Shown here: positions 1-64,000 of the stretch, piece after piece
Position numbering within the stretch: the stretch's first letter is position 1
Layout: every line of letters starts with the position of its first letter
Source: an uncultured virus (IMG/VR IMGVR_UViG_3300032677_000013)
Taxonomy: Duplodnaviria; Heunggongvirae; Uroviricota; Caudoviricetes
IMG/VR virus record: IMGVR_UViG_3300032677_000013
Length of the DNA stretch: 64,000 nt
Reading direction: 5' to 3' (one strand)
Notes under the pieces: generated by a model
The model's input: the letters and a program-made list of their open reading frames with translations, nothing else
What the model was told of the DNA's origin: nothing
Database searches by the model: none
Program-made: the position numbers and the translations under genes

Positions 1-396
1 GCCGAACTGACGGTTGATGTTGAACTGACGTTCCCGGCCTTTGTCACTGAGGTGATCCGCTGGGCTTGGGATGCGTGCAAGGCCGATGCGAGCGTCGAAG
101 GAAATGTGACTAGCGGGGACTTCGCGAAGAACGCCAGCAGCGGGGACTACGCGACGAACGCCAGCAGCGGGGACTACGCCTATAATGAGGCCACGGGCCA
201 GCATTCCGTGATCAGCGGGGCAGGGCGCGGCACCCAATACAAGGGCGCTGTTGGCGTGTGGATTTCCGCCGCTGAATACACCAAGATTGGCGGCGCTTGG
301 CGCTGCATTGGCTTCGCCACTGGGCAGGCTGGGCATGATGGTGTCCCCGCCAACACATGGCTGATCGCCAAAGGCGGCAGGCTGGTGCCAGCATGA
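1..396 (+). CDS. 3' part of NASSGDYA-repeat phage protein (DUF7666-like), 2-repeat allele, 5' truncated
   Basis: same protein as the C-terminal part of 34773-36260 but with only 2 NASSG units. Confidence 0.8.
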   Translation, partial: AELTVDVELTFPAFVTEVIRWAWDACKADASVEGNVTSGDFAKNASSGDYATNASSGDYAYNEATGQHSVISGAGRGTQYKGAVGVWISAAEYTKIGGAWRCIGFATGQAGHDGVPANTWLIAKGGRLVPA

Positions 397-584
397 TTGC
401 TACCGTTGCCCCGACGGGCCGCAAAACCCGCATTTCGCCTGATAGCGCTTGGCCGCTCCGCCGCGCCGAGGGAAACCCGTTTTATGAACCCCGCATTACC
501 GCCGCCTCGCCTACTCACCCCGCAGGGGCTCAACCCGTCGCGCGTATCGAGGCTATGCGCGGCGCAAAGGGAGGCGCGCAATGA
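393..584 (+). CDS. hypothetical protein
   Basis: ATGA overlaps at both ends. Confidence 0.5.
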   Translation: MIATVAPTGRKTRISPDSAWPLRRAEGNPFYEPRITAASPTHPAGAQPVARIEAMRGAKGGAQ

Positions 585-1309
585 ACGCTCCTGGCAAGAT
601 TGAAGCGGCAAAGCTCTATAGCGCGATGGCCGCTGCCTTTGCTGAAATTGAAGGCGCGACCAAGCTTAATATTGGGCAAGTCGGCCAGCAAAAATACAAG
701 TATGCCGACCTAACTTCCGTCATCGAGGCGATTAAGCCCGCACTGGTCAAGAATGGTCTGTTCTTCATCCAGAAGCCGGAGCCGTGCGAACGTGGCGTTA
801 CCATCGAAACCATAGTCGGCCATTCTGGCGGGGAGGCGATGAGCCTTGGCTCGTTGTTCGTTCCGGCGAACAAGAACGACGCGCAGGGGTATGGGTCCGC
901 ACTCACTTACGCCCGCCGATATGCGCTGGTGACTGCATTCGGTGTGCCGGTGGAGGATGATGATGGCAATGCCGCTGTTAGGTCGCAGGAGGGACAAAGC
1001 CATGCAGGCGCGGTTAGCCCTCCTGCCGCCAAACGCGAGCCAAGGCATAGCGCCCTGAAAACGTCCCTGCGCGCCTTTGTTCATGAATTGAACGGGTGCG
1101 GCGATGGCGACGAATTGAGCGCGTTTCTGGCAACGGCGGATTCCGTCAAACTGGTGGCCGAAGTGAAAGATAAGGTTCCCCACTGGTGGGATGGCGAGGA
1201 CTGGCCCGATGGTGAGGAACGTCCTCCCGAGTTTGTGCCGCTCGCCGACCGGATCAATCAGCGCATGGATGAATGTGCCCATCGCACCGTTGGGCAATTT
1301 CACACGTAA
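581..1309 (+). CDS. erf: ERF-family ssDNA annealing protein
   Basis: YKYADL and QGYGSALTYARRYAL..FG..EDDDGN motifs. Confidence 0.93.
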   Translation: MNAPGKIEAAKLYSAMAAAFAEIEGATKLNIGQVGQQKYKYADLTSVIEAIKPALVKNGLFFIQKPEPCERGVTIETIVGHSGGEAMSLGSLFVPANKNDAQGYGSALTYARRYALVTAFGVPVEDDDGNAAVRSQEGQSHAGAVSPPAAKREPRHSALKTSLRAFVHELNGCGDGDELSAFLATADSVKLVAEVKDKVPHWWDGEDWPDGEERPPEFVPLADRINQRMDECAHRTVGQFHT

Positions 1310-1320
1310 GGAGAATGGAA

Positions 1321-1635
1321 ATGCGAAATGTAATTGCCGGTATCGGCGCGATAGCCCTGACAGTTGGGGTTATCTTCGGTCTCAGTTATTTGGGTTACAA
1401 ATCCTACGAGTTTTTTGCGCCACGCTACGTGGCGGTGGACTCCAGGGTGTTCAAGCAGTCGGTGCAATACAATGAGGGGATGGTCCGCGACCTGACCGAG
1501 CTGCAAAGCCAATATGTCACCAGTGACGATGCTGGCAAAGCGGCCCTGCGCCCTATCATCCGTCACCGTTTCGAAGTCTACGACGAGAACCGTCTGCCCG
1601 CTGATCTTGCGGCGTTTTATGACAGCATCAAATAG
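1321..1635 (+). CDS. membrane-anchored hypothetical protein
   Basis: RBS AAGGAGA; N-terminal TM helix. Confidence 0.75.
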   Translation: MRNVIAGIGAIALTVGVIFGLSYLGYKSYEFFAPRYVAVDSRVFKQSVQYNEGMVRDLTELQSQYVTSDDAGKAALRPIIRHRFEVYDENRLPADLAAFYDSIK

Positions 1636-1645
1636 GAGATCCAAC

Positions 1646-2143
1646 GTGAACAAACTTATTCTTGCCGTGCTGCCGTTGCTTACACTTGGTGCCTGTAAAT
1701 GGCCGGATAACTCCGACGACATTGCCAACCAACAACAAGAACGACTATCCAAGCAATCTGTCGAGTCTGTCGGCCTTCCGGCTATTGTGAACTTCCAAGA
1801 GAAGCGCGTGCTTAAGGATATTCTTGAACTGCGTGACACACCAAACCTTGTGACATACACTTACATTACGGACCTTAACGGTCATTTGCACAAGGTTTGT
1901 GACAGTATCGGATATGGTGTTCCCTACGCTACGCAATACACGAACCCTCAGCGCATCGCGCCTGCAGAAGAGTTGATTTCTAGCGGCAACATCACCGTAC
2001 CACAAGCCGATCCAAACGGCCTGTTTTCGCCCGCCAGTGCTGATGGCACATGGGTTCTGTGCAAGGTGCCCGGCAAGGATGATGTGAAGCCTGTCTACAT
2101 CGAGCCGCGCATTCTTACATCTCCCTTCCCATTGAATGTGTGA
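1646..2143 (+). CDS. lipoprotein of unknown function
   Basis: RBS AGGAG, GTG start, signal peptide with lipobox LGAC. Confidence 0.8.
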   Translation: MNKLILAVLPLLTLGACKWPDNSDDIANQQQERLSKQSVESVGLPAIVNFQEKRVLKDILELRDTPNLVTYTYITDLNGHLHKVCDSIGYGVPYATQYTNPQRIAPAEELISSGNITVPQADPNGLFSPASADGTWVLCKVPGKDDVKPVYIEPRILTSPFPLNV

Positions 2144-2152
2144 GGCATAATC

Positions 2153-2524
2153 ATGCAGATTATCACCATAGACGGCTATCTCAGCCGCGATGCCGAAATC
2201 TCCACCACACAGAAGGGCGAGACCGTCACCCGCTGGAATGTCCCCGTTAAGCAGGGCTTCGGCGTTAAGGAGCGCACCAATTGGTTTCGCGTTTCCATTT
2301 GGGGCAAGCGGGCAGATTTTGCCTCACGCGCTCGCAAGGGTGATCTGGCCTTTGTGACCGGCGAACTGACCATCGGAGAGTATGAGGGTAAGCCTCAATA
2401 TGAAATCCGCGCCGGTGATTTTCGCAGCGTTAAGCCGGCTCCGCGCGATGGCAGCCAGGGGGCTTCGCCGCAGACATGCGCCGCTCCGGATTTTGATCCG
2501 CTCGATGACGACATTCCGTTCTGA
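2153..2524 (+). CDS. ssb: single-stranded DNA-binding protein
   Basis: OB-fold motifs (G.L.RDAE, TNWFRVSIWGKRA); acidic tail DDDIPF. Confidence 0.95.
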   Translation: MQIITIDGYLSRDAEISTTQKGETVTRWNVPVKQGFGVKERTNWFRVSIWGKRADFASRARKGDLAFVTGELTIGEYEGKPQYEIRAGDFRSVKPAPRDGSQGASPQTCAAPDFDPLDDDIPF

Positions 2525-2539
2525 TCTTTCCACCCAGGG

Positions 2540-2573
2540 AGCCGGGAGGGCCAATAATCCTCCCGGTTATTTT
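2540..2573 (+). terminator. hairpin/intrinsic terminator after ssb
   Basis: CCGGGAGG-9nt-CCTCCCGG followed by TTATTTT. Confidence 0.55.
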
Positions 2574-2574
2574 C

Positions 2575-2925
2575 ATGCGAGTGAATACGGCACCCCGCCA
2601 CAAAAACGCGCCCCGGCCAGCGTGGAAGGTGGCGAGCAGCTATCTCCAATGGTTGCGCGGTCGGCCATGCGCGGTTGATGGGCCGATATGCGAAGGCAAG
2701 ATCGAAGCTGCCCATGTTGACCATGCTGGCGACAAAGGCATGGGAACCAAGGTTTCGGATCGTTTCGCAATTCCGCTCTGCGCCGGACATCATCGACGCC
2801 AGCACGCGCGGGGATGGGCAACATTTGAACGCGAATGCCTTGGCGGCAAAAGTGCTGTGGCAATGGCCGATGCTTACTGGATGCAATGGCCTGGACGCAC
2901 CGCATGGGAGAATGCAAATGGCTAA
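2575..2925 (+). CDS. DUF968-like/HNH-related Zn-binding protein
   Basis: YLQWLR..PC, EAAHV, GMGTK.SD..AIPLC..HH..QH motif. Confidence 0.8.
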   Translation: MRVNTAPRHKNAPRPAWKVASSYLQWLRGRPCAVDGPICEGKIEAAHVDHAGDKGMGTKVSDRFAIPLCAGHHRRQHARGWATFERECLGGKSAVAMADAYWMQWPGRTAWENANG

Positions 2926-3244
2926 TATCGAGCGGTCAATATCTGAGGCCGAGGAACTATTCGTTTCCGCTGGTCAAGCCAAGATCAGGGCCGAGGGGCT
3001 CGATCTTCGCCGTAAGCGCGTCCGTGCTACCCTGTTTTGCAAATACAAGGGAGACGGCCATGCAGCGGGTGCCAGTGAGCAAATGGCCGAGGCCGATCCG
3101 GTCTATGAAATGGCCTGCATTGATTGGGAAACCGCCGCGATGGAGGCGGAAACCTTGCGCGCCCAAGCAGAGGCAAAGCGCCTTCGCTTTGAGGCATGGC
3201 GCACCCAACAATCGACCGCCCGCGCCCAAATGAACCTGAGGTGA
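2918..3244 (+). CDS. helical hypothetical phage protein
   Basis: overlapping start; coiled coil ending FEAWRTQQSTARA. Confidence 0.7.
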   Translation: MANIERSISEAEELFVSAGQAKIRAEGLDLRRKRVRATLFCKYKGDGHAAGASEQMAEADPVYEMACIDWETAAMEAETLRAQAEAKRLRFEAWRTQQSTARAQMNLR

Positions 3245-3396
3245 TGAGCATGACCCATATCCGCGAACTGTTGTTCTGGACGTTTCTCGCCTGCCTGTCG
3301 CCGTTGCTGATTGTGGCGCTTGTGTTGGGATTCGCGTTTGTCTTGGCGGCTGCTGTTCCGCTGGCTCTGGCTGAGTTTGTGAGGGGTGGAAAATGA
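3244..3396 (+). CDS. small membrane protein
   Basis: long hydrophobic stretch; coupled to neighbours. Confidence 0.55.
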   Translation: MSMTHIRELLFWTFLACLSPLLIVALVLGFAFVLAAAVPLALAEFVRGGK

Positions 3397-3569
3397 CCCC
3401 GCTCATCCAACAAGCTCGCGAGCGCGTCAAAGACAGCAAGTTATGGGGACGCACCTGCGTCAAGGCAATCATGGGGGGCCATTGGGATAATGGCTCACTG
3501 ATCCGTCAGGCTGTCAATAAAATCGAGGCCGAGCAAATGCGCGCCATGAAGGAGGCAGAGCATGGTTGA
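3393..3569 (+). CDS. 58-aa WG..GHWD protein (partner of ACP-like gene), not in ORF track
   Basis: MTPLIQQARERVKDSKLWGRTCVKAIMGGHWDNGSLIRQAVNKIEAEQ; homologue at 41750-41923. Confidence 0.8.
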   Translation: MTPLIQQARERVKDSKLWGRTCVKAIMGGHWDNGSLIRQAVNKIEAEQMRAMKEAEHG

Positions 3570-3813
3570 GGATATGGCAGATACACGCCGCGCCGTCCTT
3601 GCGCTGATCGCCCGCTATGCCGGATGCGAGCCACGCCAACTTGCCGATGACGATAGCCTGCGCGCCGATCTTTGGATTGACGCGATAGACCTATGCGACA
3701 TGACAATGGAGATGGAGCCCATTGCCGGTTGTGACATCACGCAAGAGGTTATGACCGCATGGGAGACTGTGGGCGATGTGGTGCGCTGGGTTGAAATGCA
3801 GGATTCCCCTTGA
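3562..3813 (+). CDS. acyl carrier protein-like, attachment Ser replaced by Ala
   Basis: SLRADLWIDAIDLCDMTMEME...WETVGDVV aligns to ACP [21 protein letters not shown]...ITTVQAAI. Confidence 0.8.
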   Translation: MVEDMADTRRAVLALIARYAGCEPRQLADDDSLRADLWIDAIDLCDMTMEMEPIAGCDITQEVMTAWETVGDVVRWVEMQDSP

Positions 3814-3838
3814 CGCGCGGGGAATATCCGCGTATTCA
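3810..3838 (+). promoter_or_regulatory. putative sigma70 promoter with palindromic spacer
   Basis: TTGACG-17nt-TATTCA; spacer is CGCGG-N7-CCGCG. Confidence 0.45.
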
Positions 3839-3844
3839 TGGGGA

Positions 3845-4000
3845 ATGAACTGGAAGCTACACCTCACCGAACAAGAGCGCACGCGGATTAATGTAATCCC
3901 CGGCCAGCGCAAAGCGTTGACCGCTGAATATCAGCGCATTCGAGATCGCTGCAAAAAGCGCGCCAAGGCTAGGGCTATGCAGGAGAAAACGCATGACTAA
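3845..4000 (+). CDS. small basic hypothetical protein
   Basis: MNWKLHLTEQER..., overlaps next start. Confidence 0.55.
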   Translation: MNWKLHLTEQERTRINVIPGQRKALTAEYQRIRDRCKKRAKARAMQEKTHD

Positions 4001-4715
4001 CACTAACATTCCCGAAGACTACAAGCCAGTCCCTGCTGGTTGCACTTCCATGCCAGATGATGCTGATCCTGATGCGCTGGTTTGGATGTGCAGGGAATGG
4101 CTGGGTGATCTTGCCGTGAACGTTGATGGGTATGACTGGCAGCATCATGTCAAAGCCTACAAACCCAAGCATCTAAAAGTCAGCGAGAAGAAGTTGCAAG
4201 ACGACGCTCATGACAAGGCTATGGCGCAGTATGAAGCCTTAGTTCAGAGGTTATCCAAACCCAGCGAGAAGTCACTGGCCGAGGCAGTGCGGCGGTTGAA
4301 TGAACCATTCGCACCAACGGCTGCTTTGTTTGGGCCTCGTTCGTCTTGTTCTATTACTTTCGCCCTCGCACTGGATGAGATTGACCGGCTGAAGGAGGAA
4401 CGGGATAACTACGCACACATAGTATTGAATATAGATGAAAACCCACCCATTACCGAAGAAACGCTGCTGAAAGAGGCGCGGGAGATTTGGAACGCGTGGC
4501 CGGTGAACCAAGACGCTACACTGGAGGCTATTCTGAAAGTTATCCGTCGCGGCGTTGATGAGCTCGCTGGTGGGGAGGTTGCCGAGAAGGTTGATCCCGA
4601 TGCCGAGGCGCTGAAGCGGGTGTTGGGAACTGCCTACGAACCGTCTCAAGATGTATTTGCCAGTATGGTGTCGCGTCTCAAAGCAGAACTGGCCGCAGCA
4701 AAGGAGCGTGGGTGA
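3993..4715 (+). CDS. mosaic hypothetical protein
   Basis: RBS AGGAG; contains blocks shared with 44040-44309. Confidence 0.7.
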   Translation: MTNTNIPEDYKPVPAGCTSMPDDADPDALVWMCREWLGDLAVNVDGYDWQHHVKAYKPKHLKVSEKKLQDDAHDKAMAQYEALVQRLSKPSEKSLAEAVRRLNEPFAPTAALFGPRSSCSITFALALDEIDRLKEERDNYAHIVLNIDENPPITEETLLKEAREIWNAWPVNQDATLEAILKVIRRGVDELAGGEVAEKVDPDAEALKRVLGTAYEPSQDVFASMVSRLKAELAAAKERG

Positions 4716-4771
4716 TGAGCACTAATTTTGGAGGCTGCGGCTTCCACTGCAACAATGGAAAGGACTGACCG

Positions 4772-5230
4772 ATGGAGAGTGAGTTGAAGCCGTGCCCGAA
4801 ATGTAACGCTGGCCCCGGCGAGGGGTGTTATGCTGAAATTTTGACTGCGGCGCATGTCGTTACAACCGTCCGCGCCGCCCTCACCGCCTACGAGAGCGCG
4901 GGGGTGGAGATGCAGCGGGAACTTATCGAGGCTGCGTTTAACGCGCTGCACGACGAACCCGACGCAATCCGCGAGGGTGTAGCGTGGGGCATCTGGCATA
5001 ACCAGCGCCGGAAGGCCCGCGAAATGCTCGACGCCGAAGCCTATCTCGACGCGGTGATGATGTTAAAACCAGAAGGGTGCCGAGTGCGCGTAGACATCAT
5101 GGAGGATGGGTGCGGTGGTGCTTGGGTGTGGTGGCCCACAGAATACGCTGGACTAACTACCCCACGCTACGCCACCCCAGCACTCGCGCTCCTAGCCGCC
5201 ATATGTAGGGATTTGGGGAGTGAGGGGTGA
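4772..5230 (+). CDS. hypothetical protein (LKPCPKC N-terminus)
   Basis: C-terminal half nearly identical to 44518-44859. Confidence 0.7.
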   Translation: MESELKPCPKCNAGPGEGCYAEILTAAHVVTTVRAALTAYESAGVEMQRELIEAAFNALHDEPDAIREGVAWGIWHNQRRKAREMLDAEAYLDAVMMLKPEGCRVRVDIMEDGCGGAWVWWPTEYAGLTTPRYATPALALLAAICRDLGSEG

Positions 5231-5233
5231 TGG
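5017..5233 (+). repeat. 217-bp block shared with 44646-44862
   Basis: manual alignment shows 3 mismatches. Confidence 0.9.
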
Positions 5234-5276
5234 CCACCATCCGCAACCTCGATCCCGAGGCTATTGCGCAAGGAAA

Positions 5277-5582
5277 TTAGCACCATGTTCCCAGCACGGC
5301 TTCCCCGTTCACCGCGTCCTGGGTGACGCTGGCAGGAACCGAACCGGCGAATGCCCCCGGCGTCGAGTTCGGGTCATTGATGGTGAGATACCACTGGCCC
5401 GCCACACCAGCAGCGGGGGCCGTGGTCGTGGTTCCGTCGAGATTGGTGGTTGTGGCGGCCGGGGTCGCGGGCAGGGGACCACGCGCGTTGGGGAAAAGGA
5501 TGATGGGAGCACTGCCGGAAGTATCAACCAGCATGGCCTTAAGGTCATTCACATTTGACGAGGTGAAATAGAAAACAGCCAT
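5277..5582 (-). CDS. hypothetical protein, last late gene
   Basis: starts immediately after upstream stop; T/A/P-rich. Confidence 0.65.
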   Translation of the reverse strand: MAVFYFTSSNVNDLKAMLVDTSGSAPIILFPNARGPLPATPAATTTNLDGTTTTAPAAGVAGQWYLTINDPNSTPGAFAGSVPASVTQDAVNGEAVLGTWC

Positions 5583-5583
5583 G

Positions 5584-6864
5584 TCAGTTGATCCTTTGCA
5601 GCGCAGAGCCGGTGTAGGTATTGCGATAGAAACGGACGGTTTTGAGATGCCCAAACAGGCCGCTACCCAGCAGCGCCTCGGTCAGCCCTGTCGGGATAGA
5701 GCCCGTTCCGGTGATCGGATTTCCACCATTGATGGAGAGGGCAAAGCCAGAAGGCCCGTAACTGAACGCCAGCTTGAACGTCGCGCCGATAGTCGGCGAG
5801 CCAGAGCCGATCGAGACCTGCTGCGTTCCTCCTGCGGTGACGAGAGCGTTGTAGACGCCGTTGACCAAGGCAATCTGAATGACGTTGCTGTTGGTGCCGT
5901 TATCAACGCGGAATAGCTGCTGAGTGCCAGTGACGGTGCCGTTGAACAGGCCCTCGACATCGGCGGTGACGACAATCGTGCCCTGTGTGGGATTGAACCA
6001 CGAGGTGAAGTTGCTGCCGGTCATCGTGAAGGCATCAGCCGCGCGCGTGACACTGGTTGTGGTGGTGGGGATAACACTAGACGAGAAGGGAAGGGCTTCC
6101 GCCTGCACTCCCCAGCGATAGAATGTCGATGAGCCATCGCCGGTAAAGGACGGAGCAAGGGAGGAGGAGCCGCCGTTGCTCACCCACTCCTGAAAATTGG
6201 CGACGCCAGAGGTTCCCGCACTGATAATGCCGGTGGCCTGCGTCTTATACCAGCTTGATCCTGCCGCCGCGATGGAGGAGGACGTTAGAGACCCGTCGCC
6301 CTGATAGCCGCTGTTGCCGGTTTTCGCGCCCGTCGAAACGTTGAACTCGCTCCAGAAGGAGTAGGTTGCCCCGTTGGTGGCATCCAACTGAACCGTTGTG
6401 GCCTGCGAGCCAGAGCCGTATTTGTAATAGGCACTGAGTGTGTAGGTAGAGCCTGCGGTATAGGAAAACTTGTTAGAGTTGTAATCGCCGTGGACGTTAT
6501 TCGCGGTGGTCGGCACCACGGATACGCCAGTTGTTGTGCCGTCCGGCGCGGTCGTCGCCGCTGCGGTAAGGGTGGTAAGCTGCGCCGTATAGCCAGTGGT
6601 GGAAGATGAGTTGAGGTTGAGGTTGGTGCTCTGACCCTCGGAATAGAGACCGAGCAGCGTGCCCCCGGAATAGTCAAACCGAGCAACGTTATTGGCCGCG
6701 CTGGTCAGAACGCCAGACGCATTGGTGTAGTATGCCGTCGATGGCCGCGACAGGCTGATACGCGGATCGAGCGTTGTCGTGGTCAGGAAGTTGAGGGATA
6801 GTGAGGGCCACGCCGTCGCTCCCATCAGTCCCCGCATCCGGTATCTGGCGCGGTTGCGCAGCAT
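5584..6864 (-). CDS. head/tail fibre-like protein with carbohydrate-binding/LamG-like C-terminus
   Basis: ARFDY...GL..E..STN, WG.Q.EA....SS.IPT....VTRAAD and GT+VV motifs. Confidence 0.7.
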   Translation of the reverse strand: MLRNRARYRMRGLMGATAWPSLSLNFLTTTTLDPRISLSRPSTAYYTNASGVLTSAANNVARFDYSGGTLLGLYSEGQSTNLNLNSSSTTGYTAQLTTLTAAATTAPDGTTTGVSVVPTTANNVHGDYNSNKFSYTAGSTYTLSAYYKYGSGSQATTVQLDATNGATYSFWSEFNVSTGAKTGNSGYQGDGSLTSSSIAAAGSSWYKTQATGIISAGTSGVANFQEWVSNGGSSSLAPSFTGDGSSTFYRWGVQAEALPFSSSVIPTTTTSVTRAADAFTMTGSNFTSWFNPTQGTIVVTADVEGLFNGTVTGTQQLFRVDNGTNSNVIQIALVNGVYNALVTAGGTQQVSIGSGSPTIGATFKLAFSYGPSGFALSINGGNPITGTGSIPTGLTEALLGSGLFGHLKTVRFYRNTYTGSALQRIN

Positions 6865-7424
6865 TAAACACCCTGGCCAACAGAGAGGATCAATTCTCCA
6901 CCGGCTGTCTCGGCAATATAAGCCAGCGTGCCACCAGCAGGCGGGATAGTAAATGTTTGGGTTGTGCCGGGTTGAACCGCTATCACACTGGCCGTCCATG
7001 TGCCTGTTGTGGGCACTGCGAGGCTATTGGCAAACGTCAGATAGACAGTATTTGTGCCGCCATTATAGGCCACCATGTTGCCGGAATTGGCAGGAACGGT
7101 GGTGGTCTGGCTCGATGTGGTGGAGGTCAAAACAACTGTGCTGAGAGGGGTAAATGCACCCGTGGCATTGGCCTCTGCCGTTACCTGAATGTTGATCGGT
7201 GACGATCCGGTTGGGATAGCATAGACGTTATCGAAAATAGCCACAGACGGTAGAATATAACGACCCTGATCCAAGAGCATAATGCCGACAGTGTTTGAAG
7301 TCGGTGCCGAAGTCCCGACCGCGACCATGATAGACCCAATAGTTGCCTGAATATCAACATAGGATGCGCCTGACGCTATCAGCGTCCATTGACCAGGTTG
7401 GATGGTATAAGATGTAGTCGTCAT
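6864..7424 (-). CDS. putative structural beta-rich protein
   Basis: T/S/V-rich, TAATG coupling. Confidence 0.6.
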   Translation of the reverse strand: MTTTSYTIQPGQWTLIASGASYVDIQATIGSIMVAVGTSAPTSNTVGIMLLDQGRYILPSVAIFDNVYAIPTGSSPINIQVTAEANATGAFTPLSTVVLTSTTSSQTTTVPANSGNMVAYNGGTNTVYLTFANSLAVPTTGTWTASVIAVQPGTTQTFTIPPAGGTLAYIAETAGGELILSVGQGV

Positions 7425-7426
7425 GG

Positions 7427-7963
7427 CTAGGGTGCTCCATTGTCAAAAGTATCGCTAAGATGGAGTGCCCACAAATAGGCATTCATCGCATAGGTTGCGT
7501 CTGCTGTGCAGGCGTCGAAGTCTTTGCCGCTAACCACGATGGCATCGCTGGCGGAGCCAACAGAAATTGAGGCCGTGTCACCACCGGCGGAGGGCACGTT
7601 ACCGGATGCACTGGGATGGATGGTGTGCAGGCGCTTGTAAACATCACCGGCAGCATCATTGCGAGCCAAGTCTTGCGTTTCATGTGTCTGCGCCTCCTGT
7701 GCATTCTGTGTGATCTGAGCATCCATAGCCGATAGTTTGGCCTGCTCTGCCGCGTCAGCAGCAGCCTCAGCCGTTTTGAAGGCATTGCCCTGCTGAGTGT
7801 ATGCCTTGTGCCACTTGTCAGCCTCATGGGTTTCTACAGCGGCCCAAATGCCAACAACAACCAAAACAGCTATGCCAACATGCCATGCGCTATCAGTCAG
7901 CCAAGCAAACGCCTTGGATGCAAAGCCGCTAAGAGCATCAAACACCAGACTAAACATTGGCAA
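7427..7963 (-). CDS. Rz-like spanin candidate
   Basis: N-terminal TM plus helical periplasmic region, directly after endolysin. Confidence 0.55.
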   Translation of the reverse strand: MPMFSLVFDALSGFASKAFAWLTDSAWHVGIAVLVVVGIWAAVETHEADKWHKAYTQQGNAFKTAEAAADAAEQAKLSAMDAQITQNAQEAQTHETQDLARNDAAGDVYKRLHTIHPSASGNVPSAGGDTASISVGSASDAIVVSGKDFDACTADATYAMNAYLWALHLSDTFDNGAP

Positions 7964-8438
7964 GGCCCTTCTGGCAGATATGAAACTCGCTCATGGGATC
8001 GTAATCCCTGCGGTTTTCCAGTCCCCGCACTTCTATACCATGAACAGTTGATCGCCAATCCTTGAAGGCTTCGCACGCTCCAACATTATCGCGAGACTTA
8101 AACTTCGCGGCCATTGGAGACTTGCACCAGCCACCCGCTCCTGCGTTCCATGCAGCATCAATCGCAGGTCCCAAAAAATAGGGGTTATCTGCAATCTCCG
8201 GCGAACATGCATAGACCTCGGGCGCATAAACCTGAGCCTGATCTTGTTTAAGCATCTCAAGGCACGCCGCCTTGGTATAGTCATGCATCGCCACATAGCG
8301 TTCGCCGTTGCACACGCTCTCATAGCCTCCCATATCCCGATAGGGATGGAGAACCGTGCCCTCAAAGTGAATAGCCATAGGCGCGCTCACCGCCACAGCG
8401 GCGGCAATCATCATGGCTTTGGGTTTAGGCTTTGCCAC
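7950..8438 (-). CDS. SAR endolysin, GH24 lysozyme
   Basis: Ala-rich SAR after basic N-terminus; FEG..PYRD..G..S.C.G; GL.NRR. Confidence 0.88.
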   Translation of the reverse strand: MAKPKPKAMMIAAAVAVSAPMAIHFEGTVLHPYRDMGGYESVCNGERYVAMHDYTKAACLEMLKQDQAQVYAPEVYACSPEIADNPYFLGPAIDAAWNAGAGGWCKSPMAAKFKSRDNVGACEAFKDWRSTVHGIEVRGLENRRDYDPMSEFHICQKGLANV

Positions 8439-8631
8439 TTCCCGAGCCTTTTTTGACCATCAGGATTACCCCGGCAACCGCCCCTGCCCACGCAATGCGA
8501 GGATCGAACTGGGCAAAATGCGGGGCAATCGAGCTGACGGCGGTGATGACGATGCCAATCCATGTGCTGGCCTCGTGCCACATATTCTTTGCGCGCTCTT
8601 CAATCCATGCAAACAACATATCAGCCTCCAA
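8425..8631 (-). CDS. holin (2 TM)
   Basis: EASTW.GI motif, two TM helices, basic tail, next to lysozyme. Confidence 0.65.
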   Translation of the reverse strand: MEADMLFAWIEERAKNMWHEASTWIGIVITAVSSIAPHFAQFDPRIAWAGAVAGVILMVKKGSGSGKA

Positions 8632-8863
8632 ACTTGTCTAGCAGCCACTCGCCGCACAACGTCATAATACTACCCAAGATGCCCGCAAAAAACATCCAAA
8701 CCCGGTTGGAGCCCTTGCGTTCTGCCTCCACCCTCTCAATTGCCTCAAGGCGTTGATCGATGGCCTTAAGGGTTTGGCTCATGGCTTTGAGCGTTTCTTT
8801 CACGTTCGAAATTTCCGCTCCAAATGAACCTATGGCGGAACTCACTTGATCAATAGTTGTCAA
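8621..8863 (-). CDS. coiled-coil plus C-terminal TM lysis-cassette protein
   Basis: TTG start overlapping upstream TGA after GGAGG. Confidence 0.6.
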   Translation of the reverse strand: MTTIDQVSSAIGSFGAEISNVKETLKAMSQTLKAIDQRLEAIERVEAERKGSNRVWMFFAGILGSIMTLCGEWLLDKFGG

Positions 8864-10413
8864 AGTCCGTCCTCCCAGCCCATGCAAAACACACCCCCAC
8901 TAGCGTCCGCAGACGCATAGTAGATATTGGTTGACTCCAGAACAAACTCTGCAATATTGCTGTAGCTGTAATTTGAAAATGAAACTGGTGGAGGGTTTGT
9001 GGTGCTGGTATATGCTCCATAGGAGTTATTGGGCGCAACTTGTAGTGCGCCAGTAGAAGCGTTAAGAACTGAAATCCTGATTTTATAAGCTGTCGGCGGA
9101 ACAACGGAGCTGACAGAAAAAGATGACCAGGTGGGCGTGGACGGCGAACCTGTGGTGCCGGAACAGATAGGCGGCATCGCGGCAACGTTATCACCTGATG
9201 TGACAACGTATTGAGCCACGCGACCATATTGCAGCGTCTGCAGAAGATACTTACTGCCACTCGCATCGGTGCGAACGGCTCCAACGCGGGCCGAATAGGT
9301 ATAGCCGGTGGGCAGCGTCGGTGCGGTAGCGGATAGTGAGAATAGCCCCGCTACAGTTGCAGTCGCCGGATTATATATGACCCATACATAATACCACGTC
9401 GATCCCGCCAAAGTCCCGGTATCAAGCCCGTTGGGGCCACTGGCGTTAATCGCTGGCGAGACGCTCACCGTCTTGGCTACATATACGCCACCAGCAGCGG
9501 ACGACAAAACAATACTCCCAGCAGTCACTGCGCTGGTGAAGTTTGTTGAGCCCTGCGTTGCGATCTTGAGGCTGGTGTAGCCTCCTACCGAAAGCGCAGA
9601 AGATGATGCACCATCGGATGCAACAAACCATCCCGTTGCATTTCCGGTGAGTGCCAAAACCTCCCCGGATGCGACAGCCAAGGTATTGGCGGAAGCGCCA
9701 TACATCGAAGTAATAGTCTCCGATGCATTCCCCTTGATCGTGCCTCCATAGGCCCCGCCAAGAAATGTCATCGTCTGGCCATATGTAACGGCAACAATCG
9801 GCGGCAGGGTCGCGGTAACGCTGGCAGCGGTGAAACGAGCCACGCCGCCCAAAGAAGAGTTAGCAAGTGTTGCGGAACTTGCGAGCGAGATCATTGCAAC
9901 ATCTTGATAGGCAGCCCCAAGTGTGCGGACCCAGAGCGAATTAACTGCTTTGGTGCTATCGTCCGTTGTTCCCGGAGTTGGAACAATCGGGCTATTGTCG
10001 AATATCTCTGTGCCCGCGTACGTGTTGTTGCCGCTGAATGTATTGTTGCCAGCGAGCGTTGGGATAGTCCCCAAAGCCGCAATAGCCGTCGCAAGCGTGG
10101 CAGCGGTTATAGGCGACACCATGTTGTCCACTGTCCAGATAGGGCTGGTTGGCGGATCGGTATCGGTGGGGAGCGCAAACTCAAACTTGTATGACAGGGA
10201 CGTATCAAGCCAGACATTGGCATTGCCGTTGCTGTCGAGAATGACGGGATTGGTGTTGTGCGTCCCGCCCGTGCTGTCGGTGTAAGTTGACTGTTTTGTC
10301 GTCGTTCCAGCGGCATAAGTAAACAGCTTATAGCCGCTTGCAGGCTGGCCCTGACTGTCCTGATGAAATACCGGGAAGGGGGAAAGAAGGGTGGTAGTCA
10401 TTCTTAGTCCCAA
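8860..10413 (-). CDS. tail fibre/tailspike
   Basis: G.P.SGYKLFTYAAGTTT..TYTD..NTNPVILD anchor domain; NGLDTG..TWYYVWVI domain. Confidence 0.8.
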   Translation of the reverse strand: MGLRMTTTLLSPFPVFHQDSQGQPASGYKLFTYAAGTTTKQSTYTDSTGGTHNTNPVILDSNGNANVWLDTSLSYKFEFALPTDTDPPTSPIWTVDNMVSPITAATLATAIAALGTIPTLAGNNTFSGNNTYAGTEIFDNSPIVPTPGTTDDSTKAVNSLWVRTLGAAYQDVAMISLASSATLANSSLGGVARFTAASVTATLPPIVAVTYGQTMTFLGGAYGGTIKGNASETITSMYGASANTLAVASGEVLALTGNATGWFVASDGASSSALSVGGYTSLKIATQGSTNFTSAVTAGSIVLSSAAGGVYVAKTVSVSPAINASGPNGLDTGTLAGSTWYYVWVIYNPATATVAGLFSLSATAPTLPTGYTYSARVGAVRTDASGSKYLLQTLQYGRVAQYVVTSGDNVAAMPPICSGTTGSPSTPTWSSFSVSSVVPPTAYKIRISVLNASTGALQVAPNNSYGAYTSTTNPPPVSFSNYSYSNIAEFVLESTNIYYASADASGGVFCMGWEDGL

Positions 10414-11723
10414 TCCATATCAAGACAGAAACCGGCCTTGTGAGCCACTGGTAGCTGCTTTTCCAGACGCGCGCCAATATCCTTGCGATATTGCGCATCA
10501 GAATAACTTATCTTTCCAATAGCGTCATAGCATGACTTGCGCGCTTTTGAAACTGTCTCGCCAAGCCCTGTCACAACCGCCACTAATTCGCCCGCCGTCT
10601 GGTTGCAGAGTTTATCCACAACTTTATCGCCATCCATGACAGGCCCTTTGCCCATCATCATCATGACCGGGTGGCACTGATCCCATAGTTCTTCCATGCC
10701 GGCGATCGGGTTGCCTACTACGTTATCAGCCTTGCCGTTCCATTGGGGATAGGGCGGCTGCGACATGACCACGCCAATAGCGGGGCGATAATCCACCTTG
10801 AGATTATCCTCTCCGTCGAGCAGATCACGCATCCATTGCGCCACATCTCCCTTATGAGATGCCACTTGAATATAGAAGGCGGGCCAGCCGAGCCGGGATG
10901 TAAACTCGAACGGCCACGCCTTCCCTTTGCTATCGATACCACAACCGACCGCAAAGTCCCCGCGATGACCCAGAGAGGAGAGTATCGGGGCCATCGGGAG
11001 TAGAAAATCATCCGCCAGTTTGGCGCTTTCAACGTATTGACAAACAGTCCCTTCCTCACCTGTCGCCGGGCCAACATCGCCAGCCATGAACTTTTTGAAC
11101 TCCCAGCACTCTTGATATTTGCTGGGCAGGAAGCCCTCTGGGCCAAACCAGCCAGAGATGCCGACCTCGGCCACCATGTCGATTTTCTCCTGCAACATGC
11201 AGGGGGCCTTCAACACCATGCCGCGAGCGCGCTGGCGCTGTATCCATCCCACCATGTCGGCGGGGGAGTTGCTGACGTAGGTGAGAGCCTTGTCCTCTTC
11301 AGAACCCATAGGCTTGAAAACGTATGCCTGATCCGATTTGCGCGCGAAGGCTTCAGCGGCTTCCAGCGTCGGGAATGTCTCGTAATGGGGAAGGTCAATG
11401 CCGATGGACTTCATCGCCTTCATGCCCGCTTCGCGGTTGACCTCAAGATTTGCGCTGGCAACCGTGGGGGAGAATATCTTGAAGCCCAGATCACGGTAGC
11501 GATCCAGTTCATGCAGCCACTTGGCATTGCCGGTGGTCAGGATCAGGCCGTCTTTGGCCCATCCCATAGACTGCCGCCAGTCATCGACAACCGTCAGGCC
11601 CTTGAAGCCCTTGCCGATAGGGCGGAGCGGCGGACGGAACAGGCGAACATCATGCCCATCCGCGATGCAGCGCAGGCAGAAGTCTAGGCCGGATGATTCC
11701 CCGTCAATGCAAAGCACCCTCAT
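10404..11723 (-). CDS. PurD (GAR synthetase)-like ATP-grasp ligase
   Basis: LE.NR..G, TGEEGT, FEFTSRLGWP, C-terminal G..VSKA....Y..YRKDIG. Confidence 0.8.
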   Translation of the reverse strand: MRVLCIDGESSGLDFCLRCIADGHDVRLFRPPLRPIGKGFKGLTVVDDWRQSMGWAKDGLILTTGNAKWLHELDRYRDLGFKIFSPTVASANLEVNREAGMKAMKSIGIDLPHYETFPTLEAAEAFARKSDQAYVFKPMGSEEDKALTYVSNSPADMVGWIQRQRARGMVLKAPCMLQEKIDMVAEVGISGWFGPEGFLPSKYQECWEFKKFMAGDVGPATGEEGTVCQYVESAKLADDFLLPMAPILSSLGHRGDFAVGCGIDSKGKAWPFEFTSRLGWPAFYIQVASHKGDVAQWMRDLLDGEDNLKVDYRPAIGVVMSQPPYPQWNGKADNVVGNPIAGMEELWDQCHPVMMMMGKGPVMDGDKVVDKLCNQTAGELVAVVTGLGETVSKARKSCYDAIGKISYSDAQYRKDIGARLEKQLPVAHKAGFCLDMDWD

Positions 11724-12196
11724 TTTTCGCCCTTTTTAGGTGCGCGGTCATCGTAAATCACAGATCCGTCAGGGGCAACGAGTTGGTCCTTCTCATTCCA
11801 ATGCGGCGCGGTTTTGGGGTTGGCCCATTGGCTTTCAGCGGAAAAACTCTCGTGGTACGGTGTTTTCCAATAATCACTGTAATGCAGTTTCCCGTCGTTA
11901 GGATCGACGGCGTTTGCCGCACGCGGGTCACCTGTCTGCATGGCCTTCCAGAATCCAAGCATGTCGTAATCAGTTACCGGCGCGTTGGCATCGAACGGCA
12001 CTTTGTTTTCGGCCAACCACTGCCGGAATGCCTTTTCATCATTACCCGGCAACGGCGTATTATAGACGTGATCGCCCGGAGCGACATACGCCTGATTGCG
12101 CTTGAAATAGTCTGGCGGCGCATCATCCGCTTGTGGCGCGGCGATGGCTTGTGGAACTGCGTCGGCAGCCATCAAGATATCGAGAAGCGCGTTCAC
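11720..12196 (-). CDS. conserved phage hypothetical protein
   Basis: DYD..GFWKA..H..D.WKTP.H.SFS.ES motif; coupled on both sides. Confidence 0.7.
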   Translation of the reverse strand: MNALLDILMAADAVPQAIAAPQADDAPPDYFKRNQAYVAPGDHVYNTPLPGNDEKAFRQWLAENKVPFDANAPVTDYDMLGFWKAMQTGDPRAANAVDPNDGKLHYSDYWKTPYHESFSAESQWANPKTAPHWNEKDQLVAPDGSVIYDDRAPKKGEK

Positions 12197-14598
12197 TGCC
12201 CATTACCCAAATCGCTAGCCCCAGCCACCGCACCAGCGCCCGCCCCGATATGCGCGGCGGTGCGGCCATAGTCTCGGGCTTGCAGGCGGCGGGATGCTTG
12301 CAGGAGGAAGTTGCGATTCTGTGGCGATGCTGTTTGTGCGCTGCGCTCCAGCACATGGTTCAACAGCGCATTGGTGCCTGGCGCCCCCGGCGCGCTCGAA
12401 AGAGGCTCAGACAGGATACGTGCGGCGGCGGCATCAATCGCCGGATCGCGCCGCTCCGCATGATATTTCAAAGCCTCCATCGCGTGTTTGGCCGCACTAC
12501 CCATTCTGCCAGTAGCAGCGCCTAAAGCGGCTTTTCCAGCGTGATTTGCCATCATTTCTTCGCTGCTGGCATCTTCCGCCACCCGCCCGCCAGTTTGTGA
12601 TCCACCGACGACATGCGCCTTGGTGTCAAACATCATCGCCTCAGCTTCTACCGAATGCACAAATTTATCGGCTTCCTCTGGAGACTTGAACAACTGGCGC
12701 AGCTGGGCCTGCGTATAGTCGTTTTTCATTATCGACTTTGCTTCATCTCCCCCCCTCCCCGTCTGGGCAAGCCTCTTGAGCAAGGCGTCCGCAGCGCCAA
12801 GCTTATAGAACTCGCGCTCGCTATCCGTGGCATCCTTGAGATAGTCCCTAATTTCCTCAGGACGCCGCGTCAGGAACTTTCGCCCGCGTTCAATGGCGGT
12901 ATCCGCCGAAGCCTGCCCCGCATAGGCGTCTAGCGCCTTGCCATAATCGGGATTGTATTTTCTAAGTGCTGTGCGAAATTGGGTGCGCGTTTGATTGGCA
13001 GCGCGGCCATATGTATTTAGGTTCAGCTTGCCGGTTACGTCGCTGCGGCTGGCTTCAATAATATCATCCATGCCGCGCTTGACGTAATCGAGTGTTTGCC
13101 ATGACGGCACTTTAGCAAAGCGTGGTTCACCGGCATCATCGAATACAATGCCGAGCGAATTAGGATCACGTCCCTCCTCGGCTGCGATATTCAAAGCTTT
13201 GCCCATTGCCTGTCTGAATGAAGGGCGCTTTGCCAATTCCTTTAGCACCCCACCATCCGCTGTCAGCGCTTCCGGGTTCAGTGGTGGGTGCGCATAGGCT
13301 TTATCATACAAAGGCCCCGCAATGGCCAAACGACTGGCTTTCAGGGCTTGCTGGCTCTGATAAGCGTTACCGCGCTGAATATGCGTCTCTATGGCCTCGG
13401 CCATGCGCTTGCCTGCTTCTGCATCTCGATTTTTCAGAAAACCAGTCAGGATGTTGCGGCTTTCACCCGGCTTCCGAGCCAGCCGGCCAGCATAGCCTTT
13501 GACGTTTTCCCCACCTACATCCATCAGCGTAAGGTTCGGTTGCGCCTTGGTGCGAATATCTATCATATCCTGTGCATTTGGGCCGCCGCCCTTGGCGTCC
13601 GCTTCCATGCGCGCCAAAACACGATCCATTGCCACCTGGTCGATAGCTTCCGTTCCCTTGGCTTTTTGCACGAAATTGACCAGCGCTTTAGCTCCCGGCT
13701 TTGTGACAGCCGCAGCCAAACGCACAGGCGCGGTAATGGCCCGTTGCACCACTCCCGGTTCACTTACTACGGCGCGCCGGTTTTCCAGTATTACCCGAGC
13801 GGCGTTCTTGCTGATGCCTTCTGCCTTGGCGAGTTTGGATACCTCCATTGCGCCTTTTGCCTCCCCGCCAAAGGGAATGGCGATAGATGCAATATCACCT
13901 ATCGTGCGACGGTTGACGCCAGTCATGGCCTCAAGAGGCCTCCCAATGATAGAAGTGAGCGCGCCAGTGATCGGCGCACCAACCTCCCCCAGCACATCCA
14001 TCGTGGTCTCTAGAGATGTCAATGGATTGAGGCTGCCAGCGTTTTTGCGCTGATCGGCAAGGAGTTTGGTATTGGCCTCTGTAACTTGCTTACCGATCTC
14101 GCGGGGAATATCGGCAAAACTCTCGCCAATCTCGCCCATCCATGTTTTCTTGGGGGCGGCTTGGGCCTTTGGCTTTTCAATCGGCTCCTCAGATACAAGT
14201 TGCCAGTCATCGCTTGTGGGAGGGGTATGAGAGCCGCCAATCGGCACCGCAACGTGCAGATGCGCGCCCTGCGTGGCCCTCTGACCTTCAGGGTAATAGT
14301 GCAGGAAGTCAGCACCCGTCTCTTGCAGCTTACGCGCCACTTGCCGGGGATTGAGGCCGTCAACCACAATATCGTAGGCTCCGGGGTTTTCAGGTGTGCC
14401 CCGGCTGTGATCGGACAACTTGCCCGGTGCGACCGTCTCTGCTCCTTCCGCGCGCAATTCATTCTCGCGATCAGGCGTGCGGTATCCACCCGTCTGATGC
14501 CACTTTCCCTTGCCGAAGGTGCTATCCATCAAGGTGGTAAAGTCCTTGTGGCTATCCACCTTGGGGGCTGGGGCCTCAGATGCAACTTCCCAGCCCAT
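12193..14598 (-). CDS. large ejection protein with N-terminal M15-like peptidase domain
   Basis: third gene of ejection cluster; GGYRT..SDH..AYD..HLHV motif. Confidence 0.65.
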   Translation of the reverse strand: MGWEVASEAPAPKVDSHKDFTTLMDSTFGKGKWHQTGGYRTPDRENELRAEGAETVAPGKLSDHSRGTPENPGAYDIVVDGLNPRQVARKLQETGADFLHYYPEGQRATQGAHLHVAVPIGGSHTPPTSDDWQLVSEEPIEKPKAQAAPKKTWMGEIGESFADIPREIGKQVTEANTKLLADQRKNAGSLNPLTSLETTMDVLGEVGAPITGALTSIIGRPLEAMTGVNRRTIGDIASIAIPFGGEAKGAMEVSKLAKAEGISKNAARVILENRRAVVSEPGVVQRAITAPVRLAAAVTKPGAKALVNFVQKAKGTEAIDQVAMDRVLARMEADAKGGGPNAQDMIDIRTKAQPNLTLMDVGGENVKGYAGRLARKPGESRNILTGFLKNRDAEAGKRMAEAIETHIQRGNAYQSQQALKASRLAIAGPLYDKAYAHPPLNPEALTADGGVLKELAKRPSFRQAMGKALNIAAEEGRDPNSLGIVFDDAGEPRFAKVPSWQTLDYVKRGMDDIIEASRSDVTGKLNLNTYGRAANQTRTQFRTALRKYNPDYGKALDAYAGQASADTAIERGRKFLTRRPEEIRDYLKDATDSEREFYKLGAADALLKRLAQTGRGGDEAKSIMKNDYTQAQLRQLFKSPEEADKFVHSVEAEAMMFDTKAHVVGGSQTGGRVAEDASSEEMMANHAGKAALGAATGRMGSAAKHAMEALKYHAERRDPAIDAAAARILSEPLSSAPGAPGTNALLNHVLERSAQTASPQNRNFLLQASRRLQARDYGRTAAHIGAGAGAVAGASDLGNGQ

Positions 14599-15998
14599 TA
14601 CTGATCAACCCGCTTGGCGTTACCATCCGCGCCGATGGTCCATTTCTGGCCATTCTTAAACGTGGTGATCTTGTCGCGGCTCAGCAGGTTAAGCGGGGGG
14701 TGTGCGCCACCCTCTCCCTTGGTCTGGTCGCGGGCCGGAAGACTGGAAAGTTCGGTTTCACTCTCCTTCTTCATGCGATTCAGCACGGCATTGTAAGCCT
14801 CTTGGCTAGTTGCATCACTCAACATCTTTTCGCCGCGCTGCACGGCGTTGACGGTGAGGCTCCCATTCGGGTTGATGTTCCTCGCCCACTGATTGACCAC
14901 GGCCTCGGTTGCTACGAACGCCTCTGCCTGATCCGGGTCAGCAGTGCCATTGGCAACCGCCCTTTGCAGCTTGTTATATGGCATAAACCTGTCGCGCGGC
15001 AGTTTGGCGTAAACCTCTCGGGCCTGATCGATTAGCCCATCGATAGCCTTGACGCCCTGCTGCAACTGAGCGCCGCGCTTGCCTTCATATGTGCCACCGG
15101 CGCGGCCCGCAGCAATGTCCGCATTGAACTTGACCAGATCATCCGCCGTGGCGTCTGGATGCTCCTCCATATAACGCTGCGTTGCCATGGCCGCCGCCGA
15201 ACGTGGAGTTCCGCCCGCGATCTTCTGCGCGCCCTGTGGGGTATATGGCTGGCCGTCGAGGGTTTGAAACTTCTGGCCGCGCGGTGCTGTGGGATTGAAA
15301 ATGTATTGCGTGTTGGTTTTAGGGTCGGTCAGGATTTGCTCGCCCTTCGTCTCCCCCTGCTCCCGCCGTAACCCAAGAGCTGCATCGGCCTGCTTCTCGC
15401 GCGCCTCGTTCTCGCGTTCATGGATATCCTGCTCCGCCGTAATCGCGTAAGAGCGTGTCTGGATAGGGTCAAAATTACCCGGCAAGCGGTCGATCTCTTC
15501 CGCGCTGAACATGCCAGATTTACCCAGATCGTTCAGTTGCTTGGTGTAAATCTGTTGCGCAACCAGCTTGGCCGCGTCGGGGGATTTTCCCTCTTTCAAT
15601 GCCTCATCATAGGCCACAATAGACGCGCCAGCACCTTCCGACAAAGCCTTCCGCTTCGCAGCATAGGTTTCGCTCTGGATATGTTTCGCCAGCGCCTCGC
15701 GTTCATCGATCTGCGCATTGGTGCCAAGCAGCTTCTCCCCGGTCGTGGGGTCAATCCTCAGCGCCTTGGATAGCGCGTTCTGGCTGATCCGCCCCGTCTT
15801 GGGGTCAACCGCGTCTGGCTCAGTCAATATCTGCCGCAAAGCGTTTTGCTGCTTCATCTGATATTGCTGCTGCTGCTGATCCATCTGCATCTGCTTGATT
15901 TTGAGCGCAGTGCCGTAAATCTCAGCAAGCTGGTTTTGCGGCTGCGGATTGATCGCAAGCGGGATGGATGCATCGACGGGCATTTTACGGCCCTCCAA
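14598..15998 (-). CDS. ejection/DNA transfer protein (gp20-like position)
   Basis: MPVDASIPL start, Q-rich helical, synteny. Confidence 0.7.
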   Translation of the reverse strand: MEGRKMPVDASIPLAINPQPQNQLAEIYGTALKIKQMQMDQQQQQYQMKQQNALRQILTEPDAVDPKTGRISQNALSKALRIDPTTGEKLLGTNAQIDEREALAKHIQSETYAAKRKALSEGAGASIVAYDEALKEGKSPDAAKLVAQQIYTKQLNDLGKSGMFSAEEIDRLPGNFDPIQTRSYAITAEQDIHERENEAREKQADAALGLRREQGETKGEQILTDPKTNTQYIFNPTAPRGQKFQTLDGQPYTPQGAQKIAGGTPRSAAAMATQRYMEEHPDATADDLVKFNADIAAGRAGGTYEGKRGAQLQQGVKAIDGLIDQAREVYAKLPRDRFMPYNKLQRAVANGTADPDQAEAFVATEAVVNQWARNINPNGSLTVNAVQRGEKMLSDATSQEAYNAVLNRMKKESETELSSLPARDQTKGEGGAHPPLNLLSRDKITTFKNGQKWTIGADGNAKRVDQ

Positions 15999-16776
15999 AC
16001 GCGGATGTATTTAGCGGAACACCGGTCAATGATGCGTTGCCTGCATAATTGCCGCTGCCCAGCGTGCTCAAAAAGGAATTACTGCCACCGCCATTGAGAA
16101 GTGAACTCAGCAGGTAATTGCTCGACAGGCTATTGATCCCCCCCGAGATGGCATTTGACACCCCCACGGTGCCAGCCGCCGAGGCATTACCCGCGCCGAT
16201 GATGTTCTGCCCGATGGAATTGGCCGTCTGCGCCCCCAACGCCCCGAGATTGCTCGCCGCGTTCTGGCCAGAACCGGCGAGCGTCTGAAGATTGCCAAAC
16301 TGCTGCTGCTGCTGCGCCAGATAGTCGTTAAACTGCTGCTGGTAGGTTGTGCTCGCCAAGCCCTCGCCATAGCTCATCAAGGCTTTCAGCGTATTGCCCC
16401 CACCAACTCCGCCAGTGGCCGATTGCTGGTCTAACAGGGCCTGTTCACCCTGCTGAAGCTGAAACTGATAGCCAGGCGTCTGGGCAAGATTGGCGGGGTT
16501 GAATGCCGCTGTCAGGGAGCCATTGGCCACATTGGCATTGCTCTGGCCGGGAATAAGCCCCTCGCCCTGCATTAGCGCCGTCAGGGCATTGCCACCGGCT
16601 GCCAGATAGGGAGCCTCGTTGGCGGTTGTCTGGGCAAATTGGGCTTGCTGTTCAGCAGTTGCCGCATTTGCCGCCGCCTCCTGCGCTCCAGCGGCGCTGG
16701 ATGCGCCAAGGGCACCGATGCCTGCGGATAGAACGCTACTGCCTGCCAATGCAACCGGAAGAGAAACGCTTGCCAT
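15985..16776 (-). CDS. ejection/DNA transfer protein (P22 gp7-like)
   Basis: G/A/Q-rich, PY..AG, TPGYQF...QG motif. Confidence 0.8.
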   Translation of the reverse strand: MASVSLPVALAGSSVLSAGIGALGASSAAGAQEAAANAATAEQQAQFAQTTANEAPYLAAGGNALTALMQGEGLIPGQSNANVANGSLTAAFNPANLAQTPGYQFQLQQGEQALLDQQSATGGVGGGNTLKALMSYGEGLASTTYQQQFNDYLAQQQQQFGNLQTLAGSGQNAASNLGALGAQTANSIGQNIIGAGNASAAGTVGVSNAISGGINSLSSNYLLSSLLNGGGSNSFLSTLGSGNYAGNASLTGVPLNTSAFGGP

Positions 16777-16777
16777 A

Positions 16778-17248
16778 CTAGTCGCCTATCCACAAAGAAT
16801 ATGTCGCCTGAATCGGTATAGCACCCTGACGCATAAAGAACTTACCAATATCAGAGCCGCGTCCCTTTGTCCTATGATGAGGAAAAATACACTGCACCCC
16901 CATAGACTTAAGAACCTCAACAGACTTGTTAAACAACTCAAAGGCAGCGCGCGCATTGCCGGGGGAGCAATACCACCCTCCCATATATGCAACCAGCAAA
17001 CCCTCGCTCTCAACGTCCTCCGATACTTGCCAAGTGTGATAACCAACCATCTTGCCATCTTTTCGGGCGGTTATCAGCAGCAACGCCCCAGCCTCATACA
17101 TCAAAGCCATCAGCCGTTCGGATAGATTGAACTTGCGCTTTGGTTCTATGTCGTCTCCGTCTGTCTCGTTAAAATGGGATTCCGCCAAAGGTTTTGCTTC
17201 TGCCCACCATCCACTTGACCAAGGCTCAGAGGCAACGGCGAACGTCAT
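16778..17248 (-). CDS. GNAT-fold protein
   Basis: TARKDGKMVGY, WYCSP, FFMRQG pattern; P22 gp14-like position. Confidence 0.7.
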   Translation of the reverse strand: MTFAVASEPWSSGWWAEAKPLAESHFNETDGDDIEPKRKFNLSERLMALMYEAGALLLITARKDGKMVGYHTWQVSEDVESEGLLVAYMGGWYCSPGNARAAFELFNKSVEVLKSMGVQCIFPHHRTKGRGSDIGKFFMRQGAIPIQATYSLWIGD

Positions 17249-17783
17249 CCTTAAGACTTTCTATCTGGCCGCGATTATGTATGAGCTTGCGCATCTGCTT
17301 GCTCATATCAACTTGAATATTCAACGCATCCATGCGTTGCCACCATGATACATCAAAAGGCTTTTCTAAGCAATGTGTGAACAAATCCGCGCATACTTCC
17401 ATCCTCGCCAAATCCTCATAGAAAAATCGCTTAGTGCCGGGCAGGCGCTCAATATCATCAAGATGGCAGTCCCTCACCCGCATTTCATCTTGAAAGCCCG
17501 ATAAACCAAACCGGGCGAGGCTATCGCAAACCTCGTCCCTATCACGCCGCACAGTGACAAACTTAGACATTGGAAGATATTCACGGATAACTGGCCACGC
17601 AAAGGCAGCGCCCGTTTCGCATGTCCCCGGCTTCATCCTATCAATAAAATCAGGGATGCTTTCGCTATCAACCCCCACATCATGACCGATCAGCAACCCA
17701 CCGTAGCTTAGAAACAAGGATAACCATGTTGACCTTGACCTTGGCAGCGAGAAGATGACAAACGGCGTCATGTCTTGATGCAC
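17226..17783 (-). CDS. sulfotransferase-like P-loop protein
   Basis: FVIFSLPRSRSTWL (5'-PSB-like) and VRRD..EV..SL (3'-PB-like). Confidence 0.65.
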   Translation of the reverse strand: MHQDMTPFVIFSLPRSRSTWLSLFLSYGGLLIGHDVGVDSESIPDFIDRMKPGTCETGAAFAWPVIREYLPMSKFVTVRRDRDEVCDSLARFGLSGFQDEMRVRDCHLDDIERLPGTKRFFYEDLARMEVCADLFTHCLEKPFDVSWWQRMDALNIQVDMSKQMRKLIHNRGQIESLKDDVRRCL

Positions 17784-18436
17784 TTCAACACAGTGGCATA
17801 GGGCGGGATGATCGCAAACGCATCGCCCGAGCCCGTGTTGTTGGTGGTAACGCCAGTGGTAGCCGTGTTTATCGTGATGCCCGTTGCGCTGGTGCCGGTG
17901 TTGCCCGCAGTCCCTGAACCAGCCCCAGAACCTATGGTATTGGTGTTGGACGCCACCAATGCCGTGTGATTGTGGCCGGGATCGGTAATAGCGTGCAAGT
18001 GCCCCGGATCAATGACAGGGTGATTGTGGGCAGGCAAATTGCCTACATCGAGCGTGGCAGTAGCAGAACCGCCTAATGTCCCAACAGGATTAGACCCATT
18101 GGCCCCATAAATGAACACGCCGCGAAAATCAGGCACATTGAACGTGGTAGAGCCATCGCCAGACCCCCAAGTTACCCCTATCGCCTCATAGAGAGATGCA
18201 TACACAGTGCGGCTGACCGCAGACCCGTTGCACGCCAAATAGCCATCAGGGGCAGTCGGGCCGCAATAGTCGATGAGGCTACCGCTAACCACCGTCTGAT
18301 CTCCGCCAGCCACCCCGCCAGTGCGGTTGAACAATTGCTGAAGAAAAATATACCAGGGCTGCGTGATGATGCCCGTGGAAGGGTTTGTCAGCATCGCAGC
18401 AAGGCTCGGCATACCTGTTACGCCAGTCGTGCTCAC
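17768..18436 (-). CDS. tail-collar domain protein
   Basis: APDGYLACNGSAVSRTVYASLYEAIG..GDGSTTFNVPDFRG; repeated H.H motifs. Confidence 0.9.
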   Translation of the reverse strand: MSTTGVTGMPSLAAMLTNPSTGIITQPWYIFLQQLFNRTGGVAGGDQTVVSGSLIDYCGPTAPDGYLACNGSAVSRTVYASLYEAIGVTWGSGDGSTTFNVPDFRGVFIYGANGSNPVGTLGGSATATLDVGNLPAHNHPVIDPGHLHAITDPGHNHTALVASNTNTIGSGAGSGTAGNTGTSATGITINTATTGVTTNNTGSGDAFAIIPPYATVLKCIKT

Positions 18437-19866
18437 CCCACAATCGCCCCAAACAAAGCAACCTTGAACGGATCAGTCGATGACAATTCAAATACCCGGT
18501 CAGAGTTAGTGCCGCGCCGCGTCGAACCCAGCCTGTTCCACCTCAATGTATTGGCATATTGCCCGGTTTGTCCCGCCGCTCCGATCAGGTCTGGGGACCA
18601 ATTGAAGCTATCATCGGAATATCTCAACACCACCTGAGGATTGGTGCCGTCAGGGACTTCCGTCCCGCTCTGGTATGTCAATTCCAGAAAATTAAACCGC
18701 TGCGCATCATAGACATTCTTGGGGGTGGCGCGCCATGAACGAAGCCATTTGCGCTGCGCCCCATTGTCGGTGAAGATATCGAGATTGAGACGATAGATAT
18801 TGCCGCTCGCGTAGTCCCCAACCAACAGATCGCCGTCATTGTAAAAGGCAAAGCAATTGGCTGCGTATCGCCCAAAATTACCATTGGAAAATGATGCCCT
18901 TTGGTGCCAAGCGGGAACTCCCATCCGCTTCGTGGCGGTCAAATCCAAAACCCAAGTAGCGCCCTCAGTCGGGAACGTCAGGACATAGAACTTATGACCC
19001 TCCTGCAGATAGGTAAATCCAATGGCGTCATCTATCGTTGAATAGCCATTCATCGCATATTCCAGAGCGTGCGTGGAAACCCGCTGCTCCTGATACCCAT
19101 CAATCGCATAAACCACCCGCCCGCCGATCGGGCTTTGGCCAAGAAACAACAGCGTCTCTTCAATCTGTGCGAGGCTGTAAGGCACGGCAACGCCTACCTG
19201 CCCATAAACCCCCTGCAGACGCTGGAAAACAAAGCCGTTAAGCCCCGCGTTGATGTAGAAGCAAAAGTGATCTTCCTTGAAGATGGCAAACTGATTGTGA
19301 AACTCAATCAGCGCCACAACATCGCTAGGCGTCCCGTCCTCGGTTGTGAAATTGAGCGGGTCCCATGTGGTCAGATCATTGAGATTGGACTGCCACAGGT
19401 TGAACGTGCCAACCTCGTTAATCAGCACAAACCCATCCATATAGTCAGCAATGCCGGGATTGGAGAACGGCAGCGAGATCGGCGCTAACACCCCGCCTGA
19501 ATAGGAATACCCCCTAACACCATCAAAAATTGCTTGCTGGGTGGAATTGGCTACCATGCTGACAGGACCAGACGATGTGCCGATTGTGCCAAGCAATGTC
19601 GCGTTGTAGGAGTTGTCCAGACTATATACCTGATTTCCAGACACAACTAACAAAAACTCTTCCTGATCGAGCATCCCCCTGATCGGCCCGCTGCCTACTG
19701 TCGTCACCAGATTAAGGCCGGGGCATCCATAAAATGCCCCCACTTCCGCCGATCCGGACTTGCCCTCAACTATCTCAGGATAGAGGTTGATCAGTTGCTG
19801 GTCGGCAAGCGACTTTGACCGCAGGCTATATGCGATGCCCAGAAAAGGCGTCTCGACTGTTTTCAT
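18433..19866 (-). CDS. P22 gp10-like tail hub/DNA stabilisation protein
   Basis: INLYPE, PGL, GPIRG, Y.QEGH.FYVLTFP, WH.RA, W.RLG motifs. Confidence 0.85.
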   Translation of the reverse strand: MKTVETPFLGIAYSLRSKSLADQQLINLYPEIVEGKSGSAEVGAFYGCPGLNLVTTVGSGPIRGMLDQEEFLLVVSGNQVYSLDNSYNATLLGTIGTSSGPVSMVANSTQQAIFDGVRGYSYSGGVLAPISLPFSNPGIADYMDGFVLINEVGTFNLWQSNLNDLTTWDPLNFTTEDGTPSDVVALIEFHNQFAIFKEDHFCFYINAGLNGFVFQRLQGVYGQVGVAVPYSLAQIEETLLFLGQSPIGGRVVYAIDGYQEQRVSTHALEYAMNGYSTIDDAIGFTYLQEGHKFYVLTFPTEGATWVLDLTATKRMGVPAWHQRASFSNGNFGRYAANCFAFYNDGDLLVGDYASGNIYRLNLDIFTDNGAQRKWLRSWRATPKNVYDAQRFNFLELTYQSGTEVPDGTNPQVVLRYSDDSFNWSPDLIGAAGQTGQYANTLRWNRLGSTRRGTNSDRVFELSSTDPFKVALFGAIVG

Positions 19867-20612
19867 CGCGAGCCAACAGAACTGCCGACGCTATCAGTGT
19901 ATGGGTTATAGCTGACATTGGCCCGGCTCACGATGGCGTCATCATAAACAGCAGTAACATCACGCATATTGGATCGTTTGATATTGCCCTTGCTCTCGAA
20001 TGCCTGCGCGATAACGACAGGAGAAAGTTGGCTATCCGCAAAATACGGATGCAATTCCCCAGCCAGATTGGTTTTTAATGCTTTAGCATATCCGGGGGGC
20101 AAGCTGATCGAGGTGGTCAGCGACGACAGATCGGAAAGCTGCAGATAGCTGTCAAAATACATTGTATAGGCAATGGTAGGGAACGGCGCGACGTTGATAA
20201 TCCCAAGAGGGTATTGGTTGTCGTAATAGAGGATTGTAGGGAAGTCCGATGTGATCAGCGCCGAGCGGTTGGAATACATGTTCCACTTGTCGCGCGGCAC
20301 CACCTCCACCGGATAGTTGTTGCCGTTGCTGTCCTGCACATAGGCAGTCCCGGGCCCCTCCAGAATACGGATGGGCCGGGTCATGTTCAGCGTGCCACCC
20401 GCGCCGATGGTGTAGCTCTGAACGCCGGGGACCAGCGTAAAACTCTGCTCCAATGTGGCAAACGTGGTCAGACTTTCATTCGACCAGCTATCCAGCATGT
20501 CATTGAGCACGCGGAGCCCAAGCGCAGCATCCTGACTGGCAATCGCCCCCCCGATGCCATAAACGCCGATCAGCCCATAGGCGTCGTTGATGATATCGAG
20601 GGCGGTGGTCAT
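19863..20612 (-). CDS. head-tail adaptor (P22 gp4-like)
   Basis: TALDII.DA, LNDMLDSWS, LPPGY..AL..NLA. Confidence 0.8.
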   Translation of the reverse strand: MTTALDIINDAYGLIGVYGIGGAIASQDAALGLRVLNDMLDSWSNESLTTFATLEQSFTLVPGVQSYTIGAGGTLNMTRPIRILEGPGTAYVQDSNGNNYPVEVVPRDKWNMYSNRSALITSDFPTILYYDNQYPLGIINVAPFPTIAYTMYFDSYLQLSDLSSLTTSISLPPGYAKALKTNLAGELHPYFADSQLSPVVIAQAFESKGNIKRSNMRDVTAVYDDAIVSRANVSYNPYTDSVGSSVGSR

Positions 20613-20788
20613 TCGCCTGAGTCAATCACTGAAATAGTTGGGTTGGGATCGGCAGGGACCGGATCGCCGGGTGAAGGGATAACGGGAACAGCCGCCGTAT
20701 TGGCCTGCGCAATAGCGTCACCCAACTCTTGTGCCGATGAATACAGCACGCCGTTATACCACTGTGGGAAAGGCTCAAACGACATCAT
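20609..20788 (-). CDS. small hypothetical protein
   Basis: ATGA coupling on both sides. Confidence 0.5.
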   Translation of the reverse strand: MMSFEPFPQWYNGVLYSSAQELGDAIAQANTAAVPVIPSPGDPVPADPNPTISVIDSGE

Positions 20789-21069
20789 GCGTCTCCGCAA
20801 TCTTGCGGGGTCGTCCGCCACGGTTTTTGACCGGGGCATCTTCCTCCGCCGTCCACATATTTGATAGCCGCCTTCAGCTGCGCCATCGCGGCAATCTTGG
20901 CTCCGACATCTCCAATCAACCAGCAAACGTGAAGTTCAAGCCTGGGATACCAAGCAAATATCATCCCGCCATTTAGGTCAGGCCATTTGTAAAATTCCGT
21001 TCCTTCGGGATGCTTGCCGGGCACTTTAATGCGCTCGCCGCTGCGAATGTCAGGGCCGGTGCCAGTCAT
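20785..21069 (-). CDS. hypothetical protein
   Basis: coupled ORF; tail is an off-frame duplicate of the upstream gene end. Confidence 0.5.
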   Translation of the reverse strand: MTGTGPDIRSGERIKVPGKHPEGTEFYKWPDLNGGMIFAWYPRLELHVCWLIGDVGAKIAAMAQLKAAIKYVDGGGRCPGQKPWRTTPQDCGDA

Positions 21070-21506
21070 GCCGCTTCAACCTTGCGGGGGCGACCACCAC
21101 GGTTCTTGGCCGGCACATCTTCGCCATCACCAATCGCGGGCGGGATCAGGGGCGGCGAAAGTTCATCCTCTTCCTCGCGGCTGTTCACCAGCACAACGCC
21201 GACATACTTGGGGTATTCCAGCGGAACGTAAGCATCAGGCGGGGACGATGAATGAGCGACGGCATATGCGCTGGGATCACAATCACCAGCAAACTTATAT
21301 CCCTGAGCCTCGTAATATTTACGCTCCTCATCGGAATTGACGGTAACGGGCGGCATACGCTCTGGCGTGCCCTGATAGTCGCCAGTGCCAGGGATGGGCT
21401 GGCGTTGCCCGTTCAGCCTCTCCGTGCCGGGGACAAGCAGAGACTGCGCGGCTTTGTATGCGGGGTGAGCCATAGTCACCGGGTAGAGTTGATATTCATC
21501 CATCAT
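21066..21506 (-). CDS. hypothetical protein with AT-hook-like tail
   Basis: EYPKY..V.S.EEE motif, GGRPRK end. Confidence 0.75.
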   Translation of the reverse strand: MMDEYQLYPVTMAHPAYKAAQSLLVPGTERLNGQRQPIPGTGDYQGTPERMPPVTVNSDEERKYYEAQGYKFAGDCDPSAYAVAHSSSPPDAYVPLEYPKYVGVVLVNSREEEDELSPPLIPPAIGDGEDVPAKNRGGRPRKVEAA

Positions 21507-21730
21507 GCGCTCTCCTTGTAATAGTCAAAAGTGTTGCGGATCGCGTCAACCGCCTGTTGCCCCTGAGGGCTGGTAATGATGCTCAGCGGTGCATCGTGAT
21601 GCACGCCATCTCTATAAAACCGGGCGAACTTAACACCGCTCTGCCATGTCACAAGATCAACCGTCATCCCGTGAAGGTTGATGTCAGGAAGCAACAAAGG
21701 CTCTTTATCTTTCACTCCATAATCAGTCAT
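21503..21730 (-). CDS. hypothetical protein
   Basis: RBS AGGTG then MTDYG. Confidence 0.6.
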   Translation of the reverse strand: MTDYGVKDKEPLLLPDINLHGMTVDLVTWQSGVKFARFYRDGVHHDAPLSIITSPQGQQAVDAIRNTFDYYKESA

Positions 21731-21747
21731 GGCTATCACCTGCATTA

Positions 21748-21789
21748 GCAAAAACACCCCCAATGACCATAAACGCCATTGGGGGTGTT
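21748..21789 (-). terminator. intrinsic terminator after capsid genes
   Basis: 13-bp stem AACACCCCCAATG/CATTGGGGGTGTT followed by U tract on minus strand. Confidence 0.8.
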
Positions 21790-21840
21790 GTCATATTTGC
21801 CATGCAGACAGCCTAACACGACTGCGGGATTGGATCAATC

Positions 21841-23247
21841 CTAAGCGCCCGCCTGCAAGCCAAGCGTCACAAGATCGGTGCGGGTTTTAGCAACCATGTT
21901 GCTGATCGTCGCAGCCGCAGCCGCGCAGGGCTGAGTGACCTGCGTGCCAGCGCCGCCCTGCTTGATCTGAAAGTTGCCAACCAGATAAGTCTCGGAGTTG
22001 GGGACAATCGCCGCACTGGTCAGGTTGGCAAAGGTGATAGCGAGCGTGTTAGCCGCCGATACACGGCAGCCGACAATGCCAAGGCCAGTCTGCCAGCTTG
22101 GCTTGTTGATCCACACCGCCGAACCCACAACCAGGCCAGTAACCGTGAAAGTCTGCTCGGCAGTCGTATTCGCAGCCACCGAAACCGGCGCGAAAGTCTG
22201 AGAATACAGCACCAGGGGGGCAACCGGGGCCAGACGATAAACGAGCTGGTCATAAGTCAGGCTGGCGGTCGGAGTAGCCCCGGTGCCGATACCGCTGAAA
22301 TACATCGTCAGCGTATCAGCCGAGATGATCGACAGGGCAGGAACCGCCGCATTGGTAGCCGCCGCCTGAGCCGTCACCTGCGAGGGCGGGCCAATCGGGA
22401 TATCGCTGGCCAGCGCGCCGACCATCGTGGTGTTGCCGCCCGTCACAACCAGTCCAGCGCCAATCGCGCCAATCGTGCCAGCGTTGAGCGAGAACGTCAT
22501 GAAGTTGCTGATTGCATCAATGCCAGACAGCGTGATGAAGGTATAAACCTCGGCAGCAGTCGGAGTGATGGCCGATCCGGTAAAGTTGGCGAAGGTGATG
22601 CCAACCACGTTATTAGCCACACAACGGATGCCAACAATATCGAGACCAGCCTGAGCGGTTGGCTTCGATACCTGCAGAAGTTGACCAGCCACAACGCCAG
22701 TAACCGTAAACTGCTGCTCAATGGTGGTGTTGGCCGCAACCGCGACAGGCGACAGAGTAGCCGTCAGCGAGGGCAGGCCACGAATGGCAACCACCGTATA
22801 TGCCTGCGAGGCGGTCGGGGTGATAGAACTGCCAGTCGCGTTGTTGAAGTTGACGCCAATGCTGTTGGAGCCAGCAACGCGGACGTTGCCAATGCCGAGA
22901 CCAGCCTGCGCGGTTGGCTTGTTGATGAACAGAAGATCACCCGTCGCAATCAGCGTGCGGGTAGCCGTCACCGTGCCGCTCTGGACGGTCAGAGACTGCT
23001 CAGCCGCCGTGTTAGCCGCCACCGCCGAAGGGCTCTGCGTGCTGCCATAGGTGGTGATAATGCCAGCCTGCTGACCCTGCACCAGCGCAGCCTGATTAGG
23101 GCCGCTCGGCTGCACAACCGGCGTCTTGCCAAAGAACGCACCAGGAGCAGTGGTAGAAGGAAAAACAACCTCACCGCCCGGATCGCCGTTGGTGATCTGG
23201 GTAGTGGTCGGGACATTCGAGTTGACGGTGGCGGTGACAATGCCCAT
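21841..23247 (-). CDS. putative capsid decoration protein with internal repeats
   Basis: three copies of P..VAANT..EQ.FTV.G...INKP..Q.GL.I...R; follows coat gene. Confidence 0.6.
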   Translation of the reverse strand: MGIVTATVNSNVPTTTQITNGDPGGEVVFPSTTAPGAFFGKTPVVQPSGPNQAALVQGQQAGIITTYGSTQSPSAVAANTAAEQSLTVQSGTVTATRTLIATGDLLFINKPTAQAGLGIGNVRVAGSNSIGVNFNNATGSSITPTASQAYTVVAIRGLPSLTATLSPVAVAANTTIEQQFTVTGVVAGQLLQVSKPTAQAGLDIVGIRCVANNVVGITFANFTGSAITPTAAEVYTFITLSGIDAISNFMTFSLNAGTIGAIGAGLVVTGGNTTMVGALASDIPIGPPSQVTAQAAATNAAVPALSIISADTLTMYFSGIGTGATPTASLTYDQLVYRLAPVAPLVLYSQTFAPVSVAANTTAEQTFTVTGLVVGSAVWINKPSWQTGLGIVGCRVSAANTLAITFANLTSAAIVPNSETYLVGNFQIKQGGAGTQVTQPCAAAAATISNMVAKTRTDLVTLGLQAGA

Positions 23248-23259
23248 GATCAGGCTTCC

Positions 23260-23496
23260 TTATATATGACAGAGAACAACAGTCGGATTGGACAGATACG
23301 TATTCTTGCCGTCGATGATAGCCTTGGCAATGTTAGCCCGTATCTCGTCCGCAACCTCACGGATAAGACCCGGCGTCAGAACAACAGGCTTGGGCTCACC
23401 GCGCCAGTCAGCCACCACGTGATATAGCGGCGTCCGCATCGGGGACTTCCACCCCTTCGGCATCTTCTTCGCCTCGGGCTTGTAAGGTTCAGACAT
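23260..23496 (-). CDS. hypothetical protein
   Basis: fills the gap between coat and repeat protein. Confidence 0.55.
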   Translation of the reverse strand: MSEPYKPEAKKMPKGWKSPMRTPLYHVVADWRGEPKPVVLTPGLIREVADEIRANIAKAIIDGKNTYLSNPTVVLCHI

Positions 23497-23506
23497 TATC
23501 CGCGCC

Positions 23507-24697
23507 CTAATTGGTAAGCCGAACTCCTAGGTCATCGTAGAATTGCGTAGTTCCGTATAGGATATCAATTCGAGCTGGAAAAACGTCGTTCGAGATGTCG
23601 TATGCGCGAATAATACGCATGGAGATGCCCTTATACATCTCGCGGGCGCGGAAATCGACGCCTTCCGGCAGTTCCAGCGGAACGGTGACGAGGCCGATAG
23701 CATCCTTAACAAACGCGATGTTGTTGAAGTATGCGGTGTTGGCGTTGCCGGAAATGACCGAAACACCCGCAAGGTTGGCAGGCGAGGCGGTCGAGTTCTG
23801 ATAGGCACCAGTCGTGGTGATCGCGGGGAAAATGTTGATGGTGGCATTGCCGCCGCTGTCGGACGAAACCGCCGAAGTGACGGTGAAGTTCTTGAGCGCG
23901 CCGGTGGACTGGCGAGGAGACTTGCTGCTCACCTGATACACACCAGCCAAGGTGATGACATCACCAGGCAGAAGCAGGTTGGTCCTGCTGGCCGTCCAGC
24001 CGTTGGTGATAATGCTGGAACCAGTCTGCCCAGCGCCGTTGACCACGCCAGAGCCAGCATAGTTGCCGTTGGTGTGCTGCTGGATGTTCTGATCCATGAA
24101 GATCATGAAGTTGGCGAGGTTGGCAAGAAAACCCTTCAGGGCTCCCTCAGCAACCGACTTCACATAAACCGCGATGAAAGCATTCGCTATCGACCAATAG
24201 GCTTGCGGATTTAGGATTAGCACGCGTCCATCCTGAGGAGCGCCGAGTTCATCCATACGCTGACCAACAGCAGCAAGCGATGCGAACGAGTTGGGCACCG
24301 TGCCGGGGGTGCCAACAAGATTGGAGAAGCTGAACGTGTTGGTCAGCGTATCATAGTCGAGCTGGTTGGCGAGTTCCGAAGCAGCGGGCTTGCAATAACG
24401 CTCGCTAAACTCTTCGATGGTCAGCGTCAGGTCTTGCGACGAGAACTGAAAGTCAACGTGCTTCTGGTTGCTGATGGTGATCGAAGTGCTCGGCTCGCTG
24501 ATGTTCTGAATAGACAGGCCCGGCCCCGAAGTCACCGTAAACCGATTTGGCTTGCGAACGGTCAGCGAACTGCCGATCTTCACAAACTGGTTCTCGAATT
24601 GACGGTTAACCTTGCCAGCGGCGACAAGGTTGTTTTCGAGCATCACAAGGGTTTCCTTGGTGATGAGCGATGGCGACAGAAGGGCGTTAGTGGACAT
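23507..24697 (-). CDS. major capsid protein, P22 coat family
   Basis: LENNL, KIG.SLTVRKP, QKHVDF.F, RIDILYG. Confidence 0.92.
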   Translation of the reverse strand: MSTNALLSPSLITKETLVMLENNLVAAGKVNRQFENQFVKIGSSLTVRKPNRFTVTSGPGLSIQNISEPSTSITISNQKHVDFQFSSQDLTLTIEEFSERYCKPAASELANQLDYDTLTNTFSFSNLVGTPGTVPNSFASLAAVGQRMDELGAPQDGRVLILNPQAYWSIANAFIAVYVKSVAEGALKGFLANLANFMIFMDQNIQQHTNGNYAGSGVVNGAGQTGSSIITNGWTASRTNLLLPGDVITLAGVYQVSSKSPRQSTGALKNFTVTSAVSSDSGGNATINIFPAITTTGAYQNSTASPANLAGVSVISGNANTAYFNNIAFVKDAIGLVTVPLELPEGVDFRAREMYKGISMRIIRAYDISNDVFPARIDILYGTTQFYDDLGVRLTN

Positions 24698-24711
24698 GGC
24701 TTTCCTTTACG

Positions 24712-25635
24712 TCATTGCAGCAGAGCGCGCCGCTCCGCATTGATTTGGGCTTGTCGGTGCGCGAAATATTCGTCCCCCATCTCGTTGGGGTTTTTAACCG
24801 TCTCACCCGAACGCTGGCCGACAGGCTTGATTGGTGCGGGCTTGGGGTTGGAAGCCTTGACCTCTGGAGAGCTCAATCGCGCCTCGATACGGCCAAGTTC
24901 ATAAATCTGCTTGACAGGGGGCAGCGCATAAATACGCGCGCACTCGTCCGGGTTTTTGCCCAGCCAATAGGATAGATCGGCGGGCTTGTCCGATTCCGCA
25001 ATCGCCAACGCCATATCTCGACTGATGGGCAGATCGTCGCTAAATACCTCGTCAAAGTCCGAATGACCGGCCTTGAAGGCCTCGACATTGTTGCGGTAAT
25101 TATCAGCTAGGCGCTCTTGGTTCTGACGCTCAATCTGCTGCTGACGCTCAGCGCGATCCTTCTGGATTGCCTCTTCTTTCGCCTTGGCAATCTGTCCGTC
25201 AGTCCACGCATCCAATGCGGCGTCAAACGCATCGGGATTGTCGAAATTACCCCTGACAGGTTTGTCGGCGGGCGGTTCAGCCTTCTTGGTGGTCACAGCC
25301 TCCAGCGACTTGGCCAAAGCTGCGTTCTGCTCGGCAAGGGCGGCGGCCTTGGCTTCCGCCTCTCTCGCCTTCGCGCGGGCCTTGGTTACTTCACCAACGG
25401 GCACGCGCTTGTCATTGCGCGTCTTGGGCTCATCATCATCGCCCGTAGCATCCGCAGTGTCATCGACAGCTTGCTTATCAGCAACCCGCTCCTCAACCTT
25501 GGCATCGTGCTCGGCCTGAGCCTCGTCTGCAGTGTTTTTGGTGATGTCGATCACTGGCGCATCGGAAGTAGCCGACAAGGCAGGGCCTGCCTTCGGCTGG
25601 TTTTCGAACATGGCAATGGCAGTCACATCAGTCAT
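24712..25635 (-). CDS. scaffolding protein
   Basis: acidic/helical, Y.LGKNP.E..RI...ELGRIEA, between portal and coat. Confidence 0.85.
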   Translation of the reverse strand: MTDVTAIAMFENQPKAGPALSATSDAPVIDITKNTADEAQAEHDAKVEERVADKQAVDDTADATGDDDEPKTRNDKRVPVGEVTKARAKAREAEAKAAALAEQNAALAKSLEAVTTKKAEPPADKPVRGNFDNPDAFDAALDAWTDGQIAKAKEEAIQKDRAERQQQIERQNQERLADNYRNNVEAFKAGHSDFDEVFSDDLPISRDMALAIAESDKPADLSYWLGKNPDECARIYALPPVKQIYELGRIEARLSSPEVKASNPKPAPIKPVGQRSGETVKNPNEMGDEYFAHRQAQINAERRALLQ

Positions 25636-25668
25636 GCTGAGTTCCTTGAGGTTTGCACTCTGTGCTGA

Positions 25669-25733
25669 CCCGGCTTCCTGCCGGTAAGGTTGTGGTCATC
25701 CGACTAACACCCGAGTTTGCGGCACTCGGTAAG
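25669..25733 (-). promoter_or_regulatory. tandem CUUACC-hairpin-GGG elements in scaffold leader
   Basis: minus strand CTTACCGAGT-gccgcaa-ACTCGGG and CTTACCGGC-aggaa-GCCGGG. Confidence 0.55.
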
Positions 25734-25767
25734 CCAACCCGCATGAAGCGGTGTCTCGTCTATACTC

Positions 25768-27999
25768 TTATCTTGGTAGGTTTGCAATATCATTGCCTGA
25801 CCCTTGTTTGCCTTGGTCTTTAGCCATCGCGGCTGTTCTATCTGCCTCAACCTGGCGACCCTCGGCCTTGTCAACAACATCAATAATCGTCTGTATCTTT
25901 TCAAGATCAATCTTGGCGTTGGCATCTTCCGACTTCTGGATGACGCCGAGAAGTTTGACCATGAAGTCTTTTTCGATCTTGTCTTTCGCGATGGCCCGAT
26001 CCTCACCCTTTTCAGCCAGGGCTTTCATCGCCTGCTGCAACTGCACGGTGAGTTGTTTGACATTGGCCTCGAGGTTCTGGATCATCGCCTGCACCTGCGG
26101 CGGCACGTCCTTCTGATCGGCGGTGAGGAACTGCGGCGGCACAGCCTTGGCAAGGCGCGTCGCCATCTCTTCAGCTCCATCCCAGTCCTGATACTTGGCG
26201 ATGAGATCGGCAATCAACTGCGCCGACTGCGGCAGAGCCTTGGCGAAGTTCATCATACTCTCAGCCGCTTCTATCCGGCGCGTGGCGAACGAAGGCCCGG
26301 TGGTGGCAGTCACGGCATACTTGCCCAACTGTAGGTTAACCGTTTTCATCGGCTTCTTGTCTGCACCCTGCGACACCTCGGCATGGGCTTGAGGGGCATG
26401 TGGATCAAGCTGCACAACCTCTTCGCCGTCATCCTCGCGCAAGATCGTTACAATGCGGCGCTCGTCGTAAATCTTGGGGATTAGATCCATCATGATCCGC
26501 CCGCCATGGCGCAGTGAACGAAGTAGGTTATCGATGTAGTGATATGATCCAATATCGCTTGACCTGCGAAGCTCGCGCACGGCCACGCCGCTTTCGTCAT
26601 TCATGCGCTCTTGCTTGGACGCATCAAATCTAATGCCCGTGGTGGACATCATGTGTTGCTTGCTGTTCTCCATGCCCTGCTGAATGCCAGCGGGCACCCC
26701 GGCAAAAGGCTGGCGCTGAGGAGGAGGAGCGGGTTTGCCAGATACAGACGTTGCCTTGTATGACAGGTAAGGCATAGGTTTGGTGTTGGCGCTCTTCCAC
26801 TGGCGCTCATGGCCTTCAATCTGGCCCTCCTCCACCAGCCACGGGCTATTTGGCGCGAGGGCGACTGCCTCGGTATTCTTTGTCTCCCAGTAATTCAACA
26901 TACGCTGAGCATCTTTGGCGTTGCGGATCAGTCCGCCAACCTTCACATCGCCTTCAATATCTATCTCGTTGCCCACAACCTTGACGATAGGTATCCACTT
27001 GCCCAACCAATCCGAGCGATCAAGAACCTCAACACCCGTAACCTTGTAGTATTTGACCGTAGGACATTCAGCCTCGCGCTCCTCCACGATCCTTGCGGTC
27101 TTAGCTTCGATCGCCTTGGTGACGCTATCGTTTAACTCGTCTTTCCAACCAACATGACCATTGTCCAGGCGCACCAGCGTGCGCATCTCGGTCTTGATCT
27201 CGTAATACTCGGAAACCCGCACAGCGTCCTTGCCAGACCAATCCTTGAGATTTTCCCCCGCTCCGCCTTCGAAGAAGGGGACTGGCTGCGCGTCGGGATA
27301 TTCCTCTTCAAAATCCTCGCGCGGCACCATCTCCGTCACAAACGCATAGCGCGCATCCGAACCGTCAGGCTCCTGATGGTATGGGTCAAGGTAGACCGTG
27401 AAAGGGTTGCGCACGCGCTTGATGACGATAACCTGATGAAAGCTGTCAGGGCTCTCCCAATCGGTCAGATACCGCCAGTATCCCCATCCGCTCGTTACAG
27501 CATCATCAAAGGCAGTGTCATAAGCGATGTCCGCCGCGCAGTCCCGCTCAATCTTGCGGTTTAGACCACGGAACACCTTGGCCGCCTCTTTGGATGCCTT
27601 GCCGCCATCAGGGCTAAAATTGATCGATGGGCGGTTCTGGCGCTGCTCGTTGACCACCTGATTAACGAATGTGGGTATCTGGTTGATAGTCAGACAAGGG
27701 CGCTTGTCGGTGTTGCGCTGAGCTGCCACATCAGACGGCCATTGATCGCCAGCCTTGAACTTGCGATCCTCTAAAGCAGCCTTGCGATTACCACTCTCAC
27801 GCTTGACGCAAAGCTGCATACGCTTGCGGATTTTATCCAGCAACTTGTCATCATCAACATCGTCTTGCTTGTCGCCAAGCATCTTGCCCTTGTCATCGGA
27901 CGGGCTAAGAGTGGTGGGAGCAACCTTGTTCATCGCTGCGTCTGTAGGTGGCAGACCAATCTTGCCGCTGGGGCGTGGGCCAGATGCATCCCATGCCAT
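25768..27999 (-). CDS. portal protein, P22-like
   Basis: GDQWP, RPCLTIN, KDAQR..NYW, SG.A, GPSF.TRR motifs. Confidence 0.93.
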   Translation of the reverse strand: MAWDASGPRPSGKIGLPPTDAAMNKVAPTTLSPSDDKGKMLGDKQDDVDDDKLLDKIRKRMQLCVKRESGNRKAALEDRKFKAGDQWPSDVAAQRNTDKRPCLTINQIPTFVNQVVNEQRQNRPSINFSPDGGKASKEAAKVFRGLNRKIERDCAADIAYDTAFDDAVTSGWGYWRYLTDWESPDSFHQVIVIKRVRNPFTVYLDPYHQEPDGSDARYAFVTEMVPREDFEEEYPDAQPVPFFEGGAGENLKDWSGKDAVRVSEYYEIKTEMRTLVRLDNGHVGWKDELNDSVTKAIEAKTARIVEEREAECPTVKYYKVTGVEVLDRSDWLGKWIPIVKVVGNEIDIEGDVKVGGLIRNAKDAQRMLNYWETKNTEAVALAPNSPWLVEEGQIEGHERQWKSANTKPMPYLSYKATSVSGKPAPPPQRQPFAGVPAGIQQGMENSKQHMMSTTGIRFDASKQERMNDESGVAVRELRRSSDIGSYHYIDNLLRSLRHGGRIMMDLIPKIYDERRIVTILREDDGEEVVQLDPHAPQAHAEVSQGADKKPMKTVNLQLGKYAVTATTGPSFATRRIEAAESMMNFAKALPQSAQLIADLIAKYQDWDGAEEMATRLAKAVPPQFLTADQKDVPPQVQAMIQNLEANVKQLTVQLQQAMKALAEKGEDRAIAKDKIEKDFMVKLLGVIQKSEDANAKIDLEKIQTIIDVVDKAEGRQVEADRTAAMAKDQGKQGSGNDIANLPR

Positions 28000-28108
28000 C
28001 AGATCACTCGCACCAATGCCATGACGAACATCAACACAACTACGCCAGCCGCGATAGCCGCCGAGCCGAGTAGCCCTGCGATTGACCAGCCAATAACCCG
28101 CGCAGGTG

Positions 28109-28318
28109 TCATCTGATCCTTACTTCCCCCGGCGCACAGCCAGCTTCAATAGCCTCAATACAGGCATCAATAGCATTTTCACGCCGCTCGCGATAGCCCT
28201 TGCCATCTCGCTCCACAATCATGAAGAACTCTGCCCCGTGATCATCAGCAACAGACACTCTAGCCACATAGGCATCGCGGATCGGGCAGTAGTATTCGTA
28301 CTCGCTAAAGCGCGTCAT
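28109..28318 (-). CDS. hypothetical protein
   Basis: short ORF between terminase and portal. Confidence 0.55.
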   Translation of the reverse strand: MTRFSEYEYYCPIRDAYVARVSVADDHGAEFFMIVERDGKGYRERRENAIDACIEAIEAGCAPGEVRIR

Positions 28319-28322
28319 AAAC

Positions 28323-28685
28323 TCATAAACCCATGACCTCGCTATCGTAATCAGTCCACTTAATTCCCATCGCCGCGCAGAGCATCCGCTCTACCGCCGT
28401 CGCAAAGCAATGCTGGTCAACGTAAGGCGCGGCAGGATCGTCTCCCGGTTCCCCTTCGCCTTCCCACGGCAGGTCAAAGGCGTCAACTTGCTCGGCAGTA
28501 ATGCCCGCGTGCTGGCACAGAAACACTTCAACTAATTCATGAACAACAACAAGCTGCTCATATCGCGGATCAGACATCTTGCTCACACGAATATGCATCG
28601 TGTCGCCGTCTTGCCACCAATCGCCGCAAGTATCGTAACGCTGCTCGCTGTGCGGTATTGTCTCAATAACTACTTTCATCTTCAT
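28323..28685 (-). CDS. putative metal-binding protein (HE..E motif)
   Basis: QRY.T.GDW, VHELVE, EPGD.P.APY..QH..A..VER. Confidence 0.7.
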   Translation of the reverse strand: MKMKVVIETIPHSEQRYDTCGDWWQDGDTMHIRVSKMSDPRYEQLVVVHELVEVFLCQHAGITAEQVDAFDLPWEGEGEPGDDPAAPYVDQHCFATAVERMLCAAMGIKWTDYDSEVMGL

Positions 28686-29998
28686 GATCCCATCCATGCT
28701 GTGCCAGGGCTATCGTCCGCCCCGATAGTGTAAAACTCGCGTCGATCCTCATCCTTGCGCTTGATCTTGGGTGCCTCATAGGCAACGCACATCAACCCAA
28801 AAGCATCAGCGCCGTTGCTCGACCAGTCATGATCCGGCCCCAGTCCAATCCCGCGCACATCGTCGCGCTTTTCATGATACCATCCCAACGCATCACGTCC
28901 AGCTTGCGTCGTGGCATCGTTAAACCAGATCGAGCCAAACAGCCGTCTTGTCGTATCCACCCGGAGCATCGCCGCCCCTGCACCCTGATTAGGCACCAGT
29001 AGCACCTTGAAGCCAGCCGCCTTAAGCGCGCTCTCATAGGTCACGTCAAACACCTTGTCGTGCTGTGCGCCGTCATGCGGGATGATGCAGAGCGCATCCT
29101 CGTAGCCATGCTTGCGCAGCCATGCGACGTGGGTGGCGAGCGGCTGGCCCACCGCCTCGTAATAGTTCAGCACGTTGATGCTCTTACCGATAAATTGGCA
29201 TATCCAGATGCTCACCGCGTCAGCCTTGGCCCCGGTGCCGCCAATGTCCCACACCGCTCTGATCGTCATCAACGGGTCAGCGGCAACATGGGTAATGCGG
29301 CCCTCGCTCTTGGCTGAGGATAGCTGGGTGGCGTAATAAGCCCCCTTGGCCACCCCGATATACTCACCCTCCCACACATGCCCATAGGTATCGGGGTTGT
29401 TGACCTGATCATACAGACGCTCATCAATCAGCGTTTGTGGCAGCCAAGGGTTATCACGCCAGTTGGCCTCAACCACCACAGCACCAGCCGGTAGATTGTC
29501 GCCACTCAGAAGAACGTCAACCGGATCAGTCTTGCGGCGGCGGTTCCAGCTGAACCACAACTCAGAGTCTGGCTTGCGGATCGTCGGGCGAAGTATCTCC
29601 AGACTGCGGGCGCTCAGCGTCTCGGCCTGTTCCACCCACACCCAATCGAGTCCCTCGAAGGACATGATGCTCTCGGCGGTGTGATCCTGCATACCCACAT
29701 AGCTGATCAACCCTCCGCCTGGTGTCCGTGTCTCAGTGTTCAGTAAGCCAAACTGGCCGACCACACTAAACTCGGTGATCTTGTCCTCTATCAGACGCTT
29801 TGCCGATTCTCTCAGGCTCTTCTGTATCTCACGGACGCATAGTCCACGTGTGCCGGGGCGCATCAAACAACTCTCGACTGCGAGCCCTGCGAAGAAATGT
29901 GACTTGCCTGATCCACGCCCACCCCGTGCGCCCTTGTAGCGGGCTGGGTATAGCAGCGGCTCGAAGGCGGCTGCGGTTGGGATGTTGAGAACGGTCAT
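28682..29998 (-). CDS. terL: terminase large subunit (PBSX/Terminase_3-like)
   Basis: Walker A GGRGSGKS, WD.G, HDWSSNGADAF. Confidence 0.95.
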   Translation of the reverse strand: MTVLNIPTAAAFEPLLYPARYKGARGGRGSGKSHFFAGLAVESCLMRPGTRGLCVREIQKSLRESAKRLIEDKITEFSVVGQFGLLNTETRTPGGGLISYVGMQDHTAESIMSFEGLDWVWVEQAETLSARSLEILRPTIRKPDSELWFSWNRRRKTDPVDVLLSGDNLPAGAVVVEANWRDNPWLPQTLIDERLYDQVNNPDTYGHVWEGEYIGVAKGAYYATQLSSAKSEGRITHVAADPLMTIRAVWDIGGTGAKADAVSIWICQFIGKSINVLNYYEAVGQPLATHVAWLRKHGYEDALCIIPHDGAQHDKVFDVTYESALKAAGFKVLLVPNQGAGAAMLRVDTTRRLFGSIWFNDATTQAGRDALGWYHEKRDDVRGIGLGPDHDWSSNGADAFGLMCVAYEAPKIKRKDEDRREFYTIGADDSPGTAWMGS

Positions 29999-30276
29999 GG
30001 CTTAACCACCGTGCGCTTAATCTCATGCACATGCTTGAGCGGTGCGTCGTCGTCGCCCTTGTGTGTCGTGGTAGCCAGCTTGGGGTGAACGTAGGGAGCG
30101 GCGGCTGTTGCGGCCTGCATCCTTGCTTCATGCTCTTGCGTCTCGTCGCGCAGTGTCTTGAGCATGTATTCCAGAGGGGTGATGCCTTGCGCGGCTATCT
30201 CGGCCTCTTTTTTCAGGTTGGTCTTGTTTCTTGAGCCTTTTGGCCGCCCCTGTCCTGATGTGCTAGAGACGGCCAT
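29995..30276 (-). CDS. terS: terminase small subunit
   Basis: GRPKGSRNK, TPLEYML, AAPYVHPKL; upstream of terL. Confidence 0.75.
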   Translation of the reverse strand: MAVSSTSGQGRPKGSRNKTNLKKEAEIAAQGITPLEYMLKTLRDETQEHEARMQAATAAAPYVHPKLATTTHKGDDDAPLKHVHEIKRTVVKP

Positions 30277-30297
30277 AAATCGCCCGTAGTTTGCGGC

Positions 30298-30459
30298 TTA
30301 CTTCAGCCATCCAGATGGGGCGCGACCAAGGGTGTGCGGCTCGGTGGGGGCGCTGCTACCAATGGCGATCTTGCTGGTGGTGGGACGCGAGCCAGAGCCT
30401 ACGCTGGTGCCCTGCTTGGGAGAAGATGCCTTGACGCCGCCAGTGGTGGGCTTAAGCAT
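30298..30459 (-). CDS. 53-aa hypothetical protein, first late gene (not in ORF track)
   Basis: RBS GAGGA; MLKPTTGGVKASSPKQG...PSGWLK. Confidence 0.6.
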   Translation of the reverse strand: MLKPTTGGVKASSPKQGTSVGSGSRPTTSKIAIGSSAPTEPHTLGRAPSGWLK

Positions 30460-30492
30460 GTTTGTAAATCCTCGACTTGGGTTGATGGGCGC

Positions 30493-30521
30493 ATTCTATC
30501 ATATGCTTTTGCTTTCGGCAA
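30493..30521 (-). promoter_or_regulatory. putative late-operon sigma70 promoter
   Basis: minus strand TTGCCG-17nt-TAGAAT. Confidence 0.6.
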
Positions 30522-30607
30522 GATGCCACTTGCGTTTGCTATATCACTCTAGCACATCACCCCTGTCTGCATAATCTCTCCACCCATACATAATAGGGCC
30601 AGCCGCC

Positions 30608-30694
30608 TTAGGGGTATGTTAGTGCCAGAACGCAACTCACAATAGAGACTACAAAGATGGCGGCTATTACCCAATGTTCAGGGTAAATGCGCAT
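30608..30694 (-). CDS. 28-aa membrane peptide
   Basis: RBS AGGAGG; single TM. Confidence 0.5.
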   Translation of the reverse strand: MRIYPEHWVIAAIFVVSIVSCVLALTYP

Positions 30695-30749
30695 AAATCC
30701 TCCTGTAGTGTATCCCCGGCCCTGTTGGTAAAGACCGGGGATAGTGGCG

Positions 30750-31028
30750 TCATGCGATGGGGGCTTGGCCTTCAACGGGAGCGACTGGCTCAGTTGCAGT
30801 AGGATCGGCTGGGACCGGTTCTGCGGGCGCTCCCTCAACAGGAGCAGGTGCGGGCAGAACAGCCTTCACGCTGGCAGTCAGCGCGGTGATCTGCGCGGCG
30901 GCGGCCTGATCGGCAGTGGCAACGCTGGCTGCGTCACTCTGCGAGAGCGTGGCGTAGGCGCTGGTGAGATTGCCAATGGCGGTAGTGAGATCAGCCAGGG
31001 CGGCGTTGGTAGCAGTCAGTTCAGCCAT
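30750..31028 (-). CDS. Ala-rich coiled-coil protein with Pro-rich tail
   Basis: MAELTATN..., start uncertain (could be 31106). Confidence 0.6.
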   Translation of the reverse strand: MAELTATNAALADLTTAIGNLTSAYATLSQSDAASVATADQAAAAQITALTASVKAVLPAPAPVEGAPAEPVPADPTATEPVAPVEGQAPIA

Positions 31029-31145
31029 GTAGATTGCCTTTCGGTGATTATGGCCCCGGAAGCGGGCAGCAAGATAGGTGATGAGCATGGTGAGATAGTA
31101 AACCATCTTTCATCCTTGCGCAATCATATGGGGTAAATTGATCGA

Positions 31146-31733
31146 TCACGGCGCGGGCATCACATTGCCGTCGCCGTCACGGATCAGCGCGCCACATTTA
31201 ATACCAATGCTTACCAAACTATCACTCAGTTGGTCAACATCAGCCTGTGTTAGCGCGGGGCACTCATAGGCGATGATGGGCTGATCTGCCCGGCGGGCGG
31301 AACGCTCCCGCAAAGCAATCTTGCGAGCGAGATGGCGGCGGCGCGCCTCGTCATCATCCCGCCGCCAATCAGCGATAATCTCAAGGCATTCCGCAATCGT
31401 AGGAAACCATTTGAGCGAAGATGTGGCCCGATCGGCAAGGAAGCTAATGGCATCGCGGGGATGGCATCCAAGCTGGCGACGGTAGGCAGCGATGAACAGT
31501 TCCCCGCTCACATCGTCCAAATTGCGCTTGGGCACGCAGGCCAGCATGATCCGCAGGCATTGGTCAAAATGGCGGTCAGAGCATGGCAGCGGATCAGGGA
31601 GCGGGGAGAGCGAGATAGCCTCCACCCTCGCCAAAGTCGTGTCGTCCAAACGGGACGGAAGTGTCATCAAATCCAAGTCGTCGATCGAGGGCCTTAACTG
31701 CTCCATCGCGGCGGTCGATTGATGGTCGGTCAT
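31146..31733 (-). CDS. replication accessory protein (helicase loader/inhibitor-like position)
   Basis: KWFPTIAEC motif; follows initiator. Confidence 0.6.
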   Translation of the reverse strand: MTDHQSTAAMEQLRPSIDDLDLMTLPSRLDDTTLARVEAISLSPLPDPLPCSDRHFDQCLRIMLACVPKRNLDDVSGELFIAAYRRQLGCHPRDAISFLADRATSSLKWFPTIAECLEIIADWRRDDDEARRRHLARKIALRERSARRADQPIIAYECPALTQADVDQLSDSLVSIGIKCGALIRDGDGNVMPAP

Positions 31734-32310
31734 TTTTGGGTGTCCACTTGGTCGCGTTGTTGATCCACGTTCGGAAAGCAGCTTGCCAGTCTTTCGATGT
31801 GCGGCCCTTGTCGGCGGCGTGATCGGTGAAAGCGGCTAGCTCTTGCTCAAATCTGCCCGGTGGCCAGCCGTCAACGGTGCGCTGGGCGGCTGGTGTCAGG
31901 ATTGGCTGCCAGCCAGAAGGCAAAGAATGAGCAGGCTTCGCGCGCGTTGTTTTATCTATTGGTGGTTCTTGATGGTTAAGTGATGGTTTGGCTGACACTG
32001 TGTCAGGGGGGGGCGGACACTGTGTCAGGGGTTGTGTCGTCAATGTCAGGGGTGACACTGTGTCAGGGGTGACTTTGAAGACACTGGATGTCCCGTTGCG
32101 CTCCGTTATCTGAAGGAGATTGCGGGCCTTCAGATCATTGTATATCCGGCGCACAGATCGTTCGGTGAGGCTGCACTTGCGCGCGATGGTGGAAGCCGAT
32201 GGCCAGCACTCACCATGATCGTTGGCAAAGTCACACAGGCACAGCATCACCATTTTGTCGGTGATGGGAATATCCAGTTCCCATGCAATGGACATGAGAC
32301 GGATGCTCAT
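31594..32310 (-). CDS. replication initiator, lambda-O-like with N-terminal HTH
   Basis: K.V.L.L.DFAND.G.CWPS..TIA, KDWQAAFRTW, internal iterons. Confidence 0.85.
   Translation of the reverse strand: MSIRLMSIAWELDIPITDKMVMLCLCDFANDHGECWPSASTIARKCSLTERSVRRIYNDLKARNLLQITERNGTSSVFKVTPDTVSPLTLTTQPLTQCPPPPDTVSAKPSLNHQEPPIDKTTRAKPAHSLPSGWQPILTPAAQRTVDGWPPGRFEQELAAFTDHAADKGRTSKDWQAAFRTWINNATKWTPKNDRPSIDRRDGAVKALDRRLGFDDTSVPFGRHDFGEGGGYLALPAP
31993..32070. repeat. replication origin iterons
   Basis: GACACTGTGTCAGGGG at 31994, 32016 and 32054, plus a degenerate copy near 32037. Confidence 0.85.
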
Positions 32311-32547
32311 TTACGCCCCCTAGCCAACCGTGCCCGAGCGATCCGGCGGGCATCCTCTGCCTGCCTGTCAGCCATCTCGACCGTGCGGTGACGATAGGAA
32401 AAATGTGCTGGCGCGGCGCATCGGCCACTACAGGGATTGAAAAGCCATTCGCTTGCGGGTATTGTTTTCATGTCAATCGGTGGCCTTCCGACGCCGTGTT
32501 GATAGGGTGGGTCGAGCGCGGTCAACGCTCCCCACCCGCCCACTTTA

Positions 32548-32895
32548 TCAAACCCAGCCCCACCGGGCAAGAGTCTCGTCCACATCGGCAAGGCTGCGGC
32601 ATACCGCGTAAAGATGGCCCCAATCGGTCATCCAGCGCTGCACAGATCGTTGCGTGTCCTGTTGATATTTGCCCTCGCACTTGACCTCAATATGACCAAT
32701 GCGCGAGCGTGATCCATAAACGATCAAGTCTGGCATACCGGGCAGTAAACCATCCCGCTTGAGATTGGCCATTTGGATTGATCGCTCTTTTGAGTCACCC
32801 TTCAATATGGCCCCATTAGGCACGGCGACGGCCTTAAATCCTTTGGCGGCCAGATATTTGAGAATATCTCGTTGAAGGCGGGTTTCAGGTCTCAT
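32548..32895 (-). CDS. VRR-NUC nuclease
   Basis: E..LQ, VPNG, G.PDL, IEVK..Q motif. Confidence 0.88.
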   Translation of the reverse strand: MRPETRLQRDILKYLAAKGFKAVAVPNGAILKGDSKERSIQMANLKRDGLLPGMPDLIVYGSRSRIGHIEVKCEGKYQQDTQRSVQRWMTDWGHLYAVCRSLADVDETLARWGWV

Positions 32896-33092
32896 TTTGA
32901 CCTCATGTTGAATGCGCGCTCACGCTCTGTCTCGGCTTTGCGCCACTCTCTCATGTAAAGCAGGCTGGTGAGTCTGTCAGCCTCGTGTATTTCAGCGTCA
33001 GTCAATCTGCGCTCAAGTCTGGCTGCGTCAATTTGTCTCAACCGCCGCGCCAGATCATCGGGATGCAGCCACCTCCTCACGCCAGACCCCAC
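32892..33092 (-). CDS. hypothetical protein
   Basis: coupled ORF. Confidence 0.55.
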   Translation of the reverse strand: MGSGVRRWLHPDDLARRLRQIDAARLERRLTDAEIHEADRLTSLLYMREWRKAETERERAFNMRSK

Positions 33093-33355
33093 ACCTTTGC
33101 AAACCTACCAGACGCATTTTTGCGTCGCCCGCCAGTGTCACGAATCAAGCCTATATTGAACAGCTCGGTAAAACGGGGGCGAATAGACAAAATGGACTTG
33201 CCCAAAAACACCGCCGCTTCATCGGCTGTCATGGATTGAAACATCAAGGCGTTCAAACACTCATCACGCAGCAGAATTGCCGGGCTCTCCATGCTGTCAG
33301 AAGCGGCCTTGCTGGTGTCATGATCGGTATGGCCTGGTTGATATGGATATGTCAT
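33077..33355 (-). CDS. winged-helix protein
   Basis: DTS..A, TADE.A, RPR.TEL, G.I.DTG.RR..SGR.A.VW. Confidence 0.8.
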   Translation of the reverse strand: MTYPYQPGHTDHDTSKAASDSMESPAILLRDECLNALMFQSMTADEAAVFLGKSILSIRPRFTELFNIGLIRDTGGRRKNASGRFAKVWGLA

Positions 33356-33543
33356 TGCGCTTCCTCCTGTTGTGGCATAGGTTTTCCGATAGCGTCGGCA
33401 ACTAGCCTGATATGAGCCAGGCGGCTTCGCGGGATGCCGATTGTTCGCCAGCTATGAACTGTGGAGACCGGAGCCTCAATCAAACGGGCCAGAGCGGTAA
33501 CACCGCCAAAATGATCGATGATGATTTTTGCTTGCGTGTTCAT
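33352..33543 (-). CDS. Cro-like HTH regulator
   Basis: IIDHFGGVTALARLI...STVHSWR..GIP. Confidence 0.85.
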   Translation of the reverse strand: MNTQAKIIIDHFGGVTALARLIEAPVSTVHSWRTIGIPRSRLAHIRLVADAIGKPMPQQEEAQ

Positions 33544-33549
33544 GACATG

Positions 33550-33636
33550 AAATATGCACCATTCCCGGATTGCGTGCAATAAAAATGCGACCATCGCAAA
33601 ATATCTGTTGCATATTACGATTGTCGCATTATGGTG
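33550..33636. promoter_or_regulatory. divergent promoter/operator region
   Basis: inverted pair AATGCGACCATCGCAAA (33584-33600) and ATTACGATTGTCGCATT (33614-33630); minus strand TTGCAC-17-CATATT. Confidence 0.65.
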
Positions 33637-33667
33637 GCCCTATCAGCACACCGTTGGAGGGACGCAA

Positions 33668-33868
33668 ATGACCGTAGAACGCCAAAATCTTTCATCGCTT
33701 TGCCGCCGGGCACTGCAAGTACGCCGACTGTCAGCCGAAGAGGCGCAGGGCCCGATCAATTATCTCGGTTTTTTCGACGGCAAAAAACTCGTGGAGATGA
33801 TCTGCGAGGTCGATATTTTTGATTGTCACGGCAACTCCTTTCATGGTGATATTGAGTGGGGGCGCTGA
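33668..33868 (+). CDS. hypothetical protein
   Basis: RBS GGAGG. Confidence 0.6.
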   Translation: MTVERQNLSSLCRRALQVRRLSAEEAQGPINYLGFFDGKKLVEMICEVDIFDCHGNSFHGDIEWGR

Positions 33869-33870
33869 TC

Positions 33871-34128
33871 ATGGCGCACTTCACCATCCACCAAGTCGAG
33901 GCCATCGCCGCCCGCGCGCAGATCAAGGCGGATCGCTGGGCTCTGAGCAATATCTATGGCGCTCGTGAGCGTAGCGGTGCCCATTTTGATATCATGCTGG
34001 CCGCCGCTGCAGTGCAGGATTGCCTTGCGGGTTTGGATGGTTTTGAGACCGCCGAGGATGATCTGTGGGATGCCCTTGATGGCTTCTACTGCGACTATAG
34101 CGATTTCTTCCCACAGGTGGTGGCATGA
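33871..34128 (+). CDS. hypothetical protein
   Basis: coupled early gene. Confidence 0.6.
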   Translation: MAHFTIHQVEAIAARAQIKADRWALSNIYGARERSGAHFDIMLAAAAVQDCLAGLDGFETAEDDLWDALDGFYCDYSDFFPQVVA

Positions 34129-34421
34129 GCAAGGAACTCTACATAAAGGCCCATGAGGCCCTGATCGAAGCCTACATCGAGGAAGCCAGCGTTTGCAGCT
34201 TTTGCGATGGCACCGGACGCATCGCACTTCGCCATGCGAACGACCCATTTGACCCGGGCACCGATTGCCCCAAGTGCGACGGGGCTGGAGAGTTAGAGGT
34301 GAGCTGGCAGGATGCTTATGAGGCCACCGCCGACGACGCCTATCAGGCAATGCAGGACGATCTGGCTGACTACGGCGATCATCTTCACGAGATGCGCCGA
34401 GAACGGGAGTGTGACCTGTGA
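34125..34421 (+). CDS. CxxCxGxG zinc-finger protein
   Basis: CSFCDGTG and CPKCDGAG. Confidence 0.75.
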   Translation: MSKELYIKAHEALIEAYIEEASVCSFCDGTGRIALRHANDPFDPGTDCPKCDGAGELEVSWQDAYEATADDAYQAMQDDLADYGDHLHEMRRERECDL

Positions 34422-34645
34422 ACGCGCCCCTCGCCATCACCAGCCCCCGCGAGCTTGAGAAGGCCGCTAACGACGCCATCACCGCCAAGCTTCGGTTTGA
34501 TGCCTATCAAGGCAATGATCGGGAATGGGATCGCCTTTGCCGTGAGAGCGACGAGGCGACTCTCGTGTTTCAGTCCACCCTTCACAGGGCTGGTATTAGC
34601 AAGGGCTTGATGGCCGCGCTTATCGGCAGCGGGGTGGTTGCATGA
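34418..34645 (+). CDS. hypothetical protein
   Basis: GTGA coupling. Confidence 0.6.
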   Translation: MNAPLAITSPRELEKAANDAITAKLRFDAYQGNDREWDRLCRESDEATLVFQSTLHRAGISKGLMAALIGSGVVA

Positions 34646-34772
34646 TCCGCCTCCGCTACATTCTCCTTGGGGCCGTCATCCTCGTGTTTTGGTCAGAGAC
34701 ATCGCCCGGCATCGAGGCCAAGCGCGCTGGGGTGCTGGTGGGTTTCCACCTGCCAGTTGCAGAGGTGCGGCC

Positions 34773-36260
34773 ATGAGTGGGCGCGTCATCTACCTGCCGT
34801 GGATCGAGCGTTCCATGCTGCAGGCAGACCCCGAGGCCCGCTTTGTGTTTGGCGACAATGCCGAACGCTGGGGCCTTGGCGGTCAGGCCAAGGAGATGCG
34901 CGGCGAGCCCAATGCCATTGGTGTGGCCACGCTCTGGTCGCCCGGGCAGTTTTACCCAGCCGGGGAAGTGGCTGCTGTGTGTGTTGTGCTGGACTTCTAC
35001 CCGCTCGAAAATGGAAATCGTTTCGCCAAGGTCACGATGCGCGGTCAGGTTGATCGCAGCGATGACAGGAAATGGGCTGCGGCCGAACTGACGGTTGATG
35101 TTGAACTGACGTTCCCGGCCTTTGTCACTGAGGTGATCCGCTGGGCTTGGGATGCGTGCAAGGCCGATGCGAGCGTCGAAGGAAATGTGACTAGCGGGAA
35201 ATACGCGACGAACGCCAGCAGCGGGGACTACGCGACGAACGCCAGCAGCGGGGACTACGCGACGAACGCCAGCAGCGGGGACTACGCGAAGAACGCCAGC
35301 AGCGGGGACTACGCGACGAACGCCAGCAGCGGGGACTACGCGAAGAACGCCAGCAGCGGGGACTCCGCGAAGAACGCCAGCAGCGGGAAATACGCGACGA
35401 ACGCCAGCAGCGGGGACTACGCGACGAACGCCAGCAGCGGGCAATCCGCGAAGAACGCCAGCAGCGGGCAATCCGCGACGAACGCCAGCAGCGGGAAATA
35501 CGCGACGAACGCCAGCAGCGGGGAATCCGCGACGAACGCCAGCAGCGGGGACTACGCGAAGAACGCCAGCAGCGGGCAATCCGCGAAGAACGCCAGCAGC
35601 GGGCAATCCGCGACGAACGCCAGCAGCGGGGACTACGCGAAGAACGCCAGCAGCGGGGACTACGCGAAGAACGCCAGCAGCGGGGACTACGCGAAGAACG
35701 CCAGCAGCGGGGACTACGCGAAGAACGCCAGCAGCGGGGACTACGCGACGAACGCCAGCAGCGGGGACTACGCGAAGAACGCCAGCAGCGGGGACTACGC
35801 GAAGAACGCCAGCAGCGGGGACTACGCGAAGAACGCCAGCAGCGGGGACTCCGCGACGAACGCCAGCAGCGGGGACTACGCGAAGAACGCCAGCAGCGGG
35901 GACTACGCGAAGAACGCCAGCAGCGGGGACTACGCGACGAACGCCAGCAGCGGGGACTACGCGAAGAACGCCAGCAGCGGGGACTCCGCGAAGAACGCCA
36001 GCAGCGGGGACTACGCGAAGAACGCCAGCAGCGGGGACTCCGCCTATAATGAGGCCACGGGCCAGCATTCCGTGATCAGCGGGGCAGGGCGCGGCACCCA
36101 ATACAAGGGCGCTGTCGGCGTGTGGATTTCCGCCGCTGAATATGCCCAGATTGACGGCGTATGGCGATGCATTGGCTTCGCCACCGGGCAGGCTGGGCAT
36201 GATGGTGTCCCCGCTGACACATGGTTGATCGCCCATGGCGGCAAGATGGTGCCAGCATGA
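34773..36260 (+). CDS. fusion: FVFGDN..GGQA (DUF7831/A1S_2505-like) fragment plus DUF7666-like NASSGDYA-repeat protein
   Basis: RBS GAGG; two recognisable part-domains followed by 31 nonapeptide repeats. Confidence 0.75.
   Translation: MSGRVIYLPWIERSMLQADPEARFVFGDNAERWGLGGQAKEMRGEPNAIGVATLWSPGQFYPAGEVAAVCVVLDFYPLENGNRFAKVTMRGQVDRSDDRKWAAAELTVDVELTFPAFVTEVIRWAWDACKADASVEGNVTSGKYATNASSGDYATNASSGDYATNASSGDYAKNASSGDYATNASSGDYAKNASSGDSAKNASSGKYATNASSGDYATNASSGQSAKNASSGQSATNASSGKYATNASSGESATNASSGDYAKNASSGQSAKNASSGQSATNASSGDYAKNASSGDYAKNASSGDYAKNASSGDYAKNASSGDYATNASSGDYAKNASSGDYAKNASSGDYAKNASSGDSATNASSGDYAKNASSGDYAKNASSGDYATNASSGDYAKNASSGDSAKNASSGDYAKNASSGDSAYNEATGQHSVISGAGRGTQYKGAVGVWISAAEYAQIDGVWRCIGFATGQAGHDGVPADTWLIAHGGKMVPA
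35211..36047 (+). repeat. 31 x 27-bp coding tandem repeat
   Basis: AACGCCAGCAGCGGG(GAC/AAA/CAA/GAA)(TAC/TCC)GCG(AAG/ACG); last unit ends GCCTAT. Confidence 0.97.
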
Positions 36261-36481
36261 CTGGCTCCAAAACACACCGTGGCTGGACGATTGATTATGA
36301 CCCCAAGCCCGTCCCTGATCGCAGTTGGGATTGGACAGCCGCCGCGCCGGATTTTGATGTTGATTTTCAAGATGGGCGCTGGGTTACATCTGGCGGTCAT
36401 GTAAATGCCGCCACCTATGACGATCTAATTGCACAGATTGACGCATATGAATTGGAAAGGGATGACAATGCAAAAGTTTAA
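36257..36481 (+). CDS. hypothetical protein
   Basis: ATGA coupling; W.I.YDPKP.P.R..DW. Confidence 0.7.
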   Translation: MTGSKTHRGWTIDYDPKPVPDRSWDWTAAAPDFDVDFQDGRWVTSGGHVNAATYDDLIAQIDAYELERDDNAKV

Positions 36482-36641
36482 AGAATGGCTCTCGCTAAAA
36501 TGCTTTATTGCGGCGATCCGGCTTGATCTTTCGACAGTCGCGGCCTGCATCCGTGTGGTTCAAGATATTGCTAATGATGTGGGTGAAGATGGGGTGCATG
36601 GAGATGTTCCCGCCATGCCTGTTGAATATGAATATCTTTAA
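36468..36641 (+). CDS. hypothetical protein
   Basis: short overlapping ORF. Confidence 0.5.
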   Translation: MQKFKEWLSLKCFIAAIRLDLSTVAACIRVVQDIANDVGEDGVHGDVPAMPVEYEYL

Positions 36642-36652
36642 GGGATCTGAAA

Positions 36653-36946
36653 ATGGATGATCGTGATAGTTGGCTAAAGGCCAATGGCCAGCCAGAAAGC
36701 CCGCTTAGGGCTATTCGTGCAAAATGCCTTGATTGCTGTTGTTATCAGCCGTCATTGGTGCGCGAATGTGAAATTACAAAGTGCGTCCTGCATCCGTTCA
36801 GGATGGGCAAAAATCCCTTTAGAACTAAAAGGGAAATGACAGAAGAACAACTAATCGGGATGCGTGAGCGCATGGCCAAGATGCATCTTGCGCGCACGGC
36901 TAATAGCCATGAAAACAAGCCGGATGACATATCGGAGGATGATTGA
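36653..36946 (+). CDS. Cys-rich Zn-binding phage protein
   Basis: PL.AIRAKCLDC...V..C....C.L.PFR.G. Confidence 0.8.
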   Translation: MDDRDSWLKANGQPESPLRAIRAKCLDCCCYQPSLVRECEITKCVLHPFRMGKNPFRTKREMTEEQLIGMRERMAKMHLARTANSHENKPDDISEDD

Positions 36947-37605
36947 TGCTAAACCACAATAACCCGCCGCCCCTTGATGCGCTATCAATGCACATTGAGG
37001 ATTTGCTTTCGCTTGCATCCGGCACTCTGGCCGGGGGTGAGATTACCAACGATGAGCAAGAAACCGCCGTCTCGGGATTGCTGGATGAAATGCGCCAAGC
37101 CCGCAAGGATGCCGATGCACAGCGCGCCCTTGAAAAGAAACCGCACCTTGATGCTGGCAAGGCCATAGACGCCGCATGGAAGCCTGTTATTGATCGGGCG
37201 GCTTATGGTGAAGGGGCGCTTAAAGACGCCCTGACGCCCTATAGGACGGCCAAGCAGCGCGCTAAAGACGAAGCTGCCCGCAAGGCCCGCGAGGATGCTG
37301 AAGCCGCCCAGAAGGCCGCACAGGAAGCCCTGAAGGCATCGGACGATCTGGAGGCTAAGTTTGCGGCGGAACTGGAACTAGAACGCGCCGCCAAGCTGAC
37401 CGCACAGGCCAACCGAATTGACAAGTCCGCCACGGGGCTTCGCACATACCAGATTGCGGAAGTGATCGACGCGAAGGCGCTGCTACAGCACGTTATGCGG
37501 AATGATCCCTTGGCGCTGAAAGATTGGCTGGCGGATTATGCCCGCAAGGCCCTGCCAGCGCAGTTGCCGGGTGTTGAGATTAAGATTGAAAAGAGGGCGG
37601 CATGA
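36946..37605 (+). CDS. coiled-coil protein, possibly Gam-like/recombination accessory
   Basis: HNNPP start, EKKPHL, GLRT, LPGV motif. Confidence 0.65.
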   Translation: MLNHNNPPPLDALSMHIEDLLSLASGTLAGGEITNDEQETAVSGLLDEMRQARKDADAQRALEKKPHLDAGKAIDAAWKPVIDRAAYGEGALKDALTPYRTAKQRAKDEAARKAREDAEAAQKAAQEALKASDDLEAKFAAELELERAAKLTAQANRIDKSATGLRTYQIAEVIDAKALLQHVMRNDPLALKDWLADYARKALPAQLPGVEIKIEKRAA

Positions 37606-37832
37606 TAATTATTGAAGGGTTGACCGATAACGAATTGTTGCAAAAGTTGCGTGAAGATATTTCCGCTGAATCAAGTGCCGCTGCTTGGGGAAGGCTCCAT
37701 GGCGTTTCTGAAACGCTGATTAGCCTTACATTGTCTGGTCAACGTAGCATTAGTGAAAAAATATCTCACGCACTAGGATATGAAAAAAAATCCGTATGGA
37801 CCCCTTTACATTTCCGCAATGGTGGCGCATAA
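37602..37832 (+). CDS. small HTH protein
   Basis: S.AAW...HGVS...IS..L.G.R..S..I..ALG. Confidence 0.75.
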   Translation: MIIIEGLTDNELLQKLREDISAESSAAAWGRLHGVSETLISLTLSGQRSISEKISHALGYEKKSVWTPLHFRNGGA

Positions 37833-37835
37833 AAG

Positions 37836-38263
37836 TGAGGCGGAAAGCACTCGACCTGCCATCCGCCTCGCCTGCCTTCTTACAGGTTTTGGCAAGCATT
37901 CGCAACCCGGTTATGCGCGTTGGCGCTTTCTCCGAGGGTCGAGCTAAAAAAGCTGCCTTGGATGAAGGGTGCGATCCGACATTTCGCGGAAAAACCCAAA
38001 TCCACAAAGAGCGTCGTTTTCTCTCAAGAAACAGATACTATGGAAGTCGACACCCGCTTCCCCTGACGCCTAGCTGGATGGCCAAGGGATACCTGCACCA
38101 AACGTCACATTTGTTATTAGGCGACCACAGCCGAGAGAAATCAAAATGGTGGGGACCACGATTGGCCCGCGTTAAGGGCAGTGCAGTAAACATAGTAGAG
38201 TGTGCCGGTAAGGAATACCCGATTCACTTTAGCAGTGACCTTCGCGGGTGGACGTGCTTTGCC
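37836..38263 (+). ncRNA. candidate large structured RNA
   Basis: more than 10 complementary segment pairs including crossing pairs; see findings. Confidence 0.5.
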
Positions 38264-38283
38264 ATAATGATAGGATGACAACC

Positions 38284-38886
38284 ATGACTGACAACACAAC
38301 CCCACTATATGAGGCAATGGCATTGGCCTTTGCAGAGATTGAAGGGGCAATCAAAGATACAACGAATCCGCACTTCAAGGCGAAATATGCGGATCTTTCC
38401 AGCGTGGTATCTGCCATTAAACCGGCACTGGCCAAAAATGGCCTTTGGTTCCGGCAAGTGATGCACGAGCGGGATAAAGGGGTTTGTGTGGAGACTATCG
38501 TTTGCCATAAGTCCGGCCACGAACTGACTTTTGGCAGCTTGTTTGTGCCAGCCAAAAATAATGACGCGCAAGGCTTCGGATCGGCACTCACATACGCGAG
38601 GCGTTATTCCCTGATGACGGCATTTGGCGTTTGCCCAGAAGATGATGACGGCAATCGTGCAGTGGAATCGCAACGCGCACCAGACCCCGCCCCGGAATTG
38701 ATTACCGAAGATCAGCGCATCGAATTGATGGCGCTGTTTGAAAGCCTAAACGTGCCGGTTGCCGAGTTTCTCAAAGCAGCGGGCGGGATTAAGGATTTGC
38801 GCCAGTTAGAGGCCAGCCGGTTTGACGGCGCAAAAACATGGATCAACAAGCGCGCTAAGGAATACGCGAAACAGGAGCAAAACTAA
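38284..38886 (+). CDS. erf: ERF-family ssDNA annealing protein
   Basis: NPHFKAKYADL, QGFGSALTYARRYSL, EDDDGN. Confidence 0.95.
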   Translation: MTDNTTPLYEAMALAFAEIEGAIKDTTNPHFKAKYADLSSVVSAIKPALAKNGLWFRQVMHERDKGVCVETIVCHKSGHELTFGSLFVPAKNNDAQGFGSALTYARRYSLMTAFGVCPEDDDGNRAVESQRAPDPAPELITEDQRIELMALFESLNVPVAEFLKAAGGIKDLRQLEASRFDGAKTWINKRAKEYAKQEQN

Positions 38887-39278
38887 TGCAGGTGATGACA
38901 ATTTGTGGAAAGTTGGGGCGGGATGCCGAACTTCGCAGCACTAACAGCGGCAATCAGGTTTGCAGTTTTTCCGTTGCCGTGGATCAGCGCAACGAGCGCG
39001 ACAAGACGACGAACTGGTATCGCGTCAGCATCTGGGGCAAGCGTGGCGAAGTGCTGCAACAGTATCTCACCAAGGGCTCTGCCGTTACCGTGGTCGGGGA
39101 GTTTTCCGTCAGCGAATATGAGGGCAAAACGCAGCTTAATATCCGAGCCAGCGAGATTGCTTTGCAGGGCGGGCGGAACGATGATCGGCGCGAATCAGAT
39201 GGCAATCAAAGCGCCCCCGTCCAGACAAAGCCAGTGACTAGCTTTGCGGATGATCTTTCGGACGATATTCCTTTTTAA
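38886..39278 (+). CDS. ssb: single-stranded DNA-binding protein
   Basis: GKLGRDAELR, TNWYRVSIWGKR, DDIPF. Confidence 0.95.
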   Translation: MQVMTICGKLGRDAELRSTNSGNQVCSFSVAVDQRNERDKTTNWYRVSIWGKRGEVLQQYLTKGSAVTVVGEFSVSEYEGKTQLNIRASEIALQGGRNDDRRESDGNQSAPVQTKPVTSFADDLSDDIPF

Positions 39279-39409
39279 GTTTGGCCGGGGCCTAAACAGC
39301 AGACAATGGCGGCTGCTGCGAAGCCATACCACCGGAAGGATCAAGCGCGCCCGGCAAAATTCATAATCCGCGCGAATGGTATGGAACGCCAATTTTTATG
39401 GAGGGATTT

Positions 39410-39640
39410 ATGAAGATCAAGTTTAACGTGGATAAAGATAGCGGCGAAGCAGATTGGCACCCGGAAACGCTTGCCAAGCTGATGAGTTACAGCCCGCTTT
39501 GGCGAGTAGACGTTCTCGGTGATGTAGTGGCAATGGCCACGCAACTATTTGAGCAAGCTACGGCTGAAATGCTTATGGAATTTGAAGGGATTCAAAATGC
39601 TGCCACCGAAGAAGATGAAGAAGGCGAAGCGATCCACTAG
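39410..39640 (+). CDS. acidic hypothetical protein
   Basis: RBS GGAGG. Confidence 0.6.
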   Translation: MKIKFNVDKDSGEADWHPETLAKLMSYSPLWRVDVLGDVVAMATQLFEQATAEMLMEFEGIQNAATEEDEEGEAIH

Positions 39641-39944
39641 ATGGCGGTCGCAAGGCCATTGTAATTTTGTCCGGTCTCATCATTGCTCGATTGATGGATG
39701 CATGGAATTGCCGATTCAGGTCGCACATGTGAGGTTGGGCAGCGGCGCTGGGATGGGAGAAAAGCCAGATGATTTTCGCTCAGTGGCACTCTGTGCGGGA
39801 CATCATCGCAAACAGCACGAAATAGGCGAACGCACGTTTTGGGCTGGCATTGATGTTGAAGGGCTGATTGAAGCCTTTTGCAAAGCCAGCCCGAAAGCTG
39901 CCGAGATCAAGGCGGTGAAGGCGGAAAGGAATGGCCATGTCTGA
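39597..39944 (+). CDS. DUF968-like/HNH-related Zn-binding protein
   Basis: AHVR.G..GMG.KPDD...LC..HH..QH..GE; homologue of 2575-2925. Confidence 0.8.
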   Translation: MLPPKKMKKAKRSTRWRSQGHCNFVRSHHCSIDGCMELPIQVAHVRLGSGAGMGEKPDDFRSVALCAGHHRKQHEIGERTFWAGIDVEGLIEAFCKASPKAAEIKAVKAERNGHV

Positions 39945-40383
39945 CAAGCCAAGCCTGATGTTTGAGGTGCGCTTTGGCAGCCTTCACCCTATTAATTCAG
40001 CCGCACGGGAGGCGGTGAATTCCATCCCCCCCGGCCCGGTTAGGGTTGAGATTAAGCGCACCAGAGCAAACGAGGCTCGGCGGGGATTTTATTGGTTAAT
40101 GTTAGATGTGGCGTCTGAAGCCCTAACGGACGCCACGGGCTTTGTCTGGGATCAGGAACTGTTGCACAATGAACTAAAGCGCCACCTAAGCCTTGGGGAG
40201 CGGTTTACAACGCCATCAGGGCATGAGGTGTTCAAGCCCCGATCTACCAGCAACATGGCGATGACAGAGCATGAGCGGGCACGTTGGACGGATAGATGCG
40301 CCAATTTCTTGAGCCACTGGCTAGGATGTGAAATTACCGAGCTAATGGATGAGGCTCGACGTAGGAATGGAGATGTGGGATGA
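39931..40383 (+). CDS. NinB/DUF1367-like protein
   Basis: R.N....YW, LH..LK, PRSTS..M motif. Confidence 0.6.
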   Translation: MAMSDKPSLMFEVRFGSLHPINSAAREAVNSIPPGPVRVEIKRTRANEARRGFYWLMLDVASEALTDATGFVWDQELLHNELKRHLSLGERFTTPSGHEVFKPRSTSNMAMTEHERARWTDRCANFLSHWLGCEITELMDEARRRNGDVG

Positions 40384-41753
40384 ATGCGGTATCTCTACCT
40401 TTAACCGTATCTGATTTAATAGATGAATATGCCGGAAAAGACGCTGCCATAGATGGTGCGATTGCCGATTTTAAAGCCGCATATGATCGGCTGGGGATGG
40501 CCGTAACTGTCAACGGCACCTACGCAGAAAACGTCATAACCGCACCTAATCTTTATCGAGACAGCCTGCGGCGGAATTTGTTAAAGTCGGGCTGGAAGGC
40601 GGTTTATAATCGCCTGCAAATTGATGCTTTGGCCAGTGCCAATGATAAAAAGCTATTTGAGCGGGCGCTGGCTGATCCAGCCCCTCTTACGCTAGATAAT
40701 GCCAAGGCAACATTTGGCGATTATATCGTGCGTCCGCGCTTCCATATTCTGCGCGGGTTGGCCGAGGTGTTCACCCAGATTGACCCCGCTTACAAATCGC
40801 ACAGCAAGGTTCGCATCGGCGTGAAAGGCCTGCCCAAGCGGGTGATCTTGAACGGCTGGAGTGAATACAGCTACGGCACTGCCCGCGACCGATTCCGCGA
40901 TATGGTCAACGCGATGGCTGCTTTGCGCGAACAGCCGCCCTATGAGCACCGGGAAATGACGGCGATTAATCTTGCCCACCAGCAAGGCAAGGATGCCATA
41001 CTTGATGGCCGCAGTTATTTTGAGATTGATCGCTATAACCCGGAAAAGCGCAAAGCCTTTGCAACCATTAATCGCGGCTTGACAGTTCGCCGGTTCAGCA
41101 ATGGCAACGCGCATGTGTTCTTCGACAAGTGGGCGCTTCTCGACATCAACCGGGCGCTGGCTGAGTTCTATGGCGAAGTGCTGCCAGACGTTGATCCTGA
41201 AGACGCCAAGCACCAGCCGGGAACCGCCGTGTCAAAGGATCTGCAATTCTATTGGTCGCCCCCTGAAGTTGTGGCGCTTGCTTTGCAATTTGCCGACATT
41301 TACACTCGCGAACAATGTGGCATCAGGGCGTGGGAAGAGCGGAAACCGCTTCGTGTATTGGAGCCATCATGCGGGGATGGCCGTATCTTAGATGAACTGC
41401 GGGCACGTGGCTGCAAGGCATTGGGCATGGAATACCATCCGGGCCGAGCAGCGGAGGCAAGGGCCAAAGGTCATGCCGTTATGACTTGCAATTTCTTAGA
41501 CCAGCCAGCCACTAAAGATTTTGATGCGGTGGTGATGAATCCACCATTTTATGGGTTACACTATGTTAAGCACGTTCTCCACGCGGTCGGATTCCTAAAG
41601 CCCGGCGGAATGCTAGTGGCGATCCTGCCCGCCACTGCGCGTTATGACCATCATGACTTAAAAGGCGAATGGCGCGATTTGCCGGTAGCTAGTTTTGCCG
41701 ATGCAGGAACAAACGTGCCGACCACTATGTTAAAAATTAGGAGGCCAACATAA
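40380..41753 (+). CDS. DUF4942-like domain plus N6-adenine DNA methyltransferase
   Basis: F.NGN.H..F, VLEPSCGDG, VVMNPPF. Confidence 0.85.
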   Translation: MNAVSLPLTVSDLIDEYAGKDAAIDGAIADFKAAYDRLGMAVTVNGTYAENVITAPNLYRDSLRRNLLKSGWKAVYNRLQIDALASANDKKLFERALADPAPLTLDNAKATFGDYIVRPRFHILRGLAEVFTQIDPAYKSHSKVRIGVKGLPKRVILNGWSEYSYGTARDRFRDMVNAMAALREQPPYEHREMTAINLAHQQGKDAILDGRSYFEIDRYNPEKRKAFATINRGLTVRRFSNGNAHVFFDKWALLDINRALAEFYGEVLPDVDPEDAKHQPGTAVSKDLQFYWSPPEVVALALQFADIYTREQCGIRAWEERKPLRVLEPSCGDGRILDELRARGCKALGMEYHPGRAAEARAKGHAVMTCNFLDQPATKDFDAVVMNPPFYGLHYVKHVLHAVGFLKPGGMLVAILPATARYDHHDLKGEWRDLPVASFADAGTNVPTTMLKIRRPT

Positions 41754-41923
41754 AATCCATCATCCACCGCGCCCGCGAACGCCTAGCAGCCCAAAAGCTA
41801 TGGGGCCGCGTATCTGAAAAGGCCATCTTGGATGGGCATTGGGACACTGGCGATCTAATCCGCCACACCATGTATGAAATTGAGGCAGAAGATGTCCGCA
41901 ACATTAAGGAGCAGCCAGAATGA
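41750..41923 (+). CDS. WG..GHWD protein homologous to 3393-3569, ATA start
   Basis: IKSIIHRARERLAAQKLWGRVSEKAILDGHWDTGDLIRHTMYEIEAED; AGGAGG RBS 5 nt upstream. Confidence 0.7.
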   Translation: MKSIIHRARERLAAQKLWGRVSEKAILDGHWDTGDLIRHTMYEIEAEDVRNIKEQPE

Positions 41924-42168
41924 AAATCACATCGGATGATGCTTGCCTAATGATTGTCGGGTTGATCTATGATTGCGCGACAATTAGGCCAGACAAGATT
42001 GAATTTGAAAACACACTCCGCGATGATCTGGGGCTAGACGGCATATCCATCATTGATCTGACTATGGTTCTGGAGGATACGTTTAACATCGTCATTTCAT
42101 GTGAAGATATGCACACATGGGAAACGGTGTCAGATGTTGTCCATTGTGTAGAAAAGCTAAGATCATGA
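41920..42168 (+). CDS. acyl carrier protein-like, attachment Ser replaced by Gly
   Basis: LRDDLGLDGISIIDLTMVLEDTFNIVI...WETVSDVV. Confidence 0.85.
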   Translation: MKITSDDACLMIVGLIYDCATIRPDKIEFENTLRDDLGLDGISIIDLTMVLEDTFNIVISCEDMHTWETVSDVVHCVEKLRS

Positions 42169-42332
42169 AACAGTCTCTAGGCATTTTTGCTTTAATGGTC
42201 GCCCTGTGCATGGGCATGGTGATGCTGTTTTATTGGCTGGCGGTTTTGGCTGTTAATATATGGGGGTTGATCCGCAGCCTTTGTAATTACATTGTCATTA
42301 CATGGAGGGATAGACATGAACATACTTCATAA
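42165..42332 (+). CDS. small membrane protein
   Basis: hydrophobic, ATGA coupling. Confidence 0.5.
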   Translation: MKQSLGIFALMVALCMGMVMLFYWLAVLAVNIWGLIRSLCNYIVITWRDRHEHTS

Positions 42333-42464
42333 AAGGGCATACGTTCAGGGGAGGGCCGTGGCGTATTGCCAAGCTGGCTATGAGGGGAAACAGCCCACCA
42401 CCACTAGCGACGCTGCCAAGGTCAATTGCCCGAGGTGCAAAGATATTGCGGCGGGGAGGGGATA

Positions 42465-42653
42465 ATGATTTGGTTACGGCTTTATGTGGTGATGATCTTT
42501 TGGGTATGGGGATATACCTTTGGCAGTACATGGTGGTCTTACAGGAATAAAGATGTCACTGCCGTTTGGCGCGCTTTGGTGCCCCTGAGCCTTGGTATTA
42601 TTTGGCCGTATTTTGTTGCCGCCTTGGCTTGGGATAAATGGAGGCAAAGATGA
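42465..42653 (+). CDS. small membrane protein
   Basis: two hydrophobic segments. Confidence 0.5.
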   Translation: MIWLRLYVVMIFWVWGYTFGSTWWSYRNKDVTAVWRALVPLSLGIIWPYFVAALAWDKWRQR

Positions 42654-42922
42654 GGCTTACCGGCGGATCATCGGACTATTACAAAATAGCCATCAATAAC
42701 CCCACCAGCGGCGACAAGCCTTACGTTGCTGAATGCAATGACATAATCGAAGCGCTTGAAATGTCTTTTGGCCTTGCCAATGTGTTTAAGGCTGCGTGGC
42801 GTCTGGCAGCGCTTATTCAAGGCCACGGCAAACCCGGCACAACGCGCACATACGACGCCGAGAAAATTGTGTTTTTCGGCCAGCGCGAATTGCAAAAGGC
42901 AAAGGCGCATGACGGCGAATGA
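42650..42922 (+). CDS. DUF3310-related protein
   Basis: GGSSDYY, ECNDIIEAL.M.F..N.FKA.WR. Confidence 0.65.
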   Translation: MRLTGGSSDYYKIAINNPTSGDKPYVAECNDIIEALEMSFGLANVFKAAWRLAALIQGHGKPGTTRTYDAEKIVFFGQRELQKAKAHDGE

Positions 42923-43335
42923 TCTACATGCCGAAATATGAAAAGGCCGCAGATTTAGAGCGCGATCAATCTGTCATCAAACAGGTGTGCGAGCGCTTTA
43001 AGTTTGAAGCGGTAAAACTGCCAATCAACTGCCGGGCGGACTATTTGCTTTCCCAAGGCGGGAACGCCAAGGTCATGGCCGAGATAAAGGTTAGGACTAA
43101 CCCAAAGGATCAATACCCCACCTACATGGTCAGCAAGGGCAAATACGACGCCTTGCTGGCTTGGGTGGATATGGGCTTTGAAGCTGCGCTATTTGTGCAG
43201 TGGCAAGATGCACTGGGATATGTGAAGCTGCCCGTAGATCACATCATCGCCACAGGAGGCAGGAGAGATAGGGCCGATCCGCTGGACATTGAGCGGGTGG
43301 TGTTGATCGAAGTGGGTCGGTTCAAAATAATTTAA
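42919..43335 (+). CDS. PD-(D/E)xK-fold nuclease-like protein
   Basis: ADY...AEIK.R..YPT, GGR.DR.DP.D.E. Confidence 0.7.
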   Translation: MIYMPKYEKAADLERDQSVIKQVCERFKFEAVKLPINCRADYLLSQGGNAKVMAEIKVRTNPKDQYPTYMVSKGKYDALLAWVDMGFEAALFVQWQDALGYVKLPVDHIIATGGRRDRADPLDIERVVLIEVGRFKII

Positions 43336-43342
43336 AAAACCG

Positions 43343-43370
43343 CTTGCAGCTTATAGCAGTATTCTATATT
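43343..43370 (+). promoter_or_regulatory. possible early promoter
   Basis: CTTGCA...CTATAT in an AT-rich gap; spacing short. Confidence 0.3.
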
Positions 43371-43411
43371 GATCGTTTCAGGGGATGACCCCGCCGACAG
43401 GAGAATGTAAA

Positions 43412-43630
43412 ATGACAAAGTTTGAAGCTGGCAAAACTTATTGGACTCGCTCGATTGTAGACGCGGATTATCGCGTTCGCGTTACCGTTGCCAAGCGCAC
43501 AGCCAAAACCATTACAACCGTCGAAGGCAAAAACCTCCGCATTTCCGAATGGGATGGCGTTGAGCAAGTTAAGCCTTGGGGTTCTTATTCCATGTGCCCG
43601 ATCGTGGGCGCTGATCGTGTGGAGGCATAA
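43412..43630 (+). CDS. hypothetical protein
   Basis: RBS AGGAG; FE.GKTY..RS..D...KRTAKT. Confidence 0.75.
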   Translation: MTKFEAGKTYWTRSIVDADYRVRVTVAKRTAKTITTVEGKNLRISEWDGVEQVKPWGSYSMCPIVGADRVEA

Positions 43631-43632
43631 TC

Positions 43633-43866
43633 ATGACCATCCAAGCAACCCTTCGCACCCATTCCAACGGTGAAACCGCCATGAGGGAAATTGCCCCACC
43701 GGCTTTAGATCAGCGCGTTTTTCGTGAGATTAATGGCTATCTTGAATGGGCCCATGAGGCCGACTGGCTGGCCCACGGTTGGAGCCGTGCTAGGACATAT
43801 GGCACTGTCATTAAGCCCAGCCAGATTATTTGCGTAAATGTTGAGGAACGAATTAATGCAGCCTGA
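43633..43866 (+). CDS. hypothetical protein
   Basis: RBS GGAGG. Confidence 0.6.
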   Translation: MTIQATLRTHSNGETAMREIAPPALDQRVFREINGYLEWAHEADWLAHGWSRARTYGTVIKPSQIICVNVEERINAA

Positions 43867-44098
43867 AGATTTCCGAGAAGCCCGTAAGGAGATGGGCCAT
43901 ACCCAGCACTCTCTTGCCTCCGCATTGCTTATGGGCAAACATGGATGGCAGACGATTAGCGCATGGGAAAACGGCAAACAAACCATACCGGGGCCGGTTA
44001 AGGTTGCCATGTATCATTTGTTAAATTGCGGAGGTAATCATGACCGACATACCCCCCAGCGAGAAGTCACTAGCCGAGGCGGTGCGGCGGTTGAATGA
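43856..44098 (+). CDS. XRE-family HTH protein
   Basis: P.DFREARK.MG.TQ..LA..L...TI..WE.G...IPGPV. Confidence 0.85.
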   Translation: MQPEDFREARKEMGHTQHSLASALLMGKHGWQTISAWENGKQTIPGPVKVAMYHLLNCGGNHDRHTPQREVTSRGGAAVE

Positions 44099-44309
44099 CC
44101 GCACTGGCATGAAGTGGCCTTCAAGATCACAATGCGTTGAAGAACTCGCCCTCGCACTGGATGAGATTGACCGGCTGCGGGTGGCGGAGGAGGCTTTGCA
44201 GCGTGTGTTTAAGCTGGATGAGTTTTTGAACGGCGAGCCATCGTCAGTCGAAGAAGTGATGAATTATATCCGGTATGTCGCCCGCGCCGCCCTCGAACGG
44301 AAGGATTGA
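44040..44309 (+). CDS. hypothetical protein
   Basis: RBS GGAGG; shares blocks with 3993-4715. Confidence 0.65.
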   Translation: MTDIPPSEKSLAEAVRRLNDRTGMKWPSRSQCVEELALALDEIDRLRVAEEALQRVFKLDEFLNGEPSSVEEVMNYIRYVARAALERKD

Positions 44310-44311
44310 AG

Positions 44312-44521
44312 ATGGAATGGCGAATAATTGAAACCGCGCCTTGGGGTGCCGAAGTGCTGATATATTCCGAAGGCGATATGGCGGTCGCTTGGCGGGATAG
44401 TGACAACGATGGCGTGTGGACGATGACCGATTACCACGACAACATTCAGGCCCGAGCTTTCCGCCGGCACATGGCGTATCCGACCCACTGGATGCCCTTA
44501 CCGGAGGCACCCAAGCCATGA
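44312..44521 (+). CDS. DUF551-like protein
   Basis: W..IETAP...PTHWMPLPEAP. Confidence 0.85.
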   Translation: MEWRIIETAPWGAEVLIYSEGDMAVAWRDSDNDGVWTMTDYHDNIQARAFRRHMAYPTHWMPLPEAPKP

Positions 44522-44859
44522 CCCCCCCCGAGATCGCAACCGCCTGCGAGAGCGCGGGGGTGGAGGGGCAGAGAGAGTTGCTGATGGATGCGTTTGTGTC
44601 CATTCGCCCATTCGATCCGCAAGACTTTGACGCTGCGTTCGCGTTCCGCGAAATGCTCGACGCCGAAGCCTATCTGGACGCGGTGATGATGTTAAAACCA
44701 GAAGGGTGCCGAGTGCGCGTAGACATCATGGAGGATGGGTGCGGTGGTGCTTGGGTATGGTGGCCCACAGAATACGCTGGACTAACTACCCCACGCTACG
44801 CCACCCCAGCACTCGCGCTCCTAGCCGCCATATGTAGGGATTTGGGGGGTGAGGGGTGA
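44518..44859 (+). CDS. hypothetical protein
   Basis: homologue of 4772-5230. Confidence 0.7.
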   Translation: MTPPEIATACESAGVEGQRELLMDAFVSIRPFDPQDFDAAFAFREMLDAEAYLDAVMMLKPEGCRVRVDIMEDGCGGAWVWWPTEYAGLTTPRYATPALALLAAICRDLGGEG

Positions 44860-44990
44860 TGGATGAGAATATATTGGAGGATAATGGAGAGATTGACCCC
44901 GAGACATATTTTTTTCAAAACGCCTTGGCAATGTTTCGCTTAAAAGTGCGCGGCATTGAATGGCCGCCGGAGTAGTAAGGATAGCTTGTA

Positions 44991-45533
44991 ATGACTGATA
45001 CGCCCCCAGCCGTCGTGGTGCCCATGATTGACGCCGATAGGCCGGGAATAGGAAGTGACCCCCAAGTGATCCCGCAATTTACCTTGCAGCCAGAAATGGG
45101 GACGGACGGGCGCGAGATTAGGCTCGGGGTAATTGATAATGCCGAGTTCGACCGCGATGAAAAAGACTGGGCGGTCAAATATGCTATTACAACCGATAAA
45201 CTAATATCCTCGCTGCGGCTTTCCTATGGTCATGATCTGGCTGTAGAAGTGCCCGCAAACATACACTTTGGACGTTATTTCAATCTTGGCTTGGATGTGC
45301 AATGGCAGAGAAATACGCCAATGACATATGCCGCCGAGTTTAACATAACGCCCACAAACCGGCTAACTGTTACACCGACGCTATATAGAGACAATAAAAC
45401 AAGAGCCGCCATCTTTTTTGCATGGATTCCACCGGGCCATAACAACATACAGTTAGACGCTGGTTACGATAACCCAAAAATAACGGTGGGCATTTCAACT
45501 GCAATCAGTTTTGCAAAAGAATTGAATAAATGA
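44991..45533 (+). CDS. beta-strand protein resembling a shortened MetA-pathway-type outer-membrane barrel
   Basis: DRPG.G..P.V.P...Q.E.G start, QLD.G near end, amphipathic strands. Confidence 0.45.
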   Translation: MTDTPPAVVVPMIDADRPGIGSDPQVIPQFTLQPEMGTDGREIRLGVIDNAEFDRDEKDWAVKYAITTDKLISSLRLSYGHDLAVEVPANIHFGRYFNLGLDVQWQRNTPMTYAAEFNITPTNRLTVTPTLYRDNKTRAAIFFAWIPPGHNNIQLDAGYDNPKITVGISTAISFAKELNK

Positions 45534-47335
45534 GCCTCATCCCAAACATTTTGCACTTTATATGGTTTACAGGCCCAAAATCCCGGGACTTTGCATTTAT
45601 CAACTATCTGGCAGTCAGAGCCGCGTATGATGTGCAAAAGCCAGACGTCATTTATATGCACACCAATGCAGAGCCTGTAGGCAACCCTCATTGGGACGCC
45701 ATTCGTCCTTACGTTACAATGGTGCAAACGGAACCGCCAGCCATTTCAGAATACCCGCAGTATCAGGCGGACATCGTGCGGTTAGATGTGCTTTATGATC
45801 AGGGGGGAATATACCTTGATACGGATATGCTGCTAATTAAGCCCCTATCCTTCCAGAGAACCACAATGGGGGTGGAAAGCTATAATGAAGATGGCTCGCC
45901 CAAGTCTTTAAACGCGGGATTGATTGTGGCAAAGCTGGGATGCCCGTTCATTGGCCGATGGAAGCGGGAAATGCTAGGGGTTATAGGCACTGGGGAATGG
46001 TCATCGCATTGCGTGACACTGGCAGCGGAAATCTATGAGCAAAACCCGACACTAATTGATTTAAGGCCTGCCGAGGAGTTTCTGCCATTCGATTTTAATG
46101 ATGAATGGATTTATGGGAATATATCGGGGGAAGAGCGGCTGCTCAATTCCTATTCGGTCCATATGTATGACACCTACTGGGAAGGTGTTGAGTGGAGCGA
46201 ATTGCGCAAGGTTAACAACAATTATCTGAAAAATGAGCGCAATCTATTTACACACTTATTTGGGAAATACTCGATGACCAAAAAGCTAAAAATATGCGTC
46301 TATGCTATCAGCAAAAACGAAGAGTTGTTTGTGGAGCGGTTTTGCACCGCTGCTAAAGACGCCGATATGATTGTTATTGCAGACACTGGAAGCACTGACA
46401 AAACAATTAAATTGGCAGATCAATGTGGGGCTATTGTTCACGAAATTTGCATCACTCCTTGGCGGTTTGATGATGCGCGCAATGCCGCAATAGCATTGCT
46501 TCCCCGCGATATTGACGTTTGTGTCAGCCTTGATCTTGACGAGGAATTGCAGTCGGGATGGCGAGAAGAAATTGAGCGCGTTTGGGTGGAGGGCACAACT
46601 CGTTTAAGGTATGGCTTCGACTGGGGAGCAGGCATCAAGTTCTCTTACGAGAAGATTCACGCCCGACATGGTTATAGATGGCTTCACCCCTGCCATGAAT
46701 ATCCCGTCCCCTATGGCATAAATGAACAATACGCCCATACCGATATGCTTTTGGTAATCCACAAGCCCGACCCCACCAAAAGCCGTGGGCAATATTTGCC
46801 CCTTTTGGAAATGTCGATCAGGGAAGATCCGCATGATCCCCGCAATGCTTTTTATTATGCCCGTGAATTGTCGTTCCATAGCCATTGGCAACAGGCCATT
46901 GATGAATGCAACCGCTATCTAAACCTGCCCGGTGCCAATTGGGCTAATGAGCGCTGCTATGCCTATCGAGTAATGTCTCGATGCTATGCGGAATTGGGAG
47001 ATTGGGAAGGCGCTATGAGGGCCGCGCGCATGGGTGTTATTGAGGCACCATATACCCGAGAGCCTTGGTGCGAAATTGCAAAACTAACTTATCAAAGGCA
47101 CCAGTGGGCGGAATGCTATGGGGCCGCTATGTCAGCCATTGCCATTGAACAGCGCGAATGGGTTTATACGGTGGACCCTGAAGTTTGGGGCTCGATGCCC
47201 CATGATTATGCCAGCATCGCAGCTTGGAACCTTGGCATGAAAGAAGATGCGATAAGGCAAGCCAAATTGGCCCTAGAGCATAATCCTAACGATAGCCGGA
47301 TTCTTTCTAATCTGGCTCATTACCAAGCGGGATAA
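45530..47335 (+). CDS. fused glycosyltransferase GT32 + GT2 + TPR
   Basis: IPNILHFIW, AD.VR..L...GGIYLDTD; then ICVYAISKNE, DTGSTD, FDDARN, SLDLDE; FYYAREL TPR region. Confidence 0.9.
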   Translation: MSLIPNILHFIWFTGPKSRDFAFINYLAVRAAYDVQKPDVIYMHTNAEPVGNPHWDAIRPYVTMVQTEPPAISEYPQYQADIVRLDVLYDQGGIYLDTDMLLIKPLSFQRTTMGVESYNEDGSPKSLNAGLIVAKLGCPFIGRWKREMLGVIGTGEWSSHCVTLAAEIYEQNPTLIDLRPAEEFLPFDFNDEWIYGNISGEERLLNSYSVHMYDTYWEGVEWSELRKVNNNYLKNERNLFTHLFGKYSMTKKLKICVYAISKNEELFVERFCTAAKDADMIVIADTGSTDKTIKLADQCGAIVHEICITPWRFDDARNAAIALLPRDIDVCVSLDLDEELQSGWREEIERVWVEGTTRLRYGFDWGAGIKFSYEKIHARHGYRWLHPCHEYPVPYGINEQYAHTDMLLVIHKPDPTKSRGQYLPLLEMSIREDPHDPRNAFYYARELSFHSHWQQAIDECNRYLNLPGANWANERCYAYRVMSRCYAELGDWEGAMRAARMGVIEAPYTREPWCEIAKLTYQRHQWAECYGAAMSAIAIEQREWVYTVDPEVWGSMPHDYASIAAWNLGMKEDAIRQAKLALEHNPNDSRILSNLAHYQAG

Positions 47336-47346
47336 TGGCTTTATTG

Positions 47347-47676
47347 TTAAGTCGCCCAAGGCAATGCGGGTGTAACCACCGAAGGGGCCGTCAGTGCGGC
47401 AAGCTGGCCATCCACATTCCCCTCATATTGCGCCACACCATCTGTCCCGAGGGCTTCCTGCACCCACCCAATTATTTGGTCTTGAGTGAGTTGTGCGTAA
47501 GGGGTGTAGGGCTCTGCGGGGTTGAGGGTGATCTCAGTCACACCATTAACTCCGCAAGTGTCGGTTCCGTCAGTTCCGTAGAGCGTCCAGTAAACCGCAA
47601 ACACAACGTCGGTGTAGCTGTCCTGCGTGGGGTAGCAGTCCATCCGAGTGATCGTCCAAGTGTAGGTGTTTGCCAT
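47347..47676 (-). CDS. fibre-associated small protein (DUF7936-like)
   Basis: YTWTI..MD..P, PY..LT...I.WV, LPW end. Confidence 0.7.
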   Translation of the reverse strand: MANTYTWTITRMDCYPTQDSYTDVVFAVYWTLYGTDGTDTCGVNGVTEITLNPAEPYTPYAQLTQDQIIGWVQEALGTDGVAQYEGNVDGQLAALTAPSVVTPALPWAT

Positions 47677-47683
47677 AATGGGA

Positions 47684-48145
47684 TTACTGAACCAACAGGA
47701 TGTAACCAGTCCCCGTCACCTCAATGTCGGTGTCTCTGGCCTTGAAGAACCGGAACTGGTCTGCGGTTTTGCCATCAGCCTGCACCGATCCTTCAACCAC
47801 AAGAAATGCCCAGCCAGCGGGAAGAGTGAAAGACCCATTGACCGATTGCCCCTGCACCTCGCGGTGAGTGTCGTCGCTTTGGCTTACGCACATCCAAGAT
47901 GTGTCCCCATTAGCCTGCACCTTGTTGGGGGCGTTGGCAGTGTAGGGCTCAAACGATCCTATCGGGGTGTAAACCTTCCCTGCGTCACTGCCCGCAGATT
48001 CAATCACACTCAGCTTTCCGCTGTAGCAATATATCCCGTAGCATTTGGCGTTTATGTCTGCGACGGCGGAGTGAAGAACTTCCCCATCAACCAGCGTGAC
48101 ATGGGCGGCTACGATAAGGCTGTAGGGGTAGGCATCAACGATCAT
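47684..48145 (-). CDS. hypothetical protein, possibly cupin-like
   Basis: beta-rich ORF in fibre cassette. Confidence 0.55.
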   Translation of the reverse strand: MIVDAYPYSLIVAAHVTLVDGEVLHSAVADINAKCYGIYCYSGKLSVIESAGSDAGKVYTPIGSFEPYTANAPNKVQANGDTSWMCVSQSDDTHREVQGQSVNGSFTLPAGWAFLVVEGSVQADGKTADQFRFFKARDTDIEVTGTGYILLVQ

Positions 48146-48247
48146 TATAGTTCCTCCAGCGCATAGACTGTCAACAGGATGCGGTATCCGTTCTCGTCAA
48201 TATGGTCATCAACGACTTGTCCTGTTGCGTTGTCCATTTCAATCTCC

Positions 48248-48871
48248 TCAGAACATCAAAAGCATTGAGCCGGTTGTCGCGGAGGTTTGCGTAAAGGAAA
48301 TAGCCAAAGCTCCCCAACTGTTACTACTAGACAAGGTAGAGGTTCTTGCTGTGGAGGTTCCCGATGCGGCCTGCGCTTCGTCAACCACGATGAAACCGGG
48401 GGCAGTTGTAAGGGAAGCCTGAGAAGCACGCAGGGTTGTACCCGATGGAGTGCTCTGGGTGAATCCACCTTTTGAGGTGACAGACCCAAACATTGAAACA
48501 ACAAGGTCATAAGTTGCCGTGGTGGTTAACGTATTGGTAGTTGCACTGGTAGACGAACCAGTATTCAATGTTGATACTGAATCGAAACCACTTAGGCTTC
48601 GGTAACAAAGCATAACACCTGAAGACAAACCCGTAACAGTTACGGTTACAGTGCTTTCACTTGAGGTAGCCGTCTTGTAGTAGAATTTTGCATAGTTACC
48701 GTTACTACTAGCCGCAGTCCAACCAGTCGGGGTTGTAGCTGAAGCAGTAAGAGTATTGAGGCATATGATAAGAATGTCGCCAGCCGCGTAACCGGATGGA
48801 ACAGCGCAGGCCACGGAGGAACTCCCCGTTCCTACGGCACCGGCACCGATGAAAGACCAATTCTGCGCCAT
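48248..48871 (-). CDS. S/T-rich fibre-associated protein
   Basis: PSG..AGDIL, TPTGWT, FYKTA..SE. Confidence 0.65.
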   Translation of the reverse strand: MAQNWSFIGAGAVGTGSSSVACAVPSGYAAGDILIICLNTLTASATTPTGWTAASSNGNYAKFYYKTATSSESTVTVTVTGLSSGVMLCYRSLSGFDSVSTLNTGSSTSATTNTLTTTATYDLVVSMFGSVTSKGGFTQSTPSGTTLRASQASLTTAPGFIVVDEAQAASGTSTARTSTLSSSNSWGALAISFTQTSATTGSMLLMF

Positions 48872-48874
48872 ATC

Positions 48875-52263
<3,389 letters not shown>

Positions 52264-52300
52264 TTTTATTCCCTACAATCTAACAATTCACACAATGTCT

Positions 52301-52615
52301 TTAATTGGTGCAGCCTTTTATGATAGCCGCCTGTTTGTTTTCATAATCTAAATGATCTAACAATGATGCCGCAAGAATGGAAACATCATGCACAGCGTTG
52401 CCGTTCAAATCGTTTCCCACGCTACGCGGCAAAGGCGGCACATCGGACTGATTAATGCAGGTGGCAGTCACCACTTTGTTTACAGTCACAATCGAGGGAA
52501 CGTCAGGCTTGTCAGCATGGGGCACCGTCGCGCAGCCGGTTAGTGCCGTGAGGATTCCAAACGCCAGCATAGTCACAACGCAAGTCAGGATATATCGGAT
52601 GGCTTCGCGGCTCAT
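52301..52615 (-). CDS. o-spanin-like lipoprotein (Rz1)
   Basis: lipobox LTGC, Pro-rich, follows Rz. Confidence 0.75.
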   Translation of the reverse strand: MSREAIRYILTCVVTMLAFGILTALTGCATVPHADKPDVPSIVTVNKVVTATCINQSDVPPLPRSVGNDLNGNAVHDVSILAASLLDHLDYENKQAAIIKGCTN

Positions 52616-53055
52616 AGTTCGCCTTTCACTTTCATCACACCATCAGGTGTGCGGCAGTTATAAGCCCCGTGGAGCGCGTTGGCGTCGATCTGGCGGGATT
52701 GTGCCTCTAGGGCCGCTCCACGCGCTGTAGCAGCCCCTAGCGCCGATTTAGCCGCCTTTGCGCGGTTATCGCTCGTTTGGGCAAGCGTTGTGATGCTGGC
52801 GTTCTGGCTTTCAATCTGCGCGACAAGATTGTGCGCCGTCTGCTGCTCGGTGCGAAAGGCCCCTTGCTCGGTGGCAAAGGCTTTTTGCCAGACGGGCAGT
52901 TCCTCCTTGGCTCGGTCCTTTTCATGCCATTGCCATCCAGCAATAATAGCAAGAGCCACACAAGCGCAGGGCCACGGGTAGCGCGCCAGCACTCCAAAGA
53001 GCGAGGACACGCCACCCTTAACCCAGCCCCATGCAGAAAGGACCAGAGCCAGCAT
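52612..53055 (-). CDS. i-spanin (Rz-like)
   Basis: N-terminal TM, coiled coil, QN..I motif, C-terminal Cys. Confidence 0.75.
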   Translation of the reverse strand: MLALVLSAWGWVKGGVSSLFGVLARYPWPCACVALAIIAGWQWHEKDRAKEELPVWQKAFATEQGAFRTEQQTAHNLVAQIESQNASITTLAQTSDNRAKAAKSALGAATARGAALEAQSRQIDANALHGAYNCRTPDGVMKVKGEL

Positions 53056-53231
53056 TAGATCAGAGCCTTGGCAATCGCGCCCACCACAACGGCCACGCCA
53101 ATGGCTGCGAATACATGGGCCGAAAGGAAAGCCCGCACCTTGTCAAAGATGCTAACAGCATCCGCCTCAACCTTGGCAACATCGGCCTTGGCGGCGGTTT
53201 TAATAGCGGTGATTTCAGTCTTGATTGTCAT
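53055..53231 (-). CDS. small membrane protein (not in ORF track)
   Basis: RBS AAGGAG; MTIKTEITAIKTAA..., C-terminal TM. Confidence 0.65.
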   Translation of the reverse strand: MTIKTEITAIKTAAKADVAKVEADAVSIFDKVRAFLSAHVFAAIGVAVVVGAIAKALI

Positions 53232-53246
53232 GATATTACTCCTTGG

Positions 53247-53723
53247 TTAAGCGTTGTCATCGCCGTCAGAGCCACCCGTCGGCTTACTGCCGATTGACTT
53301 CAGTTCCACGACGCCATTGCGAGCGACGACTTGCGAAATCCAATTTGGGAATGGCACAAGGTGAATACCCGTTCCTCGCCCACGGTGGCATTCGACGCAT
53401 AAAATAACGAGATTCCGAATGTCATCAGGGCTAGTGATAGGCTTATCGCCAAGCTGTCCCGCAAAGCCGTAAATGTCGAAGTGGTGAGATAATTGCGTCA
53501 CCTTCGCCCAGTCGGTATTTTCAGCCTCACTCCATTCCACTAGAAAATGATGGGCTTCCAAATGCTCAGTCGCGCCGCAAGAAAGGCATGGCGTTTTCAG
53601 CTTTCCAATCAATTGGCGGCGATTTGCCTCAAACTCGGAACTGGCCTTGCGCTGAATATGCTCGGGATATTCCACATCAATCGTGAATGTCTCGCGCTGC
53701 TCATGGGCGGCTGTTTTATCCAT
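53247..53723 (-). CDS. HNH-like Zn protein
   Basis: CLSCG..LEAHH..RNL..LC..CHR..GIH. Confidence 0.7.
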   Translation of the reverse strand: MDKTAAHEQRETFTIDVEYPEHIQRKASSEFEANRRQLIGKLKTPCLSCGATEHLEAHHFLVEWSEAENTDWAKVTQLSHHFDIYGFAGQLGDKPITSPDDIRNLVILCVECHRGRGTGIHLVPFPNWISQVVARNGVVELKSIGSKPTGGSDGDDNA

Positions 53724-53946
53724 TGCCCTTGGCCTCCGGTGTTAGTTTTGCTCCAACGCCTCCGCCCATCAAAATACCAGCCCAAGCCATAGCAAAAGCT
53801 TGGTATATCTCTGGCGTTAACGTGCTATGCCATATTTGTGACGCAAAGCCCGCTGCCACCATAAGCAAACCCATGCCCACACCTACTCTCTGAAGAGAAT
53901 ATGTCTCATTGTCGCTTTCAGTGAGAATATCAAAAAAGAACTTCAT
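53716..53946 (-). CDS. holin candidate (2 TM)
   Basis: DILTE.DN.T...R, two TM helices. Confidence 0.6.
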   Translation of the reverse strand: MKFFFDILTESDNETYSLQRVGVGMGLLMVAAGFASQIWHSTLTPEIYQAFAMAWAGILMGGGVGAKLTPEAKGNG

Positions 53947-54920
53947 GCCATTATGTCCCCGCGAAACCACGCCTTGCCATCTATTACTTGGCAAAGTTCA
54001 GGGTGTAGCAATCTATTATCACGAAAAGTTAATACCACAAAACCCGAACAAGCTTGCGATGGTCTATTTCCCTGATATTCAAATTGAGGGCCGTCTAAAT
54101 CAGCAATTGTGCCAGATTGAACGCCATATCTGCGCCCGCGAAGATCATGAAAAGGCTTGCATTCCAAAGCGTGTGTGTGTCCCGTTACGGTTGTAACGCC
54201 GCTTTTCATGGCATTGTTATAACCTGCGTGGACCCCATTAGCGTAGTTGTGAAACAGCATTACCGGATCAAGGCTGTTTTTATTAATCCAAAAGGAATGC
54301 CTTATATCCCAACCGGGGAAATGATCGGCCAGCCTCATGCCATGCAGGCCCGCCATTTCAGGAGCCTTTGTCACGATATTGCGCTCAAAACGCGCGTCGT
54401 GATTGCCAATCGCCCAAATCCTCTCGCAACCCTTGGGGAGCGCCTGCTCTATTTCTCCAACCCGCTCTTGACAGGCGTGTAGTTCATCAACCGGCGATGG
54501 CCTCTCACTCCAGCCAAAGGGAGGATGGCGGGAGATTGAGCCACCATCAAACACATCGCCATTCAGCACCTTCAATCGCGGCTTGACGATCTTGATGACT
54601 TTGAGAAGGGCTTTGTGAGCGAGGGGGATCACTCCCGGCCAATAATGATGGTCCGATGAAATAATGATTGATCCTGAGAATATCTCTATTTCTCGGTTTA
54701 GGGGAAACGTCCAGCCGGTGTCGCGGTATTGCGGTGGAACGCGCCGGTCATCACCATCCGCCGACCTACTGGGGATATGGTGCCCGCGCTCCATAAGACG
54801 CAATCTTCGCCTTTGCAGGCCGCGCAAATCAACATTATATTCCTTTGCGACAAGGGCAATAGACCCAAGGCGATGCATTTCCGCTATTAACTGAGCGTCC
54901 GTCATTTTGGGAGTCGTCAT
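53943..54920 (-). CDS. calcineurin-like metallophosphoesterase
   Basis: SDHH, NGD.FD, GNHD, GHTH. Confidence 0.88.
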   Translation of the reverse strand: MTTPKMTDAQLIAEMHRLGSIALVAKEYNVDLRGLQRRRLRLMERGHHIPSRSADGDDRRVPPQYRDTGWTFPLNREIEIFSGSIIISSDHHYWPGVIPLAHKALLKVIKIVKPRLKVLNGDVFDGGSISRHPPFGWSERPSPVDELHACQERVGEIEQALPKGCERIWAIGNHDARFERNIVTKAPEMAGLHGMRLADHFPGWDIRHSFWINKNSLDPVMLFHNYANGVHAGYNNAMKSGVTTVTGHTHALECKPFHDLRGRRYGVQSGTIADLDGPQFEYQGNRPSQACSGFVVLTFRDNRLLHPELCQVIDGKAWFRGDIMA

Positions 54921-55468
54921 GCACCCCCCATAATCTGTTGGAGGGCAGGCATAATATCCATCATTTTCCCGCCTACCGGAAGATAGTGAGGGCCCTGAGC
55001 CGTAAATACACGAATGCGCATATTGGCAGGCCATGAATCATTAAAAAAGAGCGCCATTTCTCTTTTGCAGCGCGCAGATTCATTCCCGTGATTTGTCCAG
55101 AAAGCCCAATCAGCTTTGGCGCTAGTTGGCTTCCCGTCCAGAAAATCCTTGACCCATTGAGCGGTGCGAAAATTACCCTGTCCATTTCGCCACAAAAAAG
55201 ACAAAGATGCCGCTAGTTGGTTTTCCTCTAAATTAGGAAGGGCCTTAGCAATAACCGGGAGATATTGCGCCTCTATCATTTCAATCGCCGCCTTGAGGCA
55301 TATGTCAATTGATTGGGGCTTGTCTTTATATTGCCTGACTTTATGGCCGCCGCTCTCGGCAATGCCAATACTCCAAGTCCATATACCAGCGGAATCCAAA
55401 TATGCGGACAAACCGACCGCTTCCTCGCTGGCAATGTAGGCAACGCATTTCGGTGTCAATTTTAGCAT
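54917..55468 (-). CDS. endolysin, GH24 lysozyme
   Basis: E-x8-D-x5-T (EAVGLSAYLDSAGIWT), R..E..LF. Confidence 0.85.
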   Translation of the reverse strand: MLKLTPKCVAYIASEEAVGLSAYLDSAGIWTWSIGIAESGGHKVRQYKDKPQSIDICLKAAIEMIEAQYLPVIAKALPNLEENQLAASLSFLWRNGQGNFRTAQWVKDFLDGKPTSAKADWAFWTNHGNESARCKREMALFFNDSWPANMRIRVFTAQGPHYLPVGGKMMDIMPALQQIMGGA

Positions 55469-55485
55469 CGAAGCGCTCCTTGCAA

Positions 55486-55833
55486 TTAATGTTGCGCTGT
55501 AAAGAATGCCTTTATCGCGCCGCTTAAAACAGAAAAAACAGAAACACAAAGGGCCATAAGCGAAACGACAACAGACCATCCGTGCTTTTTTATTTCTTCC
55601 TTTGCCTCATGCTTCCCGCCCTCAACCTTCAGTTCCGTAATGTCTGAATGAATGCCGGTAATTAAATCCTTAATTTCCTTGAATCCGTCAGCCATGGCCT
55701 TGTCAATTCTATCCATACGGTCATTCAAGTTGGCCTCCATACGCACGCCGGTGGTTTGCGCAGCCTCAGCCATCGCTTGGGCTTTTCCTATCTCTATGCC
55801 CAAGTCGGCGTGTGAAGGTTGAAGGGGAGACAT
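55486..55833 (-). CDS. coiled-coil plus C-terminal TM lysis-cassette protein
   Basis: architecture like 8621-8863. Confidence 0.6.
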   Translation of the reverse strand: MSPLQPSHADLGIEIGKAQAMAEAAQTTGVRMEANLNDRMDRIDKAMADGFKEIKDLITGIHSDITELKVEGGKHEAKEEIKKHGWSVVVSLMALCVSVFSVLSGAIKAFFTAQH

Positions 55834-55841
55834 TCTAGTGA

Positions 55842-56159
55842 TCAGTAGTAATAGGAAACGAGTAAGGTCGATCCGCCCGAGGCGGTGGAAATGAATTTAA
55901 TGGCAGACAAATCACCATTGAAACCCTCTGGCTCAGTACCCGCATTCAATACCATGCCACCACCAACGCTGGCCGTAGGATTAACGCCATCATCGCGCCA
56001 ATTAACGCTATTAGTCAGAGCCTGTATAAGCGCATATTTGGGAGTGCCATTAGTCCCGGTGGGGAGTGTCAGGCCAGTGGCCGCAGAGTTGGTGAGGCTG
56101 ATGGCCTGAAAAGAGGAGGGATAGGGCTGATACTGACCGGGAAAAAGGGGAGTGGACAT
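55842..56159 (-). CDS. small structural beta protein
   Basis: WRDDG..PTASVG motif. Confidence 0.65.
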   Translation of the reverse strand: MSTPLFPGQYQPYPSSFQAISLTNSAATGLTLPTGTNGTPKYALIQALTNSVNWRDDGVNPTASVGGGMVLNAGTEPEGFNGDLSAIKFISTASGGSTLLVSYYY

Positions 56160-56183
56160 GATATATTCCTAATCACAAGGGGT

Positions 56184-56570
56184 TTAGTTAGAAGGCGAAA
56201 CCGGCCATTTAATCTTTTGCGGAAAGCCCTTTTGGGCGGTAAGATCGCGCAGAGCCTGACGATACGTTATCCAATCAGATGTAGGGAGTTGCGCAATTTC
56301 GACTGCCTTAACCACAATAAAATCACTGCTAGCCAGCAATGCGTTTCTTTGTGATCGAATGGCGAGCGCCAGTTGATCGGAAAGATTGGGCGGATCTGAA
56401 AGCGCGGGATTGCCATTTTCATCAATGGTGATAATTTGACAGGCTGATTGACCCGCCAAAAGTTGATTGCGCTGATCTTCGGTAATCACAACGCAATCGG
56501 CTGGGCGCGCATCCCCATGCAGGGTGTCTAGGTAAAACCCGCTAGTAGATGGTGAATAATACCAAGTCAT
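56184..56570 (-). CDS. tail fibre assembly chaperone
   Basis: YYSPST.GFY, R.QRN.LL..SD, W..YRQALRDL..Q.GFP..I.WP. Confidence 0.9.
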   Translation of the reverse strand: MTWYYSPSTSGFYLDTLHGDARPADCVVITEDQRNQLLAGQSACQIITIDENGNPALSDPPNLSDQLALAIRSQRNALLASSDFIVVKAVEIAQLPTSDWITYRQALRDLTAQKGFPQKIKWPVSPSN

Positions 56571-56601
56571 ATAAAACCGCCTATTTCTGCGTCAAATTGC
56601 T

Positions 56602-57825
56602 TTAAATTACACCCACGGCAATCCAGCTTGCGGTGCGAGGGCCGGATCCGTCATCGCAGGTCAATCCATATTGCGTATTAGTCAAAGTAGGAGCCGCAAC
56701 GCTATTGCCGCTGGTGGCCCCGGCCTTTGATTGGCTCCACGAAACCACAATCCTATAGGCCGTGGTAAAGGCAACCGGGAAGCTGAAAAGCTGCGGGGTG
56801 GTGCTAGACCCAGCCGCAACCGTCGCCGTTCCCCACTGGTAGGTAAAGCCGCTAGAGGCCGTGTAATATCCCGAGGCGCTTAGTGAATTAGTGCCAAAAC
56901 CCAAGGCGGTATAAAGGGCGGATAGCGTCACATCATTGGCATTGTTTGTCGTTCCCGTCAGGTTTGCCTTGACGGTACCGGCAGACATTTGCGCCAAATC
57001 TGAATTAGCCACCGTGTTGTTGACAATGGCCGCGCTTGTCACTGAATTGGCGGCAAGGCCATTGCTGGTGACAGCGCCAGTGGCAATTGCGGAACTTGTG
57101 ACCGCGCCCGAGGCAATGGCCGAAGATGTCACAGCGCCAGCCGCAATGGCTCCGCTTGTAACCGCACCAGAGGCGATGGTGGTGGAAGTAACCGACCCGC
57201 TACTTAGCTTGGCGGGAAAACTTAGCAGTTCAAAACTAGTGCCATCCCATGCCACCTCATAAATCTGAGAGGCAGCAAGCTGGCCCGATTGCAAAGCGCT
57301 GCCATTTAATAGAACGTTTTTGTCACCTATGCCGTTTACATTCAGAGTATAAGCGCCCGTGTTGGCTGCGTTTATTTTTTCAACGCGGATAGGCGAATAA
57401 AGTATCTGCGAAAGCGCGCTGATTGAGGGCGAGAGAGTTATTGCCCCGTTGTTGGCCGATCCCGTATCAACTGCCGAATTGCCAAACTGAGATTGAATAT
57501 TATTGGCACCGGCAAGCTGATTCAAAAAGCCAGCAGTCAGAAAATTGGAAACAACAGACCCAACAGGCCAAGTTGCGTCAGTCGTTCCCTCCTGCCCTCG
57601 GATAACGGTCATTGTATCGCCTGTGCGAGCCGTAACCAACACGATTTCATTCGGGGTGCCAGTGGGGCTGCCAGCGGCAAAGATAGTCGCGGTAAACGTT
57701 TGCCCAACAGAAAGTGAGGGGAAATTAACACCCGTGCCCGTTGCCACTGTCATAGTGGTGGAGCCGCTATTGAGCGTGGAACCCAGCGTGGTGTTGGCGT
57801 TGTTAGTAAATTGATAAGCGCTCAT
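56602..57825 (-). CDS. tail fibre protein
   Basis: FTNNA.TTL, RGQEGT, GAVTS repeats, QWG..FP.AF C-terminus. Confidence 0.85.
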   Translation of the reverse strand: MSAYQFTNNANTTLGSTLNSGSTTMTVATGTGVNFPSLSVGQTFTATIFAAGSPTGTPNEIVLVTARTGDTMTVIRGQEGTTDATWPVGSVVSNFLTAGFLNQLAGANNIQSQFGNSAVDTGSANNGAITLSPSISALSQILYSPIRVEKINAANTGAYTLNVNGIGDKNVLLNGSALQSGQLAASQIYEVAWDGTSFELLSFPAKLSSGSVTSTTIASGAVTSGAIAAGAVTSSAIASGAVTSSAIATGAVTSNGLAANSVTSAAIVNNTVANSDLAQMSAGTVKANLTGTTNNANDVTLSALYTALGFGTNSLSASGYYTASSGFTYQWGTATVAAGSSTTPQLFSFPVAFTTAYRIVVSWSQSKAGATSGNSVAAPTLTNTQYGLTCDDGSGPRTASWIAVGVI

Positions 57826-58493
57826 ACGAGTTCCACCGTCCATTGAATTTGAATGGGCAATTCCACAACTCCGGTTTTAACAGCCGATTGGAATATTTGA
57901 GATTCAGTTGTAGTCGCCAGTTCTATAGTCCAAGTCTTAAACCCAGTAGGATAAACAGAGATATTGTATTGGGTGTCGTTTGTAACGTCAGTGCCCTGAA
58001 CGCCATTTAAAAAGCGATTGATACGCCTTTTCAGCCATGTCGGAGTGAATGTTTTTCCGTCGCCCTTGTAGAATGCCCAAGTGATAATTCGGCAAAATGT
58101 GTCGTCTGTAGTTGCCGTGTAGGTTCCGGCAATGCCCTTGATATATCCATTAAGGGGCAGGGCGTTTACATTGAAAGTGTTAACATCACCAATATTAGGC
58201 GTGCCCGTGCTGGTAGGAAGGCCCGGCCTGCTTATGCCATAAAGACCCTCAGCCACCCAATCCAGCAAGGGAGTAATCGCGTTGCCGGGCTGCGAAACGG
58301 GCGCTTGGGTGTAAATGGGCAGATTAAGCGCATTAAACCAGTTAATATAGGCTTGGGTGTATTGGTTATATGCCGTGAAAAAAGCCTGCACATTATCATC
58401 ATTCTGATACTGCACATAGAGATAAGCCGGTATCGTGTTCTGAATACTCGTAGGGCCCGTGGTCGGCCAGCTCGTATCTACACCCGCTACCAT
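57822..58493 (-). CDS. baseplate wedge/wall protein
   Basis: YLY.QY, LLDWVA.G.YG..RP, WLKRRI.RFL. Confidence 0.75.
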   Translation of the reverse strand: MVAGVDTSWPTTGPTSIQNTIPAYLYVQYQNDDNVQAFFTAYNQYTQAYINWFNALNLPIYTQAPVSQPGNAITPLLDWVAEGLYGISRPGLPTSTGTPNIGDVNTFNVNALPLNGYIKGIAGTYTATTDDTFCRIITWAFYKGDGKTFTPTWLKRRINRFLNGVQGTDVTNDTQYNISVYPTGFKTWTIELATTTESQIFQSAVKTGVVELPIQIQWTVELV

Positions 58494-58494
58494 A

Positions 58495-59934
58495 TCAAAT
58501 CTGCGTAATTGTAATGTTGGTGGTAGTTATGGTGAAATAGCTTTCCGCATCACCATAGATCAGGGAAGTTCCCGCCTCGGGAACTGCCTCATACCCATTA
58601 ATCGTAACCGTCCAATCCAACGTGCTAATAAGTGCCGGGTTGTTATTAAACAAAGACAGCACAGATTCGATAAAATCAGTTTGCAAAGCAAATAGATTGA
58701 TTGGAGCGCCAACAGGAATGCTGTTAATGTAATTGGAGATAGCAGTAGAGCCAAGCTGAGAAACAGAAGTGGCGTCAACGTAATTGGGGCTTATGGAGTT
58801 CCAACTAAGCTGAATTGTTACCGTCTCATCGGGCGGATTAACAAAGGGCACTGTATAAGTGTCTGGATAGCTATTAATGTTAACCGATATTGTCCTCGTA
58901 TTAGGGGTGACAACGCCACCCCCGCTATACGTTCCCAAACCTATCGTATTAACGCCAAAGCTGAATTGCGTGGGCGAAATAACGGTGACTGTGTAAGGGC
59001 CGCCATTAACGCCGCCAATCCCCAAAACGTCTTCAATGTAAACGTTGCTCTGCCCTGTAGTTAGGCCGTGATATAGGTTAGTCGTCACAACGCCGGGATT
59101 GGCATTGGTAACGCCTGTAACGCCAATTGTGGAGCCGACCAGCGTGGAAATATCCAACCCCGAATTGTAGATGGCATTAGCCACATTGTAGGGATCGCCG
59201 CCGCCGCAAATAACTTCCCATCCGCCGCCATTGACCTGCTTAACCGCGATAAGGCGGGGCTGCACGTTAGGCACGTTTGCAAGTAGCGTTTTCGCCATGC
59301 TGGCATTGCCCTGCCCGGAAACCAAACCAGCCTGCAACACCAAGGCAGCATATTGCTCTTGCGTTTGTGCTCCCGCGCTAGGAATGCCGACTTGCGGATT
59401 GGTGACGGTTAGAGTGATGCTGGACGGCACGCTTGATACAATTGTAATAACGGTATTAGCCGCGACCGCCCAACTACCGCTTACTGTTGCAACGCAATAC
59501 AGCGGGATCGATGAGCCGGTTGATTGTATTATGCCGCCATCTTGCACTTGATACTGATAAGTGCCATCGCTAACCAAAAAGCCGGGGGGAATCTGAAAAC
59601 CAACGGTCCCGGTAAACACCACATAGACTGAAGTGTTTGAAGTGGTGCCCTGAGGCACACCATAGATATTGCCAAGTTCCGTCAACAAATACGGATTAGC
59701 ACCAAATGGCGTCAAAGAGTTGATGGTCTCAACAGCGGCGGAATCGCACAAGGCCAGAGCATAGGTGGCAGTGCTGGCAAGGTCTTCAATCAAGCCGCCG
59801 GGGAGAACGGTGTAACCGGGGTTATTAGCCGCCACCAACTGAATAAGATTAGACCATAGCGTAACAGGAGACGTAGGCTGGGCCCCAGCAGACGTAACAT
59901 TGAGATTAACGCTAATTGGGGTGGATGTTGTCAT
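58495..59934 (-). CDS. baseplate J/gp47-like protein
   Basis: LPG.LIED..ST, F.G..GF.IP.GF.V.DG. Confidence 0.85.
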   Translation of the reverse strand: MTTSTPISVNLNVTSAGAQPTSPVTLWSNLIQLVAANNPGYTVLPGGLIEDLASTATYALALCDSAAVETINSLTPFGANPYLLTELGNIYGVPQGTTSNTSVYVVFTGTVGFQIPPGFLVSDGTYQYQVQDGGIIQSTGSSIPLYCVATVSGSWAVAANTVITIVSSVPSSITLTVTNPQVGIPSAGAQTQEQYAALVLQAGLVSGQGNASMAKTLLANVPNVQPRLIAVKQVNGGGWEVICGGGDPYNVANAIYNSGLDISTLVGSTIGVTGVTNANPGVVTTNLYHGLTTGQSNVYIEDVLGIGGVNGGPYTVTVISPTQFSFGVNTIGLGTYSGGGVVTPNTRTISVNINSYPDTYTVPFVNPPDETVTIQLSWNSISPNYVDATSVSQLGSTAISNYINSIPVGAPINLFALQTDFIESVLSLFNNNPALISTLDWTVTINGYEAVPEAGTSLIYGDAESYFTITTTNITITQI

Positions 59935-60356
59935 CAGAGGGGCACCGGATTCAACAGGATAGCGCCGGGATTGGCAGTGGCGTTAATATTGTAAACTGGA
60001 TCAAAGACGTTCTTTTTGGCAATCAAAAGAGCCATAAAATACTGAGAAAAATTCTGTTGCGTTAGCGAAACATAGTAATCAGGGAAAACCTGAGTTACAA
60101 CGCTTTGCTGTGAGGGAATGCCATAATTCCCAAAAAAGGGCGATTCATTCAAGTTCAATTGAAGAACCTGCGCCAAGGTTGTCAGCCACACAGCATCATT
60201 ATAACCATTGTCGTCAGTAGTTACTTCGACCCAATTATATGTTGGATAAATATTTGAATTAGTGGCATTGGAGCCGCCGATCGCGCTTATGCCTATGGAA
60301 AATTCACCAATCGCGCTGCTTTGCGCACTAGCGTAATCTCGGCCCCAAGTTCTCAT
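59934..60356 (-). CDS. baseplate protein (gp25/gp46-like position)
   Basis: MRTWGR, L.LNESPF..YGIP. Confidence 0.7.
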   Translation of the reverse strand: MRTWGRDYASAQSSAIGEFSIGISAIGGSNATNSNIYPTYNWVEVTTDDNGYNDAVWLTTLAQVLQLNLNESPFFGNYGIPSQQSVVTQVFPDYYVSLTQQNFSQYFMALLIAKKNVFDPVYNINATANPGAILLNPVPL

Positions 60357-60450
60357 TGCGCTGCCCTGTTATTAAAGCCTGAGATAGATTGATACTTTGG
60401 CTCATTTTTGACAAAAAGTAAACCCACCTTGCCTTGGTCATTTTGCCTTA

Positions 60451-61017
60451 TCAGAAACCCGGCACCACGCAGTTTTCAAATTTAGATGCCGCCGCCTGCA
60501 CCGCATTAGTCACGGCGGTTATGCTTTCTGGCAATTGCGTCAGTTGGGTTTCCAAAGTGTCAATCTGATGAGTTAGTTTGGTGATGTCGTTATTGAGGGT
60601 TTGATATGCGCTGTTCAACGCCAAAAGCTGCTCAACAATCGTGGCTAGAGATGTGGTGTTAACGGTGATCATTGCCGCAGCCTGCGCTTGGAGATACGAT
60701 ACTATGCCGCCCACATCTGTCGCGGTCAAAGCCGATGCCGTGGTCAATTGAGCGCTAAGAGCGGTTTGTGAACTTTGCCACCCCGCAATGGCCGCAATTT
60801 GATTGTATAGATTTAAGGCGTCTTGCTCTGTTTGATTTAGCGTAGCCGTGACGGCATTATATTGAGCCGTAACAGCGGCCAGCGTTTGATTCAGGCTGCC
60901 TACGATATTTGTGGCAAGGCTGGTTAGCTGATTACAGTTAGAGGCGAGATTAATGCTGATGATACCATTTTGGACCACCAGTTCATTGTAAGGAGTGCTT
61001 CCCTGTGGAACTGACAT
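60451..61017 (-). CDS. coiled-coil hypothetical protein
   Basis: heptad-rich ORF in baseplate operon. Confidence 0.6.
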   Translation of the reverse strand: MSVPQGSTPYNELVVQNGIISINLASNCNQLTSLATNIVGSLNQTLAAVTAQYNAVTATLNQTEQDALNLYNQIAAIAGWQSSQTALSAQLTTASALTATDVGGIVSYLQAQAAAMITVNTTSLATIVEQLLALNSAYQTLNNDITKLTHQIDTLETQLTQLPESITAVTNAVQAAASKFENCVVPGF

Positions 61018-61027
61018 TTTAAATCCC

Positions 61028-61609
61028 TCAATAGATATTAGTGACTATGCCGTCTTGCACAGTGACCGTCAATCCTTCAGCCGTCGTGAACGTTCCCGTT
61101 GCCCCTGATCCCACGACAACATTGCCACTAACAAATTCGCTGCCTTGCAAGGTAGTTCCCGAGGCAGAAACAGACGCATAAGAATTGCCAGTGGGCTCTA
61201 GCAACGTGGTGGCTTGGGAATTGATGAATGTCTCTTTGGTGCTACCTAGCCAGAAGAATGTCATGGTGGACAAATTGCCGACCGTATCCTGCAAGTTCGG
61301 CACACCTGCGCCAAGCCCCGTTAACCCGCCCGTGCGGAAATCGGCAGACAATGCCACGCCAATATCGCCTATCTGGATGGGGTATTGAATGTAAGGAGGC
61401 TTCCCCACCGGCATAGTCATTTGAGGCAATGGCGCTGGCGTTACGGCAACTTCAAAGTTAACAGTCACAATGCCGGGATTGATGATTGCGACTACTGTGC
61501 AGGGCAGCCCTTTGCCGAGGGCTTGCACTGCGTCCTGCGCCTTAGCGCGCATCATTTTATTAAGTGAATCGCCAATAAACAGCTTTTGAGAGGCGTCATC
61601 ATACATCAT
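61028..61609 (-). CDS. baseplate central spike
   Basis: LPC.VV OB-fold, P.Q.GD.G, TV..GI.TNI end. Confidence 0.75.
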   Translation of the reverse strand: MMYDDASQKLFIGDSLNKMMRAKAQDAVQALGKGLPCTVVAIINPGIVTVNFEVAVTPAPLPQMTMPVGKPPYIQYPIQIGDIGVALSADFRTGGLTGLGAGVPNLQDTVGNLSTMTFFWLGSTKETFINSQATTLLEPTGNSYASVSASGTTLQGSEFVSGNVVVGSGATGTFTTAEGLTVTVQDGIVTNIY

Positions 61610-62676
61610 TAGCTTACGTAACTTTCAGAAATAACGAGAGGAGACGCCTGAGTGCTATAAGCGGTATAATTACTAATCCAGCTTTGCGCGCTTGGTTCTC
61701 TGGAATTGCCAACGTGTTGTATGCTTTGTATTATCCAAGTGCCATTAAAAGCATTTTTGACCCTTGCATTGCTGGCGCTATTTGAATTTGTAACAGCTTG
61801 TAGACCCGCAATTAAGGGTAAAGTGATTTCGCTAGAGATTGTCAGATCACATCTTAAAACAGTGTTAAATTGAATAGTGTTGTTTCCTAGCCAAGTTGGC
61901 TGACCTATAATATCTTGTTGCTTAATGTCTATTGCTTTAGATTTTGTTTTGCTGCCATCCGTAGCCACTATTCCATTGCCTTGCCGAAATATTTTAACAC
62001 CTTGATATGGCTTTCCATTCAACGTGGTGGTTAAAATATTCTGACTAACATTGGTAACATAATTCCCCAATTGCTGAATGGTCTGAAAGACAGCGCCTTC
62101 ATCTTGTGGCAGTATCAATCTGTCATCAACGCTTACCGTGATCTTAGTTCCCGGAAACGCAATGTTTAAACAATTAGATAAAACATCTCCCAGCTTCTGC
62201 CCCTTTTTCCAAATAAATTGTAAGTTGGCTGGTGTTGACTGAGTGTTTCCTAAATCAGAAGTTATGATAAACTCTAGTGTCTGATTGAGACCCTGCCAGT
62301 TTCCAAACGCTTGATATATTTCACCGGCAACAAGCAATCCCGCTTGGCCGCTGTTGACTGCGTCATTTGCCAAGGGAAGTCCCGGCTGCATTCCCCCATA
62401 AATCTGAATAGGAGCGTTGTTGAAATCAGAAGCCAGCGAAATTTGAGCTTTTGTAGGACCCCAGATTCTAACCCACCCTTGCCCATTGGGCTGATCGTAT
62501 GATGTAACGGGAAGTACAAATTCAACTTGTTGAGCGCCTAAATCCGCCTTGCCACTAACCCCATTGTTGGCACTTAGCTGGTTAGTCCACATTGCCGGGG
62601 CAAGATTGCTGGCAGAGGATAGACCAGTTTGTACTTTGGTTTCTGCACCAACAAGAATCTGATAATACCGGCTCAT
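61609..62676 (-). CDS. baseplate hub protein
   Basis: RYY.I, AFGNWQG, IGQPTW, H.GN.R.P. Confidence 0.75.
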   Translation of the reverse strand: MSRYYQILVGAETKVQTGLSSASNLAPAMWTNQLSANNGVSGKADLGAQQVEFVLPVTSYDQPNGQGWVRIWGPTKAQISLASDFNNAPIQIYGGMQPGLPLANDAVNSGQAGLLVAGEIYQAFGNWQGLNQTLEFIITSDLGNTQSTPANLQFIWKKGQKLGDVLSNCLNIAFPGTKITVSVDDRLILPQDEGAVFQTIQQLGNYVTNVSQNILTTTLNGKPYQGVKIFRQGNGIVATDGSKTKSKAIDIKQQDIIGQPTWLGNNTIQFNTVLRCDLTISSEITLPLIAGLQAVTNSNSASNARVKNAFNGTWIIQSIQHVGNSREPSAQSWISNYTAYSTQASPLVISESYVS

Positions 62677-62945
62677 GGAGTGACTTCAAAATTATTTGTG
62701 GAAACCCTGTAAACCAAAGTTGAAGTAGTGAAATATCCCTGCATCAAATTTATGTCGTATTCTGGAGGAGAGCCAGTCAATGGTTTAGATACGATCAATT
62801 CATTTTGTAGCGTATATACATTTAAAATCCAGCGCCTTCCAAAAAGTCTCCATGTGACAACTGCGCTATATTGCTGCCCATCCAATGTAGGCAAAAAGGC
62901 AAAATTTTCATTAATGGTTGGCGTGAACTGAGTTAAAGTGGTCAT
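62673..62945 (-). CDS. baseplate plug-like protein
   Basis: F..TLDG..Y..W..GRRW, INL..GYF. Confidence 0.75.
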   Translation of the reverse strand: MTTLTQFTPTINENFAFLPTLDGQQYSAVVTWRLFGRRWILNVYTLQNELIVSKPLTGSPPEYDINLMQGYFTTSTLVYRVSTNNFEVTP

Positions 62946-62946
62946 T

Positions 62947-63711
62947 TCACAGACTCACTGAAATGGGACTAATTGATGTAAGCGATGGTGCATTTAAAGA
63001 AGATGATGGGGGCGCCAAATTGGCGGCCAAAGAGCCCGCATTTGAAGGCACAAAGTTTTGCGAGATATTCGCGGACGGATCGTTATAGTAAACGGTAATG
63101 GGATTATACCCCGGCGGATCACCAGCGCTATATGTTTGATTGGTGGTTTTTGCCATACCTTGATTTTGCGATCCCTGCAGGGTGCTCGCCGTGATAAGCG
63201 GTTGCATGAAATTCCAAACCCAACGCACTTGAGTTTGTCCGCCTTCATCTTCCTCCGTCGCGTCTACTAGCGTGGTCAAAAGACACCCCTGATATACATA
63301 ACTAGGGGTTGATACGTTATACCATCCGCCCAGAGCGGTGTGCTGATCTAAGCGCTGTTTCAAATTAGTGATAATAGAGAGTTTAGTGTCCATTGAAATG
63401 GAACTATTAGCAGGGACCAGCATTTCCAAAGAAATTTCAAGTGGCGCTGTAATTATGGCATTTGCCGCAGTAGTTTGATTGGAAAATGGATAAGTGGCAA
63501 CTTCATTATTCATTAATGTATGGCCGGGTATTGGCCTAAAACTAGCAAATGTCGGACTGCCCGGCGCGGCGCGGCCAGTCAAGCCGGCGCTATAATTTAA
63601 TTGCTGCAAGAGGGTTTCAATGCCCATTACGCCGGTTTTGGCGATACCATTAATCAAAGCAATAGGACTTATCTGAAAACGATATTCATAATCGCTAATG
63701 TTAATGGTCAT
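62947..63711 (-). CDS. tail tube initiator/baseplate protein
   Basis: FQISPI.L, YPF.NQ..AANA, H...GG.Y.V.TP, W.F.QPL. Confidence 0.7.
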   Translation of the reverse strand: MTINISDYEYRFQISPIALINGIAKTGVMGIETLLQQLNYSAGLTGRAAPGSPTFASFRPIPGHTLMNNEVATYPFSNQTTAANAIITAPLEISLEMLVPANSSISMDTKLSIITNLKQRLDQHTALGGWYNVSTPSYVYQGCLLTTLVDATEEDEGGQTQVRWVWNFMQPLITASTLQGSQNQGMAKTTNQTYSAGDPPGYNPITVYYNDPSANISQNFVPSNAGSLAANLAPPSSSLNAPSLTSISPISVSL

Positions 63712-64000
63712 TGGCTTGCGTTTCTCTTGAGTGCTATCGGCAAGTTTCCGCTTGGAGAATGCTGGTGCGGAAGTTTGTTTACCACAGTAGTCTTAACGTA
63801 AATAGAAGCCTTTTTCTTTGGTTTTGACGAATGCAAAATGGGTTTGTTTTGCAGTTCTGGATGGCCCAATAGTCGCATAACGTAATTATGCGTTTCCCAT
63901 TGCGATTTGTCGCCCTGCCACGGAATTTTCTTAGCCCATTCCAAATCGCTTATTTTACCCGTTCTAGGGTCTCCGAAGTGTTTGTTCCAGTAATTAACCG
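63708..64000 (-). CDS. 3' end of tape-measure/lytic transglycosylase protein, truncated by window
   Basis: ETHNYV (SLT-like ET.NYV) and position before baseplate genes. Confidence 0.55.
   Translation of the reverse strand, partial: VNYWNKHFGDPRTGKISDLEWAKKIPWQGDKSQWETHNYVMRLLGHPELQNKPILHSSKPKKKASIYVKTTVVNKLPHQHSPSGNLPIALKRNASQ

Follow-up and report, generated by a model that had tools for sequence, protein, structure and literature searches.

The window, by which we mean the whole analysed stretch of 64,000 nucleotides from an uncultured virus (IMG/VR IMGVR_UViG_3300032677_000013), contains two copies of a pair of small genes, one in a region referred to here as phage A and the other in a region referred to as phage B. 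An earlier note on this DNA had described a 58-aa open reading frame (ORF) that overlaps a gene encoding a protein with an acyl carrier protein (ACP) fold, in which Ala replaces the attachment Ser. Both ORFs are present in phage A (3393-3569 and 3562-3813), and Ala does occupy the Ser column. We refer to the first gene of the pair as the micro gene, or small gene, and to the second as the ACP-like gene. The two copies and the signals around them are listed below, with the putative ribosome-binding sites and the GGAGG element as read from the sequence.

3393-3569, plus strand: micro gene A, with an ATG start, encoding 58 aa; it belongs to a family of small three-helix phage proteins
3549-3555, plus strand: AAGGAGG, putative ribosome-binding site of ACP-like gene A, within the final codons of micro A and 6 nt before the ATG at 3562
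3562-3813, plus strand: ACP-like gene A, with an ATG start, encoding 83 aa (pI 4.05); the Ser site is Ala and the motif Gly is Trp (DLWIDAID)
40380-41753, plus strand: gene with DUF4942 and methyltransferase regions (Pfam, PHROGs), whose 3' end abuts micro B; context, outside the pair
41740-41744, plus strand: GGAGG, at the 3' end of the methyltransferase coding sequence, with 5 nt between it and ATA 41750
41750-41923, plus strand: micro gene B, a frame homologous to micro A without a canonical start
41906-41911, plus strand: AAGGAG, putative ribosome-binding site of ACP-like gene B, within the final codons of micro B and 8 nt before the ATG at 41920
41920-42168, plus strand: ACP-like gene B, encoding 82 aa (pI 4.15); the Ser site is Gly (DLGLDGIS)

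The micro A and ACP-like A genes overlap by 8 nt and are read in different frames. The small proteins of the two copies share 52% identity over 54 residues (E 2e-20), and the ACP-like proteins 39% identity over 67 residues. The possibility that the two genes are fused through a frameshift was rejected, because the frames differ, each ACP-like gene has a ribosome-binding site and an ATG of its own, and relatives of the small gene stop at the same place before unrelated genes. Small membrane proteins with a single pass are encoded next to the pair, one of them (3196-3396, plus strand) just before micro A and another (42165-42332, plus strand) just after ACP-like B, the ATG of the latter overlapping the ACP-like B stop codon.

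The earlier note had also pointed out that the pair is repeated in phage B. The same order, with diverged sequences, is indeed found at 41750-42168, but micro B has no ATG, and copies A and B do not represent independent observations. In both regions the genes are arranged in the order Erf, SSB, DUF968/HNH, intervening genes, micro and ACP-like, and patches of 92-99% DNA identity link the segment at 4.2-5.2 kb with that at 44.0-44.9 kb. This patchwork between the early operons is classic lambdoid mosaicism. Since A and B are mosaic relatives that share their gene order, the recurrence of the pair is inherited and does not reflect independent acquisition. The early operons around the pair contain Erf, SSB, exonuclease, NinB-like and DNA methyltransferase genes. 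Among the nearby ORFs scanned, none was found to encode a fatty-acid, polyketide or phosphopantetheinyl transferase (PPTase) function, an ACP-using enzyme or a known ACP partner. The genes downstream of the ACP-like gene differ between A and B. The structural genes include those for a P22-type portal and a terminase (Pfam); the portal is less than 42% identical to that of any isolated phage, and its nearest relatives are P22-like podoviruses of Proteobacteria. At a finer scale, patches of 77-99% DNA identity amid 39-52% protein identity were seen between 4260-4398 and 4883-5233 on the one hand and 44055-44184 and 44539-44862 on the other.

Several other features of the window were recorded. 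The ORF at 34638-36260 (plus strand) encodes 540 aa with a DUF7831 N-terminus and contains, at 35031-36113, about 33 tandem 27-nt (9-aa) units with 90-95% identity and a local GC content of 0.63. The 3' part of this gene recurs in the window's first 399 bases (98% and 93%), so the window starts within a second copy of it, and the join between phage A and phage B falls in repeated sequence where an assembler could make a wrong connection. A minus-strand ORF of 1011 aa (48875-51910) contains long runs of 9-nt units, with collagen-like Gly-X-Y triplets on the coding strand, and is probably a tail fibre gene. In the nearest virus record (G001) no match to the ACP-like gene was found, and its overlap with the window is confined to about 34.7-35.4 kb and to collagen-like repeats; the start of G001 is linked to the window by short matches to the collagen-like repeats of the 1011-aa ORF. 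The early operon of phage B also encodes a 601-aa protein (45530-47335, plus strand; phrog_13126, E 1e-99) with a DXD glycosyltransferase region and C-terminal TPR repeats, which is possibly a host-surface or DNA-modifying moron.

The micro B frame contains no ATG, GTG or TTG before 41828, while its homology to micro A and to close relatives begins farther upstream. The relatives of copy B (hereafter the B group) start with ATG-ACx-GAC-CGC-ACC (MTDRT...; MTDRTI...), and at the junction with the methyltransferase gene about 12 unique bases are present in place of the first five codons of micro B. Candidate upstream starts are ATA 41750 and ATC 41759/41762; the TTG at 41828 would give a product of 31 aa only. 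ATA 41750 overlaps the stop codon of the methyltransferase gene (ACATAA), and the GGAGG upstream of it is a possible candidate site for non-canonical or termination-coupled initiation of micro B. Alternatively, micro B is a candidate for a freshly disabled gene. In the relative L011, a second, 250-aa methyltransferase-like ORF is located between the DUF4942 methyltransferase gene and a micro gene that does start with ATG. A rearrangement in copy B has removed the ATG of the small gene, and the ACP-like gene behind it stays intact.

We then consider the nature of the ACP-like protein. Both copies score above the gathering score of 20.8 of the PP-binding family PF00550 (28.3 bits for A and 31.4 bits for B), and both match the PHROG phrog_5934 "acyl carrier protein" (E 1e-7 and 1.3e-8, respectively). 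When all PDB chains were searched with phmmer, bacterial ACPs of fatty-acid synthesis were matched over nearly the full length, with best E values of 5e-6 (A) and 8e-9 (B). The AF2 model of the ACP-like protein has four helices (pLDDT 84.7), and its top Foldseek matches are carrier proteins throughout (probability 1.00). Thus, the ACP fold proposed in the earlier note, that is, the four-helix carrier-protein fold of the PF00550 superfamily, was recovered by family profile, structure model and structure comparison alike. The 82-83-aa protein is a derivative of the type II fatty-acid-synthesis ACP in which the four helices of the fold and the acidic character of helix II have been retained. It resembles AcpP/AcpA (PF00550, TIGR00517 / PRK00982) in its length, four-helix fold, full-length match, D-L-x-x-D motif, acidic helix II and pI of about 4. 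In contrast to AcpP/AcpA, the phage family has Ala, Gly, Val or Arg for the attachment Ser, and in copy A Trp for the motif Gly; it has an invariant Trp-Glu and sub-equivalog scores, and it is encoded in a phage early operon without fab/pls neighbours. The invariant Trp-Glu of the family is located ahead of helix IV (M..WE.V.DVV), and when A and B are compared (35-39% identity) it is among the 22 invariant columns.

The phmmer alignments place the Ala of A (DLWIDAID) and the Gly of B (DLGLDGIS) in the same column as the Ser of DLGADSLD, so that the Ser of the D-S-L motif, to which 4'-phosphopantetheine is attached in a functional ACP, is missing from both copies. To the family belong, apart from A and B, few sequences. 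In a word-index protein search, A matched no cluster other than the one it belongs to and B matched three close clusters; an alignment-query search added a single protein, the true ACP P0030, which is the nearest Ser-bearing relative (37% identical to A; motif DLGLDSID). Counting the ACP-like family with its cluster members, and leaving P0030 outside as a true ACP, there are 13 distinct sequences; their Ser column contains Gly in eight, Val in three, Ala in one and Arg in one. None of the 13 family homologues keeps the Ser. Moreover, in the cluster of P0023, which consists of seven near-identical sequences, the Ser site is the sole column with three different residues. The model scores follow the same division. 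P0030 passes the NCBIfam ACP cut-off of 71 with a score of 73.5, whereas A (35.7), B (45.6) and P0023 (38.2) fail it, and for TIGR00517 (cut-off 70.45) A (30.3) and B (40.0) are below and the Ser-bearing control P0030 (71.5) is above.

Because the phosphopantetheine Ser has been lost, canonical acyl carriage would be excluded, and the ACP-fold protein is predicted not to be loadable at the canonical site. It might still be a carrier that is loaded on another residue, for example on the Ser two positions further on in copy B (DGIS), which the B group retains. We consider this extremely unlikely, since copy A has Asp at that position (DAID) and no Ser in helix II. In addition, the Ser that PPTases require stands at the N-terminal end of helix II. 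Also against loading elsewhere is the statement in 10.1101/2025.01.28.635281 that one substitution within the DSL motif can be enough to block modification by AcpS.

Another possible explanation for the loss of the Ser is that the gene is a decaying, functionless remnant of an acquired acpP-type auxiliary gene. A Ser column that is free to vary (A, G, V, R), scores below the cut-off for all NCBIfam ACP models and the rarity of the family, for which few clusters were found, would agree with decay. However, the dN/dS values among the ACP-like copies of the B group are 0.06-0.20, and in every copy the ACP-like frame is intact and has a ribosome-binding site. The fold is also predicted with confidence, and the 22 columns have remained invariant over the divergence between A and B. 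A remnant is therefore very improbable. Judged from these substitution ratios, selection has kept the ACP-like gene, which argues that it is no relic; the gene is under purifying selection and appears to be functional. The central observation of the earlier note, a protein with an ACP fold that is kept in phages although it would not be loadable at the canonical site, consequently holds: the fold is supported, Ser is found in 0/13 sequences, and the dN/dS range is that given above.

Judged from a small sample, the absence of the Ser is not usual among phage ACPs. ACP genes are often annotated in phages and, according to PMC5463345 and PMC13573597, their role is unclear. We surveyed 12 records, hand-picked for diversity among 40 listed of 70 that match the true ACP P0030. 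Eleven of these 12 homologues keep the Ser, and the exception, from Pseudomonas phage Lu11, has Asp; two of the 12 records are doubtful as phage genes, one being an "unverified organism" record and the other a contig with an adjoining fabG. The tabulation of the Ser position over phage ACPs that had been suggested thus gives, for this sample of 12/70 records, Ser as the usual residue and one further replacement. The Lu11 homologue (L044, 261896-262408 of the record) is annotated as a hypothetical protein and reads GVDDLD, with Asp in the Ser column. Both copies in the window resemble the phage ACPs of phrog_5934 (from jumbo and T4-like phages, phiCbK, phiRSL1 and others) in that they match this PHROG. 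Those phages are large and lytic, whereas the family described here is serine-less and occurs in temperate P22-like phages of about 35-45 kb. The ACP-like family is set apart by its temperate P22-like phages and by a non-acidic, variable residue at the Ser site (A, G, V, R). Searches of isolated phage genomes did not reveal relatives: tblastn with ACP-like B gave no match at E <= 1e-3, and blastn with the pair gave no match. The only tblastn match of ACP-like B at E <= 10 (in two records of one Agrobacterium phage) was rejected as a chance match to MazG, and L001 and L002 were rejected as relatives of ACP-like A, the match covering 17 residues only. No description of a serine-less phage ACP was found in CC-licensed PMC papers or in bioRxiv.

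For the small protein, HMMER was run in full against 1.84 billion representatives and gave 18 proteins at E <= 0.001, one of which is the query. P0017 and P0018 (409 and 433 aa) are repeat proteins and were dropped as spurious, leaving 15 further clusters of 46-71 aa; the cluster member P0024 (444 aa) is unlike the small protein and was also dropped. The family is characterised by the motif AR...WG...AI..G.WD.G, and A8, R9, I26, G29, W31, D32 and G34 are invariant in the alignment of the small protein (A1). The AF2 model of micro A consists of three helices (pLDDT 93.9). Pfam, PHROG and NCBIfam contain no family for the small protein, and Pfam gave no match at E <= 10 for either copy. A profile search of the PDB gave only chance matches (E 0.37), a search of the ESM Atlas gave no usable match, and tblastn of micro A against isolated phage genomes gave none at E <= 10. 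The best structural match in BFVD is A0A1W6DX95, an uncharacterised 74-aa protein of the isolated Sphingobium phage Lacusarx, which aligns to the small-protein model with a TMq of 0.82 and an rmsd of 1.1 over 52 columns, at 15% identity and E 0.2. Phage Lacusarx would provide a cultured system in which the small-protein family could be studied.

The earlier note had interpreted the two genes as a conserved two-gene module, in which the 58-aa protein is the dedicated partner of a serine-less ACP decoy directed against host ACP-dependent enzymes or defences. The genes are indeed adjacent, overlapping and in the same order in both phages and in all relatives of the B group, and every ACP-like locus with visible DNA, which leaves out the P0023 subgroup, has the small gene upstream. 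To examine this reading, stretches of DNA that surround homologues of the small protein were taken from collections of viral, metagenome and genome sequences, and their six-frame translations were searched with a profile for each of the two families. The small gene occurs in 24 stretches (E 1e-10 to 1e-30), namely the two copies in the window and 22 loci on 20 contigs, one of these loci being a 100% copy of A. Genome contigs gave no match with the smaller alignment A3, and two weak matches in Acidobacteriaceae contigs obtained with A5 were dropped as doubtful (E 1e-4 over 22 residues; 0.0075 with hmmsearch). Based on their translations, we distinguish 11 lineages among the loci: A; the B group; L008; L013; L014; L025/26; L027-29/31; L030; L032/33; L034/36/37; and L035. 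This census is a partial one, as it is based on alignment-driven scans only.

Within the DNA searched, an ACP-like ORF was found in only 2/11 lineages, A and the B group. The family HMM, a broader HMM to which a true ACP had been added and the true ACP by itself all gave this figure. The downstream DNA searched extends over 0.8-3 kb (0.8-1.5 kb for L013, L014 and L030), and an ACP-like gene could sit farther away. Pfam PP-binding was not detected in any of 21 flanking ORFs of the nine other lineages (12 on the downstream side, including a second L008 ORF, and 9 upstream). Instead, in these nine lineages the small gene precedes unrelated genes: that for a zinc-ribbon protein in L008, an excisionase-like gene and a 350-aa ORF, which we read as an integrase gene, in L025/26, a gene for a 427-aa protein in L027, and genes for small membrane or uncharacterised proteins in the remaining ones. 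The genes upstream of it in the other lineages encode NinB, a DnaA-type HTH protein or a family A DNA polymerase. The small-gene stop overlaps the start of a different gene in seven loci (L008, L025, L032, L033, L034, L035 and L036). Overlap with an unrelated next gene, of whatever kind, is thus common in such operons, and the overlap is not specific to the ACP-like gene. When the B group is compared with L008, the ACP-like gene and the membrane gene are seen to be inserted between the small gene and the zinc-ribbon gene, and these two genes of the B group may have arrived together.

The charges of the two proteins do not support a partnership either. The net charge of the ACP-like protein is -13.5 in A and -11.3 in B; that of the small protein is +2.7 in A, but -1.0 in B and mostly acidic over the rest of the family, so there is no charge complementarity. 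Finally, the shared order in A and B is inherited between kin, and the start of micro B was lost while ACP-like B remained intact. Altogether, the claim of a conserved module with a dedicated partner could not be upheld, and the synteny of the upstream gene on which it relied does not extend beyond A and the B group in the lineages compared; we regard a partner-plus-decoy module as improbable. That the micro gene adjoins the ACP-like gene is best explained by where the two lie in the operon of a single phage clade, and not by an obligate partnership; a facultative interaction of the two proteins in the A/B clade is possible. The small gene represents an independent and much more widespread family of three-helix phage proteins encoded near recombination, replication and integration genes.

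Starting from the fold, the serine loss and the selection described above, we infer a role in binding and what its target might be. The ACP shape and the acidic helix II have been kept and the cofactor site has been lost, so the protein most likely works by binding. It would be translated from a strong ribosome-binding site of its own, within the early operon of recombination and methylase genes that the two related P22-like temperate phages carry, and would act as a cofactor-free look-alike that takes up the place where ACP docks on a protein of the host or the phage. In an alternative form of the binding role, it would serve as an adaptor for a phage protein. We put the chance that this reading as a whole is right, a cofactor-free binding protein together with an independent small gene, at about even; within it, mimicry of the host ACP specifically would deserve roughly a third. 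Retention of the acidic helix II is also required by the fold itself and does not prove docking.

The solved complexes matched by the ACP-like model show that many enzymes have ACP as a partner; they include those with AcpS, FabZ/FabH/FabI and lipid A enzymes. Host ACP also binds SpoT, MukB, AcpS, Lpx acyltransferases and LuxI-type synthases. The partnership of ACP with MukBEF is reported in PMC8602292. One form that binding could take is competitive inhibition, in which the phage protein would block the docking site for ACP on a host protein dependent on holo- or acyl-ACP, such as the SMC complex MukBEF, SpoT, a lipid A or phospholipid acyltransferase, or an ACP-dependent defence. The residue in place of the Ser would then lie at the mouth of the active-site tunnel of the target and would vary under an arms race. 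Such an inhibitor is unlikely. Should it prove correct, "apo-ACP mimicry" would, with the Asp form of phage Lu11 counted in, be a strategy that has arisen repeatedly in phages.

Considering that the protein carries a net charge of -11 to -13.5 on only 82-83 aa and is encoded amid the early-operon genes named above, it could instead be a nucleic-acid mimic or anti-nuclease factor (anti-restriction or anti-RecBCD-type), with the ACP fold used as a stable polyanion. A viral DNA mimic that inhibits MukBEF is reported in PMC7617805. However, ordinary ACPs are as acidic, the Ser-bearing P0030 having a net charge of -12.1, which argues that the charge was inherited and is not a new feature. Moreover, the fold matches listed are all carrier proteins and include no known mimic of the Ocr/ArdA type. 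We regard nucleic-acid mimicry as unlikely.

By analogy with the mitochondrial ACP of Plasmodium, the protein could also be a structural subunit that works with a protein encoded by the phage itself, or an adaptor for it akin to a chaperone. According to PMC8547962, the cofactor-free mitochondrial ACP of Plasmodium falciparum binds and stabilises Isd11-Nfs1, which provides a precedent for an essential ACP that lacks phosphopantetheine (Ppant) and works by binding. The phage protein would resemble it in having an ACP fold without Ppant and, if the role proposed here is correct, in working via protein binding. Genes of uncharacterised function, whose products might be such partners, are present in the neighbourhood. 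The Plasmodium protein, on the other hand, is eukaryotic and organellar and has an LYR protein as its partner, whereas no LYR-type partner was found for the phage family. The small protein has neither the LYR motif nor the Complex1_LYR domain that an ACP-LYR pair would call for: there is no Pfam match for it at the threshold given above, and no L-Y-R tripeptide occurs in alignment A1. The genes downstream of the ACP-like gene, in addition, are not the same in A and B. An adaptor function of this kind thus seems quite unlikely.

ACP is among the most connected small proteins of bacteria. A phage version that keeps its shape and dispenses with the cofactor is a probe for the contacts that ACP makes during infection, and the ACP-like protein could point to a new target of takeover or counter-defence. 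The small upstream gene is no evidence for a module, but it represents an uncatalogued and confidently folded three-helix family that is present in neither Pfam nor PHROG. According to PMC5463345, the label "auxiliary metabolic genes" is widely given to the ACP genes of phages, and showing that some phage ACPs are cofactor-free would alter how that label is read.

Follow-up and report, generated by a model that had tools for sequence, protein, structure and literature searches.

The window, by which we mean the whole 64,000-nt stretch of DNA from an uncultured virus that was analyzed, contains a gap at positions 37836-38263 between a 76-aa ORF (37602-37832, + strand) and the directly downstream gene erf (38284-38886, + strand; start codon ATG at 38284), which codes for an ssDNA-annealing protein (Pfam ERF, 8.3e-26; PHROG 2324, 1.5e-39). 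The upstream ORF, named an HTH gene in the initial annotation, is present, and its HTH assignment is weak (PHROG 925 'HTH DNA binding protein', E = 0.3). The order at the locus is exonuclease, small ORF, element, SSAP (Erf) and SSB. The element, a putative conserved structured non-coding RNA on the + strand, has a body (37836-38263) with nucleotide homology to five other loci (L047, L051, L055, L056 and L068). Its 5′ limit is uncertain by approx. 15 nt, and its 3′ limit was placed where conservation stops (GUGCUUUGCC). Comparison of these sequences confirms the interval as a conserved, apparently non-coding element containing no gene.

A 160-codon ORF runs across the element on the + strand (37796-38278; ATG 37796, stop 38278), and the 147-codon frame mentioned in the initial annotation is indeed found when GTG 37835 is taken as the start. 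The ORF has no RBS, and no Pfam and no PHROG family was hit at E <= 1. Searching with the ORF protein led to five 'relatives', and a profile search in 1.84 billion representatives detected 31 'proteins' at E <= 0.001. This number includes the window's own protein; 13 of the 31 reach <= 1e-10 and 5 reach <= 1e-30. Many of them have the same aligned start and lengths of 141-167 aa. Ten of the 'protein' clusters were looked up, and all are metagenome entries. When compared with DNA, 7 of the 34 'proteins' align to the window in two frames, and with L047 two or three frames are involved for 13 of the 34; the protein alignment contains stretches where shifted frames of the same nucleotides are lined up (TRLCELALYPR versus NPVMRVGAFSE; EKLPWV versus EKAALG). 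L047 and L051 each differ from the window by six 1-nt indels, besides indels of other lengths not divisible by three, and in neither is the ORF kept, as the frame is broken. Mismatches are spread evenly over codon positions 1/2/3, with 24/24/26 (of 118/119/119) in L047 and 37/41/36 (of 119/121/120) in L051, and an excess of third-position substitutions is absent in both comparisons. Since similarity resides at the nucleotide level, indels break the frame, a codon-position bias is missing and matches occur in multiple frames, we consider the ORF spurious; the comparisons show it to be, to all appearances, an artefact of a scarcity of stop codons. The rival view of the frame as a genuine small basic protein of 160 (or 147) aa that evolves fast could draw on the frame being open in the window and in L055, and on the 31 database 'proteins' with their often common start. 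Nevertheless, the frame-breaking indels, the even codon positions, the differing frames among relatives, the lack of an RBS and of any protein family and the compensatory changes described below, G.U intermediates among them, render such a protein extremely improbable.

The comparison set comprised six independent DNA sequences, namely the window, L047 (a MAG contig; 79% identity to the window over 371 nt), L051 (an IMG/VR provirus; 68% over 380 nt), L055 and L056 (both IMG/VR) and L068 (on the chromosome of genome G515). Whole-genome BLAST detected the element in 1 of 401 genomes of the class of genome G002 and in 1 of 401 of its order, in both cases in G002 itself. Within the family of G002, 11 of 401 genomes were hit at E <= 0.001; eight of these hits are short and chance-like, and the three real carriers are G002, G415 (two copies near-identical to L051) and G515. 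In the genus of G415 the element is present in 1 of 1 genome. No match was obtained in phage GenBank records (blastn 'distant', 801-nt query) or in the PLSDB plasmids (435-nt query), and the nearest virus record, G001, is without the element. The window copy was found in 24 DNA sequencing runs from freshwater and lake metagenomes, with no RNA run among them; four partial sequencing-run matches yielded no more than pieces of the same phage, with one difference seen on a single contig. Further candidates were rejected: L048, L049 and L050 are weak protein-pattern matches which are not confirmed by blastn and a covariance model, L052, a nucleotide-pattern match, has only 19 matching nucleotides, L063 matches over 17 nt only, and at L057-L059 a real holin-like gene (read from the translation) fits the nucleotide pattern by chance.

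The genomic settings of the six copies differ. L055 resembles the window (exonuclease, small ORF, element, Rad52-like SSAP, SSB). The copies of L047 and L051 are located directly after a lysis cassette near the prophage end (labels endolysin and Rz-like read from translations), and in L051 the next co-directional ORF lies approx. 190 nt away and is unrelated. In L056, the element follows a 355-aa, tail-fibre-like gene, the downstream genes converge, and a tRNA gene is situated approx. 70 nt beyond its 5′ end on the other strand. The L068 copy lies between a 260-aa gene and a GHKL-type ATPase-like ORF (label read from the translation), the next gene being approx. 500 nt away. In 6/6 loci the element is co-directional with its upstream gene. 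No copy was detected in the 46 other erf loci searched with blastn and with a covariance model of the 5′ domain. Because of the differing slots and its absence from these 46 loci, we regard the element as a self-contained unit and no erf accessory, and the link to erf implied by the initial annotation is incidental. As all six copies are intergenic, with unrelated flanks, no gene is interrupted, in agreement with the initial annotation. Taken together, the family probably belongs to temperate phages and prophages of freshwater and Pseudomonadota hosts, with an RNA of approx. 410-450 nt.

The folding energy of the single sequence is not clearly special. The + strand has an MFE of -146.6 kcal/mol (z = -1.59) and 6 of 100 shuffles fold as well, so that the comparison with shuffled controls, which had been proposed as a check, could be carried through with a result not significant alone; for the minus strand, z is -2.04 and 3 of 100 shuffles are as good. 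It is the comparison with relatives, not folding energy alone, by which the structure is judged real beyond chance. Three, five and six sequences were analyzed with RNAalifold and with an exhaustive scan for helices, which together gave a consistent set. The resulting model has 79 pairs in 16 helices, three of them crossing, and was counted on the six-sequence alignment A11. In the model, 93.4% of 471 cells are paired compared to 81.9 +/- 1.0% in shuffles (reached in 0/500), with 36-45% in slid controls. Further, 37 of the 79 pairs have changed on both sides, against 14.7 +/- 2.7 in shuffles (0/500) and 2-10 in slid controls. Since the six sequences used for the counts had also served to derive the helices, these statistics lean towards the model. 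Pairs are thus kept via compensatory changes beyond the controls, as is characteristic of a structured non-coding RNA, and the five DNA relatives combine nucleotide conservation and covariation with a frame that is not conserved, which is the outcome of the homologue comparison proposed along with the initial annotation.

Compensatory changes show two domains in the predicted + strand RNA, a 5′ domain closed by helix H-A (37850-55 with 37938-43) and a 3′ domain closed by helix H-C (38036-42 with 38191-97). H-A has changed on both sides in five of six columns and pairs in 5/6 sequences; in L068 it was not seen in the alignment. Its 5′ strand forms the apical loop of a hairpin at the left end of the element, which is treated below. 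Inside the 5′ domain, stem-loop b (CCCGG 37906-10 with 37932-37; inner GCGC 37915-18 with GCGC 37923-26) is the best-conserved part in the wider family and is what reads 'NPVMRVGAFSE' in the spurious proteins; being mostly invariant, it shows little covariation. It is followed by an invariant linker, AAAAAGCUGCCUUGG (37945-37960), identical in 6/6 sequences except for its A run. Helix c (UGGA 37959-62 with UCCA 38001-04) encloses a variable insert, with 100% of cells paired and one pair changed on both sides. A long-range helix connects GGAAAAA (37988-94) with the 3′-terminal CUUUGCC (38257-63); it is paired in 76% of cells with weak covariation, is weakest in the window and reads GGCAAAG/CUUUGCC in L047. 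Hairpin H-B (38014-19 with 38029-34) has five of six pairs changed on both sides, and its strand signal is ambiguous.

The 3′ domain is organized around H-C, in which five of seven pairs have changed on both sides and 97.6% of cells are paired, and which closes off a junction where two hairpins and one long arm meet. The two hairpins are H-D (38043-46 with 38057-60; 100% paired, two pairs changed on both sides) and g (CCCU 38061-64 with AGGG 38085-88; inner GCC 38068-70 with GGC 38080-82). As the alignment shows, both hairpin loops are predicted to pair with the 3′ tail. In pseudoknot 1, the H-D loop CACCCG (38051-56) pairs with CGGGUG (38245-50) in 100% of cells, with three of six pairs changed on both sides, and the variants are UUUCCG/CGGAAA in L056 and GACCCG/CGGGUC in L055. 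In pseudoknot 2, the loop of hairpin g, GCUGG (38073-77), pairs with CCGGU (38205-09), also in 100% of cells, with two pairs changed on both sides plus G.U intermediates. The long arm h (UACCUGCAC 38090-98 with GUGCAGUA 38181-88) is paired in 97.9% of cells with two pairs changed on both sides, has an internal U.G in 4/6 sequences, and carries an inner hairpin (GGC 38120-22 with GCC 38130-32, loop GACCAC) in which all three pairs have changed on both sides. A candidate pseudoknot 3 would join GUCAC (38104-08) to GUGAC (38235-39); it is paired in 100% of cells, and L056 and L068, with GCCAC/GUGGC, supply its one pair changed on both sides. A small hairpin preceding this GUGAC (38224-38238) seems to be kept, judged by eye only.

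Compared with this model, the complementary segments listed in the initial annotation are all present in the DNA at the positions given there, and about half of the helices built from them occur in the window only. Three of its long-range pairings, 37850/37937 (the later H-A, with five of six columns covarying), 38036/38191 and 38093/38181, are kept in relatives with compensatory changes. The pairing 37837/37862 is likewise kept with compensatory changes, but it bears a G.U signature of the minus strand, so that the helix stands and its assignment, which overlooked the opposite strand, does not. The pair 37844/38254, thought to close the element, is replaced in relatives by pairing of the 3′ end CUUUGCC with GGCAAAG at 37988-94. 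Similarly, 37964/38047 gives way to the covarying pseudoknot 1, and 37931/37956, 38019/38133, 38067/38118 and 38166/38239 are found in the window only or are unconserved. The idea that several pairs cross was right as far as pseudoknots are concerned, which appear to be real, although mostly formed by other pairs than those named.

Known RNA families were searched in order to classify the element. In a cmscan against Rfam 15, the window region gave only a chance 25-nt match to asX4 (E 6.7) at E <= 10, and nothing was found inside the element in L047, L051, L055, L056 and L068 at E <= 1; ARAGORN detected no tRNA or tmRNA in the window. Covariance models of riboswitches, RNase P, GOLLD, ROOL and HEARO in Rfam gave no match. 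A resemblance to RNase P (two hairpins and a long arm meeting at a junction; GGUAAAC) is not borne out by a model match, and membership was rejected. Group I introns are similar in size and have long-range helices with pseudoknots, but the element contains no splice-site evidence and there is no interrupted gene. A resemblance to the group I P3-P7 pseudoknot, put forward in the initial annotation, was not sustained: RF00028 has no match in the window or the five relatives, and the helix order P7-P3′-P8 is not found, as the strand directly next to 38036-42 has its partner downstream (38043-46/38057-60), with covariation, whereas P3′ would pair upstream. The broader proposal of an unclassified structured RNA fared well, given a frame that is not conserved, strong covariation and no Rfam family in the window or the five relatives. 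No description of this RNA was found in our literature search. In an IMG/VR-derived catalog of candidate structured RNAs, with more than 10,000 entries and a mean length of 67 nt (PMC10690425), the three IMG/VR sample numbers of our loci are absent from six supplementary files; three more files of that work could list the family.

The coding strand of the body was deduced from wobble pairs. When read as + strand RNA, the body helices contain 33 G.U (13 internal) versus 5 A.C (2 internal), and the internal series C-G / U.G / U-A of H-C is compatible with the + strand only. Because of this G.U excess over A.C and the internal series, we take the body to be a + strand RNA. The left end shows the opposite. 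A terminator-like stem-loop on the minus strand (37830-37869) has stems 37837-44/37862-69 and 37846-49/37857-60 and the loop GGUCGAG, followed by ACUUUUAUG; the hairpin is 13 bp long and G.U-rich, and in the window an 8+4-bp stem stands ahead of this ACUUUUAUG tract on the minus strand. Of its 66 cells in the alignment, 44 are Watson-Crick, none is G.U and 14 are A.C on the + strand, equivalent to 14 G.U on the minus strand. Folding energies on minus and plus are -21.4 and -6.1 kcal/mol in L047 and L051, -26.0 and -15.0 in L056, -19.9 and -10.5 in L055, -11.5 and -2.3 in L068, and -22.5 and -22.0 in the window; the hairpin is hence more stable on the minus strand in 5/6 sequences and equal in the window. 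A scan for intrinsic terminators flags it on the minus strand in L047, L051 and L055 (3/6), and a U tract follows it on this strand in 4/6 sequences, whereas L056 and L068 have the stem and no U tract. The apical loop of the minus-strand hairpin is complementary to the strand that H-A contributes on its 5′ side. These comparisons show that the strand opposite to the RNA's 5′ end apparently encodes a terminator-like stem-loop. Owing to the opposite strand signatures, two RNAs seem to be encoded, a long one on the + strand and a minus-strand transcript ending in the stem-loop. As a side observation, the complement of H-B plus CUCUUUG was flagged as terminator-like on the minus strand in L047 and L056.

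Promoter-like sites were considered for both strands. On the + strand, we noted TTTACA-17-CATAAA (37805-37833) in our own reading, which would start the + RNA near 37839-41; it is absent from the promoter scan because the last base of its -10 element is not T. The sequence GGCGCAUAAA is common to the window and L055 at the same place. The scan for sigma-70-like promoters found two sites versus 1.0 +/- 1.0 expected, among them TTGTCA-16-TATCAT (10/12) on the minus strand just right of the element (38267-38294). A comparable right-end site on the minus strand is absent in L047, L051, L055, L056 and L068. For a short minus-strand RNA, candidates read by eye match 7-8 of 12 consensus positions and are without the conserved last T, and the scan lists none. 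A promoter on the minus strand within the element (TTGnnn overlapping CCGGGTTG, 17 nt, then TATTGA/TAAGAA/TAGTAC), seen by eye in five sequences, was rejected as weak and unlisted by the scan. Two motifs upstream of the copies in L047 and L051, GAAC-N7-GAAC, which resembles a LexA box, and GGAAC-N16-CTAT, were noticed by eye.

Based on these comparisons, we consider it likely that positions 37836-38263 encode a previously unclassified large structured RNA on the + strand, described by the 79-pair model with pseudoknots. Some observations call for caution. The window has a single good promoter-like site and a single terminator-like hairpin, and both are on the minus strand, a combination which is the signature of a minus-strand gene. 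The functional RNA could accordingly lie on the minus strand, as a moron-type gene with its promoter at 38294-38267 and its terminator at 37869-37830, in which case the wobble signature of the + strand would mislead. To the 10/12 promoter-like site directly right of the element, this reading can add the left-end hairpin, which is terminator-like, carries its minus-strand U tract in 4/6 sequences and was flagged by the scan in three, the terminator-like H-B complement of L047 and L056 and a slightly better MFE z-score (-2.04) than that of the plus strand. It conflicts with the 33 G.U versus 5 A.C of the body, with H-C and the internal series of arm h, which on the minus strand turn into A.C mismatches in 3-4 of 6 sequences, and with an element orientation that is the same as that of the flanking genes in 6/6 loci; moreover, the right-end promoter is missing in the other five loci, and one such site is expected by chance. 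A full-length minus-strand RNA is therefore unlikely in our view, and it is the strong site TTGTCA-16-TATCAT in the window which keeps it under consideration. A further caution comes from the window and L055, where the ribosome-binding site of the following gene stands right at the end of the element, as would suit a leader. That the element is a long cis-acting leader, i.e., a riboswitch- or attenuator-like 5′ UTR controlling erf/SSAP and ssb, would agree with element ends 20-40 nt before the next gene of the recombination module in these two loci and with the lack of a + strand terminator after the element. Elsewhere the arrangement does not suit a leader: in L051 the next co-directional ORF is unrelated and some 190 nt away, in L056 the following genes are converging, in L068 the distance is approx. 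500 nt, and the L047 and L051 copies come after lysis cassettes. As, in addition, the downstream genes of the window and L055 differ (Erf versus Rad52-like), 0/46 other erf loci carry the element and no riboswitch family matches, we regard a leader function as quite improbable.

The initial annotation had also offered a structured replication origin, an option which we do not favor. Its most concrete form would be a ColE1-like origin, with the + RNA as pre-primer and the minus-strand stem-loop RNA as copy-control countertranscript. The geometry fits, given a long structured RNA, a putative short antisense RNA at its 5′ end and no 3′ terminator, and in the window and L055 the copy is part of a replication/recombination module. 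In L047 and L051, on the other hand, the copies follow lysis genes near the prophage end, and the fold of RNA II is unlike the compact multi-pseudoknot fold of the element. Further, the initial annotation saw no initiator gene, a point that is weakened by an O-like replication initiator encoded in the window at 31594-32307 on the minus strand; because of this gene, the origin idea is unnecessary, and we rate a ColE1-like origin as very unlikely.

For the + strand structured RNA, known large phage RNAs provide the closest comparison. GOLLD and ROOL are approx. 580-800 nt long, and a tRNA gene nearby is common. Both are large ornate RNAs of phages and prophages with Rfam families (see the cryo-EM preprint 10.1101/2024.12.08.627333). 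The element shares with them a large, intricate predicted fold, its location in phages and prophages, variable slots and the lack of a constant protein-coding partner, and its L056 relative has a tRNA gene approx. 70 nt away. It differs in being smaller (approx. 430 nt), in its hosts and in the antisense stem-loop at its 5′ end. This stem-loop has parallels in short single-hairpin antisense RNAs such as IS10 RNA-OUT and pMV158 RNAII, whose targets are transposase or Rep mRNAs. As in IS10 RNA-IN/RNA-OUT and pMV158, the predicted antisense hairpin would double as a terminator and overlap the 5′ end of the sense RNA, but here the sense RNA would be a 430-nt structured non-coding RNA. In IncI-alpha/IncB plasmids, antisense binding competes with pseudoknot formation (PMC8053102). 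The element is similar in two respects: a stem-loop at the 5′ end has a loop that pairs with a segment farther along the RNA (37850-55 with 37938-43), and a loop-complementary countertranscript stem-loop is predicted from the sequence of the other strand. Different from these plasmids, the + version of the stem is weakened by A.C mismatches, and the element has no conserved downstream rep gene or leader peptide; for the latter reason, the target itself would be a non-coding RNA.

A possible mechanism follows the plasmid example. A short minus-strand transcript would end in the left stem-loop. In the + RNA, the A.C mismatches would leave the 5′ end weakly structured and free to form H-A with 37938-43. 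The loop of the countertranscript, which has the same sense as the 3′ strand of H-A, would compete for the 5′ strand of H-A, and this competition might gate folding or stability of the + RNA or trigger its decay. We put such antisense gating forward tentatively, as a possibility that falls somewhat short of an even chance. As to the function of the folded + RNA, our preferred guess is a moron-like phage RNA that acts in trans, be it as a particle made of RNA only, as a decoy that binds protein or as a ribozyme, rather than an erf leader. Going further, the element could represent a class of self-folding phage RNAs of the standing of GOLLD and ROOL, possibly catalytic or cage-forming, i.e., a protein-free 'moron' gated by a countertranscript of approx. 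40-60 nt; this fuller picture is speculative, and we think it rather doubtful as a whole.

Only a small number of large structured RNAs has been described in bacteria and phages, and each class (RNase P, group I/II introns, GOLLD, ROOL, OLE) opened new biochemistry. The element presented here would combine a compact fold, two or three pseudoknots and several invariant single-stranded motifs with a built-in antisense stem-loop and no protein partner, and at a length of approx. 430 nt it is short enough for chemical probing, cryo-EM and genetics. It also illustrates how large RNAs hide in databases, as at least 31 clusters of 'hypothetical proteins' appear to be translations of this RNA. To our knowledge, which is based on a limited literature search, antisense gating, if real, would be the first known case of a countertranscript controlling a structured non-coding RNA and not an mRNA. 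Should the reading as a gated moron be true, these phages would possess a sense/antisense switch made of RNA only, whose role might be that of an anti-defence decoy or of a timer of phage development.

A gene for a replication-initiation O-like protein was found on the minus strand at 31594-32307 (PHROG 1032, 7e-23), about 6 kb to the left of the element and transcribed divergently from it. Based on this match, the window does contain an initiator, although the initial annotation, which had seen none in its phage B part, had assigned this region to a separate phage. The early genes downstream of the element were covered from 38886 to 41753 and comprise those for SSB (38886-39278), an HNH endonuclease-like protein (39549-39944), a NinB/Orf-like recombination mediator (39931-40383; a weak match, E 1e-4) and a DNA methyltransferase-like protein of 457 aa (40380-41753). 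Further along, the product of the 601-aa ORF at 45530-47335 is glycosyltransferase-like and not a terminase: in jumbo phages of Pseudomonas, Erwinia and Dickeya, the regions matched by tblastn carry the annotation beta-1,4-glycosyltransferase. The stretch 34638-36275 is a long tandem array of nonapeptide-like repeats (SGDYAKNAS and variants), which keeps ORFs of 540 aa and 539 aa open on both strands.

Among the relatives of the element, about 45 nt upstream of it are conserved between the MAG contig L047 (2880-2925) and the IMG/VR locus L051 (2730-2775), reading TTGCTGGAACGTTC...GCTAT.... Two patterns were read by eye within this stretch: GAAC-N7-GAAC/CAAC, which resembles the consensus of the alphaproteobacterial LexA box, and GGAAC-N16-CTAT, which resembles that of ECF-sigma promoters. 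L051-type copies also occur twice, near-identically, in one bacterial genome, G415 (L067 and L077; contig C1 of 18.7 kb, and contig C2 at 968616), and could reflect either a prophage duplication or a copy introduced by the assembly.

In two relatives (L047 3112-3129; L056, from IMG/VR, 1372-1389), a terminator-like signal was flagged on the minus strand of the element, made up of the hairpin H-B complement and a CUCUUUG that follows it. Minus-strand transcription could thus have a second stop here, between the element's two domains. L056 also carries a tRNA gene (1675-1747, 61.9 bits) on the plus strand of the locus, opposite to the element and about 70 nt past its 5′ end. It lies downstream of the terminator-like minus-strand stem-loop at that end, which has no U tract in L056.

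Nucleotide-pattern scans also returned three IMG/VR contigs, L057-L059, which were rejected as relatives since the motif match falls in a genuine small gene common to them, preceded by an AGGAGG ribosome-binding site, whose predicted product looks holin-like on inspection of its translation. The DNA of this gene contains CCCGGTTA...AAAAGCTGCCTTGG by chance. Caution is therefore needed, as these motifs are no proof of the RNA and are insufficient by themselves to identify it.
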